From contig OX597816.1 of the NCBI GenBank assembly GCA_951406725.2, forward strand, positions 138,322,001-138,386,000: 64,000 bases of DNA. The letters are read 5' to 3'. A program made the position numbers and the translations under genes. The first letter of the stretch is position 1. The number at the start of each line of letters is the position of its first letter. Under the pieces are notes generated by a model. That model had not been told where the DNA came from. It was given only the letters and a program-made list of their open reading frames with translations, and did not search any database. This DNA is from Octopus vulgaris (lineage: Eukaryota). Below, piece after piece: positions 1 through 64,000 of the stretch.

Positions 1-1
1 T

Positions 2-181
2 AAAAACAAAATGAAAAGGGCGGATCACATAGGCCATGTAATACTTGAGTTCAAGATGTGGGCTGCTTTTCTGCGGTACTTTACTGAGATGTTCGCGAGA
101 AATGACAAACTGCAGACGGAGGTCTTCGATGTCCGCGTCGATTATTTGTCGCGAGCCTCTGCGTCGGAACAAACGGCATAG
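2..181 (+). CDS. Possible small ORF or terminal coding exon (KNKMKRADHIGHVILEFKMW...ASEQTA*), product unknown
   Basis: Stop-free frame from the window edge to TAG at 179-181; non-repetitive and more GC-rich than its flanks; ATG at 11 in aaacaaaATG context; no recognisable domain. Confidence 0.2.
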   Translation, partial: KNKMKRADHIGHVILEFKMWAAFLRYFTEMFARNDKLQTEVFDVRVDYLSRASASEQTA

Positions 182-448
182 GAATTTGATTCAACTTTTG
201 AAAATAGCGATGATACATTAATTTGAAAGACATGTTGAAGCGTGGTAGTGTTATCCGTCCCGGTTCAGTCGCATAAACTTCAAAAGGCAAGAAAAAGAGA
301 AGACAAACTAACTTGTGATAAATCTCTTGCGCTACTCTAAGTTCTGTGGCTAATTTTACTTTTCATTCTTCAGTAACCGATAAACTAGAATACCAGTGAA
401 GTACTGCGGTTGATTTTATCGAAGCCCTAATCTTAAATTACTCGGCTT

Positions 449-501
<53 letters not shown>

Positions 502-660
502 AGGAAGCAGCATTAGAGGTCATAATAGTTGTTGAATTTTGCTTTAGTTGGTTTTTGAAAGCACCTTCACACAAGAGAACATATACTGTGAATAATCTTT
601 CACTTCTCGTATGTAAAAATGAAGGGAAGGGGAGGGAAGATAGAATGATAGGATGAACTG

Positions 661-719
<59 letters not shown>

Positions 720-1136
720 AAAATAGAAAAACAGATTGGAATAAAGTATCGAGGAATAGAGACGTAAAACAGAGAAGGAGCTCAGAATGTTTAATTATGT
801 TTTGTTGCTTGAAGGTTCATTAGAATTAGTTTAAGGAGTCGAATATATAGATATAATATCAAATAAACTGAGCGATTATAAAATCAAACGACGGAAAATA
901 CGCTATAAAGCAAAATAAAAATGACTGCCTTCAAAATATTGTGCACGTCGTGTTGCTGCCGATGTGTATGGTGACAGCTAAGACTTGCTTATGTCATCTA
1001 AACAGAGCAAAAGTCAAGGAGTTACCAATGACGAGTGCAACTGACAATACTCCTTAAAACGTTGAGAGCTTTTGCTACTATTCAACAAAAGGATACATAT
1101 TCCATGAATACATGCATACATACGCACTTGCACACT

Positions 1137-1230
<94 letters not shown>

Positions 1231-1233
<3 letters not shown>

Positions 1234-1420
1234 CAAAATGGGACAAGAACGCAAAACATCCGGACAACTAGGTGATGCAAAAGGGAACAACAAAACTACC
1301 AGATAGACGATACAAAAAAAAAAGACGGACGGATCATTCGAGGCCTTTTATCTTCAGTCAAGAACCGGATCATCCTCGCAATTTCGGCTGATTAATCTTG
1401 AGATTGCTCCGATCTGGCCA
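1231..1420 (-). mobile_element. Short element abutting a (TA)n tract; further copies at 56460-56590 and 63240-63330
   Basis: All three copies share a minus-strand motif close to GACTGAAGATTAAAGGCTTCGAATG and a pyrimidine-rich tail ending at a microsatellite. Confidence 0.6.
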
Positions 1421-2313
1421 TACTTGAAATCAGAATATCTGAAATAAACTCGACTGCTCTCTCAAACAAGAATACTAAAAATGAACCCGAGCGCTCTCGT
1501 GGTATGTTCTTGAGAACACATTCTTCGTGGTAATGGCGATTTAACGTCTATGTTTAGCATATAGGGTGTCCACTTTAGTGGTCATTACTCTTAATTTTGT
1601 ATATATATATATATATTCGCACATTCATACATACTTATATACATGAATGAATGCATGCATACTCAAGTACATTTGTACCAACATACACATACACACCTAC
1701 ATGTGCACATAGTGTGTACTCATTATATGTGAGTGCGTGTGTCTGTATAGGCACGAATATATGTAAATAGATTTGCGATTAAACATGTGCATGCGTATAT
1801 GTATATAAATGTGTGTGTATATGTGTGTATATATGTGTGTAGGAGTGAATCTGTGTATGTGTATGTAGGTACATATGTACTTAAGTGTACTGGGGTACAT
1901 ATGTACTTCAGTACATATGAACTTCAGTACATATGGACTTCAGTACATATGTACATGAGTAACATATATAAATATATATATATATACATATTTCAGTCAT
2001 TAAACTGCGGCCAAGCTGAGGCACCACACACAAACACACACACACACGTACGTGCGTATATCAAAGTATTAAGTAAAATGCTGAGAACCATAAAATGTAA
2101 AAGGAAAAAAGGAAATCCAAGTCAGTATTGTTTCAGTTATAGTTATTACTTTCATTGTCATCTCTGCTGTGTCTGCTTTATGCTCTTCTTCTTCTTCATC
2201 ATCAGATATTTCTTCACTATATTAAACTGTTTCTGGACGTCACTAAAAAAATAAAAAAAGAACGAAAAAAGATTAGAATGTCTTTTATAATGAAAGCAAA
2301 ACTTTTATTTTAT

Positions 2314-3070
2314 ACTAGCTTAAAAGTCGTACTCCGTGCGGACTTTTGAGCTAGCTCTAGTTAACTGGGCCTGCGGCCTGAAACTAAGGGGGTATAAAAA
2401 AAAATAATAATAAATGCGCCTTTTTAAAGCCTAGCGAGGCTCATGACCCCGTTTTCTGTTGCGCATGTGTTCCCCAGCTGGACGCAACGCCAGTCCATCG
2501 CAGCGTTACTCATTTTTGCCAGCTGAGTGGACTGGAGCAACGTTAAATGAAGTGTTTTGCTCAAGAACTCAACGCGTCGCCCGGTCAAGGAATCGAAACC
2601 ACAATCTTACGATCATGATGCTGACATCCTAACTACTAAGCCACGCGCCTCCACAAGGGGGTATAAATAGCATTACTATAATACGTCTATTATGTCTATA
2701 TGCCCTGGTGGTGTTTCAACAGAGGTTAAGGATGGATGAAAATTAGTTCGGTAATGTAATCATTCTATCATTCCAGTCCCAAGTTGAATTCCAACTGTCG
2801 GCCAATTTGTCCCAAAGTTCTTATGTCAACGAAGCAAAAGCCATTTATCTCTCCATTGATCTCTGACGTCACCTGACAAGCACCACCTAGATGGTGTGAA
2901 TCAGCCAAGCTTTACCAGCTAGAAATAACAACCCAAGTGCTTTTAAATCGAATCCCAATGCTGGATGTTCAAGAACCAAATGGCGAGCAGATTTTCAATC
3001 CTGGGATCATCCTGATTCCAAAAAGGTACAAATCAGGAATCTCAGACGGACAGACAGAATTTCGCTTTTA
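2314..3070 (-). mobile_element. Non-autonomous Helitron-like element interrupted by a SINE
   Basis: ACTAG end with adjacent hairpin AAAAGTCG...GGACTTTT; (CAGA)n and TTTTATTATTA at the other end. Confidence 0.45.
2399..2654 (-). mobile_element. tRNA-derived SINE (family C) with 13-bp TSD
   Basis: Minus-strand A/B-box head (TGGCTTAGTAG...GGTTTCGATTCC); TSD AAGGGGGTATAAA at 2386-2398 and 2655-2667. Confidence 0.85.
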
Positions 3071-3445
3071 TTATTACCTCCACTTTAGCGAAGGCGGAGG
3101 TATTGTTTTCAATCGCGTTTGTTTGCTTGTTTGTTTGTCCGTGGACAAGATATCTTAATAACCGCTTGATGGATTCGGATGAAACTTTCAGGGATGTTTG
3201 GCCTCGTGACTGGCATCAACTGATTAGATTTTGGTAATTCATCGGGTACGGACAAGAAATATGGACTATTTTTCCAGTTTTTTTTTTTTTTTTTACTTAA
3301 TTTTTGAGAGTGGTCGGGTTCATTTTTAGTATTCTTGTTTGAGAGAGCAGTCGAGTTTATTTCAGATATTCTCATTTTAAAAATCATCGCCGGCTAATCG
3401 TTGAGAGGATGTCGGTGTTGCTTTGGTGGAGGTTTGCGCCCTTAT
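3071..3445 (+). mobile_element. DINE-1-like/Helentron-associated non-autonomous element; inverted fragment at 1425-1490
   Basis: TTATTACCTCC...GGAGG subterminal inverted repeat, (GTTT)n tract, GGATTCGGATGAAACTT block and a second TGGTGGAGG repeat near the 3' end. Confidence 0.6.
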
Positions 3446-3761
3446 TATATATGAAACTTTCTGTGGTGATAATTGCCAGAAAAGTATGTGAATTAGCAAA
3501 ACCAGAACCAAATGCAGCAAAATACCTTTGTTTATTCCAGTGGGGTTATACATCCACACAGACGCGCGCACACACAGAGGAGCGAGTTTTGGTAATTATG
3601 ATAAATCATTTAGAGGCAGAGATAATTTTTAATGAATCAAGAATTTATATGGTATGGTATTGGATGTTCCTGTATCTGCCTGTCTATATAATTTATAAAC
3701 ATGCAACTGGCCGTTAAGAGTAACTTCCTCGTAGACCATTTTGTTTATATATACACATATA

Positions 3762-4347
3762 CAGGCACATGCGTAACTGTGTGGTCAGAAGCTTGCTTCT
3801 CAACCACACGGTTCTAGATTTAGTCACACTGCATGGTATCTTTGGCAAGTGTCTTCTACTATAGCCTCGAGCTGACCAAAGCCTTGTGGGTGGAGATTTA
3901 GTAGACGTAAATCGAAGGAATTCTGTCGTTTAAATACCCTTCCCATAAATATATATATAAACAACTTATAAACAAGGGCAAAAGAAAAAATTCTAATGCC
4001 AAATATGCCGAAAATAGACAAAATGTCAATAACCATATAATTTAACACTATAAACACGCGTTTCGAAGCAAGCCGACAGAAATTTCTAAAAAAATTCCGT
4101 TATTATCGTATCGGTCCCAATTTCAGAGCTAATTTATAAAAATTTTCTCCTCGTCACCTACGTAAGACATAAATGAAATACTTACTCATACCCACGGAAG
4201 AAGGAAGCACTAAGTCATGAGCATTAGAATTTTTTTTCTTTTGCCCTTGTTTATAAGTTGTTTATAAATTTAACCTTTAAAAGGTATTTTTTAATATGCT
4301 GGCCATTGATAAACTTTTCTTCGAAAAATTTTATCCTATATTAGATG

Positions 4348-4427
<80 letters not shown>

Positions 4428-4680
4428 CATGTATATGTCTATGTGTGTGGTGTTAGTGTGTCTATGTGTCTTTGTGCCCGTGTGTGTCCAGCCTACCACC
4501 ACCGTTTGACTACCGGTATTGTTGTGTTTATGTCCTCGTAACTCAATGGTTCGGCAAAAGAGACCGGTAACAGGATTTTTTTAAAAATTAGTAGTGTAAT
4601 CGACTTGTTCTACCAGAATGTTTTCGAGCTGGTGCCCCAGCATAGCCACAGGCTAAGGATTGAAGTCAAAGAATAAAGGA
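3762..4680 (+). mobile_element. tRNA-derived SINE (family A) split by an insertion at its internal microsatellite
   Basis: 5' half (3762-3930) and 3' half (4440-4680) match the intact copies at 15567-15962 and 39081-39482. Confidence 0.75.
3956..4345. mobile_element. Penelope-like short element with a fold-back segment; same family as 8465-8998
   Basis: Inverted repeat 3956-3999 / 4221-4266; tail TAATATGCTGGCCA...TTTTATCCTATATTAGA shared with 8950-8998; degenerate hammerhead-like pieces (minus GAAACGCGTGTT). Confidence 0.6.
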
Positions 4681-4844
4681 ATGTGTAGTGTGTGTGTGTG
4701 TGTGTGTGTGTGTAAGTATGGGTACAGCACCCACGACTTGTTTGCAATTGTTAGGCTATTGAATCAGTCATGTACTTGACTGGTACTTTAAGGTTGTAGG
4801 TTGATAAAATAGGTTATAATATTCTTTAGCTGTTTCGTTGTAGA

Positions 4845-6020
4845 AACGTCAGCTCATCGGGCAAAATGCCTAGCGACATTTTTTCCGGATTTGTACGATG
4901 TGAGTTCGAATTCTGTCGAGGTAGACCTTGGGTTTCATTCTTCGGGGTATCATGAAATAATTTCCAGTTGATCGACGTTTTTTCTCCTCCAAATTGCTGG
5001 CCTTATGTCAAAATTTGAAGCCATTATTGTTATTATCATTTACGGCGGTGAGCTAGCAGAAACGTTAGCACGCCGGGCAAAATGCGTAGCCGTATTTCGT
5101 CAGCCGTTACGTTCTGAGTTCAAATTTCGCCGAGGTCGACTTTGCCTTTCATCCTTTCTGGGTCGATAAATTAAGTACCAGTTACGCACTGAGGTCGATG
5201 TAATCGACTTAATCCGTTTGTCTGTCCTTGTCTGTCCTTGTTTGTCCCCTCTGTGTTTAGCTCCTTGTGGGTAGTAAAGAAATAGTTATTTCGTCTGCCG
5301 CTACGTTCTGAGTTCAAATTCCGCCGAGGTAGACTTTGCCTTTCATCCTTTCGGGGTCGATTAAATAAGTACCAGCTACGCACTGGGGTCGATGTAATCG
5401 ATTTAATCCGTTTGTCTGTCCTTGTTTGTCTTCTTTGTGTTTAGCCCCTTGTGGGTAGTAAAGAAATAGGTATTTCGTCTGCCGCTACGTTCTGAGTTCA
5501 AATTCTGCCGAGGTAGACTTTGCCTTTCATCCTTTCGGGATCGATTAAATAAGTACCAGCTACGCACTGGGGTCGATATAATCGACTTAATTTGTCTTCT
5601 TTGCCCCCTCTGTGTTTAGCCCCTTGTGGGTAGTAAAGAAATAGGTATTTCGTCTGTCTTTATGTTCTGAGTTCAAATTCCGCCGAGGTCAACTTTTTGC
5701 CTTTCATCCTTCCGGAGTCGAGAAATTAAGCACCGGTTGCATACTGAGGTCGATCTAATCGACTGGCACCCTCCCGCAAAATTTCAGGCCTTGTGCCTAG
5801 TGTAGAAAAGGTTATTTAAGGCGGCGAGCTGATACAATCGTTAGCATGCTGGACGAAATGCGCAACGGTGTTTCACCCGTCGCTACGATCTGTGTTTAAA
5901 TTCCGCCGAGGTCGACTTTGCTTTTCATCCTTTCGGGGTCGATAAATTAAGTACCAGTCGCATGCAAGGGTCGATCTAATTGACTGACCCCACTCCCCAA
6001 AAGTTTCAGACAGAAAGGAT
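4845..6020 (+). repeat. Tandem array of SINE family B, about 180-bp internal units
   Basis: Repeated GTTCTGAGTTCAAATTCCGCCGAGGTCGACTTTGCCTTTCATCCTTTCGGGGTCGAT...AAGTACCAG; the central block resembles the Meta-SINE conserved domain. Confidence 0.85.
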
Positions 6021-6129
6021 TATTATTATTATTAGGAGTAGTAGTTGTTGTTGAAATAGTAGCAGTACGAGTGAACTCGTATTTGGTATATTTTTGTTGG
6101 CGATGTACTTAACGAGTATAACTATATGG

Positions 6130-6186
<57 letters not shown>

Positions 6187-6614
6187 AGTATTTATTATCA
6201 TGTATGTATATAGATATGAATGTGTGTACGTTTAAGTGGGTATTTGTATGTGTGTATAACAACAACAACGACAAGGGATAACTACGTAAGATGTTTCAAG
6301 CGTATAGCAAAACGTCGTCACAAATTTTCGCCGGTCACAAATAAAATGATGCTAAATACAAAACGACAGAAGTAAAATTGATGACCGATCGCCAAATTAG
6401 TGAGTCAACTTTCTACTATTTAAAAAAAATTTCTTACACGTTATTCTTATTCCAGAGACATATTAACCATCAGAGCCAGAGGTTATTCGAGTTAATTGAT
6501 TTAAGCATTTAAGTGTTATCACATGTATATCGAAACCCGGTTGAGGTCCAGCAATTTCGAGTAATACACACACACGAAAAAACAAAAAAAGAGAAGCAAT
6601 CTAGGAAATACAAA

Positions 6615-7125
6615 TATGGGTTTCAAGGTTTGGCACGAGGCCGGAAGTTTCAGGGCTAGAGGCTAAGTCGATTACATCGATCCTTCCCGCCTTAATTTAT
6701 CGACTCCGAAAGGATAAAACGTGAAGTTGACCCCGGTGGCATTTAAATTCAGAACGTGAAGATAGACGAAAAATCGCTAAGCATTTCGACCGGCGTGCCA
6801 AGGATTCTACCAGCTCGCCGCTTTAATAATAATAATCGTTTCTACTAAAGGCTAGCCATTTCGGGGAAGGGGATAGGTCGATTGCATTGACCCCAGGGCT
6901 CAACTGGAACTTCTTCCATCGATTCGGAAAGGAAGAAAGGCAAAGTTGACCACGGCAAAATTTAAACTCGGAACGTAGTGACGGTTGGAATACCGCTAAT
7001 AATAATTATAATTCTCTCTACGAAAGGCACAAGGCCTGAAATTTGCAGGGAAAGGACTGGTCGATTACATTGACCCCAGTGTTTCACTGGTACTTAATTT
7101 ATCGATTCTGCCGGCACGCCGCCTT
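6615..7125 (-). repeat. Diverged SINE family B cluster
   Basis: Reverse-complement matches to the family B core. Confidence 0.75.
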
Positions 7126-7800
7126 AACAACAACAATAACAACAAGAATCTTTGAATATATAATCGAAGGTGGCATGATGAAATTGTATCATAGATTCGT
7201 TATATGCAAAATTTTTAGGTTGACTGTGCAAGAAATTCTACACAAATATCACCAATATATTATAAAGTATTGAAGTTATTTGAATCGATTAAGTTGAAAA
7301 TTATAAATGTATAAGAGAAAAAAATAGAGAGAAAATAAATCTTATTATAAATGATATTTCAATATATTGATAATGACTGAATATAATTTAGAAATATGAG
7401 ATTGCTAAACACAATTTTTAGTTTTTCTTTTTATGCACTATATAATATACGTGTAAAAGAAGTACGTGAAAAATACGCTCGCTATTCAGTCTTTGTTATT
7501 GTTTTTTTTCATGGCTAACATTTGACAAATATATTGACTATTCATTTTAGGATGATTGCAGCAGCAAAGCTGATGCAGCTTAGAAGTACTTTCTAAAGTC
7601 ATATCTAGTGTTTTGTTGGGGTACTGCTTTAAAAAGTTTAGTCGAAGTACTAGCCATGAAAATTTGTGGTCCTTTCTGACGAGAGGTCTGACAATGGAAT
7701 CGATTAGTTGTGGATATGTTTCGATGTCGCGAGCGCATATTTGTGATGTACAGAGGAGCTTATTCTAGTGTATGTATACATACACACACACACACATACA

Positions 7801-7838
<38 letters not shown>

Positions 7839-7945
7839 CGAAGGGTGTATGAAAAGTCTTGAACTTCAAAAAAACAAAACATGATACAAGACTTCTGATG
7901 AAGGCACAAGAATTCAAGGCTCAAAACTTTTCATACACCCCCTCG
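7839..7945. mobile_element. mariner-derived MITE
   Basis: TIRs CGAAGGGTGTATGAAAAGT / ACTTTTCATACACCCCCTCG. Confidence 0.65.
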
Positions 7946-8065
7946 TTTATATGAAATTAAGTGTTTTGATCAAGAATACAGCTCATCGCCCAGTTCAGCA
8001 ATCGCTACCATAATCTTATGATGATCACTAGTGCAACACTCCAACTATTATGCCATGCACCTCCA

Positions 8066-8464
<399 letters not shown>

Positions 8465-8998
8465 CTGAGAAATAGATTTTAAATCGTCAATCACCACATA
8501 TAATATATATCCTATATTAAAAATAAATTTATTACCATTCACTTCGGGACTGGTGACCATACTAAGTTGTGGTTCCTGACCGATTACACGTGTGCTGAGT
8601 CTCGCTACGGAATTTATATTTAGATATATCTGGGGTACTTTTGTGTACACATGAATTTTGCTTCTGCTTTTTTTCCATGGGTGCTTGTAAGTATTTCATT
8701 TATTTCCTGTCGTATTCTCTGTTGATCAGGTGAAAAATCCATTGGATTAATCCCGAAATTGATCAATACAGAAATAACGCATTAAAAAAAATTCTGCTAG
8801 CTTGCTTTCCTCGATTCTGAACGATGTGTATTTTATAGCGATGTATATTGTATGCGGTTATTGACGATTTAAAGTCTATTTCTCAGGATATTGGCATCGA
8901 CTTTTTTTCTTTTGCTCTTATTTATAATTGCCTATAATTTTCACCTTAAATGAATTTTAATATGCTGGCCACTTAATGAATTTTTTATCCTATATTAG
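8465..8998 (+). mobile_element. Penelope-like short element with a 5' inverted segment, between microsatellites
   Basis: Imperfect 46-bp inverted repeat 8465-8510 / 8841-8886; body alignable to the minus strand of 3956-4220 (shared GTAAGTATTTCATTTAT). Confidence 0.6.
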
Positions 8999-8999
8999 A

Positions 9000-9046
<47 letters not shown>

Positions 9047-9238
9047 ATCAGGGACGATGGTCAGTGAGAAAATCAGAAAAACGGGAAAAGACGTGAAGAG
9101 AGTTGGTGCAAAAAATGGTACGAGAAAAGAGGAACGAAACCAAGAATTACGATCCACGACCTCCCTGATTGCAGAAAGCTCATTAAATACAATTGGTTTA
9201 GAATACAATAACAGAAAATATGTCTATGTCTGCAAGAC

Positions 9239-9570
9239 TCAATCCGGAGCAGGTGGTGTCCTCCAATTCGACAAAAGAAACCTGTCCATATGTCTACACC
9301 TACTAAAAAATTTCAGATCTCGAATTAAGCAGTGTGTTACAATTGGTGGATTGAAGATGAAGAAGAATACGAGATCTTTCTGCTACGAATAAATAGCCTT
9401 TCTTTGATCCATTAACATATGGTCTCGATGTTGCTACTATTCCCAACTTAATTTATGTAGTGTGGAGCTGCTTTTCATATTCTATACTATGTGTCTGAAA
9501 GAATATAAGTGGTTTGCATAACGTATCTTGAATTCGCCCTCAAATAACCCTATGTAATTCTTTTTTTAGT
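9239..9570 (-). pseudogene. Decayed GIY-YIG endonuclease C-terminus of a Penelope-like retroelement (Naiad-like)
   Basis: Manual translation with frameshifts: NYIGLFEGEFKIRYANHLYSFRH ... IVATSRPYVNGSKKGYLFVAE ... LLNSRSEIFSRCRHMDRFLLSNW; fits the YIG-x-TE-x-FK-x-RY-x-NH and LN-x-RSE-xxx-CRH pattern. Confidence 0.8.
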
Positions 9571-10012
9571 TAATTTGTCTTAGAGTGTATGTATGTATAT
9601 ATTTGTGTTTGTGTGTATGTGTGTGTGTGTGCGTGTGTATGTGTATTTTATATATGTATACATGACGGGCTTCTTTTAGTTTTCGCCTACGAAATCCACT
9701 CACAAGGCTTTGGTCCAGCAGGGGTTATAGCAGAAGACACTTAAGCCACATGGTCGAGAAGCACGCTTCATAACCACACAGCCAAGCCAAGCCTATATAT
9801 AATAAACTGACTCTGATAATATGAAATGTAAAATTATCTTCTTCAAAGAAGAATTTTCATTGATAAAAATATTACTACACGTACCTGATACTTGGGCTGA
9901 GAATTCTGTTGATTTCGTATCTCTGAATGTTTCCAAGGTCTTACTGTTTCATATGAACCAGATTCTCGAAAAATAACCATAAAGCACTGTACTGTTTAAG
10001 TTATCAATTCCT

Positions 10013-10792
10013 TTACGCTAAAGATTCAATGTCAAGTGGCTCTAACTTCCTAATGTGGAATGGAAGCGGTTTATGGAAACGACTTTTATTCCAGAAGAAA
10101 CCGAAAGTATATGGCTGGGTAAAAATGTCTTCGTCTTCAGCAGCTAATTTAGGGATAGAAATTTTTGTTCTAAATTTGCTGGCATCAAGCGGTCTGATAG
10201 CGCGTAATTCAACCGCCAAAGCCGGTTTCAGATCTATGAGTTCTGTTATAAGTTCATCTTTAATTACTTGAATTTCATCCGAATGTATAAGTTTCAGATC
10301 TCGTTTGAGTTTTTCGAATAAACAACTATCCTTGCCGCCGTAGTTTCTCTCAGTTCCCGCAATCTTTTCCATAAGTTCATTTTTGTTATATTTTGTAATG
10401 GATCGATGTTCGTAGATTGAAACGAAACCATCTGTTAGTTTTTCATTCTTGTTAAGCCTTGCAAGCTTAGTAATTCGATCCATCTGACTTCTTCTAGTGA
10501 ATTTGCAGAAAAAGAACCATCGAAAAATAATATTCTCAGGGGTACGAAACAGAGTTGAGAAACGCTTCAAAATTCGGTGAAATTTGGGATCCATCAACTC
10601 TTCTTTGATTTCTTTCAATCTCCAATAGACATATTTTTGGTTGGCGATATCTTGTTCAACTTCACGTCTGTTTTCTTCGGGAAATAATCCATTGATGGCC
10701 AAGATGTCAGTTAAAGGGCCACGAGTTTTGTAGAGCTGCTTACGCCTTGTACCTTGTATAATTATATAGGACATACTTTCAATTATCATCAT
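10013..10792 (-). CDS. Uncharacterised protein ORF of about 259 aa from the first ATG; single long exon or intronless gene
   Basis: The only long non-repetitive ORF in the window; stop-free for more than 780 nt in AT-rich DNA with globular-protein composition; the track start at 10798 is a TTG. Confidence 0.65.
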   Translation of the reverse strand: MMIIESMSYIIIQGTRRKQLYKTRGPLTDILAINGLFPEENRREVEQDIANQKYVYWRLKEIKEELMDPKFHRILKRFSTLFRTPENIIFRWFFFCKFTRRSQMDRITKLARLNKNEKLTDGFVSIYEHRSITKYNKNELMEKIAGTERNYGGKDSCLFEKLKRDLKLIHSDEIQVIKDELITELIDLKPALAVELRAIRPLDASKFRTKISIPKLAAEDEDIFTQPYTFGFFWNKSRFHKPLPFHIRKLEPLDIESLA

Positions 10793-10824
10793 AATCAAAA
10801 TAACAATAATGCAATATGCTGCTG

Positions 10825-11610
<786 letters not shown>

Positions 11611-13693
11611 ATGCTAATGACAACAACAATAATTCTTTTTATCATTTCTACGCGGACCATTTTAGTACATATTTCAACAACACGAATGTCACAGAAATGC
11701 GGGGAGATGGACAAAGCCATATAAACCATGGTGTGGGTTGGAACTTTGGTTATTATACAACAATATTTTAAGGACATTTTAAAGATTTAATATAAATTAA
11801 ACACATTGAAAAATAGATACCCTTCTATAACACCATATTTTAAAAATTAATAGTAACACCGTTCTCATTATCGCCACCGTAACGTTGAGTGAGTGACATT
11901 ACAAAACGAATTATATCAAGTATAAAGACAATCCTGAAAAACAACAAAAAGGAATATACAAAGAAATAAAATATATTACCATGAAATGGTCTCTATAGGT
12001 TGAACCCCTGCCTGTCGCCTATTAGACAACCTGCCATGAATCTCAGATGTCTTCGACAACGAAAATTAAGTGCCCACCTCCATTATTCGGTAGATAGCCT
12101 ACAGTAGCATATCAAGGCAAATCCTATCCACCCATATCAAGTAGGTCGCTCTCCCCACGCCGATTCTCTACATTTTACTTCGAACTTAAGAGATACATGC
12201 AAAGCTTGAGGTTCTTAGTCTACCACATTACCTCTTTCATCATTGCAACTAAGTAGAAGAAACTACCAGTTTCTCTGTATCAACGAAAACGTCCTTGCTA
12301 GAACAAGATCACAATACCTCCAGGACGGACTCTGCTGACAGTGATATCCATTCTAGTTGCGAGAATGGCTTTTGGATATAACTGCACAAGTTATCGATAA
12401 CCTAACATTGAATGGATGCATGGTGATCGGATTTCCTAACGTTGGTATTAGATTGACATTTTACCCCTGGAATCCGTCTTTTCTATAAGAAATGGAAAGG
12501 TAGAGGACCGGATCTGGTCAGAGGTAAAATGGAAAAAGACAAACGGTTAGCAATAGCTTTCGCTCAGCTTATTTCTGTGTGAGACTGATCACAATATTTG
12601 TAGTCTCTTCCTATTTCATATCACTTGAACATTTGGATAAAAGCATACTGCAAGAAACTTAGGCGGACACTCGGCTCAACCAATGATGCTGACCTCTATG
12701 GAGTAGCGTCTCTAACAATCGAGTTAAAGGTCTCAAGTCTTGTTCATATTAAAGATTGCTCCCATTAACAATTTGATTTCTCTCAGTGTCGTGCTAACTA
12801 CTGCTAACCACTTTGATTTCAGATTTTCTAGAACATAAGAGTAACAATGACTATTTAGACATAATATTTATGTGTTCAGTACTAGTAAATGCCCTTCAGC
12901 ATATTTGTATTCCGCAGCAGTGTTTCTCGGACCTAAATGTGCAGAAACAAGGAAATGAAGCACCTGATATAATCATCTACACCGCTCAAATATTAGACAC
13001 CGTAATACAAAATGCATCCAACCTCTTTCAGGAGTTGGTTAGTTATGACAGCTGCAAGATAATGATAGTCGATCTACTTTTAGTAAAACCTTAGTGAAGC
13101 CAGATTTGTTATCAGGCTCTTATACGAAGTATCATACCAAGCAAAGTTTGTCTTGGATTCACCTATTGCAAATCGCGCAGGTTTTTGCAGCATCGGCAAT
13201 ACAACTTACCATATGATGATAAAATGGACCAAATGGAGTACAAAGTAACAATACTTCAACAATAGAAAATAAGAAGTCTTTTCTCCAAACCATTACAGTA
13301 TCGGATTTTAATCTTACTTTAAACAATTTCAGAACTGCGAACGACTGGATATTAACAACATCCTAATACCATGAATGTTAACAATATCCATTATTTTTTA
13401 TGCTTGTCGTTTGGTATACTTTACTTCTAAGCAAATGATCCTTTAACACTCTTAATCCAGACCAGATGCTTAGATGGCTCCTTGCTTATAGGACAACGAC
13501 GACTGCAAGAAAGATAAATGAAGGAACTTTCTTAATATCGTCCCAGCATTTGTCTGCCAGTAATCTACAAGCTGTTCTCCAAAGTAATTTCCAATTAGAT
13601 GAATAAACATTTGCTAAATTACAATATAGTTCCAGTAAAGCAGAAAAGGATTTTGTCCAGGTCCTCCAGAACAATCAACCAGTTCCTTGTTAG

Positions 13694-13965
13694 TAAATAA
13701 GTACCAGTTACGCACTGGGGTCGATATAATCGACTTAATCCGTTTGCCTGTCCTTGTTTGTCCCTTCTGTGTTTGGCCCCTAGTGGGTAGTAAAGAAATA
13801 GGTATTTCGACTGTCTTTACGTTCTGAGTTCAAATTCTGCTGAGGTCGACTTTGCCTTTCATCATTTCGGGCTCGATAAATTAAGTACCAGTCGCATACT
13901 GGGATCAATCTAATCGACTGTCCCCCTCCCCCAAAATTTCGAGTCTTGTGCTTAGAGTATAAGAG
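13694..13965 (+). repeat. SINE family B units followed by (ATT)n
   Basis: Family B core match. Confidence 0.8.
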
Positions 13966-13969
13966 AAAG

Positions 13970-14044
<75 letters not shown>

Positions 14045-15001
14045 TGATGTAATATTAGTAGGAAAAGGAGGAGGATGAAACAATAAGTATTTAAATTATA
14101 TTCCTTTACATTTACACTAACGTCTTTTGTTTCATGTTACCTTATTCCAGAAAGAATTTCCATTACCTCTACTATGTTATGGCTTAACTATTTAAGAGAG
14201 ATGGACGACATGTACACCTGACAAAACATCATTCAAGACTACATTCTAATTATACAGTTACTATTAAGTTCACTTTTCTAACAAATTACTTCTGTTATCC
14301 GGATAATAATAAATACTCTTTTACATTATACATATTAAATTACATTTATGCAACATTTACAAGAAATATTTCATTTTCCCCTAATTCTAAATAAACCAAC
14401 AATTAATCTCATTCTTGTAATAAAAGAAAAAACTACGATACGTAATTCCTTAATTTTGGTCTATTACGAGACAGATTCTATGTGAATTGGTTGATTCCTT
14501 TGGAAAAAAAAGGAAAAGGGAAGAACGCAGCTCAAATTAAGATAGAAATGGTGCCAGTTCTCCTATTGATAACCATATTCTGATTCACCAAAGACGTCTG
14601 TTCTAAAAAATACGCAAGCTAAATTGATTAATAATTGAATATATTAATACAATCAACATGTAATTAAAATCAAACCAACAATCTTCTTTTAATCTGAACG
14701 TTTTATCAATGAGAACAAAACAAAGAGTCTAAACCTATTAGTTCACCATGTTTTCTAGTTTAATATTTAATCGATCAGCGTATTCATTAATTAATCCCCA
14801 ACGGTAACGAAAAAAATAAACAAAGAAAACAATAAATGTTTCAATTATTTTAAATCTTGATAAAATAAACGTTCCGAACCTCCTGAAGACAACATCGACG
14901 ACAATAAGACTCCACCACATGAGGTCGAACTACCTTAAGTAGTGCTGTTGTAGTAGAGACGATACTACTCAATAGAATCGGATACTGTTTCGATACATGC
15001 T

Positions 15002-15063
15002 TCAGAAATATTCGCTAAATGCATCGTCTTCGTGGTAAAAGTCATCTGATGTGTACACAGATA
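15002..15063 (-). CDS. Candidate terminal coding exon (xSVYTSDDFYHEDDAFSEYF*)
   Basis: Acceptor TTTTTCCTATTCAATAG at 15064; 20 codons to TGA; followed by about 900 nt of unique, U-rich (minus strand) 3'UTR-like sequence. Confidence 0.35.
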
Positions 15064-15266
15064 CTATTGAATAGGAAAAATTATAACATTTACAGTCATT
15101 AAAATCTGGCTCAGCAGAGTATCACTCATTATGACGTAATAATAATTATGGAAGACTGACTTATGAAGTTACGAAGTTTTATTAGCATACATACATACAT
15201 ACACACTCACACACACACATACATACATACATACATATATATATATATATGTGTGTGTATATATAA

Positions 15267-15379
<113 letters not shown>

Positions 15380-15461
15380 CACACACACATATATACTAAT
15401 GCATCTGTATGTTGTCTACACCACCTGTTTTCGTCTTTTGCTTTTTTGTGAATTCTCCCTG

Positions 15462-15546
<85 letters not shown>

Positions 15547-15566
15547 ATGTATGTATGCATATATAT

Positions 15567-15768
15567 ACTCTTTTACTTGTTTCAGTCATTTTACTGCGGC
15601 CATACTGTAGCACCGCCTTTAGTCGAGCAAATCGACCCTGGGACTTATTCTTTGTAATCCCAGTACTTATTTTATCGGTCTCTTTTGCCGAACCGCTAAG
15701 TGACGGGGACATAAACACACCAGCATCCGTTGTCATGTAATACTAGGGGGACAAACACAGACATACAA

Positions 15769-15799
<31 letters not shown>

Positions 15800-15960
15800 C
15801 GATAGGCTTCTTTCAGTTTCCGTCTACCAAATCCACTCACAAGGCATTGGTCGGCCCGGGGCTATAACAGAAGACACTTGCCTAAGATGCCACGCAGTGG
15901 GACTGAACCCGGAACCATGTGGTAGGTTAGCAAGCTATTTACCACAAAGCCACTCCTGCG

Positions 15961-15962
<2 letters not shown>
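15567..15962 (-). mobile_element. Full-length tRNA-derived SINE (family A)
   Basis: Head GGCGCAGGAGTGGCT...GGTTCAGTCCC, internal (TA)n(TG)n, 3' tail GACTGAAACAAGTAAAAGAG. Confidence 0.9.
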
Positions 15963-16027
<65 letters not shown>

Positions 16028-16075
16028 GAGAGAGAGAGATGTACATAGCTATACATACATACATACATACATACA

Positions 16076-16137
<62 letters not shown>

Positions 16138-16158
16138 AATATATATATATATATATAA

Positions 16159-16189
<31 letters not shown>

Positions 16190-16206
16190 TATGTTTATAT
16201 ATATAT

Positions 16207-16257
<51 letters not shown>

Positions 16258-16293
16258 TGTACATAGTTATATATACATACATACATACATACA

Positions 16294-16329
<36 letters not shown>

Positions 16330-16592
16330 TATGTATGTATATATATATGTGTATATATATAAATATATATATATATATATAAATATATATGTATATATTT
16401 ATATATATATATTTATGTTTTTATATATAAAGTTAATCGTCGCATCAGAACGGCTGTCCCGTGTTCCAACTAGTTTACCTCCAGACAGTTCTTCCGCCAG
16501 CTAGTTATCAGTGCGGCGCTGCACCCTGTATATAAAGTATACATTGCTAACAGGGGGACAGAACCCCTACCATCCTCTAGCAGACAACGGTA

Positions 16593-16641
16593 TCGCAAGA
16601 ATGACTCAGTTTCGAGATGGTTGTTTTATCATCAGTCGCGA
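16593..16641 (-). ncRNA. Degenerate type-I hammerhead ribozyme motif
   Basis: Minus: TCGCGA CTGATGA T AAAA CAACCA TCTC GAAAC TGAGTCA TTC TTGCGA; 6-bp stem I, CUGAUGA and GAAA intact; stem II and position 16.2 mutated. Confidence 0.6.
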
Positions 16642-16765
16642 GTACCTGGTCCAGTGTTCGCTCCAGCCAACGATATATTGTAAACAAAGCGACCATCGGT
16701 CACTGATTTGCAACAAACAAATTAGCCAGTCGTAAAATCCCAAGAAGAGATCGAGGTAGTAACTA

Positions 16766-18036
16766 CGAGGGGCGTTCAATAAGTAATGCCCCTGACCCAC
16801 TTCCCATAGCAGTAGAGTAACGAAACTTGGCACAGGTATTAGTCTTTTTCAGCATAGGAACAACCCATAGTTACGCATTTCTCCCATCGTTTGATGCAGC
16901 TCTGGAGACCGTTTTCGTAGAAGACCCCAGCTTAGTCCTCCAACCACGACGTTACTTCAGAAATCAAGGCTGCATCATCTGGGAAACGCTTTCCATTCAA
17001 AAACAACTTCATGGCTGGGAAGAGGTGAAAATCAGAGGGTGCAAGGTCAGGAGAGTAGGGGTATGGGGGAAGAGTTCATAGCCGCACACCTGTGCTTCTG
17101 ATCTGGCGACACGCGAGTTGTGGACCGGAGTGTTGTCCTGCAGGAGGAGGATGCCTTTGCTGATCTTGCCCCGCCTCTTGGTTTTGATAGCTTCTCTTAC
17201 TTTCCTCAAAAGTGAAGCATGATAGGCTCCTGTAATCGTGGTACCCTTTGCCAGCAAATCTGTAATCACTACTCCGTCCTGGTCCCAGAAGACTGTGAGC
17301 ATGACCTTGCCAGCGGAGGGCTGCTCCTTTGCCTACTTTGGAGGAGGTGAGTCATGGTTCTTCCACTGCATTGACTGGGCTTTGGTCTCTGGATCATAGT
17401 GATGGACCCTGGTCTCATCCTGTGTAATCAGTCTTTTGAAAAATTTTGACTCATCTTCTTGGCACATCCCTAAATCCATCCTCGAGCACTCGACGCATTT
17501 TTGCTTCTGGAAAAGTGTGGGCAACCTGGGAATCCATCTGGCAGACACCTTTTGCATATGCAAATGGTCATGAATGATAGTTTCCACAGACCCGGTACTA
17601 ATCTTGACCCCATGGGTTATTTGTCGAATAGTTATGCGTCGATCTTCCAAAATGGCAGCCTCAACTTGACGGACAGATGCCTCATCAATGGCAGAAGGGC
17701 TGCGACCAGATCTGGGAGCTGTTTCCACAGAGTTCCGACCATGTTTGAATTCACGATGCCAGCGTTTTACAAGGTCATATGATGGGGCATCATCACCATA
17801 AGTTACTTTCATTTCATCAAAAGTCTCCTGTGGTGTGCGTCATTTCAAATACAAAAACCGGATCACTGCTCGACACTCAACAGGCTCCATTTCCCACTTG
17901 ACTCATTTCAAACACATGTAAGTCAGAAACCAAAATTAGTTCGGATCTGTAATTTGCCACTTAATCTATAGAGATATAAATAATTGCACATGCAACGGCA
18001 AGTGGGTCAGAGGCATTACTTATTGAACGCTCCTCG
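16766..18036 (-). mobile_element. Full-length mariner transposon (DD34D, irritans-like) with a disrupted transposase
   Basis: TIRs of about 39 bp starting CGAGGGGCGTTCAATAAGTAATGCC, TA on both sides, 1271 bp; WIPRL, QDET, QDN and YSPDLAPSDF motifs across frameshifted ORFs 17333-17812 and 17009-17302. Confidence 0.95.
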
Positions 18037-18145
18037 TATATTTAATCGCCACATCAAAGTGACTGTTGCATTGTACCACTAGTTTAACTCGAGGCAGATC
18101 TTCTGCCGGCCGGTTATCGTTGCGGCGATACACGTATGTGTGTGT

Positions 18146-18183
<38 letters not shown>

Positions 18184-18185
18184 GC

Positions 18186-18248
<63 letters not shown>

Positions 18249-18250
18249 TA

Positions 18251-18324
<74 letters not shown>

Positions 18325-18325
<1 letters not shown>

Positions 18326-18638
18326 TTATGTGAAATAGAAAGATGAATAATCTTGTAGTAGATTAATCAAAAGTTTAACCGATACCTTGGTAGCAAAAAT
18401 CACAGCAGTAAACAGCACGGTTGGAGGTACAACCATATGGTGTTGCAACCGAGCGTTGGTGCGGATAATTGAAATTAAAATATTATTGGTGAATTGAAGA
18501 AATGGAGCTGAACGAAGATTGAACAGAAATCGTTTTATTTCATTCTACACGTGCCTTTCGAAACACGTGTAGAATGAAATAAAACGATTTCTGTTCAATC
18601 TTCGTTCAGCTCCATTTCTTCAATTCACCAATAATATT
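18325..18638. mobile_element. Short element in a (TA)n tract with a perfect 75-bp fold-back hairpin
   Basis: Arms 18479-18553 and 18564-18638, loop CCTTTCGAAA; the apex carries the hammerhead half-site CGAAACACGTGTA. Confidence 0.75.
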
Positions 18639-18661
18639 ATATATACATATATATATATACT

Positions 18662-18703
<42 letters not shown>

Positions 18704-18824
18704 ATTTAGATTCAGATGAATATGGTACTTAAGTTGAGTCACCAGAATTTAGTATGGTATTATCCTTACAATTTCAAAGTAAGGTGATTAAAATCAAAAT
18801 ACGCAACAAGGATATCTAGAGGTA

Positions 18825-18913
18825 ATGCAATACGATCGTTTCATGCAACTCCATTTAATTGAACAATGAAATCATTATATCAATTTAAAATGCAGAGCAA
18901 TCCTCAGTTGCAC
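18825..18913 (-). ncRNA. Type-I hammerhead ribozyme (CUGAGGA core)
   Basis: Minus: GTGCAA CTGAGGA TTGC[long stem-loop]GCAT GAAAC GATC GTA TTGCAT; 6-bp stem I, palindromic ACGATCGT stem III, U-U at 10.1/11.1; predicted cut between 18831 and 18830. Confidence 0.75.
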
Positions 18914-19064
18914 AATGACATAGAATTTAATTAAATTAGAACAAATGGAAACATTAGTATAATTATACGTAAAATCTCCAAGAAGTTAAGGAGATAGACA
19001 AAGAACATACTCTCTCCACTCCAGCATAGAAGTTATTTCTATGCTGGAGTGGAGACAACATATT

Positions 19065-20135
19065 GTTTTCTACTCTTGGCACAAGGCCTGAAATTTGGGG
19101 GGATGGGGCCAATCGATTAAATCGAATCCAGTACTTAACTGGTACTTAATTTATCGACCCCGAAAGATGAAAGACAAAGTCGACCTCGGCGGAATTTGAA
19201 CTCAGAACGTAACGGCAGACGAAATACGGCTACGCATTTTGCCCGGCGTGCTAACGTTTCTGCTAGCTCACCGCCTTAAAGGATAATAACAATAATGGCT
19301 TCAAATTTTGGCATAAGGCCAGCAATTTGGAGGAGAAAAAACGTCGATCAACTGGAAATTATTTCATGATACCCCGAAGAATGAAACACAAGGTCTACCT
19401 CGACAGAATTCGAACTCACATCGTACAAACCCGGAAAAAATATCGGCGTGCTAACGATTCTTATTTTTTATTGCTCACAAGGGGTTAAACATAGAGGGGA
19501 CAAAAGAGGACAGACAAAGGGATGAAGTCAATTACATCGACCCCAGTGCGTAACTGGTACTTATTTATGGACCCCGAAAGGATGAAAGGCAAATTCGACC
19601 TCGGCAGAATTTGAACTCAGAACGTAAAGACAGACGAAATACCTATTTCTTTATTACCCACAAGGGGCTAAACATAGAGGTGACAAACAAGGACAGGCAT
19701 AGGTATTAAGTCGATTACATCGCCCCCAGTGCGGGACTGGTACTTAATTTATCGACCCCGAAATGATGAAAGGCAAAGTCGACCTCGGCGGAATTTGAAC
19801 TCAGAACATAGCGGCAGACGAAATACCTATTTCTTTACTACCCACAAAGGGTTAAACACAGAGAGGACAAACAAGGACAGACAAACGGATTAAGTCGATT
19901 ATATCGACCCCAGTGCGTAACTGGTACTTATTTAATCGACCCCGAAAGGATGAAAGGCAAAGTTGACCTCGGCGGAATTTGAACTGAGAAAGTAAACGGC
20001 AGACGAAATACCGCTAAGCATTTCGCCCGGCATGCTAACGTTTCTGCCAGCTCGCCGCCTTAAAACTGGAATACTTATTTCTTTATGACCCGCGGGGGCC
20101 TAAGATAAATGGAACAAACAAAGACAGACAAGGAC
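19065..20135 (-). repeat. Tandem array of SINE family B
   Basis: Multiple reverse-complement family B units. Confidence 0.85.
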
Positions 20136-20949
20136 CGCCTTCTTAAAACTGAATTATTAAAGCCAGAATGTTTACAAGGAACTCTTAAACTTGAAAAAGT
20201 TGGAATCATGGTATCATAGCTTATTTCTCTTGAAAATAATTTCAAGGGCTCAAAATGTTGTGAAATACTTGATCCCTCTTATAGTCATTCTTCACTCTGC
20301 GGAATTGATCCCCGTAAAGACATCGGAGTCTAAGTTTAAATCATTTAAGCGGTACTAAGTGTCTTCCATATACAGAATCTCTACATCTCATCTGTTGACA
20401 ATATATATTCATTTAGACCTTCTTTTCTTCTTTTAGTTGTTTCAGTCACTTGACTGCGGCCATGCTGGAACACCACCTTGAAAGGTTTTAGTCGAACAAG
20501 TCGACACCAGGACTTCTTTTTTAAGCCTAATACTTATGGTATCAGTCACTGTTGCCGAACCGTTAAGTTACGGGGGTCGTAAACACACCAACACCAGTTG
20601 TCAAACGGTAACGGGGGTAGGGGCAAATACGAAGACAAATATATATATATATGGCTGCACCTCTCCTACCTACGGATCACTGGGGACTCAACTCTTGATG
20701 AAGAATCCTTGCAATACACCACGACGTCAAAAACCCTTTGAACTTTACGTAAAACTGTTATTATTATCATTACTTTCTTTATACTTTCGAAACTTTCCTG
20801 TATTTTCTGGTCTTTCCTTTTGTCGTCTCTTCCTACTCTGGATGTCCTTACTCTGTTTTCTCTAGTCTGCACCCGTTTCTAGTCTCCCCCCGTTTCTTTT
20901 CTCTCTTCATCTTCTCTTCTCCCTTTCTCCCAGTCACCATGATAGATCG

Positions 20950-21176
20950 TTAGTCACTACACACATTTTTCTCTCCTTTATCTCTCTCCTTTTTTTCTCT
21001 CCTTTTTTTCTCTCCTTGTTTCTCTCCTTGTTTTTTTCTGTGTCCCTTTCTGTAGAAAAGCGTAGGCTCGAAACATAAAATACTTTTTCTATTCCTGAGC
21101 GTTATACTAATACATCTGTTTGTTTTGTACACCACCTGTCTTCGTCTTTTGTTTTTTTTTCGTAAACTCTCCCTCA
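20950..21176 (+). mobile_element. Short pyrimidine-rich element ending at (TA)n, with a hammerhead-like motif at 21046-21080; 3' fragment also at 15395-15460
   Basis: CTTT CTGTAGAA AAGC GTAG GCTC GAAAC ATA AAA; tail TACTAATACATCTGTTTG...CTCCCT shared with 15395-15460. Confidence 0.55.
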
Positions 21177-21190
21177 TATATATATATATA

Positions 21191-21400
21191 ATTTTAATCC
21201 AAACGGGAAAACAAAAAAACAACAACAATGGAACAATTACAGTATTATTATTAATAGGCGCTCAGGAAATGGAAGCAGGAAGGTATGACGTTTCGAGCGG
21301 AGCTCTTCGTCGGAAAGATAAAGAAGGAAGAGAGAGGAAAGAAAGATCCCAAAGCGGGCAACAGGAGATAGAGTAAAAAACGACTGGTGTTTACGAGTTA
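21191..21400 (-). mobile_element. Short element with a minimal hammerhead-like motif at 21283-21317; same family as 30620-30802 and 31428-31630
   Basis: Minus CCGACGAA GAGC TCC GCTC GAAAC GTC; tail GTTTGGATTAA runs into (TA)n. Confidence 0.65.
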
Positions 21401-21643
21401 CACATGGTGAAAGGCGGAAGTTTACGATAACAAGAGCAAAGTAGGTTTTTAAAGCCAAAAGAGTGGAGACAAGGTTGGTAACGCAACAGATGTGTGTGTA
21501 TGTGTGAGTGTGTGCGTGTGCGTGTGTGTATGTGTGTGTGTGAGGCGAGATAAAAAAACAAAAAATATATGTATGTGTTAGTGTGTGCGTCTGTGTGTAG
21601 GCGTGTGAGGTAGGGCGAGACAGTAGTAGGCATAGCAGACAAT

Positions 21644-21900
21644 GCAGGGTGCGTAAGATATCTGAGGGTAAATTTAATGATTTATAAAATAAAACAGATA
21701 CATAATAACAGATAATAACTTTATTTATTAAAAAAATACTATGAGGATAAAAATAAACATTCTTTTCAATAAAGTCACCTTCAGCTTCAACAACTGCTTC
21801 TATATGAGATCTAAACCATCTACATACTCGAATCAAGTGGTCCTGGTTCATTTTGGTCATTACTCTGACTATGGCAGCTTTTAAACGCAGGCTATTTTCT
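21644..21900 (-). mobile_element. 3' fragment of a Tc1/mariner (maT-like) transposon
   Basis: Translation LKAAIVRVMTKMNQDHLIRVCRWFRSHIEAVVEAEGDFIE is a typical transposase C-terminus; CAGGGTGCG TIR-like end. Confidence 0.7.
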
Positions 21901-22434
21901 CGCCTCTGTCTTTTCTGGACGCGACGCGTACTTAACTGGATGTCATTTTCTCTCGCCTCCCAACATTTTTTCTCTTCCAATATTTTCTTCTTTTTTATTT
22001 ATTCAACATCCTTTCAGCATTTCTCCCAAGCGTTAGCCATTAAAATGCGTCTTGGCCTAACGGCTTTTAATGTTCATCTTCGTCGATTGTTTACTCGGTA
22101 CGTCCACTCTGTCGTTGTTTGTTCGTTCGAAGCTCTAACTCTCAAAAAATTCTATATTCTAAAAATGTCTTGTTGCTACTGTATTACGAAGTTTTCCTAT
22201 ATTATCGTTGAAAGCTCGAAATAGGGAATAATTAACAGTCAAGAACTGAGGAGGGGTTAGACTTGGTATTTTGTCCCGTACTTGTCTCTCATTGTGTGTT
22301 TACGTATTTTTCACTCGTTGGTGATGTCCTGTTCTTATTATATAGTTTCTGGTAATTCGTCCTGTACTTGATGTATTTTGTGTTTATTTATTTATAATCG
22401 AACGCCACGCAGCCTTCTCCACAGTAAGTTTTTA

Positions 22435-22491
<57 letters not shown>

Positions 22492-22856
22492 TATATAATT
22501 AGGGCTTAGTAAAATAAATTACTTTGCCACATACTGAACTTTCTAGAAATAGCAGCCAAGTTGACGTTCTCAAATGATCTTTGTACTTGTGATATTTTTA
22601 CTGTTTTTACCTCCATATCTTCGTGAGTTATTTTTGAGTAAACATTATCTGAGAGAAGTTTTCTTAAAGTAGTGGAAATGGCTAAAAACCTTTTGGCTGC
22701 TATTTCTAGAAAGTTCAGTATGTGGCAAAGTAATTTATTTTACTAAGCCCTAATTATATACTGTAATATTTTGAATTCGTCTTAAATGGTCCTTTTACAT
22801 ACTGAACACTACTTGGTGAAATTGATTAATAACTAATTAATTTTACCCTCAATTGT

Positions 22857-22860
<4 letters not shown>
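22492..22860. mobile_element. (TA)n-embedded element with a perfect 68-bp inverted repeat and a one-sided 100-bp tail
   Basis: 22492-22559 is the reverse complement of 22693-22760; (TA)n on both sides. Confidence 0.7.
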
Positions 22861-22901
<41 letters not shown>

Positions 22902-22984
22902 GGTCCCGGGTTGAGTCGGGGTTAACCACAGTAAATAAGGTACTCAATACATAGCAGAGTGAATTAATTTATTATATATATATA

Positions 22985-23571
22985 TAACAAAAGGGGTAGT
23001 GTTTCCACGCAGGAAATAATATAGGAAAATGTGTTGTTGAAAATGCACCTGAATTGTTTAAAATACATTTATTTACATATATACCAAACTAGTTTCAACA
23101 ATATTTTTTGTTTATCAATGGTAAAAGTTTAAAATTATGAATTAGAAAAGAACATCTTTAAAAGTTTTAATGTTGACAAATTAAAATGTTTCAATGTTGA
23201 CAAAATAAAATGTTTCACTGTTGACAAATTAACATGTTCAAAACAGATAAATTTAGCATTAGGAATTAGGAGGACAGGTGTAAATTTGACTGTTCATAGC
23301 AGTTAATAATATAAAAACAGTATATCAGTTTGTTTGAATGTACAAAGTTCATTAATTTTAGTGGTGGTCGACAAGTCATACTCAAGAAAAAAAAAAAACA
23401 AACAGAAAAAACAAGGGAGAAATGAAAATAGTAAAAAGAGAGAATTTGGTATACAGTTACTCTGATCCTCTTTCCGTAAACGCTTTCGATTGTAGTGAAA
23501 GCGTCTACGGAAAAATTTTAAGCATTTACGATTTTTTGAAATTTAGGTGCATTTTCAACAACACTCTTCCT
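22985..23571 (-). mobile_element. Microsatellite-flanked element with an inverted segment, a hammerhead motif and a 24-bp internal tandem repeat
   Basis: Inverted repeat 23023-23055 / 23540-23571; three copies of TGTTGACAAATTAAAATGTTTCAA at about 23170-23240. Confidence 0.55.
23083..23122 (-). ncRNA. Minimal hammerhead motif, U3-A8 core variant
   Basis: Minus: ACCA TTGATAA ACAAAAAATATTGTT GAAAC TA GTT TGGT; stem I ACCA/TGGT, palindromic ACTAGT; stem II weak. Confidence 0.5.
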
Positions 23572-23679
23572 CTTGTGTGTGTGTGTGTGTGTGTTTGCGT
23601 GTTTGTGCGCGCGTGTGTATGTATGTGTGCAAAATACAAAATGATATTTATGTAAATGTATATTTATTTTATCTCCCAT

Positions 23680-23908
23680 TTTAGTTGTTTCAGGGTACCA
23701 CCCTGAAGAATTTTAGTCCAACGAATTGACCCCATAACTTGTTTTTCAAGCCTGGTACTTATTCTATTGGACTCATTTGCTGACCGGTCCCTTATGAGGA
23801 CGTAAACACACTAACACCTGTTGTCAAGAGGCATTTGGAAGCAATCACAGACACACATAAATATGTATATGATATATATGTGTATACATATACATGTATT
23901 GGCTTCCA

Positions 23909-23989
<81 letters not shown>

Positions 23990-24585
23990 GTGTGTGTATA
24001 TATATATGTATGTATTTAAATGTATGTATATAAATGTATATAAACGTATATTTATGTGTATTTGTGTATGTATATATATGTGTGTGTGTGTGTGTACGAC
24101 GAGGTTCTTTCAGTTTGCGTCTACCAAATTCATTCACAAGGCTTTGATCGGCCCGAGGATATAGTAGAAGACACTTGCCCAAGGTGGCACGCAATGGGAC
24201 TGAACCCGGAACTATGCGGTGGTTGGGAAGCAAGCTTTTTACAATACAACCATGCCTCTATTCTTTTTTCTTTTACTTGTTTCAATCATTTCAATGCGGC
24301 CATGCTGGAACACCGCTGGAACATGCTGAACCCAAGGACTTATTCTTTGTAAGTTTTGTACTTCCCCTAACGGCCTCTTTTGCCAAACCGTTATGTTTTG
24401 GGGACGTAAACACACCAATATCTTGTCAAGCGATGGTGGAGGACAAACATATATACATAATACATACATATACAAACATACACACACACACACACACACA
24501 CATACAGATATGCATATACACACACGACGGGCTTCTTTCAGGTTCCGTCTACCAAATCCACTCACAAGTCTTTGGTCAGCCGGAC
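23680..24585 (-). mobile_element. Two adjacent diverged SINE family A copies with expanded internal microsatellites
   Basis: Matches to the family A head and tail. Confidence 0.75.
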
Positions 24586-26591
24586 CTAGTCTTTTTCATT
24601 CGCAAAATATCCCCTTCAATTTTGCTTAGATTGCTTTCAACTTTGGTGTATCGATACAACTCTGAATTTTGATTACGATCGACCAATTACTTTATCTCGT
24701 AAATGAAAGAATCTGATGCTATTTGGAATTAAAGTTGGGAAATTTGGGTAACTTTAACCAATCAACTGACAGCGAAGCATTAACAGCTTGTTACCTTGAC
24801 AACCGCACATTGTGTTGTGCTCCACCCGCATGTTGTGTTGATTCTTCACACCACGAGATTTACTTTATCCGCGTATTTTGTTTTAATAAAAATTTACATT
24901 TATCAATTAGAATTTTGTTATAGATATTTTTCACCAACTGTCTTAATGTTTTACATATTTTTCATATATAGCAAAAGTTGTTTGCGATGTTTATACAGCA
25001 TTGTGAAGATGAATGGAATATGTGAACTTAGTATAAATATTTTGACATTATTTTTGAATTCTGAATGCAAAAACATAAAGTACAGGTATTCTTTTTCTTG
25101 GGACAAATTCTTTATTGAACAGTGTTACTCTTATCGTAGTTTTCAAATCCAAGCATTAAAACGTTACTCAACTTTGAAGTTTTGGAGACAGACGCCCATC
25201 TTCACACACACACACATATATTAATAACTTTCACAAATACATGACAGGTAATCATAATACTGAAATACGCATAAAGTAAAAACATGCAGACAAATATATT
25301 AATATTACAAATAGAAACAGTAAGATGATACATAGTGATTTTATTATGTATTTCTATTCATTTAAAAACCTACAATGAAGAGGTCATTTCACAAACGCTA
25401 AACTATAAATTTCACAGGGTACAACCTAAAACTTGACACCGCTCCGCAAAACGAAGAAAATGTCTGTCCCGCTATTGGCTATAAATACACAGTTTTTTAA
25501 ACCTCTGTAACTTTTTCCTCCAATTTTTATCTTCACAACATCATACCTTCAAAGCAACCAGACCAGAAAACTTTATTATTATAGCCGTTACTGTCTTTTA
25601 AAAAACGCATATTTTGCGCATGAAAATAACTAGTCGGCCCGAAGCTATAGTATAAGACACTTGACCAATATGTCACGCAGTGGGACTGAACCCGGAACCA
25701 AGTGGTGGGGAAACAAGCTTCTTACCACACAGCCACTCCTATGCCTATATGTATGTTTATGTTTTCGTGCTTTTGTAAGTCATATCTGTTCCAATATTGT
25801 ATACATGTATATGGTTGTATGTGCGTATATGTTTGCGTGTATGTCTGTGTATACGCACGCTCGTATTTCTGTGTGCGTGCTAGTGTGCATACCTGTTCTT
25901 TATTTCTGTCCATGCCATGCAAGCTTGTGTGTGTTTGTGTGCTTGCGTGTGTGTATGTGTGCGGGCGCCCGTGTGTGTATGTGTATTTGTGTGCGCGCGT
26001 GTGTGTGTGTGTGTGTGTGTGTGTCAGCACGCGCGTTTACATTTGTTCGCATGTCTTTATATGTGTTCTCTTACACGCGTATGTATCTCCGCAATTATAT
26101 CTATGTGTGCGTGTATTTCTTTGCGTTTTTCTGCATGTGTGCGTGTTTTTCTGCGTATTTATTTATATATTGCTATGTGTGTCTGTGTGTGTGGGTGTGA
26201 GTGTTTAATCGCGTGTATGTGAATTTGCCTTTGTGCTCATGGCGTATACGTCCTTGAGTATGTGCGTATGTAGGATGTGCTAACGTTACGATGATTGACA
26301 GACAGGGTGACAATGATGAGGTCAAAGGTGAGTAGTTAGAAGCGATATTTCGGTGAGGAGGCGTCAATACAAGACGATAAACTATAAAACATGCTGGAAG
26401 CAATGGAAGCTATTACGTCAGAGGTAACGGCTGAGAGAATGAGAAAGCGAGAAAGGAACAGAAAGAGGTGTAGGAAGAATGTGAGTGATGGGGAAGAGGG
26501 AAAGGAGAGGGAAGAGAGACGGAAGAGTTTTGGCGGGAACGAAGTCAAAGATATCAGTTGGCTTGACACGAGGGGTTTTAAGGCTGAAAGG

Positions 26592-27005
<414 letters not shown>

Positions 27006-28659
27006 GAAAGAGGGGAGAAGAGGAGGGAGATAAAGGGAGATAAGTAGAGTGATGGATGGAGATATAGAGAGAATAAGAGAAGGAAGAAAGAAGAGATATA
27101 AAGAAATAGAAGAAATAGTAAGTCATGAAACGAATGGAAGGTAAACGAATGAGAGAGAGAGAGAGAAAGAAATAGATAGATAGGGAGTGGGGTAACCTAG
27201 AAAGATATACAGAACATCAAAAGAGAGGAAGAGATAAAGAAGAAATTTAACTGCAAAGGAGGAAAGGAGATTATAGAAGGGGTGGAGTGACGTGATGAAA
27301 TGAAATTCGATTAAACGAAGGGAGGAAAGAGAGAGAGAGAGAGAGCGAGGGAGGATGACGTTTCAGAGACTGAGAAGAGAAAGCGTAAGATGAAGAAAAA
27401 GGAACTAGGCAACATTCTCAAGTAGAGAAGAGAGAGAAAAGGGAGTGATAGAATGATGTAATGAGAGAGAAAATGTGTGTATGTGTGAGTGTGTGTGGGG
27501 GTGGGGTGTTTGTGTCTGAGAGAGAAAGAGAGTGTGTGTGTGTGTGTATAGGAGAGCGATAGAGTTTGACAAGATGTAACTGAATCAAAATGGTGTCACT
27601 TGATAAATATTTGGAGTTGAGCTATTTCTTAAATCTCATCACTCTTTGCCCCTAAGTTACTCAAGCTTAAGCAGTCCTCAAGTCATTTCTTGAGTCGTAC
27701 TTAACTGTATAAAGGCCACTCTTCGCTTTCTGCTCTATTGTCTCTCAACATGTCCTCAAACCATGTTTGAATTGCAGTAGTGTTATTGTAACAAATACCA
27801 GGTGAAAGTTGCGTCACAAACGTTTTGACGCCTCAAGATATAAATGGAAAGCGAATTTAATTCATTTTATGGGTTTTCAGATGGTTGAATTGACTCTTCC
27901 ACAATGTAGTTGCTTCAATTTCGACACACGATCTCAGATAGAATTGCTTGTACGATAAATGCAGCAAAAGTATTCGTCTGTTCTTACATTGTGGTACAAC
28001 GTAAGAGCGCGGCCATTGATACTAGTCTGCTGAAGTGCCACTTCAAATTTTGGCACAAGAGCAGCACGTTCTGGAAAGGAGGTAAATCGATTGCATTGCC
28101 CCTAATGTACAACTGGTATTTATTTTATTTATCACGAAAGGATGACAAGCAAAGTCAGCTTTGGTGGAATTTGAACTCAGACCGTAAAGACCGACGAAAT
28201 GCCGTTAAGCAATTTGCCCGGTGAAAGTGACACTCTAATAAAATCAACCGTAAGTATTAGGTATTTGCGCATGAAAATATTTACGTTCATTGTGACTAAA
28301 AACAAGAGTGACACTGAAACGATTGTGACTAGTAATAAAGATGTATTAAACTCATACTTTGCCTTCTTATTTGGATTATATATTGCTCTCCGCAAAACCT
28401 ACATAGTGGGTTTACCGGTAACATACCTGTATTTTCTACAGCATTTCCCATTCAATTCTCCTCCAGACTTTAATTCTTGTAGACAACCGAGTGTTGAGTT
28501 TGGATTCGGTGGTGCATTGGAAAGACTCCGACCATATACCTTATATATATATAGGTGTCCAAGTGCATTTTTAAGTTTCTTGTAACCAATTCAATGATTT
28601 TATTAAGATTTGGTGTACAAGAAGTACCTGTGGAGATGAATATTTTTCAATGGGTGTAG

Positions 28660-30615
28660 CTTGCACTTCACTACTCTTGCCTACTGACCCGAGAAGACTT
28701 TCACCGGTGTGACATGAGAATTGACAAAACCGGGAACTTCCAAAGCCACAGATTTTATTTTATCTCCTAGGTAGATTACCAACCAATGTTACAAAGCTTC
28801 TACTTGTACAATAGGTAGTCTATCCCGTACCAGACACCAAACCGACATCCAAACTCTCCATAGTGTGATTGAATATCATACCGGCGTCCGACGCGGAGCA
28901 GTCTACACTTTTGAATAGACCATCATCCGTTGACATGAGGATGATGGAAAAAGTGGAACACCTTCCAGTTATAGAGAAGATAGCATTTGAACCAATTCTA
29001 AATGACATTTATTTAGCTGTGAATAAGTTGAATAACAATAAGTCTCCAGGGTCTGATGGAATCTGTGCAGAGGTCTTGAAATATGGGGGTGACAAAATGC
29101 TTGAACTATTAAATGTATTAATTTTCACTTTTGGAGAACTGAGAAAGCGCCTCAAGACTGGATTGATGCAATTTTAGTCTCCTTGTATAAATTGGTGCCA
29201 ACGGATCTGTGTGGTAATTTTCGTGGGATTTTATTTGTAGTTGGAAAGGTACTTGTCCGCATTCTGTTAAAACGTTTAAATACCTTCATAGTTCCAAATA
29301 TAATGTTTGAGTTTCCATGTGATTTTCGCTCCTCTAGGGGCACAGTTGATTGTATCTTTACTATCAGACAATTTCAGGAAAGGTACATTGATCAGAACTT
29401 GAACTATATCATTTCTTTGTTGATTTAAGCAAGGCATTCAATACTGTTAACCGAAACGCTCTGCGGCTAATTTTAGGGAAAATATGTTGCCCAGAAAAAC
29501 TTGTAAACATGATCAGGGCTTTGCATCAAGATATGAAGGCTAAAGTTAATTTTAGTGGTAGGTTTTCTGAATCCTTTGCTATGGAAAATGGAGTAAAGCA
29601 AGGAGACCTTAATGCTCCCACCCTCTTTGCAATATACTTTGCTGTTGTGTTGTCACATGCTTTTCAAAACTCCGAGGAGGTTATTTACATAAAATATCAA
29701 ACAACAGGGAGTGTTTTTAATCTGACCAGACTGAAATTCAAAACAGGTTTTTAATTCACTCATTAGGGAACTCTTAAACGCTAACGACCTAGTCAGTCAT
29801 TCTGAAACAGGCCTGCAATCTCTTGTATCTGCATTTGATTCAGCTTGTTATGATTTTGGCTTGACCATCAACTAAGACAAAAACAGTTGTAATGTATGAA
29901 ATTGCACGTGATGGTGTTTGCAACCCCACTAAAATTTTCGTTAAGGGTAAGTTACTTGAAGTTATTGACACTTTCATCTACCTCGAAAGCTTTGTACAAA
30001 ATGATGGAAATCTGGACACAGAAATACATCTGCGAATCAAAGGTCAACACAAGCATTTGGTAGTTTGGAGTCATGCGTTTAGCGCCAACGACATGTAAAA
30101 TAACACAAAACTGTGTCTTTACGAATCAGAACAATTCCACCAAAAATACCACATTTTAAATATTATATGGGGCTTTTTTTAGTCCAAACACAGATGTCTT
30201 TGCGTCTACAGGCATCTGAAAAATCAAATGAGATGGCTGGCCATATTGTTCGAATGGCGGATGAACACACAGCCAAACAAGTGTTTTATCGCGAGCTTGC
30301 AGGGGAAAACGCAATGTAGAGGAAAACGCAAAGCGGTTTAGGCTCAAATCTCATTGGCGAACCCATGAAAAACGAACTTCCACCAACTTCTTTGCCTATA
30401 CATATGTGCACACCTTTCAATGCCGTGTATGCCATAAGATCTGCAAATCTAACGGAGGCCTCTGAAGACATTTTAAGATTCACAAAGATCAGAACTTAAC
30501 TGGTGATCCAAATCAGATATCCAATCTGAGTGCCTGGTTTAAAAAGCCACATCAGATGCCAATATAGGTCAATGGTGCAAGTACAAGTGGTGGTCAGACT
30601 CTGCATAAGGAGTAG
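28660..30615 (+). mobile_element. Degenerate RTE-clade LINE (reverse transcriptase relic, endonuclease region absent)
   Basis: Fragments KSPGSDGICAEVLKYGG, CGNFRGI, FRSSRGTVDCIFTIRQFQE, DLSKAFNTVNR and GVKQGDLNAPTLFAIYF, with many stops and frameshifts. Confidence 0.92.
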
Positions 30616-30619
30616 ACAA

Positions 30620-30801
30620 TTTTTTCCTCCGTCTTCCTTTCCTTGGATCTTTCCTCTTTCTATGTTTCTGGCGAAGAGCTCCGCTCGAAACGTTAAATCC
30701 TCCTTCTTTCTTTCCTTTCCTGAGCGTCCAATAACACTATACTTCTTCCTCGTCCTCGCGTTGTTGTGTTTTCTCTTTGTGTTTTCATGTTTGGATTAAC
30801 C

Positions 30802-30802
<1 letters not shown>
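30620..30802 (+). mobile_element. Short element with a minimal hammerhead-like motif at 30664-30698, ending in (TA)n
   Basis: GTTT CTGGCGAA GAGC TCC GCTC GAAAC GTT AAAT; tail CATGTTTGGATTAAC. Confidence 0.7.
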
Positions 30803-30865
<63 letters not shown>

Positions 30866-31260
30866 AGGTATACATATACATATACAGCTATTCATACATA
30901 CATACATACATACTTATACAACTGATGATTATTTCTGCTAATACTTGCAGTGTTTCGTGTCTATGCATGTTTCTCCATGTTTCTCCAGTGTGTATAGCAA
31001 AACAGACACACGCACGCACACCCATATATATACACACACACGGACACACGCACACACACACGGACACACGCACACACACACACACATGCACAAACATACA
31101 CAAACTCGCACGCACATAAATCCATGTGTGTATTCATGCATGTATGTTTGTACGTATGCATGCATATGCGCATGTATGTATATATACAGTATATATATAT
31201 ATATATGTATATATACAGTATATATATATATATGTATATATATATATTTATATATATATG

Positions 31261-31298
<38 letters not shown>

Positions 31299-31319
31299 CA
31301 TACACACACATATATATAC

Positions 31320-31660
<341 letters not shown>

Positions 31661-32762
31661 CGCACACACATAGGCAATAGCCATGGCTCTCCTCGCATGT
31701 ATGAATTGTTCTTTGGACAATAGATTTTAACTGTTAAAATAGTTTCTGCATCACAGATTCCTTTTATTATTGTCAAAATAGTCACCTAAAAGAAGAACCA
31801 GCTCTAGCTCTTGGCCCCTCCCAGTCTATTAATTTGCATCATCAACGTACAAGAATGAAAATATATGACTGGCCTTATTATTGATCTCTTATCCTAATTC
31901 CAAACACGTAATTAAACAAGAAGAATTAAAATACTATATAATGTTTTGGAGTTGTTGGAAAACAATTTAAATTCTTTGAACTTTCATGTGGATAGTGGTT
32001 GGTTAATTACCATTCTTAATCCACAAGTTGGTAAGATGAAAGAGAGTACATAAACTATAAATTAGTGACGGTAGAGCAGTCGAGAAAAACATTAGTCATT
32101 GTTAGTAGATGTTTGGAGAAATTAGCAGCGCCTGATAAGTATTAATTTCCTGATCAGTGTGAAGCAAACATTATTAATAGAGACAAACGGACAGAGAGGT
32201 CAGTGTTTGGACATAATTGAACCACTTTTCACTTGCTTCTCGTCTATTTAATCGACTAAGCAATAAACATCTAGATATATGCACATCAATGAGGAAGTGT
32301 TTCTGGTGGACATTGACATTCTGTTTAGTTGTGTAGATCTATGTTGAACTCGATTGTTAACAATTAGCAGTTATTACTTGTATGACAATTTATAATTTGA
32401 AGTGATCTTCAGTAGCTTGTCAACCTCACATTGCTCCCACATTCATTTAATGACTTCTGCTTTACACTTTACTACTTAGAAATGTCAGTTTGGTTGTTTA
32501 CGTTCTGTTTACTGGAGAACTTCGAGATTACAGATGTGAAGATTGTAAATTTGTAATTCATCACATTAAAATTTGTTTCGTAGATTCTTGTTTCCTTTAC
32601 ACGCTTCCTTCTATGATTATTCATTTCTACACAATACTTGGACATCGCGAACTGTAGTAGAGAGAGAGACAATATTGAATAAATGCTATTATATTAACAG
32701 CACAAAATCGACATCAGAAAAAAAAAATGACGGTAGCGATTTACAAAGAATAATATAGTATA

Positions 32763-33640
32763 ATCCTTTCTACTATAGGCACAAGGCCTGACATTTGGTG
32801 AGAGGTGCGCCTGTCGATTAAGTCGACTCCAGTAAGCAAATGGTATTTAATTTATCGACCTCGAAAGGATGAAAGGCAAAGTCGACCTCGGTGCAATTTA
32901 AACTCAGAATGTAAAGACAAACGAAATACTGCTAAGCATTTTGCCCAGCGTGCTGACGATTCTGCCAGCCCGACGCCTTAAAAAATAATATAATATAATA
33001 AGAATAATTATATTATTACTTATACCAAAGCAACGAGCGCCTGACAAAATGCTTAATGGTATTTCGTCCGTCTAGGCGGCGAGCTGGCAGAAACGTTAGC
33101 ACGCCGGTCGAAATGCGTAGCCGTATTTCGTCTGCCGTTACGTTCTGAGTTCAAATTCCGCCGAGGTCGACTTTGCCCTTCATCCTTTCGGGGTCGATTA
33201 AATAAGTACCAGTTACGCACTGGGGTCGATGTAACCGACTTAATCCGTTTGTCTGTCCTTGTTTGTCCCCTCTGTGTTTAGCTCCTTGTGGGTAGTAAAG
33301 AAATAGGTATTTCGTCCGTCTTCACGTTCTGAGTTCAAATTCAGCCGAGGTTGACTTTGCATTTCATCATTTCGGGTTCGATTACATCGGCCTCAGGGAA
33401 ACACTGGGGTCGATGTAATCGACTAGTCCTCTCCCACAAAATTTCAGGCCTCGTGCCTTTAGTAGAAAGGGTTATTACTAATATAGTATTGAATAAAAAT
33501 TCGCTGAGTTCAACTTTGCTTTTCAATTTCCTCCTTTCGGAGCCCATAAAATAAATGCCAGTTGAGCATTGGGGCCGATCAAATCGACTAGTCCCTCCTG
33601 CCAAATCTCAGGTCTTGTGCTTATATCAGAAAGGATTATT
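32763..33640. repeat. SINE family B cluster with head-to-head copies
   Basis: Family B cores on both strands. Confidence 0.8.
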
Positions 33641-35006
33641 AATTGCGTATTAAAATACCAGTATAACAATATTGTTCTGATAACACGACAAAGTAATACC
33701 TATATACATACTGAAACAAGCCAGTCGTATATATATATATATGCGTTTGTATATTTGTGTGTGTGTCTGTCTGTCTGTCTGTTTGTCCCTCCACCATTGT
33801 TTGACAGTAGGTGTTGGTGTGTTTACGTCCCAGTGACTTAACGGTTTTGCAAAAGATACCGATAGAATAAGAACTAGATTTATAAAGAATAAGTCCTGGG
33901 TTGATTTGCTCGACTAAAGGCGGGGCTCCAGCATGACCTGACCGCTGTCAAATGACTGAAACAAATGAAAAAATAAAAGAAAAAAAATATATATATGTAT
34001 CCTCTTTTCTGTTACTACTAATATATATATATATATACTTTTATTCTTTATATATAATCCAATTTTTTTGTTTTTATTTTACTCTTCGCGAAACTCACAC
34101 TCATGGAACTAAGATTTCTACACCTGAAGATTTTCCGAATTAGGCTGGAATCCGACAATGTCGATAGCCCAGAACTGAGGTTGAACGCTGCATTAGAAAT
34201 ACCATGCCTTTATACCTACCAGAACCTTATTTATCCTCACTTAAGCGTAGATGTTCTGTTAGAACCAACTACACTGTGGTAGATGTCACGACACAGTCTC
34301 ATATTGGCTTTTGGTGCAAAATGAACTCTTTCTTAGATCGCATGAGGGGAGATAAATCCCCACCATCTCCAGCGCCGAAACCACCAAATCACGTGATCTT
34401 GACCTTGTTTGGTCTTATCAGTGATGGACTCTCAGTCGCTAGAGTTAGCAGCGAGTCCTCTCCCCACTAGCAATGTTTAGAAAAACAGTGCCATAACTGA
34501 ATGGTATATCAACATTTGAGAATTCTTGAATCCTGAAAATATCTCCCTTCAGACATTGAGCTTGGTAATTGTGTCATATTATCTAGAGGTGGAGATAATT
34601 TCGATAAATCAAGAATTTATGCTGTATGGTATTTGATGTACCTGTATTTGTCTGTGTTGTTCAAATACACGCCACTGGCCACCCTGAGTAGTTTCTCTTT
34701 GTCCATTTTTGTTTATAAGATAAAGCGTGAACCCAGACACAAAAGAATTTATTCAAAAAGTATTCTCATACATATTGATATAGAATTCTGGGCACAAGGA
34801 CAACAATTTCGGGGGAGGGGACAGGTTGATTACACCGAGTCCAGAGTTCAACTGGTGCTTGTTTTATCGATCCTTAAAGGATGAAAGACAAATTCGATGT
34901 CGGCGGAACTTGAACTCAGAACGTAAAGCATGACGGAACGCCGTTAAGTATTGTGCTCGGCGTTCTAATTGTTCTGCCTGTCCACTGCCTTAGTATTCCG
35001 TTACAT

Positions 35007-35360
35007 AGAAAGAGAGAGGTGGGGAGACCCCATTTCGGTCATGAATGACGAAGGGATAGTCTCTAGAAAGTTACCCTCCGAGGGACAAGTTCGATCAAGT
35101 TTGTTTATGGAAGACCAGCAGTCACTCATGTATACCAGCCTTCTCCTTTCCACACCACCGATGTTATCCAAAGGGAAAAGCAAAGGCCGATGCAGTTTGG
35201 CACCAGTGATGTCGCAACTCATTTCTACAGCTAAATGGAGCAACGTGAAATAAAGAGCCTTGCTCAAGATCACAACACACAGTCCGGTCTGGAAATCAAA
35301 CTCACTACCTCATGATTGTGAGCCGATGCTCTAACCACTGAGCCATGTGACTTCACAGGA
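35007..35360 (-). mobile_element. tRNA-derived SINE with 10-bp TSD
   Basis: Minus-strand A/B-box head; TSD TCCGTTACAT at 34997-35006 and 35361-35370. Confidence 0.8.
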
Positions 35361-35565
35361 TCCGTTACATGCGTATTGTATTTTGAAGTCACTTTTACAT
35401 AAAAACTGTTCACTTTTATTTAAGAACATTTATGATAAGTTCAATCCTAGATAAATCCTTAAAAGAAATTTCAATTATAAATAGTAATTCGAATTATCAT
35501 TGAAATCTTTGCACTCAGACAAATTGGGAGATGTTACTATACAAATGTACGTCTATAGATAGATC

Positions 35566-35985
35566 TTATTTCTTTATTGCCCACAAGGGGTTAAACATAG
35601 AGGGGACAAACAAGGACAGACAAAGGGATTAAGTCGATTACATCGGCCCCAGTGCGCAACTGGTACTTAATTTATCGACCCCGAAAGGATGGAAGGCAAA
35701 GTCGACCGCGGCGAAATTTGAACTCAGAACGTAGCGGCAGACAAAATACCTATTTCTTTACTACCCACAAGGTGCTAAACACAGAAGGGACAAACAAGGA
35801 CAGACAAACGGATTAAGTCGATTATATCGACCCCAATGCGTAACTGGTACTTATTTAATTGACCCCGAAAGGATGAAAGCCAAAGTCGACCTCGGCGGAA
35901 TTTGAACTCAGAACGTAGCGGCAGACGAAATACCGCTAAGCATTTCGCCCGGTGTGCTAACGTTTCTGCCAGCTCACTGCCCTAT
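35566..35985 (-). repeat. SINE family B with a tandem internal unit
   Basis: Family B match. Confidence 0.85.
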
Positions 35986-36219
35986 CTATAGATAGTTCTG
36001 TAGAGAAAGGGATGATAGAGGAAAATGCTGTACACTTACACGCACACACGATTGCTCAATCACACGCAGACACAAAGATGTATGTATGTATGTATGTATG
36101 TATGTATGTATACGTGTATTATGTATGTATGTATGTATCTATCTGTCTGTCTATCTATAATATATGTGTGTGTGTTTGTGTGTGTATGTGTGTGTGTGTT
36201 TAATGTGTGTGTTTAATGT

Positions 36220-36271
<52 letters not shown>

Positions 36272-36665
36272 GTGTGCGTGCCTGTGTAAATTATTAGGCA
36301 TTAATAGAATAACGATTGTTCAACAGAGGCAGAAATATTTAAATGGAGAAAAACCGAAATTTGGAAGAAAAGAAGAGAATGAGAAATATTAGCTTAAATA
36401 TCTAATTGGACATTGCTTCTGTGAGTCTTGAGAGAATTAGCACCAAACCATGATTAGCCAAATTACAGTCGGCGGACAATGGTGGACCCCAGGTGTATTT
36501 GGTCTCTGACCTATACTATTGTTCTTGTCAGAAATGTATGATGAATGGCTGTAGATGTGCCAGGATTGGTGGCAAAACAGCCACTCAAACACAACATTAG
36601 GATTATATCTGAATAAAATAATCAGCATAGAATGGTCACGGCGAGAGAGAGAGTGGTGGGGGAGA

Positions 36666-36708
<43 letters not shown>

Positions 36709-36972
36709 GATAGGAGAGTGAGAAAGACAGGGAAAAAGAGAGAGGACAGTAAAGGAGGGAGTGAAAAGTAGTGGAGAGTGCCTACAATTTAAATCTGTAT
36801 GTTTATGTCAGTTTAATTTGTCTAGCTACCATTTCTCTCCAGCCGAGCTTGTATTCTCTCTGTCGAAAACATCTTAATCACACGTAAATACACACAGATT
36901 CACACACGCATATGCACTCACACACATGTATGTATGTGTGTATGTATGTATACACACACACATACACACACA

Positions 36973-37028
<56 letters not shown>

Positions 37029-37199
37029 AACGCGTGCATTCATAGATCTTTCTATGTATATATATGTGCGTATGTTTGTGATCTATACGCGTGTGTGAAT
37101 GTGTATGAGTCTGTGTGTGTGTGTGTGTATGCGTGCATTTTATTCTATTATTCTATTATCAGTTTCAGTCAGAGGTTGTGACCATGCTGGGGCACGATT

Positions 37200-37620
37200 T
37201 AAGCACTAATGCTTGTCTATGTTAGACCCACTTCCCGAACCTCTCTCTGAAATCCATCCTAGTGAAGCGGCGAGTTGGACAGGTTCATCTGGTGGTATAT
37301 CAGATAAAAAGTTGTCCAGTTGTTCTTTGTCCACTACTCGTAGACCTCTGGGGCCTTTTGGCAAGGTATTGAAAAGCTGCAGGCCTTTGAATCCTAAACT
37401 GTTACAGTATTTGGTGTTTACTCAGGACGGAATGAGCGGTATCTTTGTTATTATGCAGTGGTGTCCAGGGATAAATAGCTATATATTTCAATCCCGAAGT
37501 TGGCCGCTAGACCTTCCAGTATCTTCCATATGTGTGTGTGTATCGCTCCATATCTTTTGCTTCTTCTCCCCAGGGAGTAGAACATCAGCTCTTTTAGATT
37601 TCCCAGTAATACGTTTCTTG
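37200..37620 (-). mobile_element. 3' fragment of a CR1-group LINE ORF2
   Basis: LKELMFYSLGRRSKRYGAIHTHIWKILEGL and YCNSLGFKGLQLFNTLP...LDNFLSDIP motifs. Confidence 0.7.
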
Positions 37621-37979
37621 CACCAGGACAATCATTTTGGTGCAATGGCATTGGATTGCCTTACGTTTGCTGTTAATTTGACGCCCTGAGGCGATCATAA
37701 TTATTAAAGTAAAGTTATCTTCTCGAGTTTTGTCGACTCATCAGAGCCGGTTTCCAGGTTTCATGGCGTATATATTTCCCACCTTCATTGGACGCCGTTC
37801 CGTCGCAGGATTACTCATTTGAAGCACGGAAAAGGAAGTGTTTTGCTCAAGAACTCAACACGTCGCCCGGTCCAGAAATCGAAACAAACAATCTTATGAT
37901 CATGAGGCCAGCACTCCAACTACTAAGCTACGCACTTACGCCATCATAATTAGGAGCAATAATACGATTTTTGTCCATG

Positions 37980-38429
37980 GGTAACGACTGTAATTTTTTT
38001 TTTTTACCCCGAGAAAGTATGAAAAATGGCTAATATTTCCTTCATAATTTACTTTTATACATTTCGTCAAACCCCAAATAATCCCTCTCAACACATGGCT
38101 ATGGTGCTTCCCCACTACTCCTGCTCATGGTCAAAGATGTACATATTCTCAGCCGCTAAGGTACATGCTCAAGTGGTTAAGATCAAGCAAACCTGTGGTA
38201 TTGAACAGAATATTTGTTATGCTATTTCTGCTTCAGCAGCTCAACGCTGAATCTGTCTGAAATATAATGGGGAAAAGATCAGTTTCAAAACATAGATGTC
38301 TAGGTCTCAAAACAAAGTTTGAAGAGAATAGTAATCATTTCCTTCGAATTCTAGATAGAAGCAAATAAGAAACAACACTTACTGACCAAAGACAAAAAAA
38401 CAATTTTTTTAAACAAAAGCTTTGTTACA
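37980..38429. mobile_element. Interspersed non-autonomous element; second copy at 48157-48588
   Basis: The two roughly 430-bp copies align throughout and both end in TTGTTACA; class uncertain, probably a DNA transposon. Confidence 0.7.
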
Positions 38430-38641
38430 CAGTAAGTGTAATCGAAGCGACGGAGTGAGAATGTTCTTCATGGTTGCCCTTTTCTGTCTTCTGAATGATC
38501 TCAGAATCTATCCAGTCAGATAGAAGTGTTGCTTGCTTGATACTCCTCGTGTGTCGATTCTGCCCATAAAAAAAGGAACAGATTATACAATGTGGCTGTA
38601 GGGCATAACACCCAAGCAACGCCGAGATGCATTGCTAGTGC

Positions 38642-38710
<69 letters not shown>

Positions 38711-39080
38711 CGTGTGTGCGTGCGTGCGTGTGTGCGTGTGTGCGTGTGTATATATATATATCATACAAATATATAATATCTGTATAAATGTGTATATATA
38801 TTAATATATTTATGTATATATATATATATGTATGGATACACACACACACTCACAAATACCAACACACTTTCTTGCATAGATCTCAGCCATTCTGCTGCAC
38901 TTTTTAATGTTTTTCAGTCGATCTTATCGATCTCAATTGTGGCTTCAATTTGGTATCATCTAATCCACATCTACATGTATAACGACTCCTTTATGAGACA
39001 TCAACAAAAACAATAAGACAGCATTAAATGTGCAGCATTCTTTGAGTGGATATACCGGTATCTTAACGATGTGTAAAGTT

Positions 39081-39482
39081 ACTCTCTTTTACTCTTTTAC
39101 TTGTTTCAGTCATTTGACTGCGGCCATGCTGGAGCACCGCCTTTAGTCGAGCAAATCGACCCCGGGACTTATTCTTTGTAAGCCCAGTACTTATTCTATA
39201 GGTCTCTTTTGCCGAACCGCTAAGTGACGGCGACGTAAACACACCAACATCGGTTGTCAAGCAATGCTAGTGGGACAAACACAGTCACACAAACATACAC
39301 ACACACATATATATATACATATACGACGGGCTTCTTTCAGTTTCCGTCTACCAAATCCACTCACAAGGCATTGGTCGGCCCGAGGCTATAGTAGAAGACA
39401 CTTGCCCAAGATGCCACGCAGTGGGACTGAACCCGGAACCATGTGGTTGGTAAGCAAGCTACTTACCACACAGCTACTCCTG
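39081..39482 (-). mobile_element. Full-length SINE family A
   Basis: Close match to 15567-15962. Confidence 0.9.
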
Positions 39483-39637
39483 TATAAAAATTTGCGAAGT
39501 GGTTCAGATAGGTGCAAGAAAGTCTCATTATATATAACAGTAGTTACACCCTAAAATTAACCGCTTCGAGCTGCCTAGTATCACGGGGATTTTGGATGTC
39601 TCTTGGGCTCAGCGTGTCCTTCCCTACTAAGACGTTA

Positions 39638-39842
39638 CGTGGGGGTACTGAAAAGTTCCTTGCGTTGGGTAAAAGAAAGGAGGATCTGTTAGTTATGATT
39701 TTATTCAACATATTCCCCTCTCAGCTTTACACATAGCGGTCCTCCGGTTTTTCTAAGCACTGTAAAAGAACTCGGCAGGTTGTGCCTTCATCCAGGCCTT
39801 TTGTAATATCCTTAAAGCCAGGAACTTTTCAGCACATCCTCG
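39638..39842. mobile_element. mariner-derived MITE
   Basis: TIRs CGTGGGGGTACTGAAAAGTTCC / GGAACTTTTCAGCACATCCTCG. Confidence 0.7.
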
Positions 39843-40197
39843 TTTATTTCTAACAATAGATTAAATCTAAAAAATAAAGTAAACGAGGGATGCACAGAAA
39901 GCAAGAGTCGCACTGGGTCTCGATTCTGTTATTATATGCTCTCGTTTTAGCCCTGGATTTTATACCAATATTAGCCTAATACGGTACCTCACCAGCTGCT
40001 AATCTGATCATCTTCAGAGTCATGGAGGACGAACGTCAGCTTACTTCTATAGAGCTGAGGTATTAAGGCAAGAATGTGAATTTAGGACTGTGACTATATA
40101 TTAAAGGTAAGTCTATAGATATGACGTTACAGATAGTGGGTTTCACGCAGTGCAATACCTAAATCTAATCGCTAAACTTAACATCATTAACGGTTTC

Positions 40198-40515
40198 TTA
40201 TTTCTTTACTGCCCGAAAGGATTAAAGGCAAAGTCGACCTTGGCGGAATTTGAACTCAGAACGTAATGGCAGAAGAATTACCTATTTCTTTACTACCCAC
40301 AAGGGGCTAAACACAGAGAGGACAAACAAGGACAGACAAACGGATTAAGTCGATTATATCGACCCCAGTGCGTAACTGGTATTTATTTAATCGACCCCGA
40401 AAGGATGAAGAGCAAAGTCGACCTCGGCGGAATTTGAACTCAGAACGTAGCGGCAGACGAAATACTGCTAAGCATTTCGCCCGGCGTGCTAACGTTTCCG
40501 CCAGCTCGCTGCCTT
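40198..40515 (-). repeat. SINE family B
   Basis: Family B match. Confidence 0.85.
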
Positions 40516-40974
40516 AAACATCATTACCATCATTAACGGTTTCTATCAACATGCAGTGCGAGAATATGATTGCATGACATGTCCATACTCTCCTAATTAT
40601 ATTATCGGTGACGATTATCAATCAGTTAATGTTAAGTCCCAGTGCACCAATGATGGCCCAGTTATAATTGTATAAATTCATTGGCAAAACGGACAGGATG
40701 ATTTGAACTTAATACTGTAAAGTAAGAAAATATTCATCAATAATGCCGTAGGGTCACAGCTCGGTTGCAAACAATATCATAGTGAAGTAGCTTCTTAGTA
40801 TTACATAATACTGGTTGTTAAAACATTAGGTGATTTGACTGTAGACACACCAGAAGTGGCCTGATATGAACGTCCGTCTAAGCACTTGGTTGTCCAGTAA
40901 ACACAAAGTTAAATACCAATTGTCAAAATATTCCTTGCGCACCGATAGTCATTCAAAGAATATTAATTATCTAA

Positions 40975-41335
40975 CAACCGTGACTGTGCGGTAAGAAGCT
41001 TGTTTCCCAACCACATGGTTCCAGATTCAGTCCCACTGCGTGGCACCTTGGGCAAGTGCTTTCTATTATAGCCTTGGGCCAACCAAGTCCTTGTGGGTGG
41101 ATTTGATAGACGGAAACTGAAAGAAGCCTGTCATATATATATATGTGAGTGTTATTTGACAACCGATGTTGATGTGTTTACGTCCCCATAACCTCGCGGT
41201 TCGGCAAAAGATATCGATAGAATAAGTACCAGGCTTTAAAAACAAGGTACAGGGGTCGATTCAATCGACTAAACGGAAGTACCTCAGCATGGTCGCAGTC
41301 TAATGACTAGAACAAATAAAATATTAAAGATAAAA
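40975..41335 (+). mobile_element. SINE family A, diverged
   Basis: Head and tail match. Confidence 0.8.
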
Positions 41336-41649
41336 GACAGCCAAAAATACAACTGGTATTTTCTACATCAGCTATACATTTCTCTTGTAGGTATGATTTT
41401 CTCATCCACCACTAAAAGTATTTGATTCTTGTTCAGTAAGTAGAAATTTAGTGAAATATGTGAAAAATGTTGGCTATCTTTCGATAAAGGTAAACGGATA
41501 ATGAAAGTATTTGTTGGGCAATTTCCGTGCGAAATTTTTATTTCTTTAATTTTTGTTCTTTTCAGCTGAATCGCTCATTTATGAATTTTTTTGTGCACGT
41601 ATTACGTGTTTGTGTGTACAGCATAGATGTATGTATATTTTGTAAACAG

Positions 41650-41920
41650 CCTGCACGTGAAATTAATGTGCATGTGGCTGAGCACTCCACTAACACGTGT
41701 ACCCTCGGCGTAGTCCTCATGAAGATTCAGCGTAACACAAAATGCGACAAGGCTGTCCCTTTCAAATAAAGGCACCACTCATTCTTGGCAGCTGAGTGGA
41801 CTGGAGCAACGTGAAATAAAGTGTCTTGCTCAAGGACGCAATTCATCGCCAGGAATTGAACTTATGACCTTGCGATCGTAGGTCAAATACCCTAAACAGT
41901 AAGCCACGCGCCTTCACAAA
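41650..41920 (-). mobile_element. tRNA-derived SINE (family C)
   Basis: GCTGAGTGGACTGGAGCAACGTGAAAT core; inverted homolog of 52150-52448. Confidence 0.8.
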
Positions 41921-42415
41921 CGTAACAGCTACACTACGTTGATCACAAGATAACTTGTATTACAGTTTCGAAAACGTTGTGACTAGGTGTCGACATGAAT
42001 CATGTTTGTCGGGAAGACTAATCGAGTGAGGATTAATGAAGATTAAGTCATTGAGGTGTTGTGACAGACCCGAGAGAATGAAACATTAGATGATCGGTCG
42101 AATATTTGGGCAACATGGAAATTTAGATGTGGTTCTACGAATGAAATGTGTGAGTTATTTAGACAGAAATATGTCAAGACTAAGGTAATATTTAATAGTA
42201 TTTGTACTTCAGGGAATTAACACGTTCCTTGCAATGAAGATAGTAGCGGAGGGGAGTGTGAAGCGAAGAGAGTTGGGGAAAAGTATATTTTCTGTTTTTA
42301 TTGTGAAAGTGTGTTTCGCAGTGAGAAAATATCGTAATGTGATAAAATACTCAGAGTACAGAAGAGAAGCAAATTAAATATAAATAATGCATGTATGTAT
42401 GTATGTATGTATGTA

Positions 42416-42489
<74 letters not shown>

Positions 42490-42493
<4 letters not shown>

Positions 42494-43522
42494 CATTAAA
42501 GACCCGTCGTTGCCGGGTCATAGTGCTAGTGCATGTATATATATGTGTACATACTACATGTACATCTATATATATACATCTCCACATAAAATACAAAATA
42601 CAAAGTTATATCTTGATATCGCTAGTGATTTCAATACTCAAAATATATAACAGACTGGAATTGTCAGCCCGTCTCTTGTAATTTCGATCAATTGTATCTT
42701 GTCATCCCTCTTGTATAGAAGTGTGGCTACAATCCAGCCTACTTCTACTTCGGTATCTACCTCTGATTAGATACCTTTCATAGTCGCACCAAGACACTTT
42801 TCGAAGGTGCTTTCCTCCATGTGTTCAAATCTTCTTTTTTCTCTACATTGTATACTTAATAGACAACAGTCTTTTCTTTAATTTAATTTTTTATTATCCA
42901 TCTGGACTATTCCATTTCTGCACGCTAATTTTATTTTTAATTTATCCCTATTCATGTGAAACCACTTATTCAAATTCAAGTCATTGATGCAATTTTATAC
43001 CAATTGCTATTTTTACTTTTTTTTATGTTACGATTATATTATACTTTAGTTTGATTTTAATTATTACTTACTACATATAATTCAATTGTTATTATTATTT
43101 TTATTGTTAAAGTGAAAGTATGTGACATAAAATAGAGAAATGTTTTTGTTTCACTTTTAACACGTAATACTGAAATAGTGGAGAAGATATGATATTGCTA
43201 TGGGCTCGCTCTAGGCAAGAAGTTGAACATTTTTTTGCCCATAAAACTACATGGACCCTAAGTAAGGCATGTGTAAAATTTGAATGGAATTGGTTGTGTA
43301 ATTCTCAAGTTTTAGGGAATCGTAATGGAGAAGATATGATATTGCTGTGGGCTCGCCCTAGGCAGAAAGTTCAAAATTTTTTTGCCGATAACACTCCTCG
43401 GACCCTAAGTAAGGCATGTGTAAAATTTGAATGAAATTGGTTGTGTAGTTCTCAAGTTTTAGGGAAACAGACAGACAGACAGACAGGCAGACAGACACAT
43501 TCTCAGTTTTATATATATAAAG

Positions 43523-43523
<1 letters not shown>
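42490..43523 (-). mobile_element. Non-autonomous Helitron with an internal 147-bp tandem duplication
   Basis: 5' TC followed by TTTATATATA and (CTGT)n; 3' hairpin GACCCG...CGGGTC near the terminus; repeat units start at 43179 and 43326. Confidence 0.65.
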
Positions 43524-43552
<29 letters not shown>

Positions 43553-43553
<1 letters not shown>

Positions 43554-43920
43554 GGCACAGGAGTGGCTGTGTGGTAAGTAGCTTGTTTACCAACCACATG
43601 GTTCTGTGTTCAGTCCCACTGCGAGGCGCCTTGGGCAAGTGTCTTCTACTATAGTCTCGGGCCGACCAAAGTCTTGTGAGTGGATTTGGTAGACGGAAAC
43701 TGAAAGAAGCCCGTCATGTATGTGTGTGTGTGTTTGTGTGTTTTTGTTTGCCCCCCGCTATAGCATGACAACCGATACTGGTGTGTTTACGTCCCTGTAA
43801 CTTAGTGGTTCGACAAAAGAGCCCGATAGAATAAGTAGTAGGCTTGCGATGTATAGGTCTTGGGGTCGATTTGTTCGATTAATATCGGTGCTTCAGTCAA
43901 ATGGCTGAAACAAGAAAAAA
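43553..43920 (+). mobile_element. Full-length SINE family A
   Basis: Head and tail match. Confidence 0.88.
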
Positions 43921-43941
43921 ACTAAAAGACTTTATTATATA

Positions 43942-44335
43942 CTAGCAGTATCGCCCGGCGTTGCTCGGGTTTGTAAGGGAAATAACTATATAAGCATTTT
44001 TAGAGATGTAAAGTATAATAGCCATCTCAATATGGCTAACCACAAAGGGGGGTGTTACTGTAGCTTTTTACGTTCTGAGATTTAATAATAAATTTTTAGA
44101 GAGTTACTTCCCTTATATATACCAAAAATGCATTAAAAATGGGAAAAATTTATGGTAATTTTTTTTAAAATCGTAGACTCATCGTAGACGCGCGCTAATA
44201 CCCAGAAGGGCTCGATATGAATCACGACTATAAGATACCCGGTTTTGGTTAAACTGCACCGCAAAATGTGGGAGTAGTTAGGAATCTAAATCGTAGGAGA
44301 CAGACAGCACACAACCTCACTTTTATATATAAAGA
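43942..44335 (-). mobile_element. Non-autonomous Helitron; homolog at 59924-60436
   Basis: 5' TC, 3' CTAG, subterminal hairpin CCCGAGCAACGCCGGG, inserted between A and T. Confidence 0.85.
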
Positions 44336-44388
44336 TATAAAGATATGTATATATATAAAGATATGTATATATATATATATAGATATGT

Positions 44389-44444
<56 letters not shown>

Positions 44445-45042
44445 TATGTATATATATAGATATGTATACACACACACACACACACATATATATATATTTA
44501 CTGTTACTGTTAGCGGTGTTTTCATATTTCATTCCTAGCCATTTAAAACTATTTCGGAAGAATAACATTTCCGAAGTCTGTCGTCCTTTACTGAGTACTC
44601 CTAGTGCTGTCTTTCATATAAAATGCTTTATATGCTTTATATCGACATTTATAATAATAGTCTTATTCAAGGACATAGTAATTATTATGATGCTATGTTA
44701 ATATTGATATCGTTATAACCGGATTTGGAAATTTCAGACTGATCAAATCATCTGCCTTTTAGAATACAGGAAATTGTCTGACATCAGTGTCTGGTCGTTA
44801 GTTTGTTGCTAGTGTCTGCTGTTTCTGTGTCACGTCGTGTGTCTGCATTTGAGTAATAAATTAGAATCTCAGGTGGTGAATACGAAGAAACATTAGTGTA
44901 TCGGATAAAATGTCTAGTTGAATATGTACTTGACCTTTTGTAAGTTCATATCTTCCTCCCATCGATTCTGATTTTGCCTCTTTATCTTTTCGGGTTCAAT
45001 AAAACACAACACCAGCATTGGGATCCATTTAATCTCCTAAAC

Positions 45043-45384
45043 CACGGGTTCCCAACATTTTTTTTTTTTATCTATGGAACTCTTTGATTACTATTTTACT
45101 CAGGTGGATTCCCATAGCCCTAAAACTATTTTTTTTTAGAAACTTCTTTCAATATTTCTATTTTGTTTTCCACACATTAACTTGTGTAAGTTGAACTATG
45201 TGAAATGTTAGAGAAAGAAACCTGGCTGTTTCTTGCAATACTTACCAATACATATATCTGAAGTAAAATTTTTTCAGGGGCCCTTAAAATACTATTGTAG
45301 AACCCCAATTACTTTATTGCGTGGATCCCAAAAAACCTTAAATGGACCCTCAGGGGTCACATGGACTCCGGTGGCGAAACATTG
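45043..45384. mobile_element. hAT (Charlie-like) MITE
   Basis: Imperfect TIRs CACGGGTTCCCAAC / GTGGCGAAACATTG; 8-bp TSD TCCTAAAC / GCCTAAAC. Confidence 0.65.
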
Positions 45385-45675
45385 GCCTAAACCATCCTCC
45401 AAAATTTCTGGCCTTGTGTTGTGGCCATTGTTTGAAGCTATAACTGATACTCAGATGGTGAACACCACCAACGATGTGGCGGGTATTTCTCCCCGTCCGT
45501 ATACTGGCAAGGGGGACAGATACAGTGAACCTCAGAATCACGGATGCACACTTAAATAGGAAGAAAGTACCCAGCCTTAATCACTGGAATGAGTTCACCG
45601 ACTGGAAGTACATCAGCTGCTTCCAGAGCCTTTAACCAGCACCAGCAATGACCGCCACAAAAAAGCAAATGGAAA

Positions 45676-45718
45676 GAATGTCTGATGAAGGAGTTTTGAT
45701 CCCGAAAGAGCTCGCTTG
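45676..45718 (+). ncRNA. Degenerate minimal hammerhead motif
   Basis: CTGATGA A GGAGTTTTGATCCC GAAAG AG CTC; core intact, stems I and II imperfect. Confidence 0.45.
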
Positions 45719-45889
45719 AAATAACCTAACCTAAAAGCTTGCAACAAGGTTATCCACAGATTACATGCGACATGTAGGTCCTATCCTTCTATGTATGTAT
45801 GTATGTATGTATGTATGTATGTATGTATGTATGTATGTATGTATGTATGTATGTATGTATGTATGTATGTATGTATGTATGTATGTATG

Positions 45890-45939
<50 letters not shown>

Positions 45940-46717
45940 ATACCTTTCCTACTAATGGGGTTACTCTGTTGTTTTGAGACACATCAGCACAGTATCCCCA
46001 CCAAGCCTCACCAGGCCATGTACCTCTTGTGTAATATTAAGATGTTTTTATCTAAATCTATGTAATGTATCTGCACTTTAACTCACTTGTCTTTTAATTT
46101 CTTAAACGGAGCTATTATATACGGCTAGTCACAATGCGTTTCTTCGCATTGATGTACCTTTTAAACGAAGCCACCCTGCTAGGTAAGTGGGAAGAACAAC
46201 ACACCCACTGAACGGGATGCCAGTTTGTTATAATGTTACACATTCATAGTAGAATGGACCGGAGCAACGTGAAATGAAGTGTTTTGCTCAAGAACATTAC
46301 ACACAGAGCTGTTTAGAAATCGAAACCACGAATTTGCAATAGTAAATGCAACGCTAGGCTACGTGTCTTTGTATTCTTCTATATAATATTTTGCAATGGT
46401 TCCTTATTGTATATTCATAATTATGCATGCACAGAGAAAATGCAGTACTGACATATACAAAATACAAGTTTCTGTTATGAATTTTATAGCTTTCGTACTT
46501 GCATACAAATTTATAAATTGTATTATTCATCTATAGCTTATTCAATACTTTGCAGGCCAGTGTCTTGTAGTTTATGCAATGTTTAATTTGTGGATTTTTG
46601 CAATATATTATTAAAGCAAGACACACTGATATAAATAATATATTACGAACAAAATGTATTACTAACGGGTTTTTAACTTACAATGAGCAATGTTATTTAT
46701 ATATCAGCTGCGATGTA

Positions 46718-47977
46718 TTGAGCCATGCCATAAATAATGCGTTTTTTTTTACACTTCTATTATATTTCAAACTTAATTCAAACAGAATTCTTTTTAATCT
46801 AAAATATACTCTCTTTCATTTTCGACAATGCTCTTCCATCTATTTGGTAAACTTGCAAGGCTCCTCTTCCAAAATTCACTTGTCCGCGACGAAAAATATT
46901 TCGCTAGTATTGTTTTAACCTCGTCTACAGAATTCATATTTTTCCCATTCAAATTATTTTGAAGACTGCAGAATAAATGATAATGAGATGGGGCAATGTC
47001 CGGCGAATATGGTGGGTGAAGCATTGTTTCCCCATTCAAACTGCTCTAGCCTTTGGAATGTCATACTCGTTGTATGTGGCCGAGCATTATCTTAATCGAA
47101 GAACACCATTCATCTCGAAACTAAAGATGCTCATTTTTCTTCTAGCGCTGACTTAAACGCTCAACCAGCTCGTAGTGGAACTCCTTTGTTATCGTTTGGT
47201 TTTGGTTTAAAAGTTCAAAGTGGATTAAACCTTTCATATCCCACCAAACAGACAGCAACACCTTACGTAGATGAAGACCTTCTTTATCCTGAGGTGCCGG
47301 TGTTTCTCTTTTCCCTACCAACTGTCTTCAGCGCTAGACATTTTTATAGAGAACCCATTTCTCGTCACCAGTCACTATTCGGCTCCCAAAATAGTTCATT
47401 CGTGAGACGTGACAGCAAAGATTCACTCTTCGCGCGATTAGGCACGAAAAGTTTGTGAGGAACCCACTGACCCAATTTTCTGACTTTTGCGATGGCACGC
47501 ATGTATCGATGAATTGTTGAATGATCAAATCCAAGCTTCTCTGCTAGTTCCTCAATAGTTATGATGGGATTTCATTCCACCACGTTTTGCAGGACGTCCT
47601 CGTCGAGCTCTACAGATCTTCCAGGACGAAGCTCGTCTTTTAAGCTGTAGTTTTCGGCTCGGAATTTTTGGAACCACCGTTGACAGTGGCTTCCGCTGAT
47701 AGTCCGATCCCCGTATACTGCATTAATATACCTCGCACTTTCTGTTGAGCAATTGCCTTCATTGAAGTCATAAAGCAAAATATGCCGAATATGCTCTTTT
47801 GTCACTTCCATTATAGCTTCGAAAATATAACTGTTAAAATCGAACTGCACTCTTCAAAACACTAAGAATAAGTACAAAGTAAAACTACTACCTGCTTTTT
47901 TAGGAAGTTTACCCCGTCCTCCTCCGATTATTAGTTCATGCAATTGAAAATACCATATTATTTATAGGATGACCCAA
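46718..47977 (-). mobile_element. Full-length degenerate mariner transposon
   Basis: Imperfect TIRs with TA flanks, 1260 bp; HIRHILLYDF, WVPHKL, TGDEKW and HPPYSPDIAPS motifs with stops and frameshifts. Confidence 0.92.
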
Positions 47978-48834
47978 TATATTGTAATCTGTCTGGCGAA
48001 TTCTTTTCACAACGTGGTCATCTATTCTACAGATAGAGTTTATATAATACACTTTACGTATAGCTTTCATGTTTATATATCAGTGTATTATTATCTAGTT
48101 TCATTCACCAAAAACTTATAAATAAATAACAATGTATAACACAATTCTTATCCTTGACTAGCAACTTTTATTTCCTATTTGCTTTTCCCTGGAAAGTACG
48201 AAAGACTGTTAATATTTCCTTCAAAGTTTACTTCTGTTATATTTATCCAAACCCCAAAGAATCCCTCTCAGCACATGGTTATGGTGATCCCACTACTCCT
48301 GCTCGTGATCATGGATGCATATATTGTCGGGACATGGTCAAGTGGTTAAGGTCAAGCAACCGACAAGCAAATCTGTGATACTGAGCAGAATATTTGCTAG
48401 AACGATATTTCTGTTTCAGCAACTCAGCGCTGAATTTGTCTGAAATGTAATGGAAAATAGGTCAGTTTCAAATCATTGATGCCTAGGTCCGAAAAGCAAA
48501 GTTTGAAGGGAATAGAAGTGATTTCCTTTGATTTGTAGATAGAAGCAAATAAGAAATAACACTTACTGACAGAAAGACAATTGTTACAGTGTAATGTTTG
48601 AATTGGAAGTTTTCAGTGCAAATGTAAAAGGAATTCTACAAAAGAATTAGACTAGTATATACCCCAATCTGACATTTTATCAATGTCTTCTTATAACTGT
48701 GGCTTTAAACACCTACCCTCAAATCGTTGGTATTGTACCTTTTATTAGAAGCAATATATTTATAGAATGAATGAAACAATTATCAACTTTGCTGCATCAA
48801 AATATATTTTATGTGTATCTCTGTTATGTATGTA

Positions 48835-49983
48835 TAGTGTGTCCGAAAATTATCTGTACCTTTTCTCTGTCTAATACTAAAATCCAAGTGTAAAAAAATC
48901 CAGTATTGTCCGATATGGCCCATAAATTGCCGAGATTTTTCTCGAGAGTCTTTTTTCCTGGTTTTTACCTATGTCTGTGACAGTTTCTGACAAGTTTTTT
49001 CTCAGATATTCATTCATACACTCTCCAAACAAATACAATGTACTAAGTGGCTTATTGAAACCTAATCAGATATACAAATACAACTAATGATTAGAACTAA
49101 TTATAACAGTTTTCTTTATCGAGAGCAACCGTATGAGTTCAGTGTAAACAATTTGAGGAAACTAGAAATGGACAGCGTTAGAAAGGTGAAGGCCAACCTC
49201 AAACGTCTAAAGAAAACGTTGAACGTTTTCAAGAGATTCCGTTCGCAATACCAGTTTGTCGATCAGAAGAGATACTGAGGTATCGTTCGACATTATGCCT
49301 TGCATAAGCGTTTAAAAGTGAAACCTTGCAAGTTACAAATCCTGTGACTGATTAAACAATAAATTTAGATCTAGAGTAAGGAATGTGCAATGATTACGCT
49401 TCAGTTGTAATGATTATGATTCACAGAGTCAACGGATAATCAATTATTAGAGTCAATCTTCTAATCAAGAATCAAGTTTGCTGAGGAGGAAAATTTTTAT
49501 GCTCCAGGCAAGATAAGCAAACAACATGTGTATGTATGACGATCACGCAAACCACAGTGCATACTGGGAGTGAAGTGAGGCATGTCACGTGTTCTCGTGA
49601 CAGGATCAATCTTCTACGGTAAAACAGCATTATTCTCCAGTACCTATTTGGAGATTTTGCTACACTTTTTCCATCCGCAACTGAAAAAAAAACTGCAAAG
49701 ACTCGTTATTTTTTCAGCAATATGGTGCATCGTTTCATTCAACCTTAATCATCGGTGATTCCTTGAATGAGATATTCTTAATTAGTTCCAGACGTGTGAT
49801 TCATTGAGCAGTGAATCTCCAAACGTTAGACCTTAATATTTCTTTCTTTGAGAATTCATCGAATATTTTGTGTATAACACGCCGTTTGACAGGTACCGAC
49901 GTCTTAAAGGCAAGAATCACAGCTGCTATTGAACATCGATTTTAAAGGGATAATGGTTGAAAGCTTTTATAGGACATCCGGCA
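48835..49983 (+). mobile_element. Highly decayed Tc1/mariner-superfamily transposon
   Basis: Relics LHKRLKVKPCKLQIL, FAEEENFYAPGKISKQHV (FSDEATF-like), FQQYGA (FQQDGA-like) and SPNVRP*YFFL (SPDLTPLDFFL-like); TIR-like ends. Confidence 0.65.
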
Positions 49984-50290
49984 GAATTCCATATCTGCTA
50001 TTTTGTTGTGTATTCTCACGTCTTTAGTTAAATGCCGTCGATTTAGAGATTAGAATCCATCCTGCTTCGATCGATAAAAGAAATAACACCAGTCAAAAAC
50101 TTTGCTCGGTATAACAGTGTACACCTAGCCGTCCAATGACAAGTATGTGATTCATCAGTATTAAATTACTCTGATGAAAAATAGACTGATGTAATGTTTA
50201 TGATTCTCCATAGAGAGTTATTACTGAATATAACGTTAAAAATCCCACAGCACAATTTCAGCTTTTTAAAAGTTGTGTGTATGTGTGAGC

Positions 50291-50352
<62 letters not shown>

Positions 50353-50435
50353 CTTGTACTAGCTTGGTGTATTTTATTTTAAAGTATTTAATAATTTAAG
50401 TATTGCTTTAGTTTTCACTTAAGTATATTTAGTAT

Positions 50436-50480
<45 letters not shown>

Positions 50481-50486
<6 letters not shown>

Positions 50487-50785
50487 TATATTTATTAATT
50501 ACTTACTTTATTGTTCTAGTTTATTTGTAACCTGATGAGTGACTATATTTATATCGAAGTGATTTCTCTTCCACTATAATCATTTCTTAAATATAGCCAC
50601 GAAACACGTGTCGTTATTCTACAAATTATATACGTTATCATTATTATTATTATTTTTTTGCAATTTACTTAATCATTGACATTTTATTGTCATTTTAATG
50701 TTAATATTTATATTATATGTAATTTTCTAGATGGTGTAATTTAATTGTTCATTTTGAATTCATAAAAGGTGGGTTTTTCTAATTT
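50481..50785 (+). mobile_element. AT-rich element of about 305 bp between two (TA)n tracts, carrying an intact hammerhead
   Basis: (TA)n at 50441-50480 and from 50786; no ORF. Confidence 0.7.
50523..50627 (+). ncRNA. Canonical type-I hammerhead ribozyme
   Basis: TAAC CTGATGA GTGACTATATTTA[loop]TAAATATAGCCAC GAAAC ACGT GTC GTTA; all core nucleotides present, 12 of 13 pairs in stem II, stem I extendable by ATTTG/CAAAT; predicted cut after C50612. Confidence 0.9.
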
Positions 50786-50805
50786 TATATATATATATAT
50801 ATGTG

Positions 50806-50837
<32 letters not shown>

Positions 50838-51226
50838 TGTATATATATACACAGTAGAACAGCTGATTTTCTCTATACATATTTTCGTTGTCAAATATTC
50901 TGAAATTCTTGAAATTCTCAATAATATTTGGATCTACTTGTCATATATAGATGACATAAAATTTGCATATATCTGGATTCACGCCGTAACAAGAAAAAGA
51001 GCCTCATATAGTGGAAATAATCACAAAAATAAGTTAATGATATTTTGAGTCATTCATCACGACTATTTCAATGATCCTTATATTAAAAACAAACACTTTC
51101 GTCAGACGTAGTCAGCAAAAATTGGTAAATTACAGTATTCTGTAATTACTTCACACGCATATACACACTCTCGCCCTCACCAGCATAAACGTGTGTGTGT
51201 ATATGCGCGCGCGTATGTATTTATAT

Positions 51227-51532
51227 CACGTGATCACATGACCGACCAGGCTATCTGATGTAGCCACACATCGCTGGTCACAATGCGCTTCGCATTGTTT
51301 TAGCCTCCAAATGACGCCACCCCGCTGGCTAAATGAGTAGGCCAACAGAAGAGTGAGAGAAAGTAATGGCGAAAGAGTACAGCAGGGATCGCTACCACCC
51401 GCTGCCGGTGCCTCGTGGAGCTTTAAGTGTTTTCGCTCAATAAACACTCACAACGCTCGGTCTGGGAATCGAAACCGCGATCCTACGACCGTGAGTCCGC
51501 TACCCTAACCACTGGGCCATTGTGCCTCCACG
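51227..51532 (-). mobile_element. tRNA-derived SINE with 11-bp TSD
   Basis: Head shared with 61130-61517; TSD TGTATTTATAT. Confidence 0.85.
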
Positions 51533-52149
51533 TGTATTTATATAAGTTGCTTTAAAATTGTCATAGGTGCATGCATTGCAGTTTCCTAGTGCAATACATG
51601 AAGACACCCAAGCTTTCCAAATAACTGAACGTTTTCAACTTGCCTCAAAATCTCGCGATATCAATGGACTACGAACGACACACTAACGTGATGCCTAGGA
51701 TATCGCTCGTAATGTATAAATGACATTGTCAGAGGAGTAAAACTGTTGCAACCTATCTCAGAAGAGAGGTACCAAATAAATTGATTTCAAATTTTGGCAC
51801 ACGGCCAGCAAGGTCGGAGACACTTCGATTACTTCGACCCCTGTACTTAAATCATACTGATTTTGTGGAAGCTGAAAGGATAAAATGTAAAGTCAGCTTC
51901 GACGGAATTTGAACTCAGAACGTGAAGACGAACGAAATGGCACTTAGCATTTTGCCTGGCGTGCTAACGGTTCAGCCAAATCACTGCCTTAATAGTAGTG
52001 AGTCAATTAAGTTACGATCTATCTTCAGTCGAGAATTTGAAACGTTTTCCCTGGCTTAGCTCGCTGGCAGCGATGTAATTTGATGAAGGGTACCAGCCTT
52101 AAAATATTGGTAAGTGGAGTTTGTTTAACAATTCATTATATCAATATCA

Positions 52150-52448
52150 GTGAAGGTGCGTGGCTTAGTGGTTAGGGTATTTGGCTCATGATCGTAAGAT
52201 CGTGAGTTCAATTCCGGGCGGCGCGTTGTGTCCTTGAATAAGACTCTTTATTTCACGTTACTCCAGTTCACTCACTTAGCAAGAATGAGTAGTACTTGTA
52301 TTTCAAAGGGCCATCCTTGTCGTACTCTGTGTCACGCTGAATCTCCCTGAGAACGTGTTAAGGGTACACATGCCTGTGGAGTACTCAGCCACCTGCACGT
52401 TAATTTCATGAACTGGAATCCTCATCGTCGAAACCGACGGAGTGCCAA
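52150..52448 (+). mobile_element. tRNA-derived SINE (family C)
   Basis: A box TGGCTTAGTGG, B box GAGTTCAATTCC, tail CCGACGGAGTGC. Confidence 0.85.
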
Positions 52449-53647
52449 TCATATCAATTATCAACCCGAGTACTTATTTTTTAAAGTCCCAGGAAGGATG
52501 AAAGCAAAAGTCGATATCAATATGATGTGAACTCAGAACATACAAACTGACAAATAAATAAATAAATAAATAAATAAATATATGCCACAATATATTTTTA
52601 TCCGATGCTCTACCGATTCTGCCAGTCCACCACCCCGTTGCGAGCAACATATTGATAGATATATCGAACAAACAACATATCATATATCATAAAATGAAAT
52701 AAATTAACAGGACGGGGGTGGCGGTGTCAGAAGCCTATAATAACTTTGATTCTAGCTAATATAAAATCGTGTGATATCGTTATCAGCGGAAACTGGTAAG
52801 GAAATATGTAAAGTTGAGAGCAATATCATACTTTTATTGCTTCTTGATTTATCTGTTGCCTCTGCTGCCACAGACGACCAGGCAACAAAACATTCTATCT
52901 TTAATTATAAAAACAAATTTGTTAGCCACTAAATCTTTCTCTTCATCTACCGAAGTGTTAGCAAAGTTGAACAAATGTATTGATTTCACTGCTGGCAGAT
53001 AAATAAATTTGTCTACCGAGAATAATTTAATGAGCGAAACTTAGAGCTTGTCTGTTATGATAAAATTTACTAATTGAAGTGAGCTACGTGAGGTCTTGCG
53101 TCTATGTGTGATGTATGTACGCGTGAGTGTATTTGTACGTGTATGAATATAGATACAAATGTATGCACGCGCGTATGTGTGTGTGTGCGTGTTTGTGTGT
53201 GTGCTTGCGTGTGTGTGTGCGTGTTTGTGTGTGTGCTTGCGTGTGTGTGTGTGTGTGTGCGTGAGTGCTAGAGTTTGTGTGTATGGGTAAATGTACGTGT
53301 GGTGTATATCCCTATCTGTATGAATTTCGGCGTCGGTGTATGTGTGAATAGTTGTGTATATGTGTATTGTATGCATATATGTGTGTTCATATATATCTAT
53401 GAGTGTTTGCGTGTGATAGAATTTATGTTGGAGTATATGTGTTCCTATGTGATATGTATGCGTATCTGCATGAATTTGGGTGTCAGTGTATGTGTGAGAG
53501 AGAGTGTTTTGCGTCTAAGTGCTTATATGTACGTGTGTTACACGCTTATATGTGTATGTATGTGATTATATACAAGTCTTTGTACATGGACATATGTGTG
53601 TTGTGTGTTGTGTGTGTATGTATCTATGTGCATAAGAATATTTATGT

Positions 53648-53922
53648 ATGGGCGTATGTGTGTATAAGTGTATCTATGCATGGGCGTATGTGTGTATAAG
53701 TGTATCTATGCATGGGCGTATGTGTGTATAAGTGTATCTATGCATGGGCGTATGTGTGTATAAGTGTATCTATGCATGGGCGTATGTGTGTATAAGTGTA
53801 TCTATGCATGGGCGTATGTGTGTATAAGTGTATCTATGCATGGGCGTATGTGTGTATAAGTGTATCTATGCATGGGCGTATGTGTGTATAAGTGTATCTA
53901 TGCATGGGCGTATGTGTGTATA
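53648..53922. repeat. Minisatellite, 32-bp unit, about 8.6 copies
   Basis: ATGGGCGTATGTGTGTATAAGTGTATCTATGC repeated with no visible mismatch. Confidence 0.95.
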
Positions 53923-54608
53923 GGCGTATGAGTCTACGGCGTTATGTATGCGTGTTTCGGTGTGTTTGCAGAGAGGTGTGTCTGCATTTGTAAAGCAGTG
54001 TATCTACGTGCGCATATGCATGTGTATGTATGATGTATGTGTACGTGTACGATATGTTTATGATCGTTTTACAATGGTATGTATGAAACGGTGCGAAAGA
54101 GGGAGATAGTGCGATACGGGGAGGTATGTGCGAGTGTACGTGTACATGTGTGTCTGTGAGTGTGTGTGAGAAAGTCGGAGGTAGAGAGAGAGAGAGAGGG
54201 AGAGAGAGAGAGAGTGTGTGTGTGTGTGTATACCAGAAAGAGATAATACATGAGTGTATGTATGACTGTGTAATTAAGTGTGTGTGCATATATGTGTGTG
54301 TAATTGCGAGTGTGAGCATGCGTGAAACAATGTGTAAATGAATTTCTCTATAAACGTATAACTATATACAAACTATGTGTGTGTGTACGTGTGTGTGTGT
54401 ACGTGTGTGTGTGTACGTGTGTGCATGTGTATGTAGATTTTACTATTTCTGTGTTAATTTGAAGGTACATGTGTGTGTGTATGTGTGAATGCATATGAGC
54501 ATGCATGCGTTTAGTGGGTATGCACATGTCTGTGTAGTTTTATGAAAGCATATATATGTAAGATTATGCGCATCTGTAAATGTTTGTACATGCATGTGTG
54601 TATGTGTG

Positions 54609-54666
<58 letters not shown>

Positions 54667-54707
54667 TGTGAGTGTACATATGCGGATATCTACATGTATA
54701 TGCATGT

Positions 54708-54766
<59 letters not shown>

Positions 54767-54891
54767 TATGTATATGTATGTATATGTATGTATATGTATG
54801 TATATGTATATCTTTGTATATATAGATATATATACATATATATAGGTGTCTATCTATCTATCTCTATAACTATATCTATATATATATATAC

Positions 54892-54960
<69 letters not shown>

Positions 54961-54982
54961 CATATATATATATATACATATA

Positions 54983-55076
<94 letters not shown>

Positions 55077-56059
55077 GTATATATATGGGCGTTTGTCTGA
55101 GTATATATTTATCAATATGTACCTGTATGCGAATACGCCTGCATGTGTGTTTGTGTCTATATATTTATGTATATCTGTATATATTTACGCGTGCACTTAT
55201 GTATATAAGCAACAATAATTGTATGTTTGTGTGTGTGTATGTGTGTGTGTGAATGCAAACAGATGTGTGCAGATAACACTTGTGCGTAAATGCGTGTATG
55301 TGTATGACTGCGTGTATCTTTGTGAAGTAGTTCTCCATATGTGTGAATGTTTCAATACCTGTGAGCGTGCAAGCGTAGGTTTGGTGTACGAGTGTGGTTA
55401 TACGCGAACAAATGTGTGCGCGTACGTACGTTACGAGTGCGTTTGTACGTCTAATGCCGACTGTGATAACAAGTACATTTGCGCATACATGCGAAAGATG
55501 GAGAAGATGGGAGACTGGACTGTTATTGAGAAGAACTGCGTTAACACAGGAAAGAGAGCGAGTGGGGAGGGGAGAGTGGATGAATGAGAGATAAATCTGT
55601 CTTTCTCTTACACTACATACAAGAGCGCGCACGCACTACATACACGCGCACACATAAAGAGTGTCTCCCACAGCCTGTACCTTTCCTTTCCTAACTCCCT
55701 CTTCCCCTCTTACTCTACTTCTCTCTCTCTCTCTAGCTATCTATCAAACTGTCTCTCTGTCTCTTTCTCTCTCTCTCTCTCTTTCTTTCTCTCTCTCTTT
55801 CTTTCTCTCTCTCTGTGTATATATCTTTAAATTTATTCCACTGCACAAATGTTACTGTATCCTCCCCTTTCTCCGTCATTCTCTCCCTCCCTCTCTCCTT
55901 TTCTTTGCCTCTTTATTACCCCCTCCCTTTCTCTCTAGCGTTTCTGCCTCTCAAATCTCATACCTTTCCCAACTCCACTATTTATGCCTGTGCGTGTGCA
56001 TGCGTTCATGTGTACATATATATACATACATTTACACACATACACACATACACACATAC

Positions 56060-56092
<33 letters not shown>

Positions 56093-56109
56093 GAGAGACA
56101 TATATATTA

Positions 56110-56140
<31 letters not shown>

Positions 56141-56141
<1 letters not shown>

Positions 56142-56746
56142 CTCTTTTACTCTTACTTGTTTCTGTCATTTGACTGCGGCCATGCTGGAGCACCGCCTTT
56201 AGTCGAGCAAATCGACCCAAGGACTTATTCTTTGTAAACCTAGTACTTATTCTATCGATGTCTTTTGCCGAACCGCTAAGTTACAGGGGCGTAAACACAC
56301 CAGCATCGGTTGTCAAGCGATGTTGGGATGACAAACACAGACACACACACGCACATACACCCCCACACACACACTCACACATACACCCCTCACACACACA
56401 TACACACATACACAAACGTGCACACACATACACACACATATATACATATACATATAGGAATAAAATTTATATATAAAGAAACAAGAACGTGAAATTCACA
56501 AAGGGACGAACACAGAAAACAGAGGGGACATTCGAAGCCTTTAATCTTCAGTCAGAAACCGGATCATCATAGCAAATTTCGGCTGATTACGACGGGCTTC
56601 TTTCAGTTTCCGTTTACCAAATGCACTCACAAGGCTTTGGTCGGCCCGAGGCTATAGTAGAAGACATTTGCCCAAGATGTCACGCAGTGGGACTGAACCT
56701 GGAACCATGTGGTTGAAAGGCAAGCTACTACCACACAGCCACTCCT
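56141..56746 (-). mobile_element. SINE family A interrupted at its internal microsatellite
   Basis: 3' half 56141-56340, 5' half 56590-56746. Confidence 0.8.
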
Positions 56747-56785
56747 TTTATTCTTTAAATGTTTCAGTCATTTGAGGCACCACGC

Positions 56786-56853
<68 letters not shown>

Positions 56854-56928
56854 GAGAGAGAGAGAGAGAAACTGAGATGCTTGCTACACCTAGGATAGGT
56901 ATTTGTGTGTGAATTTCTATGTATGTAA

Positions 56929-56966
<38 letters not shown>

Positions 56967-57582
56967 TGTGTGTGTGTAGGACATACTATGCTTTTTACTC
57001 GTTTTGGTCGTTGTTATTGTTTTGCACAATGTCTGCCCTGATCGAACAGATCTCTATGTAACCAAAGGCTCTCTTCGGCCTCCATTTTCTCTTCTTTGCC
57101 TTTATATAAATATTCCGCAACCTTTTTTCTTGAACGGTAGAGTATGATTTGAGGGAAATTTAGCAGCTATGTTTAGCAGGCCAAACGATTACATACAGGC
57201 TCTCCCGTTAGTTCGATTCCTCATCGCTCGTCGTTGTATGTATGTACGAATGTAGGTATATATACATATACGTATGTATGTATGTACGTATGCACGTATG
57301 TATGTATGTATGTATGTATGTATGTATGTATGTATGTATGTATGTATGTATGTATGTATGTATGTATGTATGCATGTATGTATGCATGTATGCACTTATC
57401 CATGTACATGTCTTATGGATGTAATGTATGTACGTATGTATGCATGTATGTATATATATATGTTCATGTTTATACATATGCATATGTTCTTATATGCATT
57501 ATGAATGTGAGTCTCTCTCGCTATTTCTCTCTGTCTGTCTCTCTATCTCTTTCGACCTATGTATTCATACATACATAGACTG

Positions 57583-57640
<58 letters not shown>

Positions 57641-57866
57641 CTATATATATAATTTTCTTTGTATGTATGCATGTATGTTCGTATATATGGTTATGTACGC
57701 ATATTTGTATGCGTATCTGTTTTGATGGTTCTATGTATGTATGCATGCATGTATGTATGTATGTATGTATGTATGTATGTATGTATGTATGTATGTATGT
57801 ATGTATGTATGTATGTATGTATGTGAGCGTATGTATGTATGTATGTATGTATGTGAGCGTATGTAT

Positions 57867-57914
<48 letters not shown>

Positions 57915-58309
57915 GCACAAATACATATGTGTGTGTCCGTTTATATATATATGCATGTGTGTGTGTGTGTATTTATATAAGTATATATGAGTCCGTTCAT
58001 ATGTGTATGCTCATGTGTGGCGGGGTGTCAGTAATTAATATTAGCTCTAATCGATTTATTAGTTGTGTCGATCGTATTCTCAGTCTCGTTAATGTCTCGC
58101 TGTGTGTCTGGCAGAAAAGAAGAGGTTGTAACCTTTGACGGGTTTCTTACAACACAGGCTGCCTTCATCAGTATCAACTTTAATAAAATATCACCAAGCT
58201 GCTCTTTGTCATTTATTAACGATCAACCAAACACACGTCGTCTATAAAATATGCTCCAATACATTTCTCGCTCCACTCGCGCAGTTGCATCTATTATTGC
58301 GACATTTGT

Positions 58310-59383
58310 TGTGATGGTGATGTCATTATTATAGTTGGTGGTGGTGGTATTGGTGGTGGTGGTGGTGGTGGTGATGGTGGTGGTACTTGTGGTGGTGATG
58401 GTCGTGGCGACGGTGGTAGTGGTGGTGGTGGTGGTGGTGCTTGTGGTGGAGCTTGTGATGGTGATGGTGGTGGTTGTGGTGGTGGTGATGGTGGTGGTGG
58501 TGGTGGTGGTGATGGTGGTGGTACTTGTGGTGGTGATGGTCGTGGCGACGGTGGTGGAGCTTGTGGTGGTGATGGTGGTGGTAGCGCTGGTGGTGGTGAT
58601 GGTGGTGGTAGTGGTGATGGTGGTGGTGGTAGTGGTGGTGGTAGTGGTGGTGGTGGTGATGGTGGTGGTTGTGGTGGTGATAGCGGTGGTGCTTGTGGTG
58701 GTGGTGGGGCTGGGGCTGGTGGCGGTGATGCTTGTATTGGTGATGGTGGTGGTAGTGGTGGTGGTGGTTGTAGTGGTGGTGGTGGTGGTGGTGGTGGTGC
58801 TTGTGGTGGTGGTGATGGTGATGGTTGTTGTTAGTACTAGTGAGGATGCTGGTGACGGCTGGGGAAAATGATAAGGGTATGCTGGTGCTAGTGTAGGTGT
58901 GTGAGGAGTAATTTTGGTGATGTTAATAGTGGAGATAGTGAGTGTGGTGGTGGTGGTTGATGTGGTGGAAGTATGACAGTGGTATTGATGAGGGTCGGAA
59001 TGCCACTAGCAGTAATGATACTGGTGATGACACGAGTAGTGATGGTGATGATGGCGATGATGCTGATACTAGTTATTGAGCTGATGCTGGCGGTTAAAGC
59101 TGGTAATGTGGTCGTGATGGTGTAAGGGGTAACGTGGTCGTGATGGTGTTTGGAGTAACGGTCGTGGTGGTAGTGTGAAAGTGTTATTGATGACGGTGGG
59201 AATGCTCCTTGTTGTGATGATACTGATGATGATGACGATAATGGCGGCAGTGATGATGATGGCGATGATGGTGATGATGATGGCGACGATGGTGATGATA
59301 GTGATACTAGCGGTAGTGCTGATGCTTGAAGTATGGTGGTGGTGAGAGTAATGACACTAATGGTGGTTTATGTAGTGATGCTG

Positions 59384-59449
<66 letters not shown>

Positions 59450-59660
59450 ATGCTGGTTTGTGGTGGTAGTGTTGATGGTGCTGGTTGTTCTAGTGGTTTT
59501 GGGCTTCTGTGGTAGAGAAGGTCTTCTGATAGTAGTAGTAGTAATCGTTTTGGTAGTCATACTGACGGAATTGGTCGAGAAAGTGGTAAAGCTGGTATTG
59601 GTGGCGATGTTGATGGTACTAGTGGTGGAGCTTGAGGTGTGGTTTGTAGTGGTAGTTCTG
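58310..59660. repeat. (GGT)n/(GAT)n/(GTA)n low-complexity region
   Basis: Directly visible trinucleotide repeats. Confidence 0.9.
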
Positions 59661-59923
59661 AGTGAAATGGAGTACTTAATGGTTGGACATTATCTTTTAG
59701 TTAAAAGCTGGAAGGCAAGTCCGATCCGCTACTGTACATAGGTTTAGAAGTGAGAAAAACAGGCATATCTCTGGGGTAAAAAGTGTGCTTCCCAGTTACG
59801 TGATTTCAGGTTCAGTCCTACTGCGTAGCACCTTGGGCAGTGTTTTTTACTATAACCTCGGGCCCACATAAGCCTTGCTAGTGGATTTGCTTGACAGAAA
59901 CTGAAAGAAACCCGTTGTGTATA

Positions 59924-60436
59924 TCTATATATATAAAACTGTAGTTGTGTGAGTGTCTGTCTCCTACGATTTAGATTCCTAACTCCTCCCACATTTTGCG
60001 GTGCAGTTTAACCAAATTCGGGTATCTTATAGTCGTGATTAATATCGAGCCCGTCTGGCTATTAGCGTGCGTCTACGATGAGTCTACGATTTAAAAAATA
60101 ATTTAACATCATTTTTTATTCCATTTTAATGCATAATTTTTCGTGTGTCGATGGCGGCGGAGTTGGCGTCCATGGTCACACCTGCACCTGTTTGCTTCTC
60201 CCCCTTCTTCCCTCCCTCGTGAAGCTGTGGGGAAGGGAGTTTAAGGAAATCAACGTCGTAATGCGTTGTCAAGGAGACCAGCGTTCTTTTAGAACAACGA
60301 CTTCATGGCTTGAAGACACCAAAACAGAAATGGCTAAGAAAGCCCGAATTGGCATCTATAAGGGAAGTAACTCTCTAAAAATGCTTATATAGTTATTTCC
60401 CTTACAAACCCGAGCAACGCCGGGCGATACTGCTAG
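59924..60436 (+). mobile_element. Non-autonomous Helitron nested in a family A SINE (59760-60780)
   Basis: A|TC start, CTAG|T end, hairpin CCCGAGCAACGCCGGG. Confidence 0.85.
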
Positions 60437-61129
60437 TATATATATAAAACTATAATTAGATATCATTTATATAACATATGCTCTATTTATGTGTGTCGCT
60501 CTTCTCCTTAATTTACAGTCTTCGAGTTTGTTTACAAATTTGTAAATGTGCATGTGTGTGTATTTGTGTGTGTGTCTTTGTGTTTGTATCCCCCCCCACT
60601 TCACCTTGACAACCGGTGTTGGCATGTCCTAGTAACTTAGTAGTTCGGCGAAAGAGATAGATAAAATAAGTACCATGCCAGGCTTTAGGAAAAGTACTGG
60701 GGTCGATTCGTTCGACCCAAATATTTCAAGGTGATGTCCTGGTATGACTGCAGTCTAATGACTGAAACATTATAAAAAATAAAAAATATGGTGGTTAGGA
60801 TTGATAAAGAAGATATCCGTTGGCCGTTGACTGGAGAAAGCAAAGTCTTCAGTGTGAGTTTGTGGTTTGTGGGGTCGACCGCGTCCTCCGCTTCATTTTT
60901 TTGTATATCACTCATTCTCATTTAATTGTATATATTTTAATTGTTTGTTTATTCATACGTTTCGTCTCATTCGATACCCTGACCCCAATGTTTGTTTTGT
61001 CTGTCCTCGTATTGTCCCCTCTTTTTCTCAACCTCATGGTTAATAAAGAAATTGACTGTGTAATCATAATCAGCCAGATAGTGTTCTTCATTTGGGTGTG
61101 GTGGGGCGGTTACGGTCAACAATTGCTGT

Positions 61130-61517
61130 GGGAAGCACTCCGTCGGTTACGACGATGAGGGTTCCGGTTGATCCGAATCAACGGAACAGCCTGCTCGTGA
61201 AATTAACGTGTAAGTGGCTGAGCCCTCCACAGACACGTGTACCCTTAACGTAGTTCTCGGGGATATTCAGCGTGACACAGAGAGTGACAAGGCCGGCCCC
61301 CTGAAATACAGGTACAACAGAAACAGGAAGTAAGAGTGAGAGAAAGTTGTGGTGAAAGAGTACAGCAGGGATCACCACCATCCCCTGCCGGAGCCTCGTG
61401 GAGCTTTTTAGGTGTTTTCGCTCAATAAACACTCACAACGCCCGGTCTGGGAATCGAAACCGCGATCCTATGACCGCGAGTCCGCTGCCCAAACCACTGG
61501 GCCATTGCGCCTCCATT
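61130..61517 (-). mobile_element. tRNA-derived SINE with 12-bp TSD
   Basis: TSD AACAATTGCTGT at 61118-61129 and 61518-61529; A/B-box head. Confidence 0.88.
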
Positions 61518-62339
61518 AACAATTGCTGTATATCCGGTAATAACTCGATTCCCGTACTCAAGTTGTAAGCGTAACAGTGTCTTCTTGCCTCACGTAGTGT
61601 ACTAAACACCAAGATCCATTTATTCTAAAACCTTCCCCCAAACTTTTAACATTGTGTGACCGACACCTCTGTGACAAATAAAAGCAACTATTATTACGTT
61701 GAACTCAATTTTGTCTTCCATGTTTTCGGGTTCGATAAAATAAAGTATCTACTAAGTACTGAGATCGATGTTATCGACGAATATGCTAACTTCAAAATTA
61801 CTAGCCTTGTGCTTAGCTGGCAGATTCGTTGGCACGCTGAGCAGAGTGCTTAGCGGCATTTCATCCGTAAATGTTTTGTAGTATGGCTTACATTTGTTAG
61901 TCTATTATGATGGAAGTAGCCTCTTATGTGTACCTAAAACGAAGGATGGAAGTTATTAAAGGGTGTTATGTTAGTTAAATTGTAGTTGCAGGGAAACTAT
62001 AGAAAGGGTTATATTAAAAGAGAAATGTAGTTCTGGAGGGTTGAGGGCAATGTTTAGTTAAGAAACCGCGTAGGGAACGAAATGTCATTGAGGGTAAGAT
62101 AAGGAGTTAGTGATAGACTGATATAAAGATAGCGACTACATAAGAGCAGATGCCATTGTAATAGTTTGAAAATGACAGAGGGAGGATACGGCCTGACAAT
62201 GATAAGTGCATGCTTGTCTGTCATGTGAATAACATTTTATAAATGTTGGTTTAAAGTATATTTGAGTGCATGCGTGCGTGTGTGTATGTGCGTGTGTGTG
62301 TATGTGTGTGTGTGTGTGTGCGCGTGTGTGTGTGTGTGC

Positions 62340-62380
<41 letters not shown>

Positions 62381-62486
62381 CGTGTGTGTGTGTGCATGCG
62401 TGCATGCGTGTATGTGTGTGTGCGTGTGTGTTTGTGTGTGCGTGTGTGTGCGTGCGTGTGTGTGTGTGTGTGTGCATGCGTGCGTG

Positions 62487-62531
<45 letters not shown>

Positions 62532-62537
62532 GTGTGT

Positions 62538-62578
<41 letters not shown>

Positions 62579-63423
62579 AGAGTTTTGGCATATTACAGAA
62601 GTAGGAGGCGTACTTTACTGCAGAGTGTATTTCAGTGTAAAAAGAACAGCTGTTCAAGGATGAAATAATTTCGCTCTATGAAAAAAAGAAACCCAGCCTT
62701 TGTGATGCTGTCCCAGCTACGTGATGTATGTGTGGTCTCCGTCAGAGTTTGTCAGATATAAGTGGAGTTCTTGTGAAGGATGTAACTGTTGGTGCAGGCT
62801 ATTGTTCAGAAGTAGGAACGATTCTATGTCATGTTGTTGAACGAAAGAAACTGAAGCTTCAAATTCTCACGCAGGGTGTTTAGAAGTTCATTAAACACAA
62901 ACATGAATGTTGTACATACTTGACATATGGAGATGAATACCTGCGTAACTGATGCTTTGTGAGACGAGACAGTACTGTTTGTCGGTATTTATTTACAGAA
63001 AAGGTAGATAAATATAAACTAACATGAATATTAAGGTTGGCAAATTGGGAAGATTTATAAATTCCTCAATATTTAATTTGATGTTTCAATATCGATGTTT
63101 CACTTCTATGTTTCAATACTTTGTCGAATGCCCTCGAGTATCAGAAAGCAAATTCCTTGATATACTGAAATATGATACTATTGGTTATTTATCGACGCTG
63201 GAATTATTTTAGGTTGGTGTGTGTATGTATATATATATATAATAAACCTTTACGTAAATAAATAACGTGAAATACACGAAGGGACGAACAAAAAAACAAA
63301 CGGGTCATTCAAAGCCTTCATTCTTCAGTCATATATATATATATATGATAACAATTTAATAATAAAATATATGCATACATACATACATATATGTACGTAC
63401 CTACATCTATATGTATATATACA

Positions 63424-63484
<61 letters not shown>

Positions 63485-63647
63485 GTTATCGCCATACTAA
63501 TATGGCATTCTTATAAAAATAAGAAAAAAGCTGTCCGCTTATTAGCTCCATGAGGCCATCGCCTTAAGTTAGCTATTTGATACACAAACTGTATCCATAT
63601 AACCTTCGAACAAGGGAGGTCAGTCGCTCCACACTACTTGACCGGCA

Positions 63648-63689
63648 GCTACAGACGCGTTTCGGGGTATTGCCCCTTTTCAATGCAGC
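63648..63689 (-). ncRNA. Minimal type-I hammerhead ribozyme with a compensated U3-A8 core
   Basis: Minus: GCTGCA TTGAAAA GGGG CAATA CCCC GAAAC GC GTC TGTAGC; 6-bp stem I, 4-bp stem II, palindromic ACGCGT; predicted cut between 63654 and 63653. Confidence 0.8.
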
Positions 63690-63734
63690 GTAGCCAGCCA
63701 GTAGGTGTCGCTTCCGACAATCTCTGTTCGATGG

Positions 63735-63790
63735 TTTTATTTACCTAGTTTCGGTGGAATACATCCACTTGTTTTCAATAATAGAAATAT
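63735..63790 (-). ncRNA. Second hammerhead-like motif (U3-A8), imperfect
   Basis: Minus: CTATTA TTGAAAA CAA GTGGA TGTAT TCCAC C GAAAC TAG GTA AATA; junction pairs imperfect. Confidence 0.4.
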
Positions 63791-64000
63791 TAAAATAACT
63801 AAGTCTCTCTAAAAGAGAACAGCGGCAGCGTTCCCGGAAAATAATAGTTATCGCCATACTAATATGGCATTCTTATAAAAATAAGAAAAAAGCTGTCCGC
63901 TTATTAGCTCCATGAGGCCATCGCCTTAAGTTAGCTATTTGATACACAAACTGTATCCATATAACCTTGTTCGAAGGTTATATGGATACAGTTTGTGTAT

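What the first reader, a model, noticed from the sequence alone, without database searches (positions are those of the whole stretch)
63648..63790. Hammerheads with a compensated U3-A8 core, two per repeat unit
UUGAAAA replaces CUGANGA, so C3U and G8A occur together. Established: positions 3 and 8 form a Watson-Crick pair in the active fold and the U3-A8 swap preserves it. Stems I-III of the 63648 motif are intact and the host element looks young (identical direct repeats), so this reads as a selected variant rather than decay. Standard CUGANGA searches would miss it. A second UUGAAAA motif lies about 90 nt upstream on the same strand and could be the partner for a double-hammerhead fold.
Basis: partly seen in the sequence, partly recalled or inferred. 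Interest (0 to 1): 0.75.

Follow-up and report, generated by a model that had tools for sequence, protein, structure and literature searches.

The report
Retrozyme with one U3-A8 hammerhead
This is one of over a thousand young copies of a protein-free repeat whose unit carries one predicted self-cutting hammerhead RNA with an already published U-A swap in its core, while the proposed second hammerhead is likely only a conserved hairpin beside the point where copying likely starts.

Summary
Partly right. The motif at 63640-63699 (minus strand) is a well-formed canonical type I hammerhead with U3-A8, inside a 362-bp non-coding tandem unit, an animal non-LTR retrozyme. U3-A8 is present in 1162 of 1169 family motifs, and across nine related sequences the helices covary (10 of 17 pairs change on both sides). 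A sister family 89-91% identical to a U3-A8 family has C3-G8; the tree nests it among U3-A8 lineages, so it likely reverted. The swap itself is published (Perreault 2011; about 1,300 Schistosoma Penelope motifs, Cervera and De la Pena 2014). The 'second hammerhead' 95 nt upstream is not supported: it has three core departures here, its GAAA box reads GAATT in 16 of 18 copies of an older family, farther relatives keep only its hairpin, and it cannot form helix III with the first motif. The likely dimer partner is the next tandem copy (palindrome ACGCGU). Insertions show the Penelope footprint: two 3' ends 63 nt apart, (TA)n targets, and one short plus one long end in 37 of 45 inverted loci. Cleavage and circles are untested. 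The scan noted U3-A8 retrozymes before on other DNA.

The parts
63640..63699 (-). Canonical type I hammerhead (HHR1) with U3-A8 core: U3 63683, N7 63679, A8 63678, palindromic helix III ACGCGU 63660-63655, predicted cut 63654/63653
   Evidence: Sequence, fold, covariation across 9 related sequences
63735..63787 (-). Motif 2: hammerhead-like words around a conserved hairpin (63768-63754); likely a cis-element or hammerhead relic, not an active ribozyme
63479..63840 (-). Full 362-bp retrozyme unit, no ORF; its 3' end here is the 'short' end
   Evidence: the circular monomer folds at -121.9 kcal/mol, z -6.5 against 60 shuffles
63778..63840 (-). 63-nt 'tail' (unit 1-63) between the two preferred 3' ends; the distal end falls at U3 of motif 2
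   Evidence: End mapping
63841..63968 (-). 5'-truncated tandem copy (unit 235-362) of the left arm
63965..64000 (+). Start of the inverted right arm (562 bp, runs past the window; partial unit + full unit + 63-nt tail, 'long' end, then (TA)n)
   Evidence: L031 965-1526
63427..63478 (.). (TA)n microsatellite at the insertion site

Best explanation
The locus is a recent 1,048-bp inverted insertion of a 362-bp non-coding tandem repeat (an animal non-LTR retrozyme) whose unit carries one type I hammerhead with a U3-A8 core that is predicted to self-cleave, and a borrowed Penelope-like reverse transcriptase likely pasted it into a TA repeat. Shown: the unit, the family, the hammerhead fold with covariation, the two fixed 3' ends and the TA targets. 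Inferred: tandem transcripts fold two neighbouring HHR1 copies into a double hammerhead through the self-complementary ACGCGU, are cut once per unit, and ligate to a 362-nt circle; U3-A8 keeps the 3-8 Watson-Crick pair. The Penelope enzyme nicks both strands of (TA)n and starts cDNA at two sites 63 nt apart, one per strand, giving two arms that meet head to head. Motif 2 lies just 3' of the distal start and most likely serves as a hairpin for the enzyme or for the circle's fold. It may descend from a hammerhead, but it probably does not cut; a second cut would split the monomer into 89 and 273 nt.
For: U3-A8 in 1162 of 1169 motifs, C3-G8 in 0. N7, the free position, is C in 237. On 9 related sequences 99.3% of cells pair, 10 of 17 pairs change on both sides, pair 3-8 is UA:7 CG:2, helix III stays palindromic in three versions, and the core letters U4 G5 A6 A9 G12 A13 A14 are invariant (relatedness inflates the shuffle test, but slid controls give only 29-51% paired). 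HHR1-HHR1 duplex -7.5 kcal/mol. 37 of 45 inverted loci pair one short with one long end, 0 pair long with long; 81 of 108 3' flanks start with AT repeats. Two internal RT start sites that create the tail, and AT-rich cleavage, were shown in vitro for a lizard Penelope element (PMC11167929). Motif 2: GAATT in 16 of 18 family-D copies where the box was located, out of 32 HHR1 matches; families E-H keep the hairpin without UUGAAAA; 72% of cells pair under a hammerhead fold, with a covariation score not above slid controls.
Against: No cleavage, circle or strand-specific transcript was observed. No autonomous partner sharing sequence with the unit was found: the young RT element beside one copy has no similarity (best E 1.2) and a tail of about 56-59 nt, and 27 of 27 variant-hairpin hits were repeat copies or fragments. 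5' junctions are not enriched at the HHR1 cut site (1 at 186 and 2 at 191 of 108); a circle or an uncut multimer fits this equally, and ribozyme cleavage was dispensable for insertion in PMC11167929. In 73 copies of subfamily C motif 2 has a perfect 8-bp helix I and a 6-bp helix II and folds as a three-way-junction-like shape (z -3.15).
Confidence: 0.8

Rival explanations
1. Both motifs are working hammerheads. Motif 2 is an atypical one (2a and 9a/9b insertions), best formed in subfamily C and perhaps helped by the Penelope protein, and it cuts about 35 nt 3' of the distal start site.
For: UUGAAAA, hairpin, GAAAC and GUA occur in hammerhead order; 2 of 5000 shuffles match a post-hoc descriptor. 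Only 1 change in unit 45-100 between subfamilies 84-85% identical overall. 8-bp helix I in 73 copies. Protein-assisted cleavage is known for a Penelope hammerhead (PMC11167929).
Against: GAAA box broken in family D (16 of 18); core lost in E-H while the hairpin stays; three departures from the core, and 2a/2b insertions impaired cleavage in PMC3088659; helix I closing-pair probability 0.008 in this copy; no helix III with HHR1 (+2.6 kcal/mol).
Confidence: 0.08
2. HHR1 is selected but cutting is not part of mobilisation: uncut multimeric transcripts are the template, and no circle is made.
For: Arms cross the cut site freely. Hammerhead mutants inserted normally in vitro in PMC11167929.
Against: Strong covariation of all helices and of the 3-8 pair; highly self-paired circular fold shared across families; circles shown for coral, mussel and axolotl retrozymes (PMC7229834).
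Confidence: 0.1
3. The unit is the terminal repeat (pLTR) of an autonomous Penelope element, and these are truncated copies.
For: The tail and inversions are pLTR features (PMC8557442).
Against: No locus among 63 distinct ones joined the unit to its own RT ORF; units follow each other directly. The hammerhead is the canonical retrozyme type, not a minimal one.
Confidence: 0.02

Closest known systems
Animal non-LTR retrozymes (Cervera and de la Pena 2020, PMC7229834, parts 2-3 of 6 and passages read; Li, Clavereau and Pollet 2026, 10.64898/2026.07.22.740005, part 1 of 5 and passages read)
   Same: Non-coding tandem unit of 150-450 bp (mussel 350-390), one canonical type I hammerhead with short palindromic helix III, GC under 50%, highly self-paired predicted circle, proposed Penelope mobilisation.
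   Different: U3-A8 core. In the passages searched neither paper mentions octopus, and the 2020 paper does not mention covariation or inverted copies. Circles not tested here.
U3-A8 natural hammerheads (Perreault et al. 2011, PMC3088659, section 8 and passages read; Schistosoma Cercyon min-HHR variant, about 1,300 hits, PMC4209133, parts 1-2 of 4 read)
   Same: Same compensated 3-8 swap, described as natural and as already active in vitro.
   Different: Here it sits in a canonical, tertiary-stabilised retrozyme hammerhead and looks ancestral to a whole clade, with a derived C3-G8 branch.
Penelope-like element insertion footprint (Craig et al. 2021, PMC8557442, passages read; Frangieh et al. 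2024, PMC11167929, parts 1-2 of 4 read)
   Same: Partial tandems, inverted 5'-truncated arm, optional tail between two RT start sites, AT-rich or (TA)n targets.
   Different: No ORF; tail 63 nt rather than 30-40; near-strict pairing of one short with one long end.

Membership tests
Type I hammerhead (HHR1) | Core N3 U4 G5 A6 N7 N8 A9, G12 A13 A14, A15.1-U16.1, H17 with a Watson-Crick 3-8 pair | tested here: met
   UUGAAAA / GAAA / UC; pair 3-8 UA:7 CG:2
Type I hammerhead (HHR1) | Helices I-III with G10.1-C11.1, supported by covariation | tested here: met
   10 of 17 pairs change on both sides; G10.1-C11.1 in 9 of 9
Type I hammerhead (HHR1) | Self-cleavage after H17 | not testable with these tools
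   Only contigs were available
Hammerhead (motif 2) | Core boxes conserved across relatives | tested here: not met
   GAATT in 16 of 18 family-D copies; UUGAAAA absent in E-H
Hammerhead (motif 2) | G10.1-C11.1 next to the core, at most one extra base after A9, none before position 3 | tested here: not met
   A before U3, CAA after A9, C before G12
Hammerhead (motif 2) | Helix I and helix III able to form | tested here: inconclusive
   4 bp here (closing pair P 0.008), 8 bp in 73 subfamily-C copies (P 0.345); no mixed helix III with HHR1
Non-LTR retrozyme | Short tandem non-coding unit with one canonical type I hammerhead | tested here: met
   362 bp, direct tandems, no unit ORF
Non-LTR retrozyme | Dispersed multi-copy mobile family | tested here: met
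   1166 exact motif matches, control 0; 40 full-length 100% matches among the best candidates scored
Non-LTR retrozyme | Highly self-paired monomer | tested here: met
   Predicted circle z -6.5
Non-LTR retrozyme | Expressed as circular RNA | not testable with these tools
   Only contigs of runs with unrecorded library type
Autonomous Penelope-like element | RT and GIY-YIG ORF between pLTRs | tested here: not met
   No own ORF in 63 distinct loci
Penelope-mobilised element | Tail, partial tandems, inversions, AT-rich target | tested here: met
Penelope-mobilised element | Named autonomous partner | tested here: inconclusive
   A young candidate with a similar footprint but no shared sequence

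The most novel reading that the evidence does not exclude
The unit carries a second, same-strand, atypical hammerhead whose core begins exactly at the distal reverse-transcription start. It cuts, in subfamily C or with the Penelope protein's help, about 35 nt downstream, so a ribozyme-derived fold is what the borrowed enzyme docks on and ribozyme processing is coupled to priming.
Probability: 0.08. Interest if true: 0.6.

Novelty: new member of a known kind. Interest (0 to 1): 0.3.

Why it matters
It adds a young retrozyme clade that CUGANGA searches and Rfam miss: in this genome U3-A8 cores are at least as common as C3-G8 ones (1166 in this family plus 820 others, control 50, against 484 for a near-matching C3-G8 pattern, control 38). 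Two young families about 90% identical differ at exactly positions 3 and 8, a natural double revertant in which the rate and fitness effect of the swap can be measured. The paired short and long ends give a concrete test of two-strand priming by Penelope enzymes. None of this changes known chemistry.

Tried and rejected
Rfam scans gave no hammerhead (none among the 150 of 287 rows listed), which reflects model limits and not absence. Expression: no RNA holder listed. Contigs of four runs of unrecorded library type cover parts of the element but cannot show ends, strand or circles; not used as evidence. Mixed double hammerhead HHR1 plus motif 2: rejected on pairing. Autonomous partner: the RT element next to L020 shares no sequence with the unit; a variant-hairpin search returned only repeat copies. 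Its Penelope assignment rests on RT and GIY-YIG-like motifs read by eye and on its pLTR, tail and inversion layout; Pfam gave only a weak RVT_1 match on the C-terminal part (E 0.0017), none on the full ORF, and PDB nothing useful. One search used a structure string that was off by one column and is discarded; one search replaces it, and its sequence-based alignment under-counts the E-H hairpin, so one search is the fairer view of that hairpin. Five of 58 units (rearranged or chimeric) were dropped before subfamily comparison, and two rows (a duplicate and a chimeric join) before the tree. Lunse et al. on dimeric Penelope hammerhead variants (PMC5785218) and Przybilski and Hammann 2007 (PMC1986816) were not held and were not read; no supplements were read, and they may list U3-A8 or insertion variants like motif 2. 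Print searches: hammerhead+U3-A8 (1 paper), hammerhead+C3U+G8A (1), hammerhead+octopus+retrozyme (3), extra nucleotide+G10.1 (1), C3-G8 or tolerance to exchanges (7). None of these listings pointed to this family or to a U3-A8 retrozyme.

Full report
Observation. On the minus strand, 63640-63699 reads as a canonical metazoan type I hammerhead: distal stem, UAC bulge, 6-bp helix I, core UUGAAAA (U3 63683, A8 63678), 4-bp helix II with a CAAUA loop, GAAA, helix III A-U and C-G around GC, triplet GUC, predicted cut 63654/63653. A second UUGAAAA starts at 63778, 95 nt upstream.

Host element. The motif lies in a 362-bp unit (63479-63840) with an identical partial tandem copy. The sequence beyond the window shows an inverted arm: 490 bp left, 562 bp right, 1,048 bp in all, with (TA)n on both sides. 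The genome is a 2.8-Gb animal assembly, and the best 40 candidates scored are 100% identical over 201 bp. Units have no ORF and abut each other. The monomer is predicted to fold as a highly paired circle (-121.9 kcal/mol, z -6.5 against 60 shuffles). This is the description of animal non-LTR retrozymes (PMC7229834).

Is U3-A8 fixed and selected? An exact pattern free at positions 3, 7 and 8 matched 1166 times, control 0. Three copies have C3-A8, three A3-A8, one U3-G8 and none C3-G8, so U3-A8 holds in 1162 of 1169. That alone reflects descent. Selection shows between families. Subfamilies A (this one), B (96% identical) and C (84-85%) differ at the free position 7 (C in 237), turn a G-U of helix I into A-U and swap a G-C for A-U in the distal stem. 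Looser patterns found further families of 357-364 bp, down to about 50% identity, with the same layout. On nine sequences 99.3% of cells pair, 10 of 17 pairs change on both sides, helix III stays palindromic as ACGCGU, ACUAGU or ACCGGU, and pair 3-8 is U-A in 7 and C-G in 2. The C3-G8 families are 89-91% identical to a U3-A8 family and form one branch (97/100) nested among U3-A8 lineages (midpoint root, trait columns not removed). So U3-A8 is likely ancestral here and C3-G8 a reversion.

Novelty of the swap. Natural U3-A8 covariation is stated in PMC3088659 (section 8), which also says such ribozymes were already shown active in vitro. About 1,300 U3-A8 minimal hammerheads of Schistosoma Penelope elements are reported in PMC4209133. 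Earlier notes of this scan record U3-A8 retrozymes, and a C3-G8/U3-A8 sister pair, on other DNA.

Motif 2. In this copy it has an A before U3, CAA between A9 and helix II, an unpaired C before GAAA and a 4-bp A-U helix I (closing pair P 0.008). For it: a descriptor relaxed after the fact to admit it hits 2 of 5000 shuffles; unit 45-100 differs at one base between A and C; 73 subfamily-C copies have an 8-bp helix I and fold as a junction. Against it: in the older family D the GAAA box reads GAATT in 16 of 18 copies where it could be located (32 HHR1 matches examined), and the G pairs into a longer hairpin. Families E-H keep a hairpin at the same place but have no UUGAAAA. Under a hammerhead fold 72% of cells pair, with covariation no higher than slid controls. 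As a double-hammerhead partner it fails: mixed helix III +2.6 kcal/mol, motif 2 with itself +2.7, HHR1 with HHR1 -7.5. I read it as a conserved hairpin, possibly hammerhead-derived.

Mechanism. 3' ends cluster at unit 362 and at unit 63 of the next copy, both ending in CTATTAT-like sequence. Of 63 distinct loci 45 are inverted; 37 pair one short with one long end, 1 is short-short, 0 long-long and 7 have one irregular end; 81 of 108 flanks begin with AT repeats. A tail between two internal RT start sites and AT-rich nicking of both strands were shown for a lizard Penelope protein, which also needed RNA 3' of the start sites (PMC11167929). Motif 2 sits just 3' of the distal start, which fits a docking role (inference). 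The reading that each strand is primed from a different start came as a lead from earlier scan notes and was counted here for this family. A young RT element with a 1,312-aa frame, (TA)n targets and two ends about 56-59 nt apart is a candidate helper, but it shares no sequence with the unit, so the partner is not identified. Cutting, ligation and circles are inferred from PMC7229834; nothing here shows them.

Verdict. A real U3-A8 hammerhead in a new retrozyme family; one ribozyme per unit, not two. Known kind, known variant. The useful extras are the natural revertant pair and the end-pairing footprint. Interest 0.3. The hammerhead numbering and the likeness of the UAC bulge and CAAUA loop to the Schistosoma ribozyme are from recall, not from a call.

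Noticed in passing
L101:2772-7441; L102; G000 hits: Young, abundant Penelope-like element with a 1,312-aa open frame (78 candidates scored, 97-100% identical). Its terminal repeat holds a hammerhead-like motif with C in place of A9, a 6-bp helix II and a weak helix I, and it has two 3' ends about 56-59 nt apart into (TA)n.
   Followed up: partly
L033:1000-6353: A LINE (zinc knuckle ORF1, endonuclease, RT, zf-RVT) is inserted inside a retrozyme copy with unit 118-142 duplicated (25 bp), just upstream of HHR1.
   Followed up: partly
L203-L208 versus L124, L211: Sister 357-360-bp families 89-91% identical differ at exactly positions 3 and 8 (C3-G8 versus U3-A8); C3-G8 looks derived.
   Followed up: yes
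window 63965-63968; L005, L024, L027: The same inversion junction (unit 226/235, at a short palindrome) recurs in three separate loci, and about 18 of 108 5' junctions fall at unit 223-235.
   Followed up: partly
L106, L107, L110, L114, L116, L118: Other U3-A8 hammerhead-like families with A-U-rich helix I and a GUA triplet, probably Penelope terminal repeats; 820 pattern matches against 50 in the control.
   Followed up: no
window 5092-5764, 19462-20012, 35567-35934: Three arrays with a 184-bp period of a dispersed repeat.
   Followed up: no
window 18477-18640: Long near-perfect hairpin of about 164 bp, probably a small inverted-repeat element; the microRNA matches are below threshold.
   Followed up: no
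L031:3036-5612: 859-aa frame with endonuclease and RT motifs read by eye (LINE-like), 2 kb beyond the window end.
   Followed up: no
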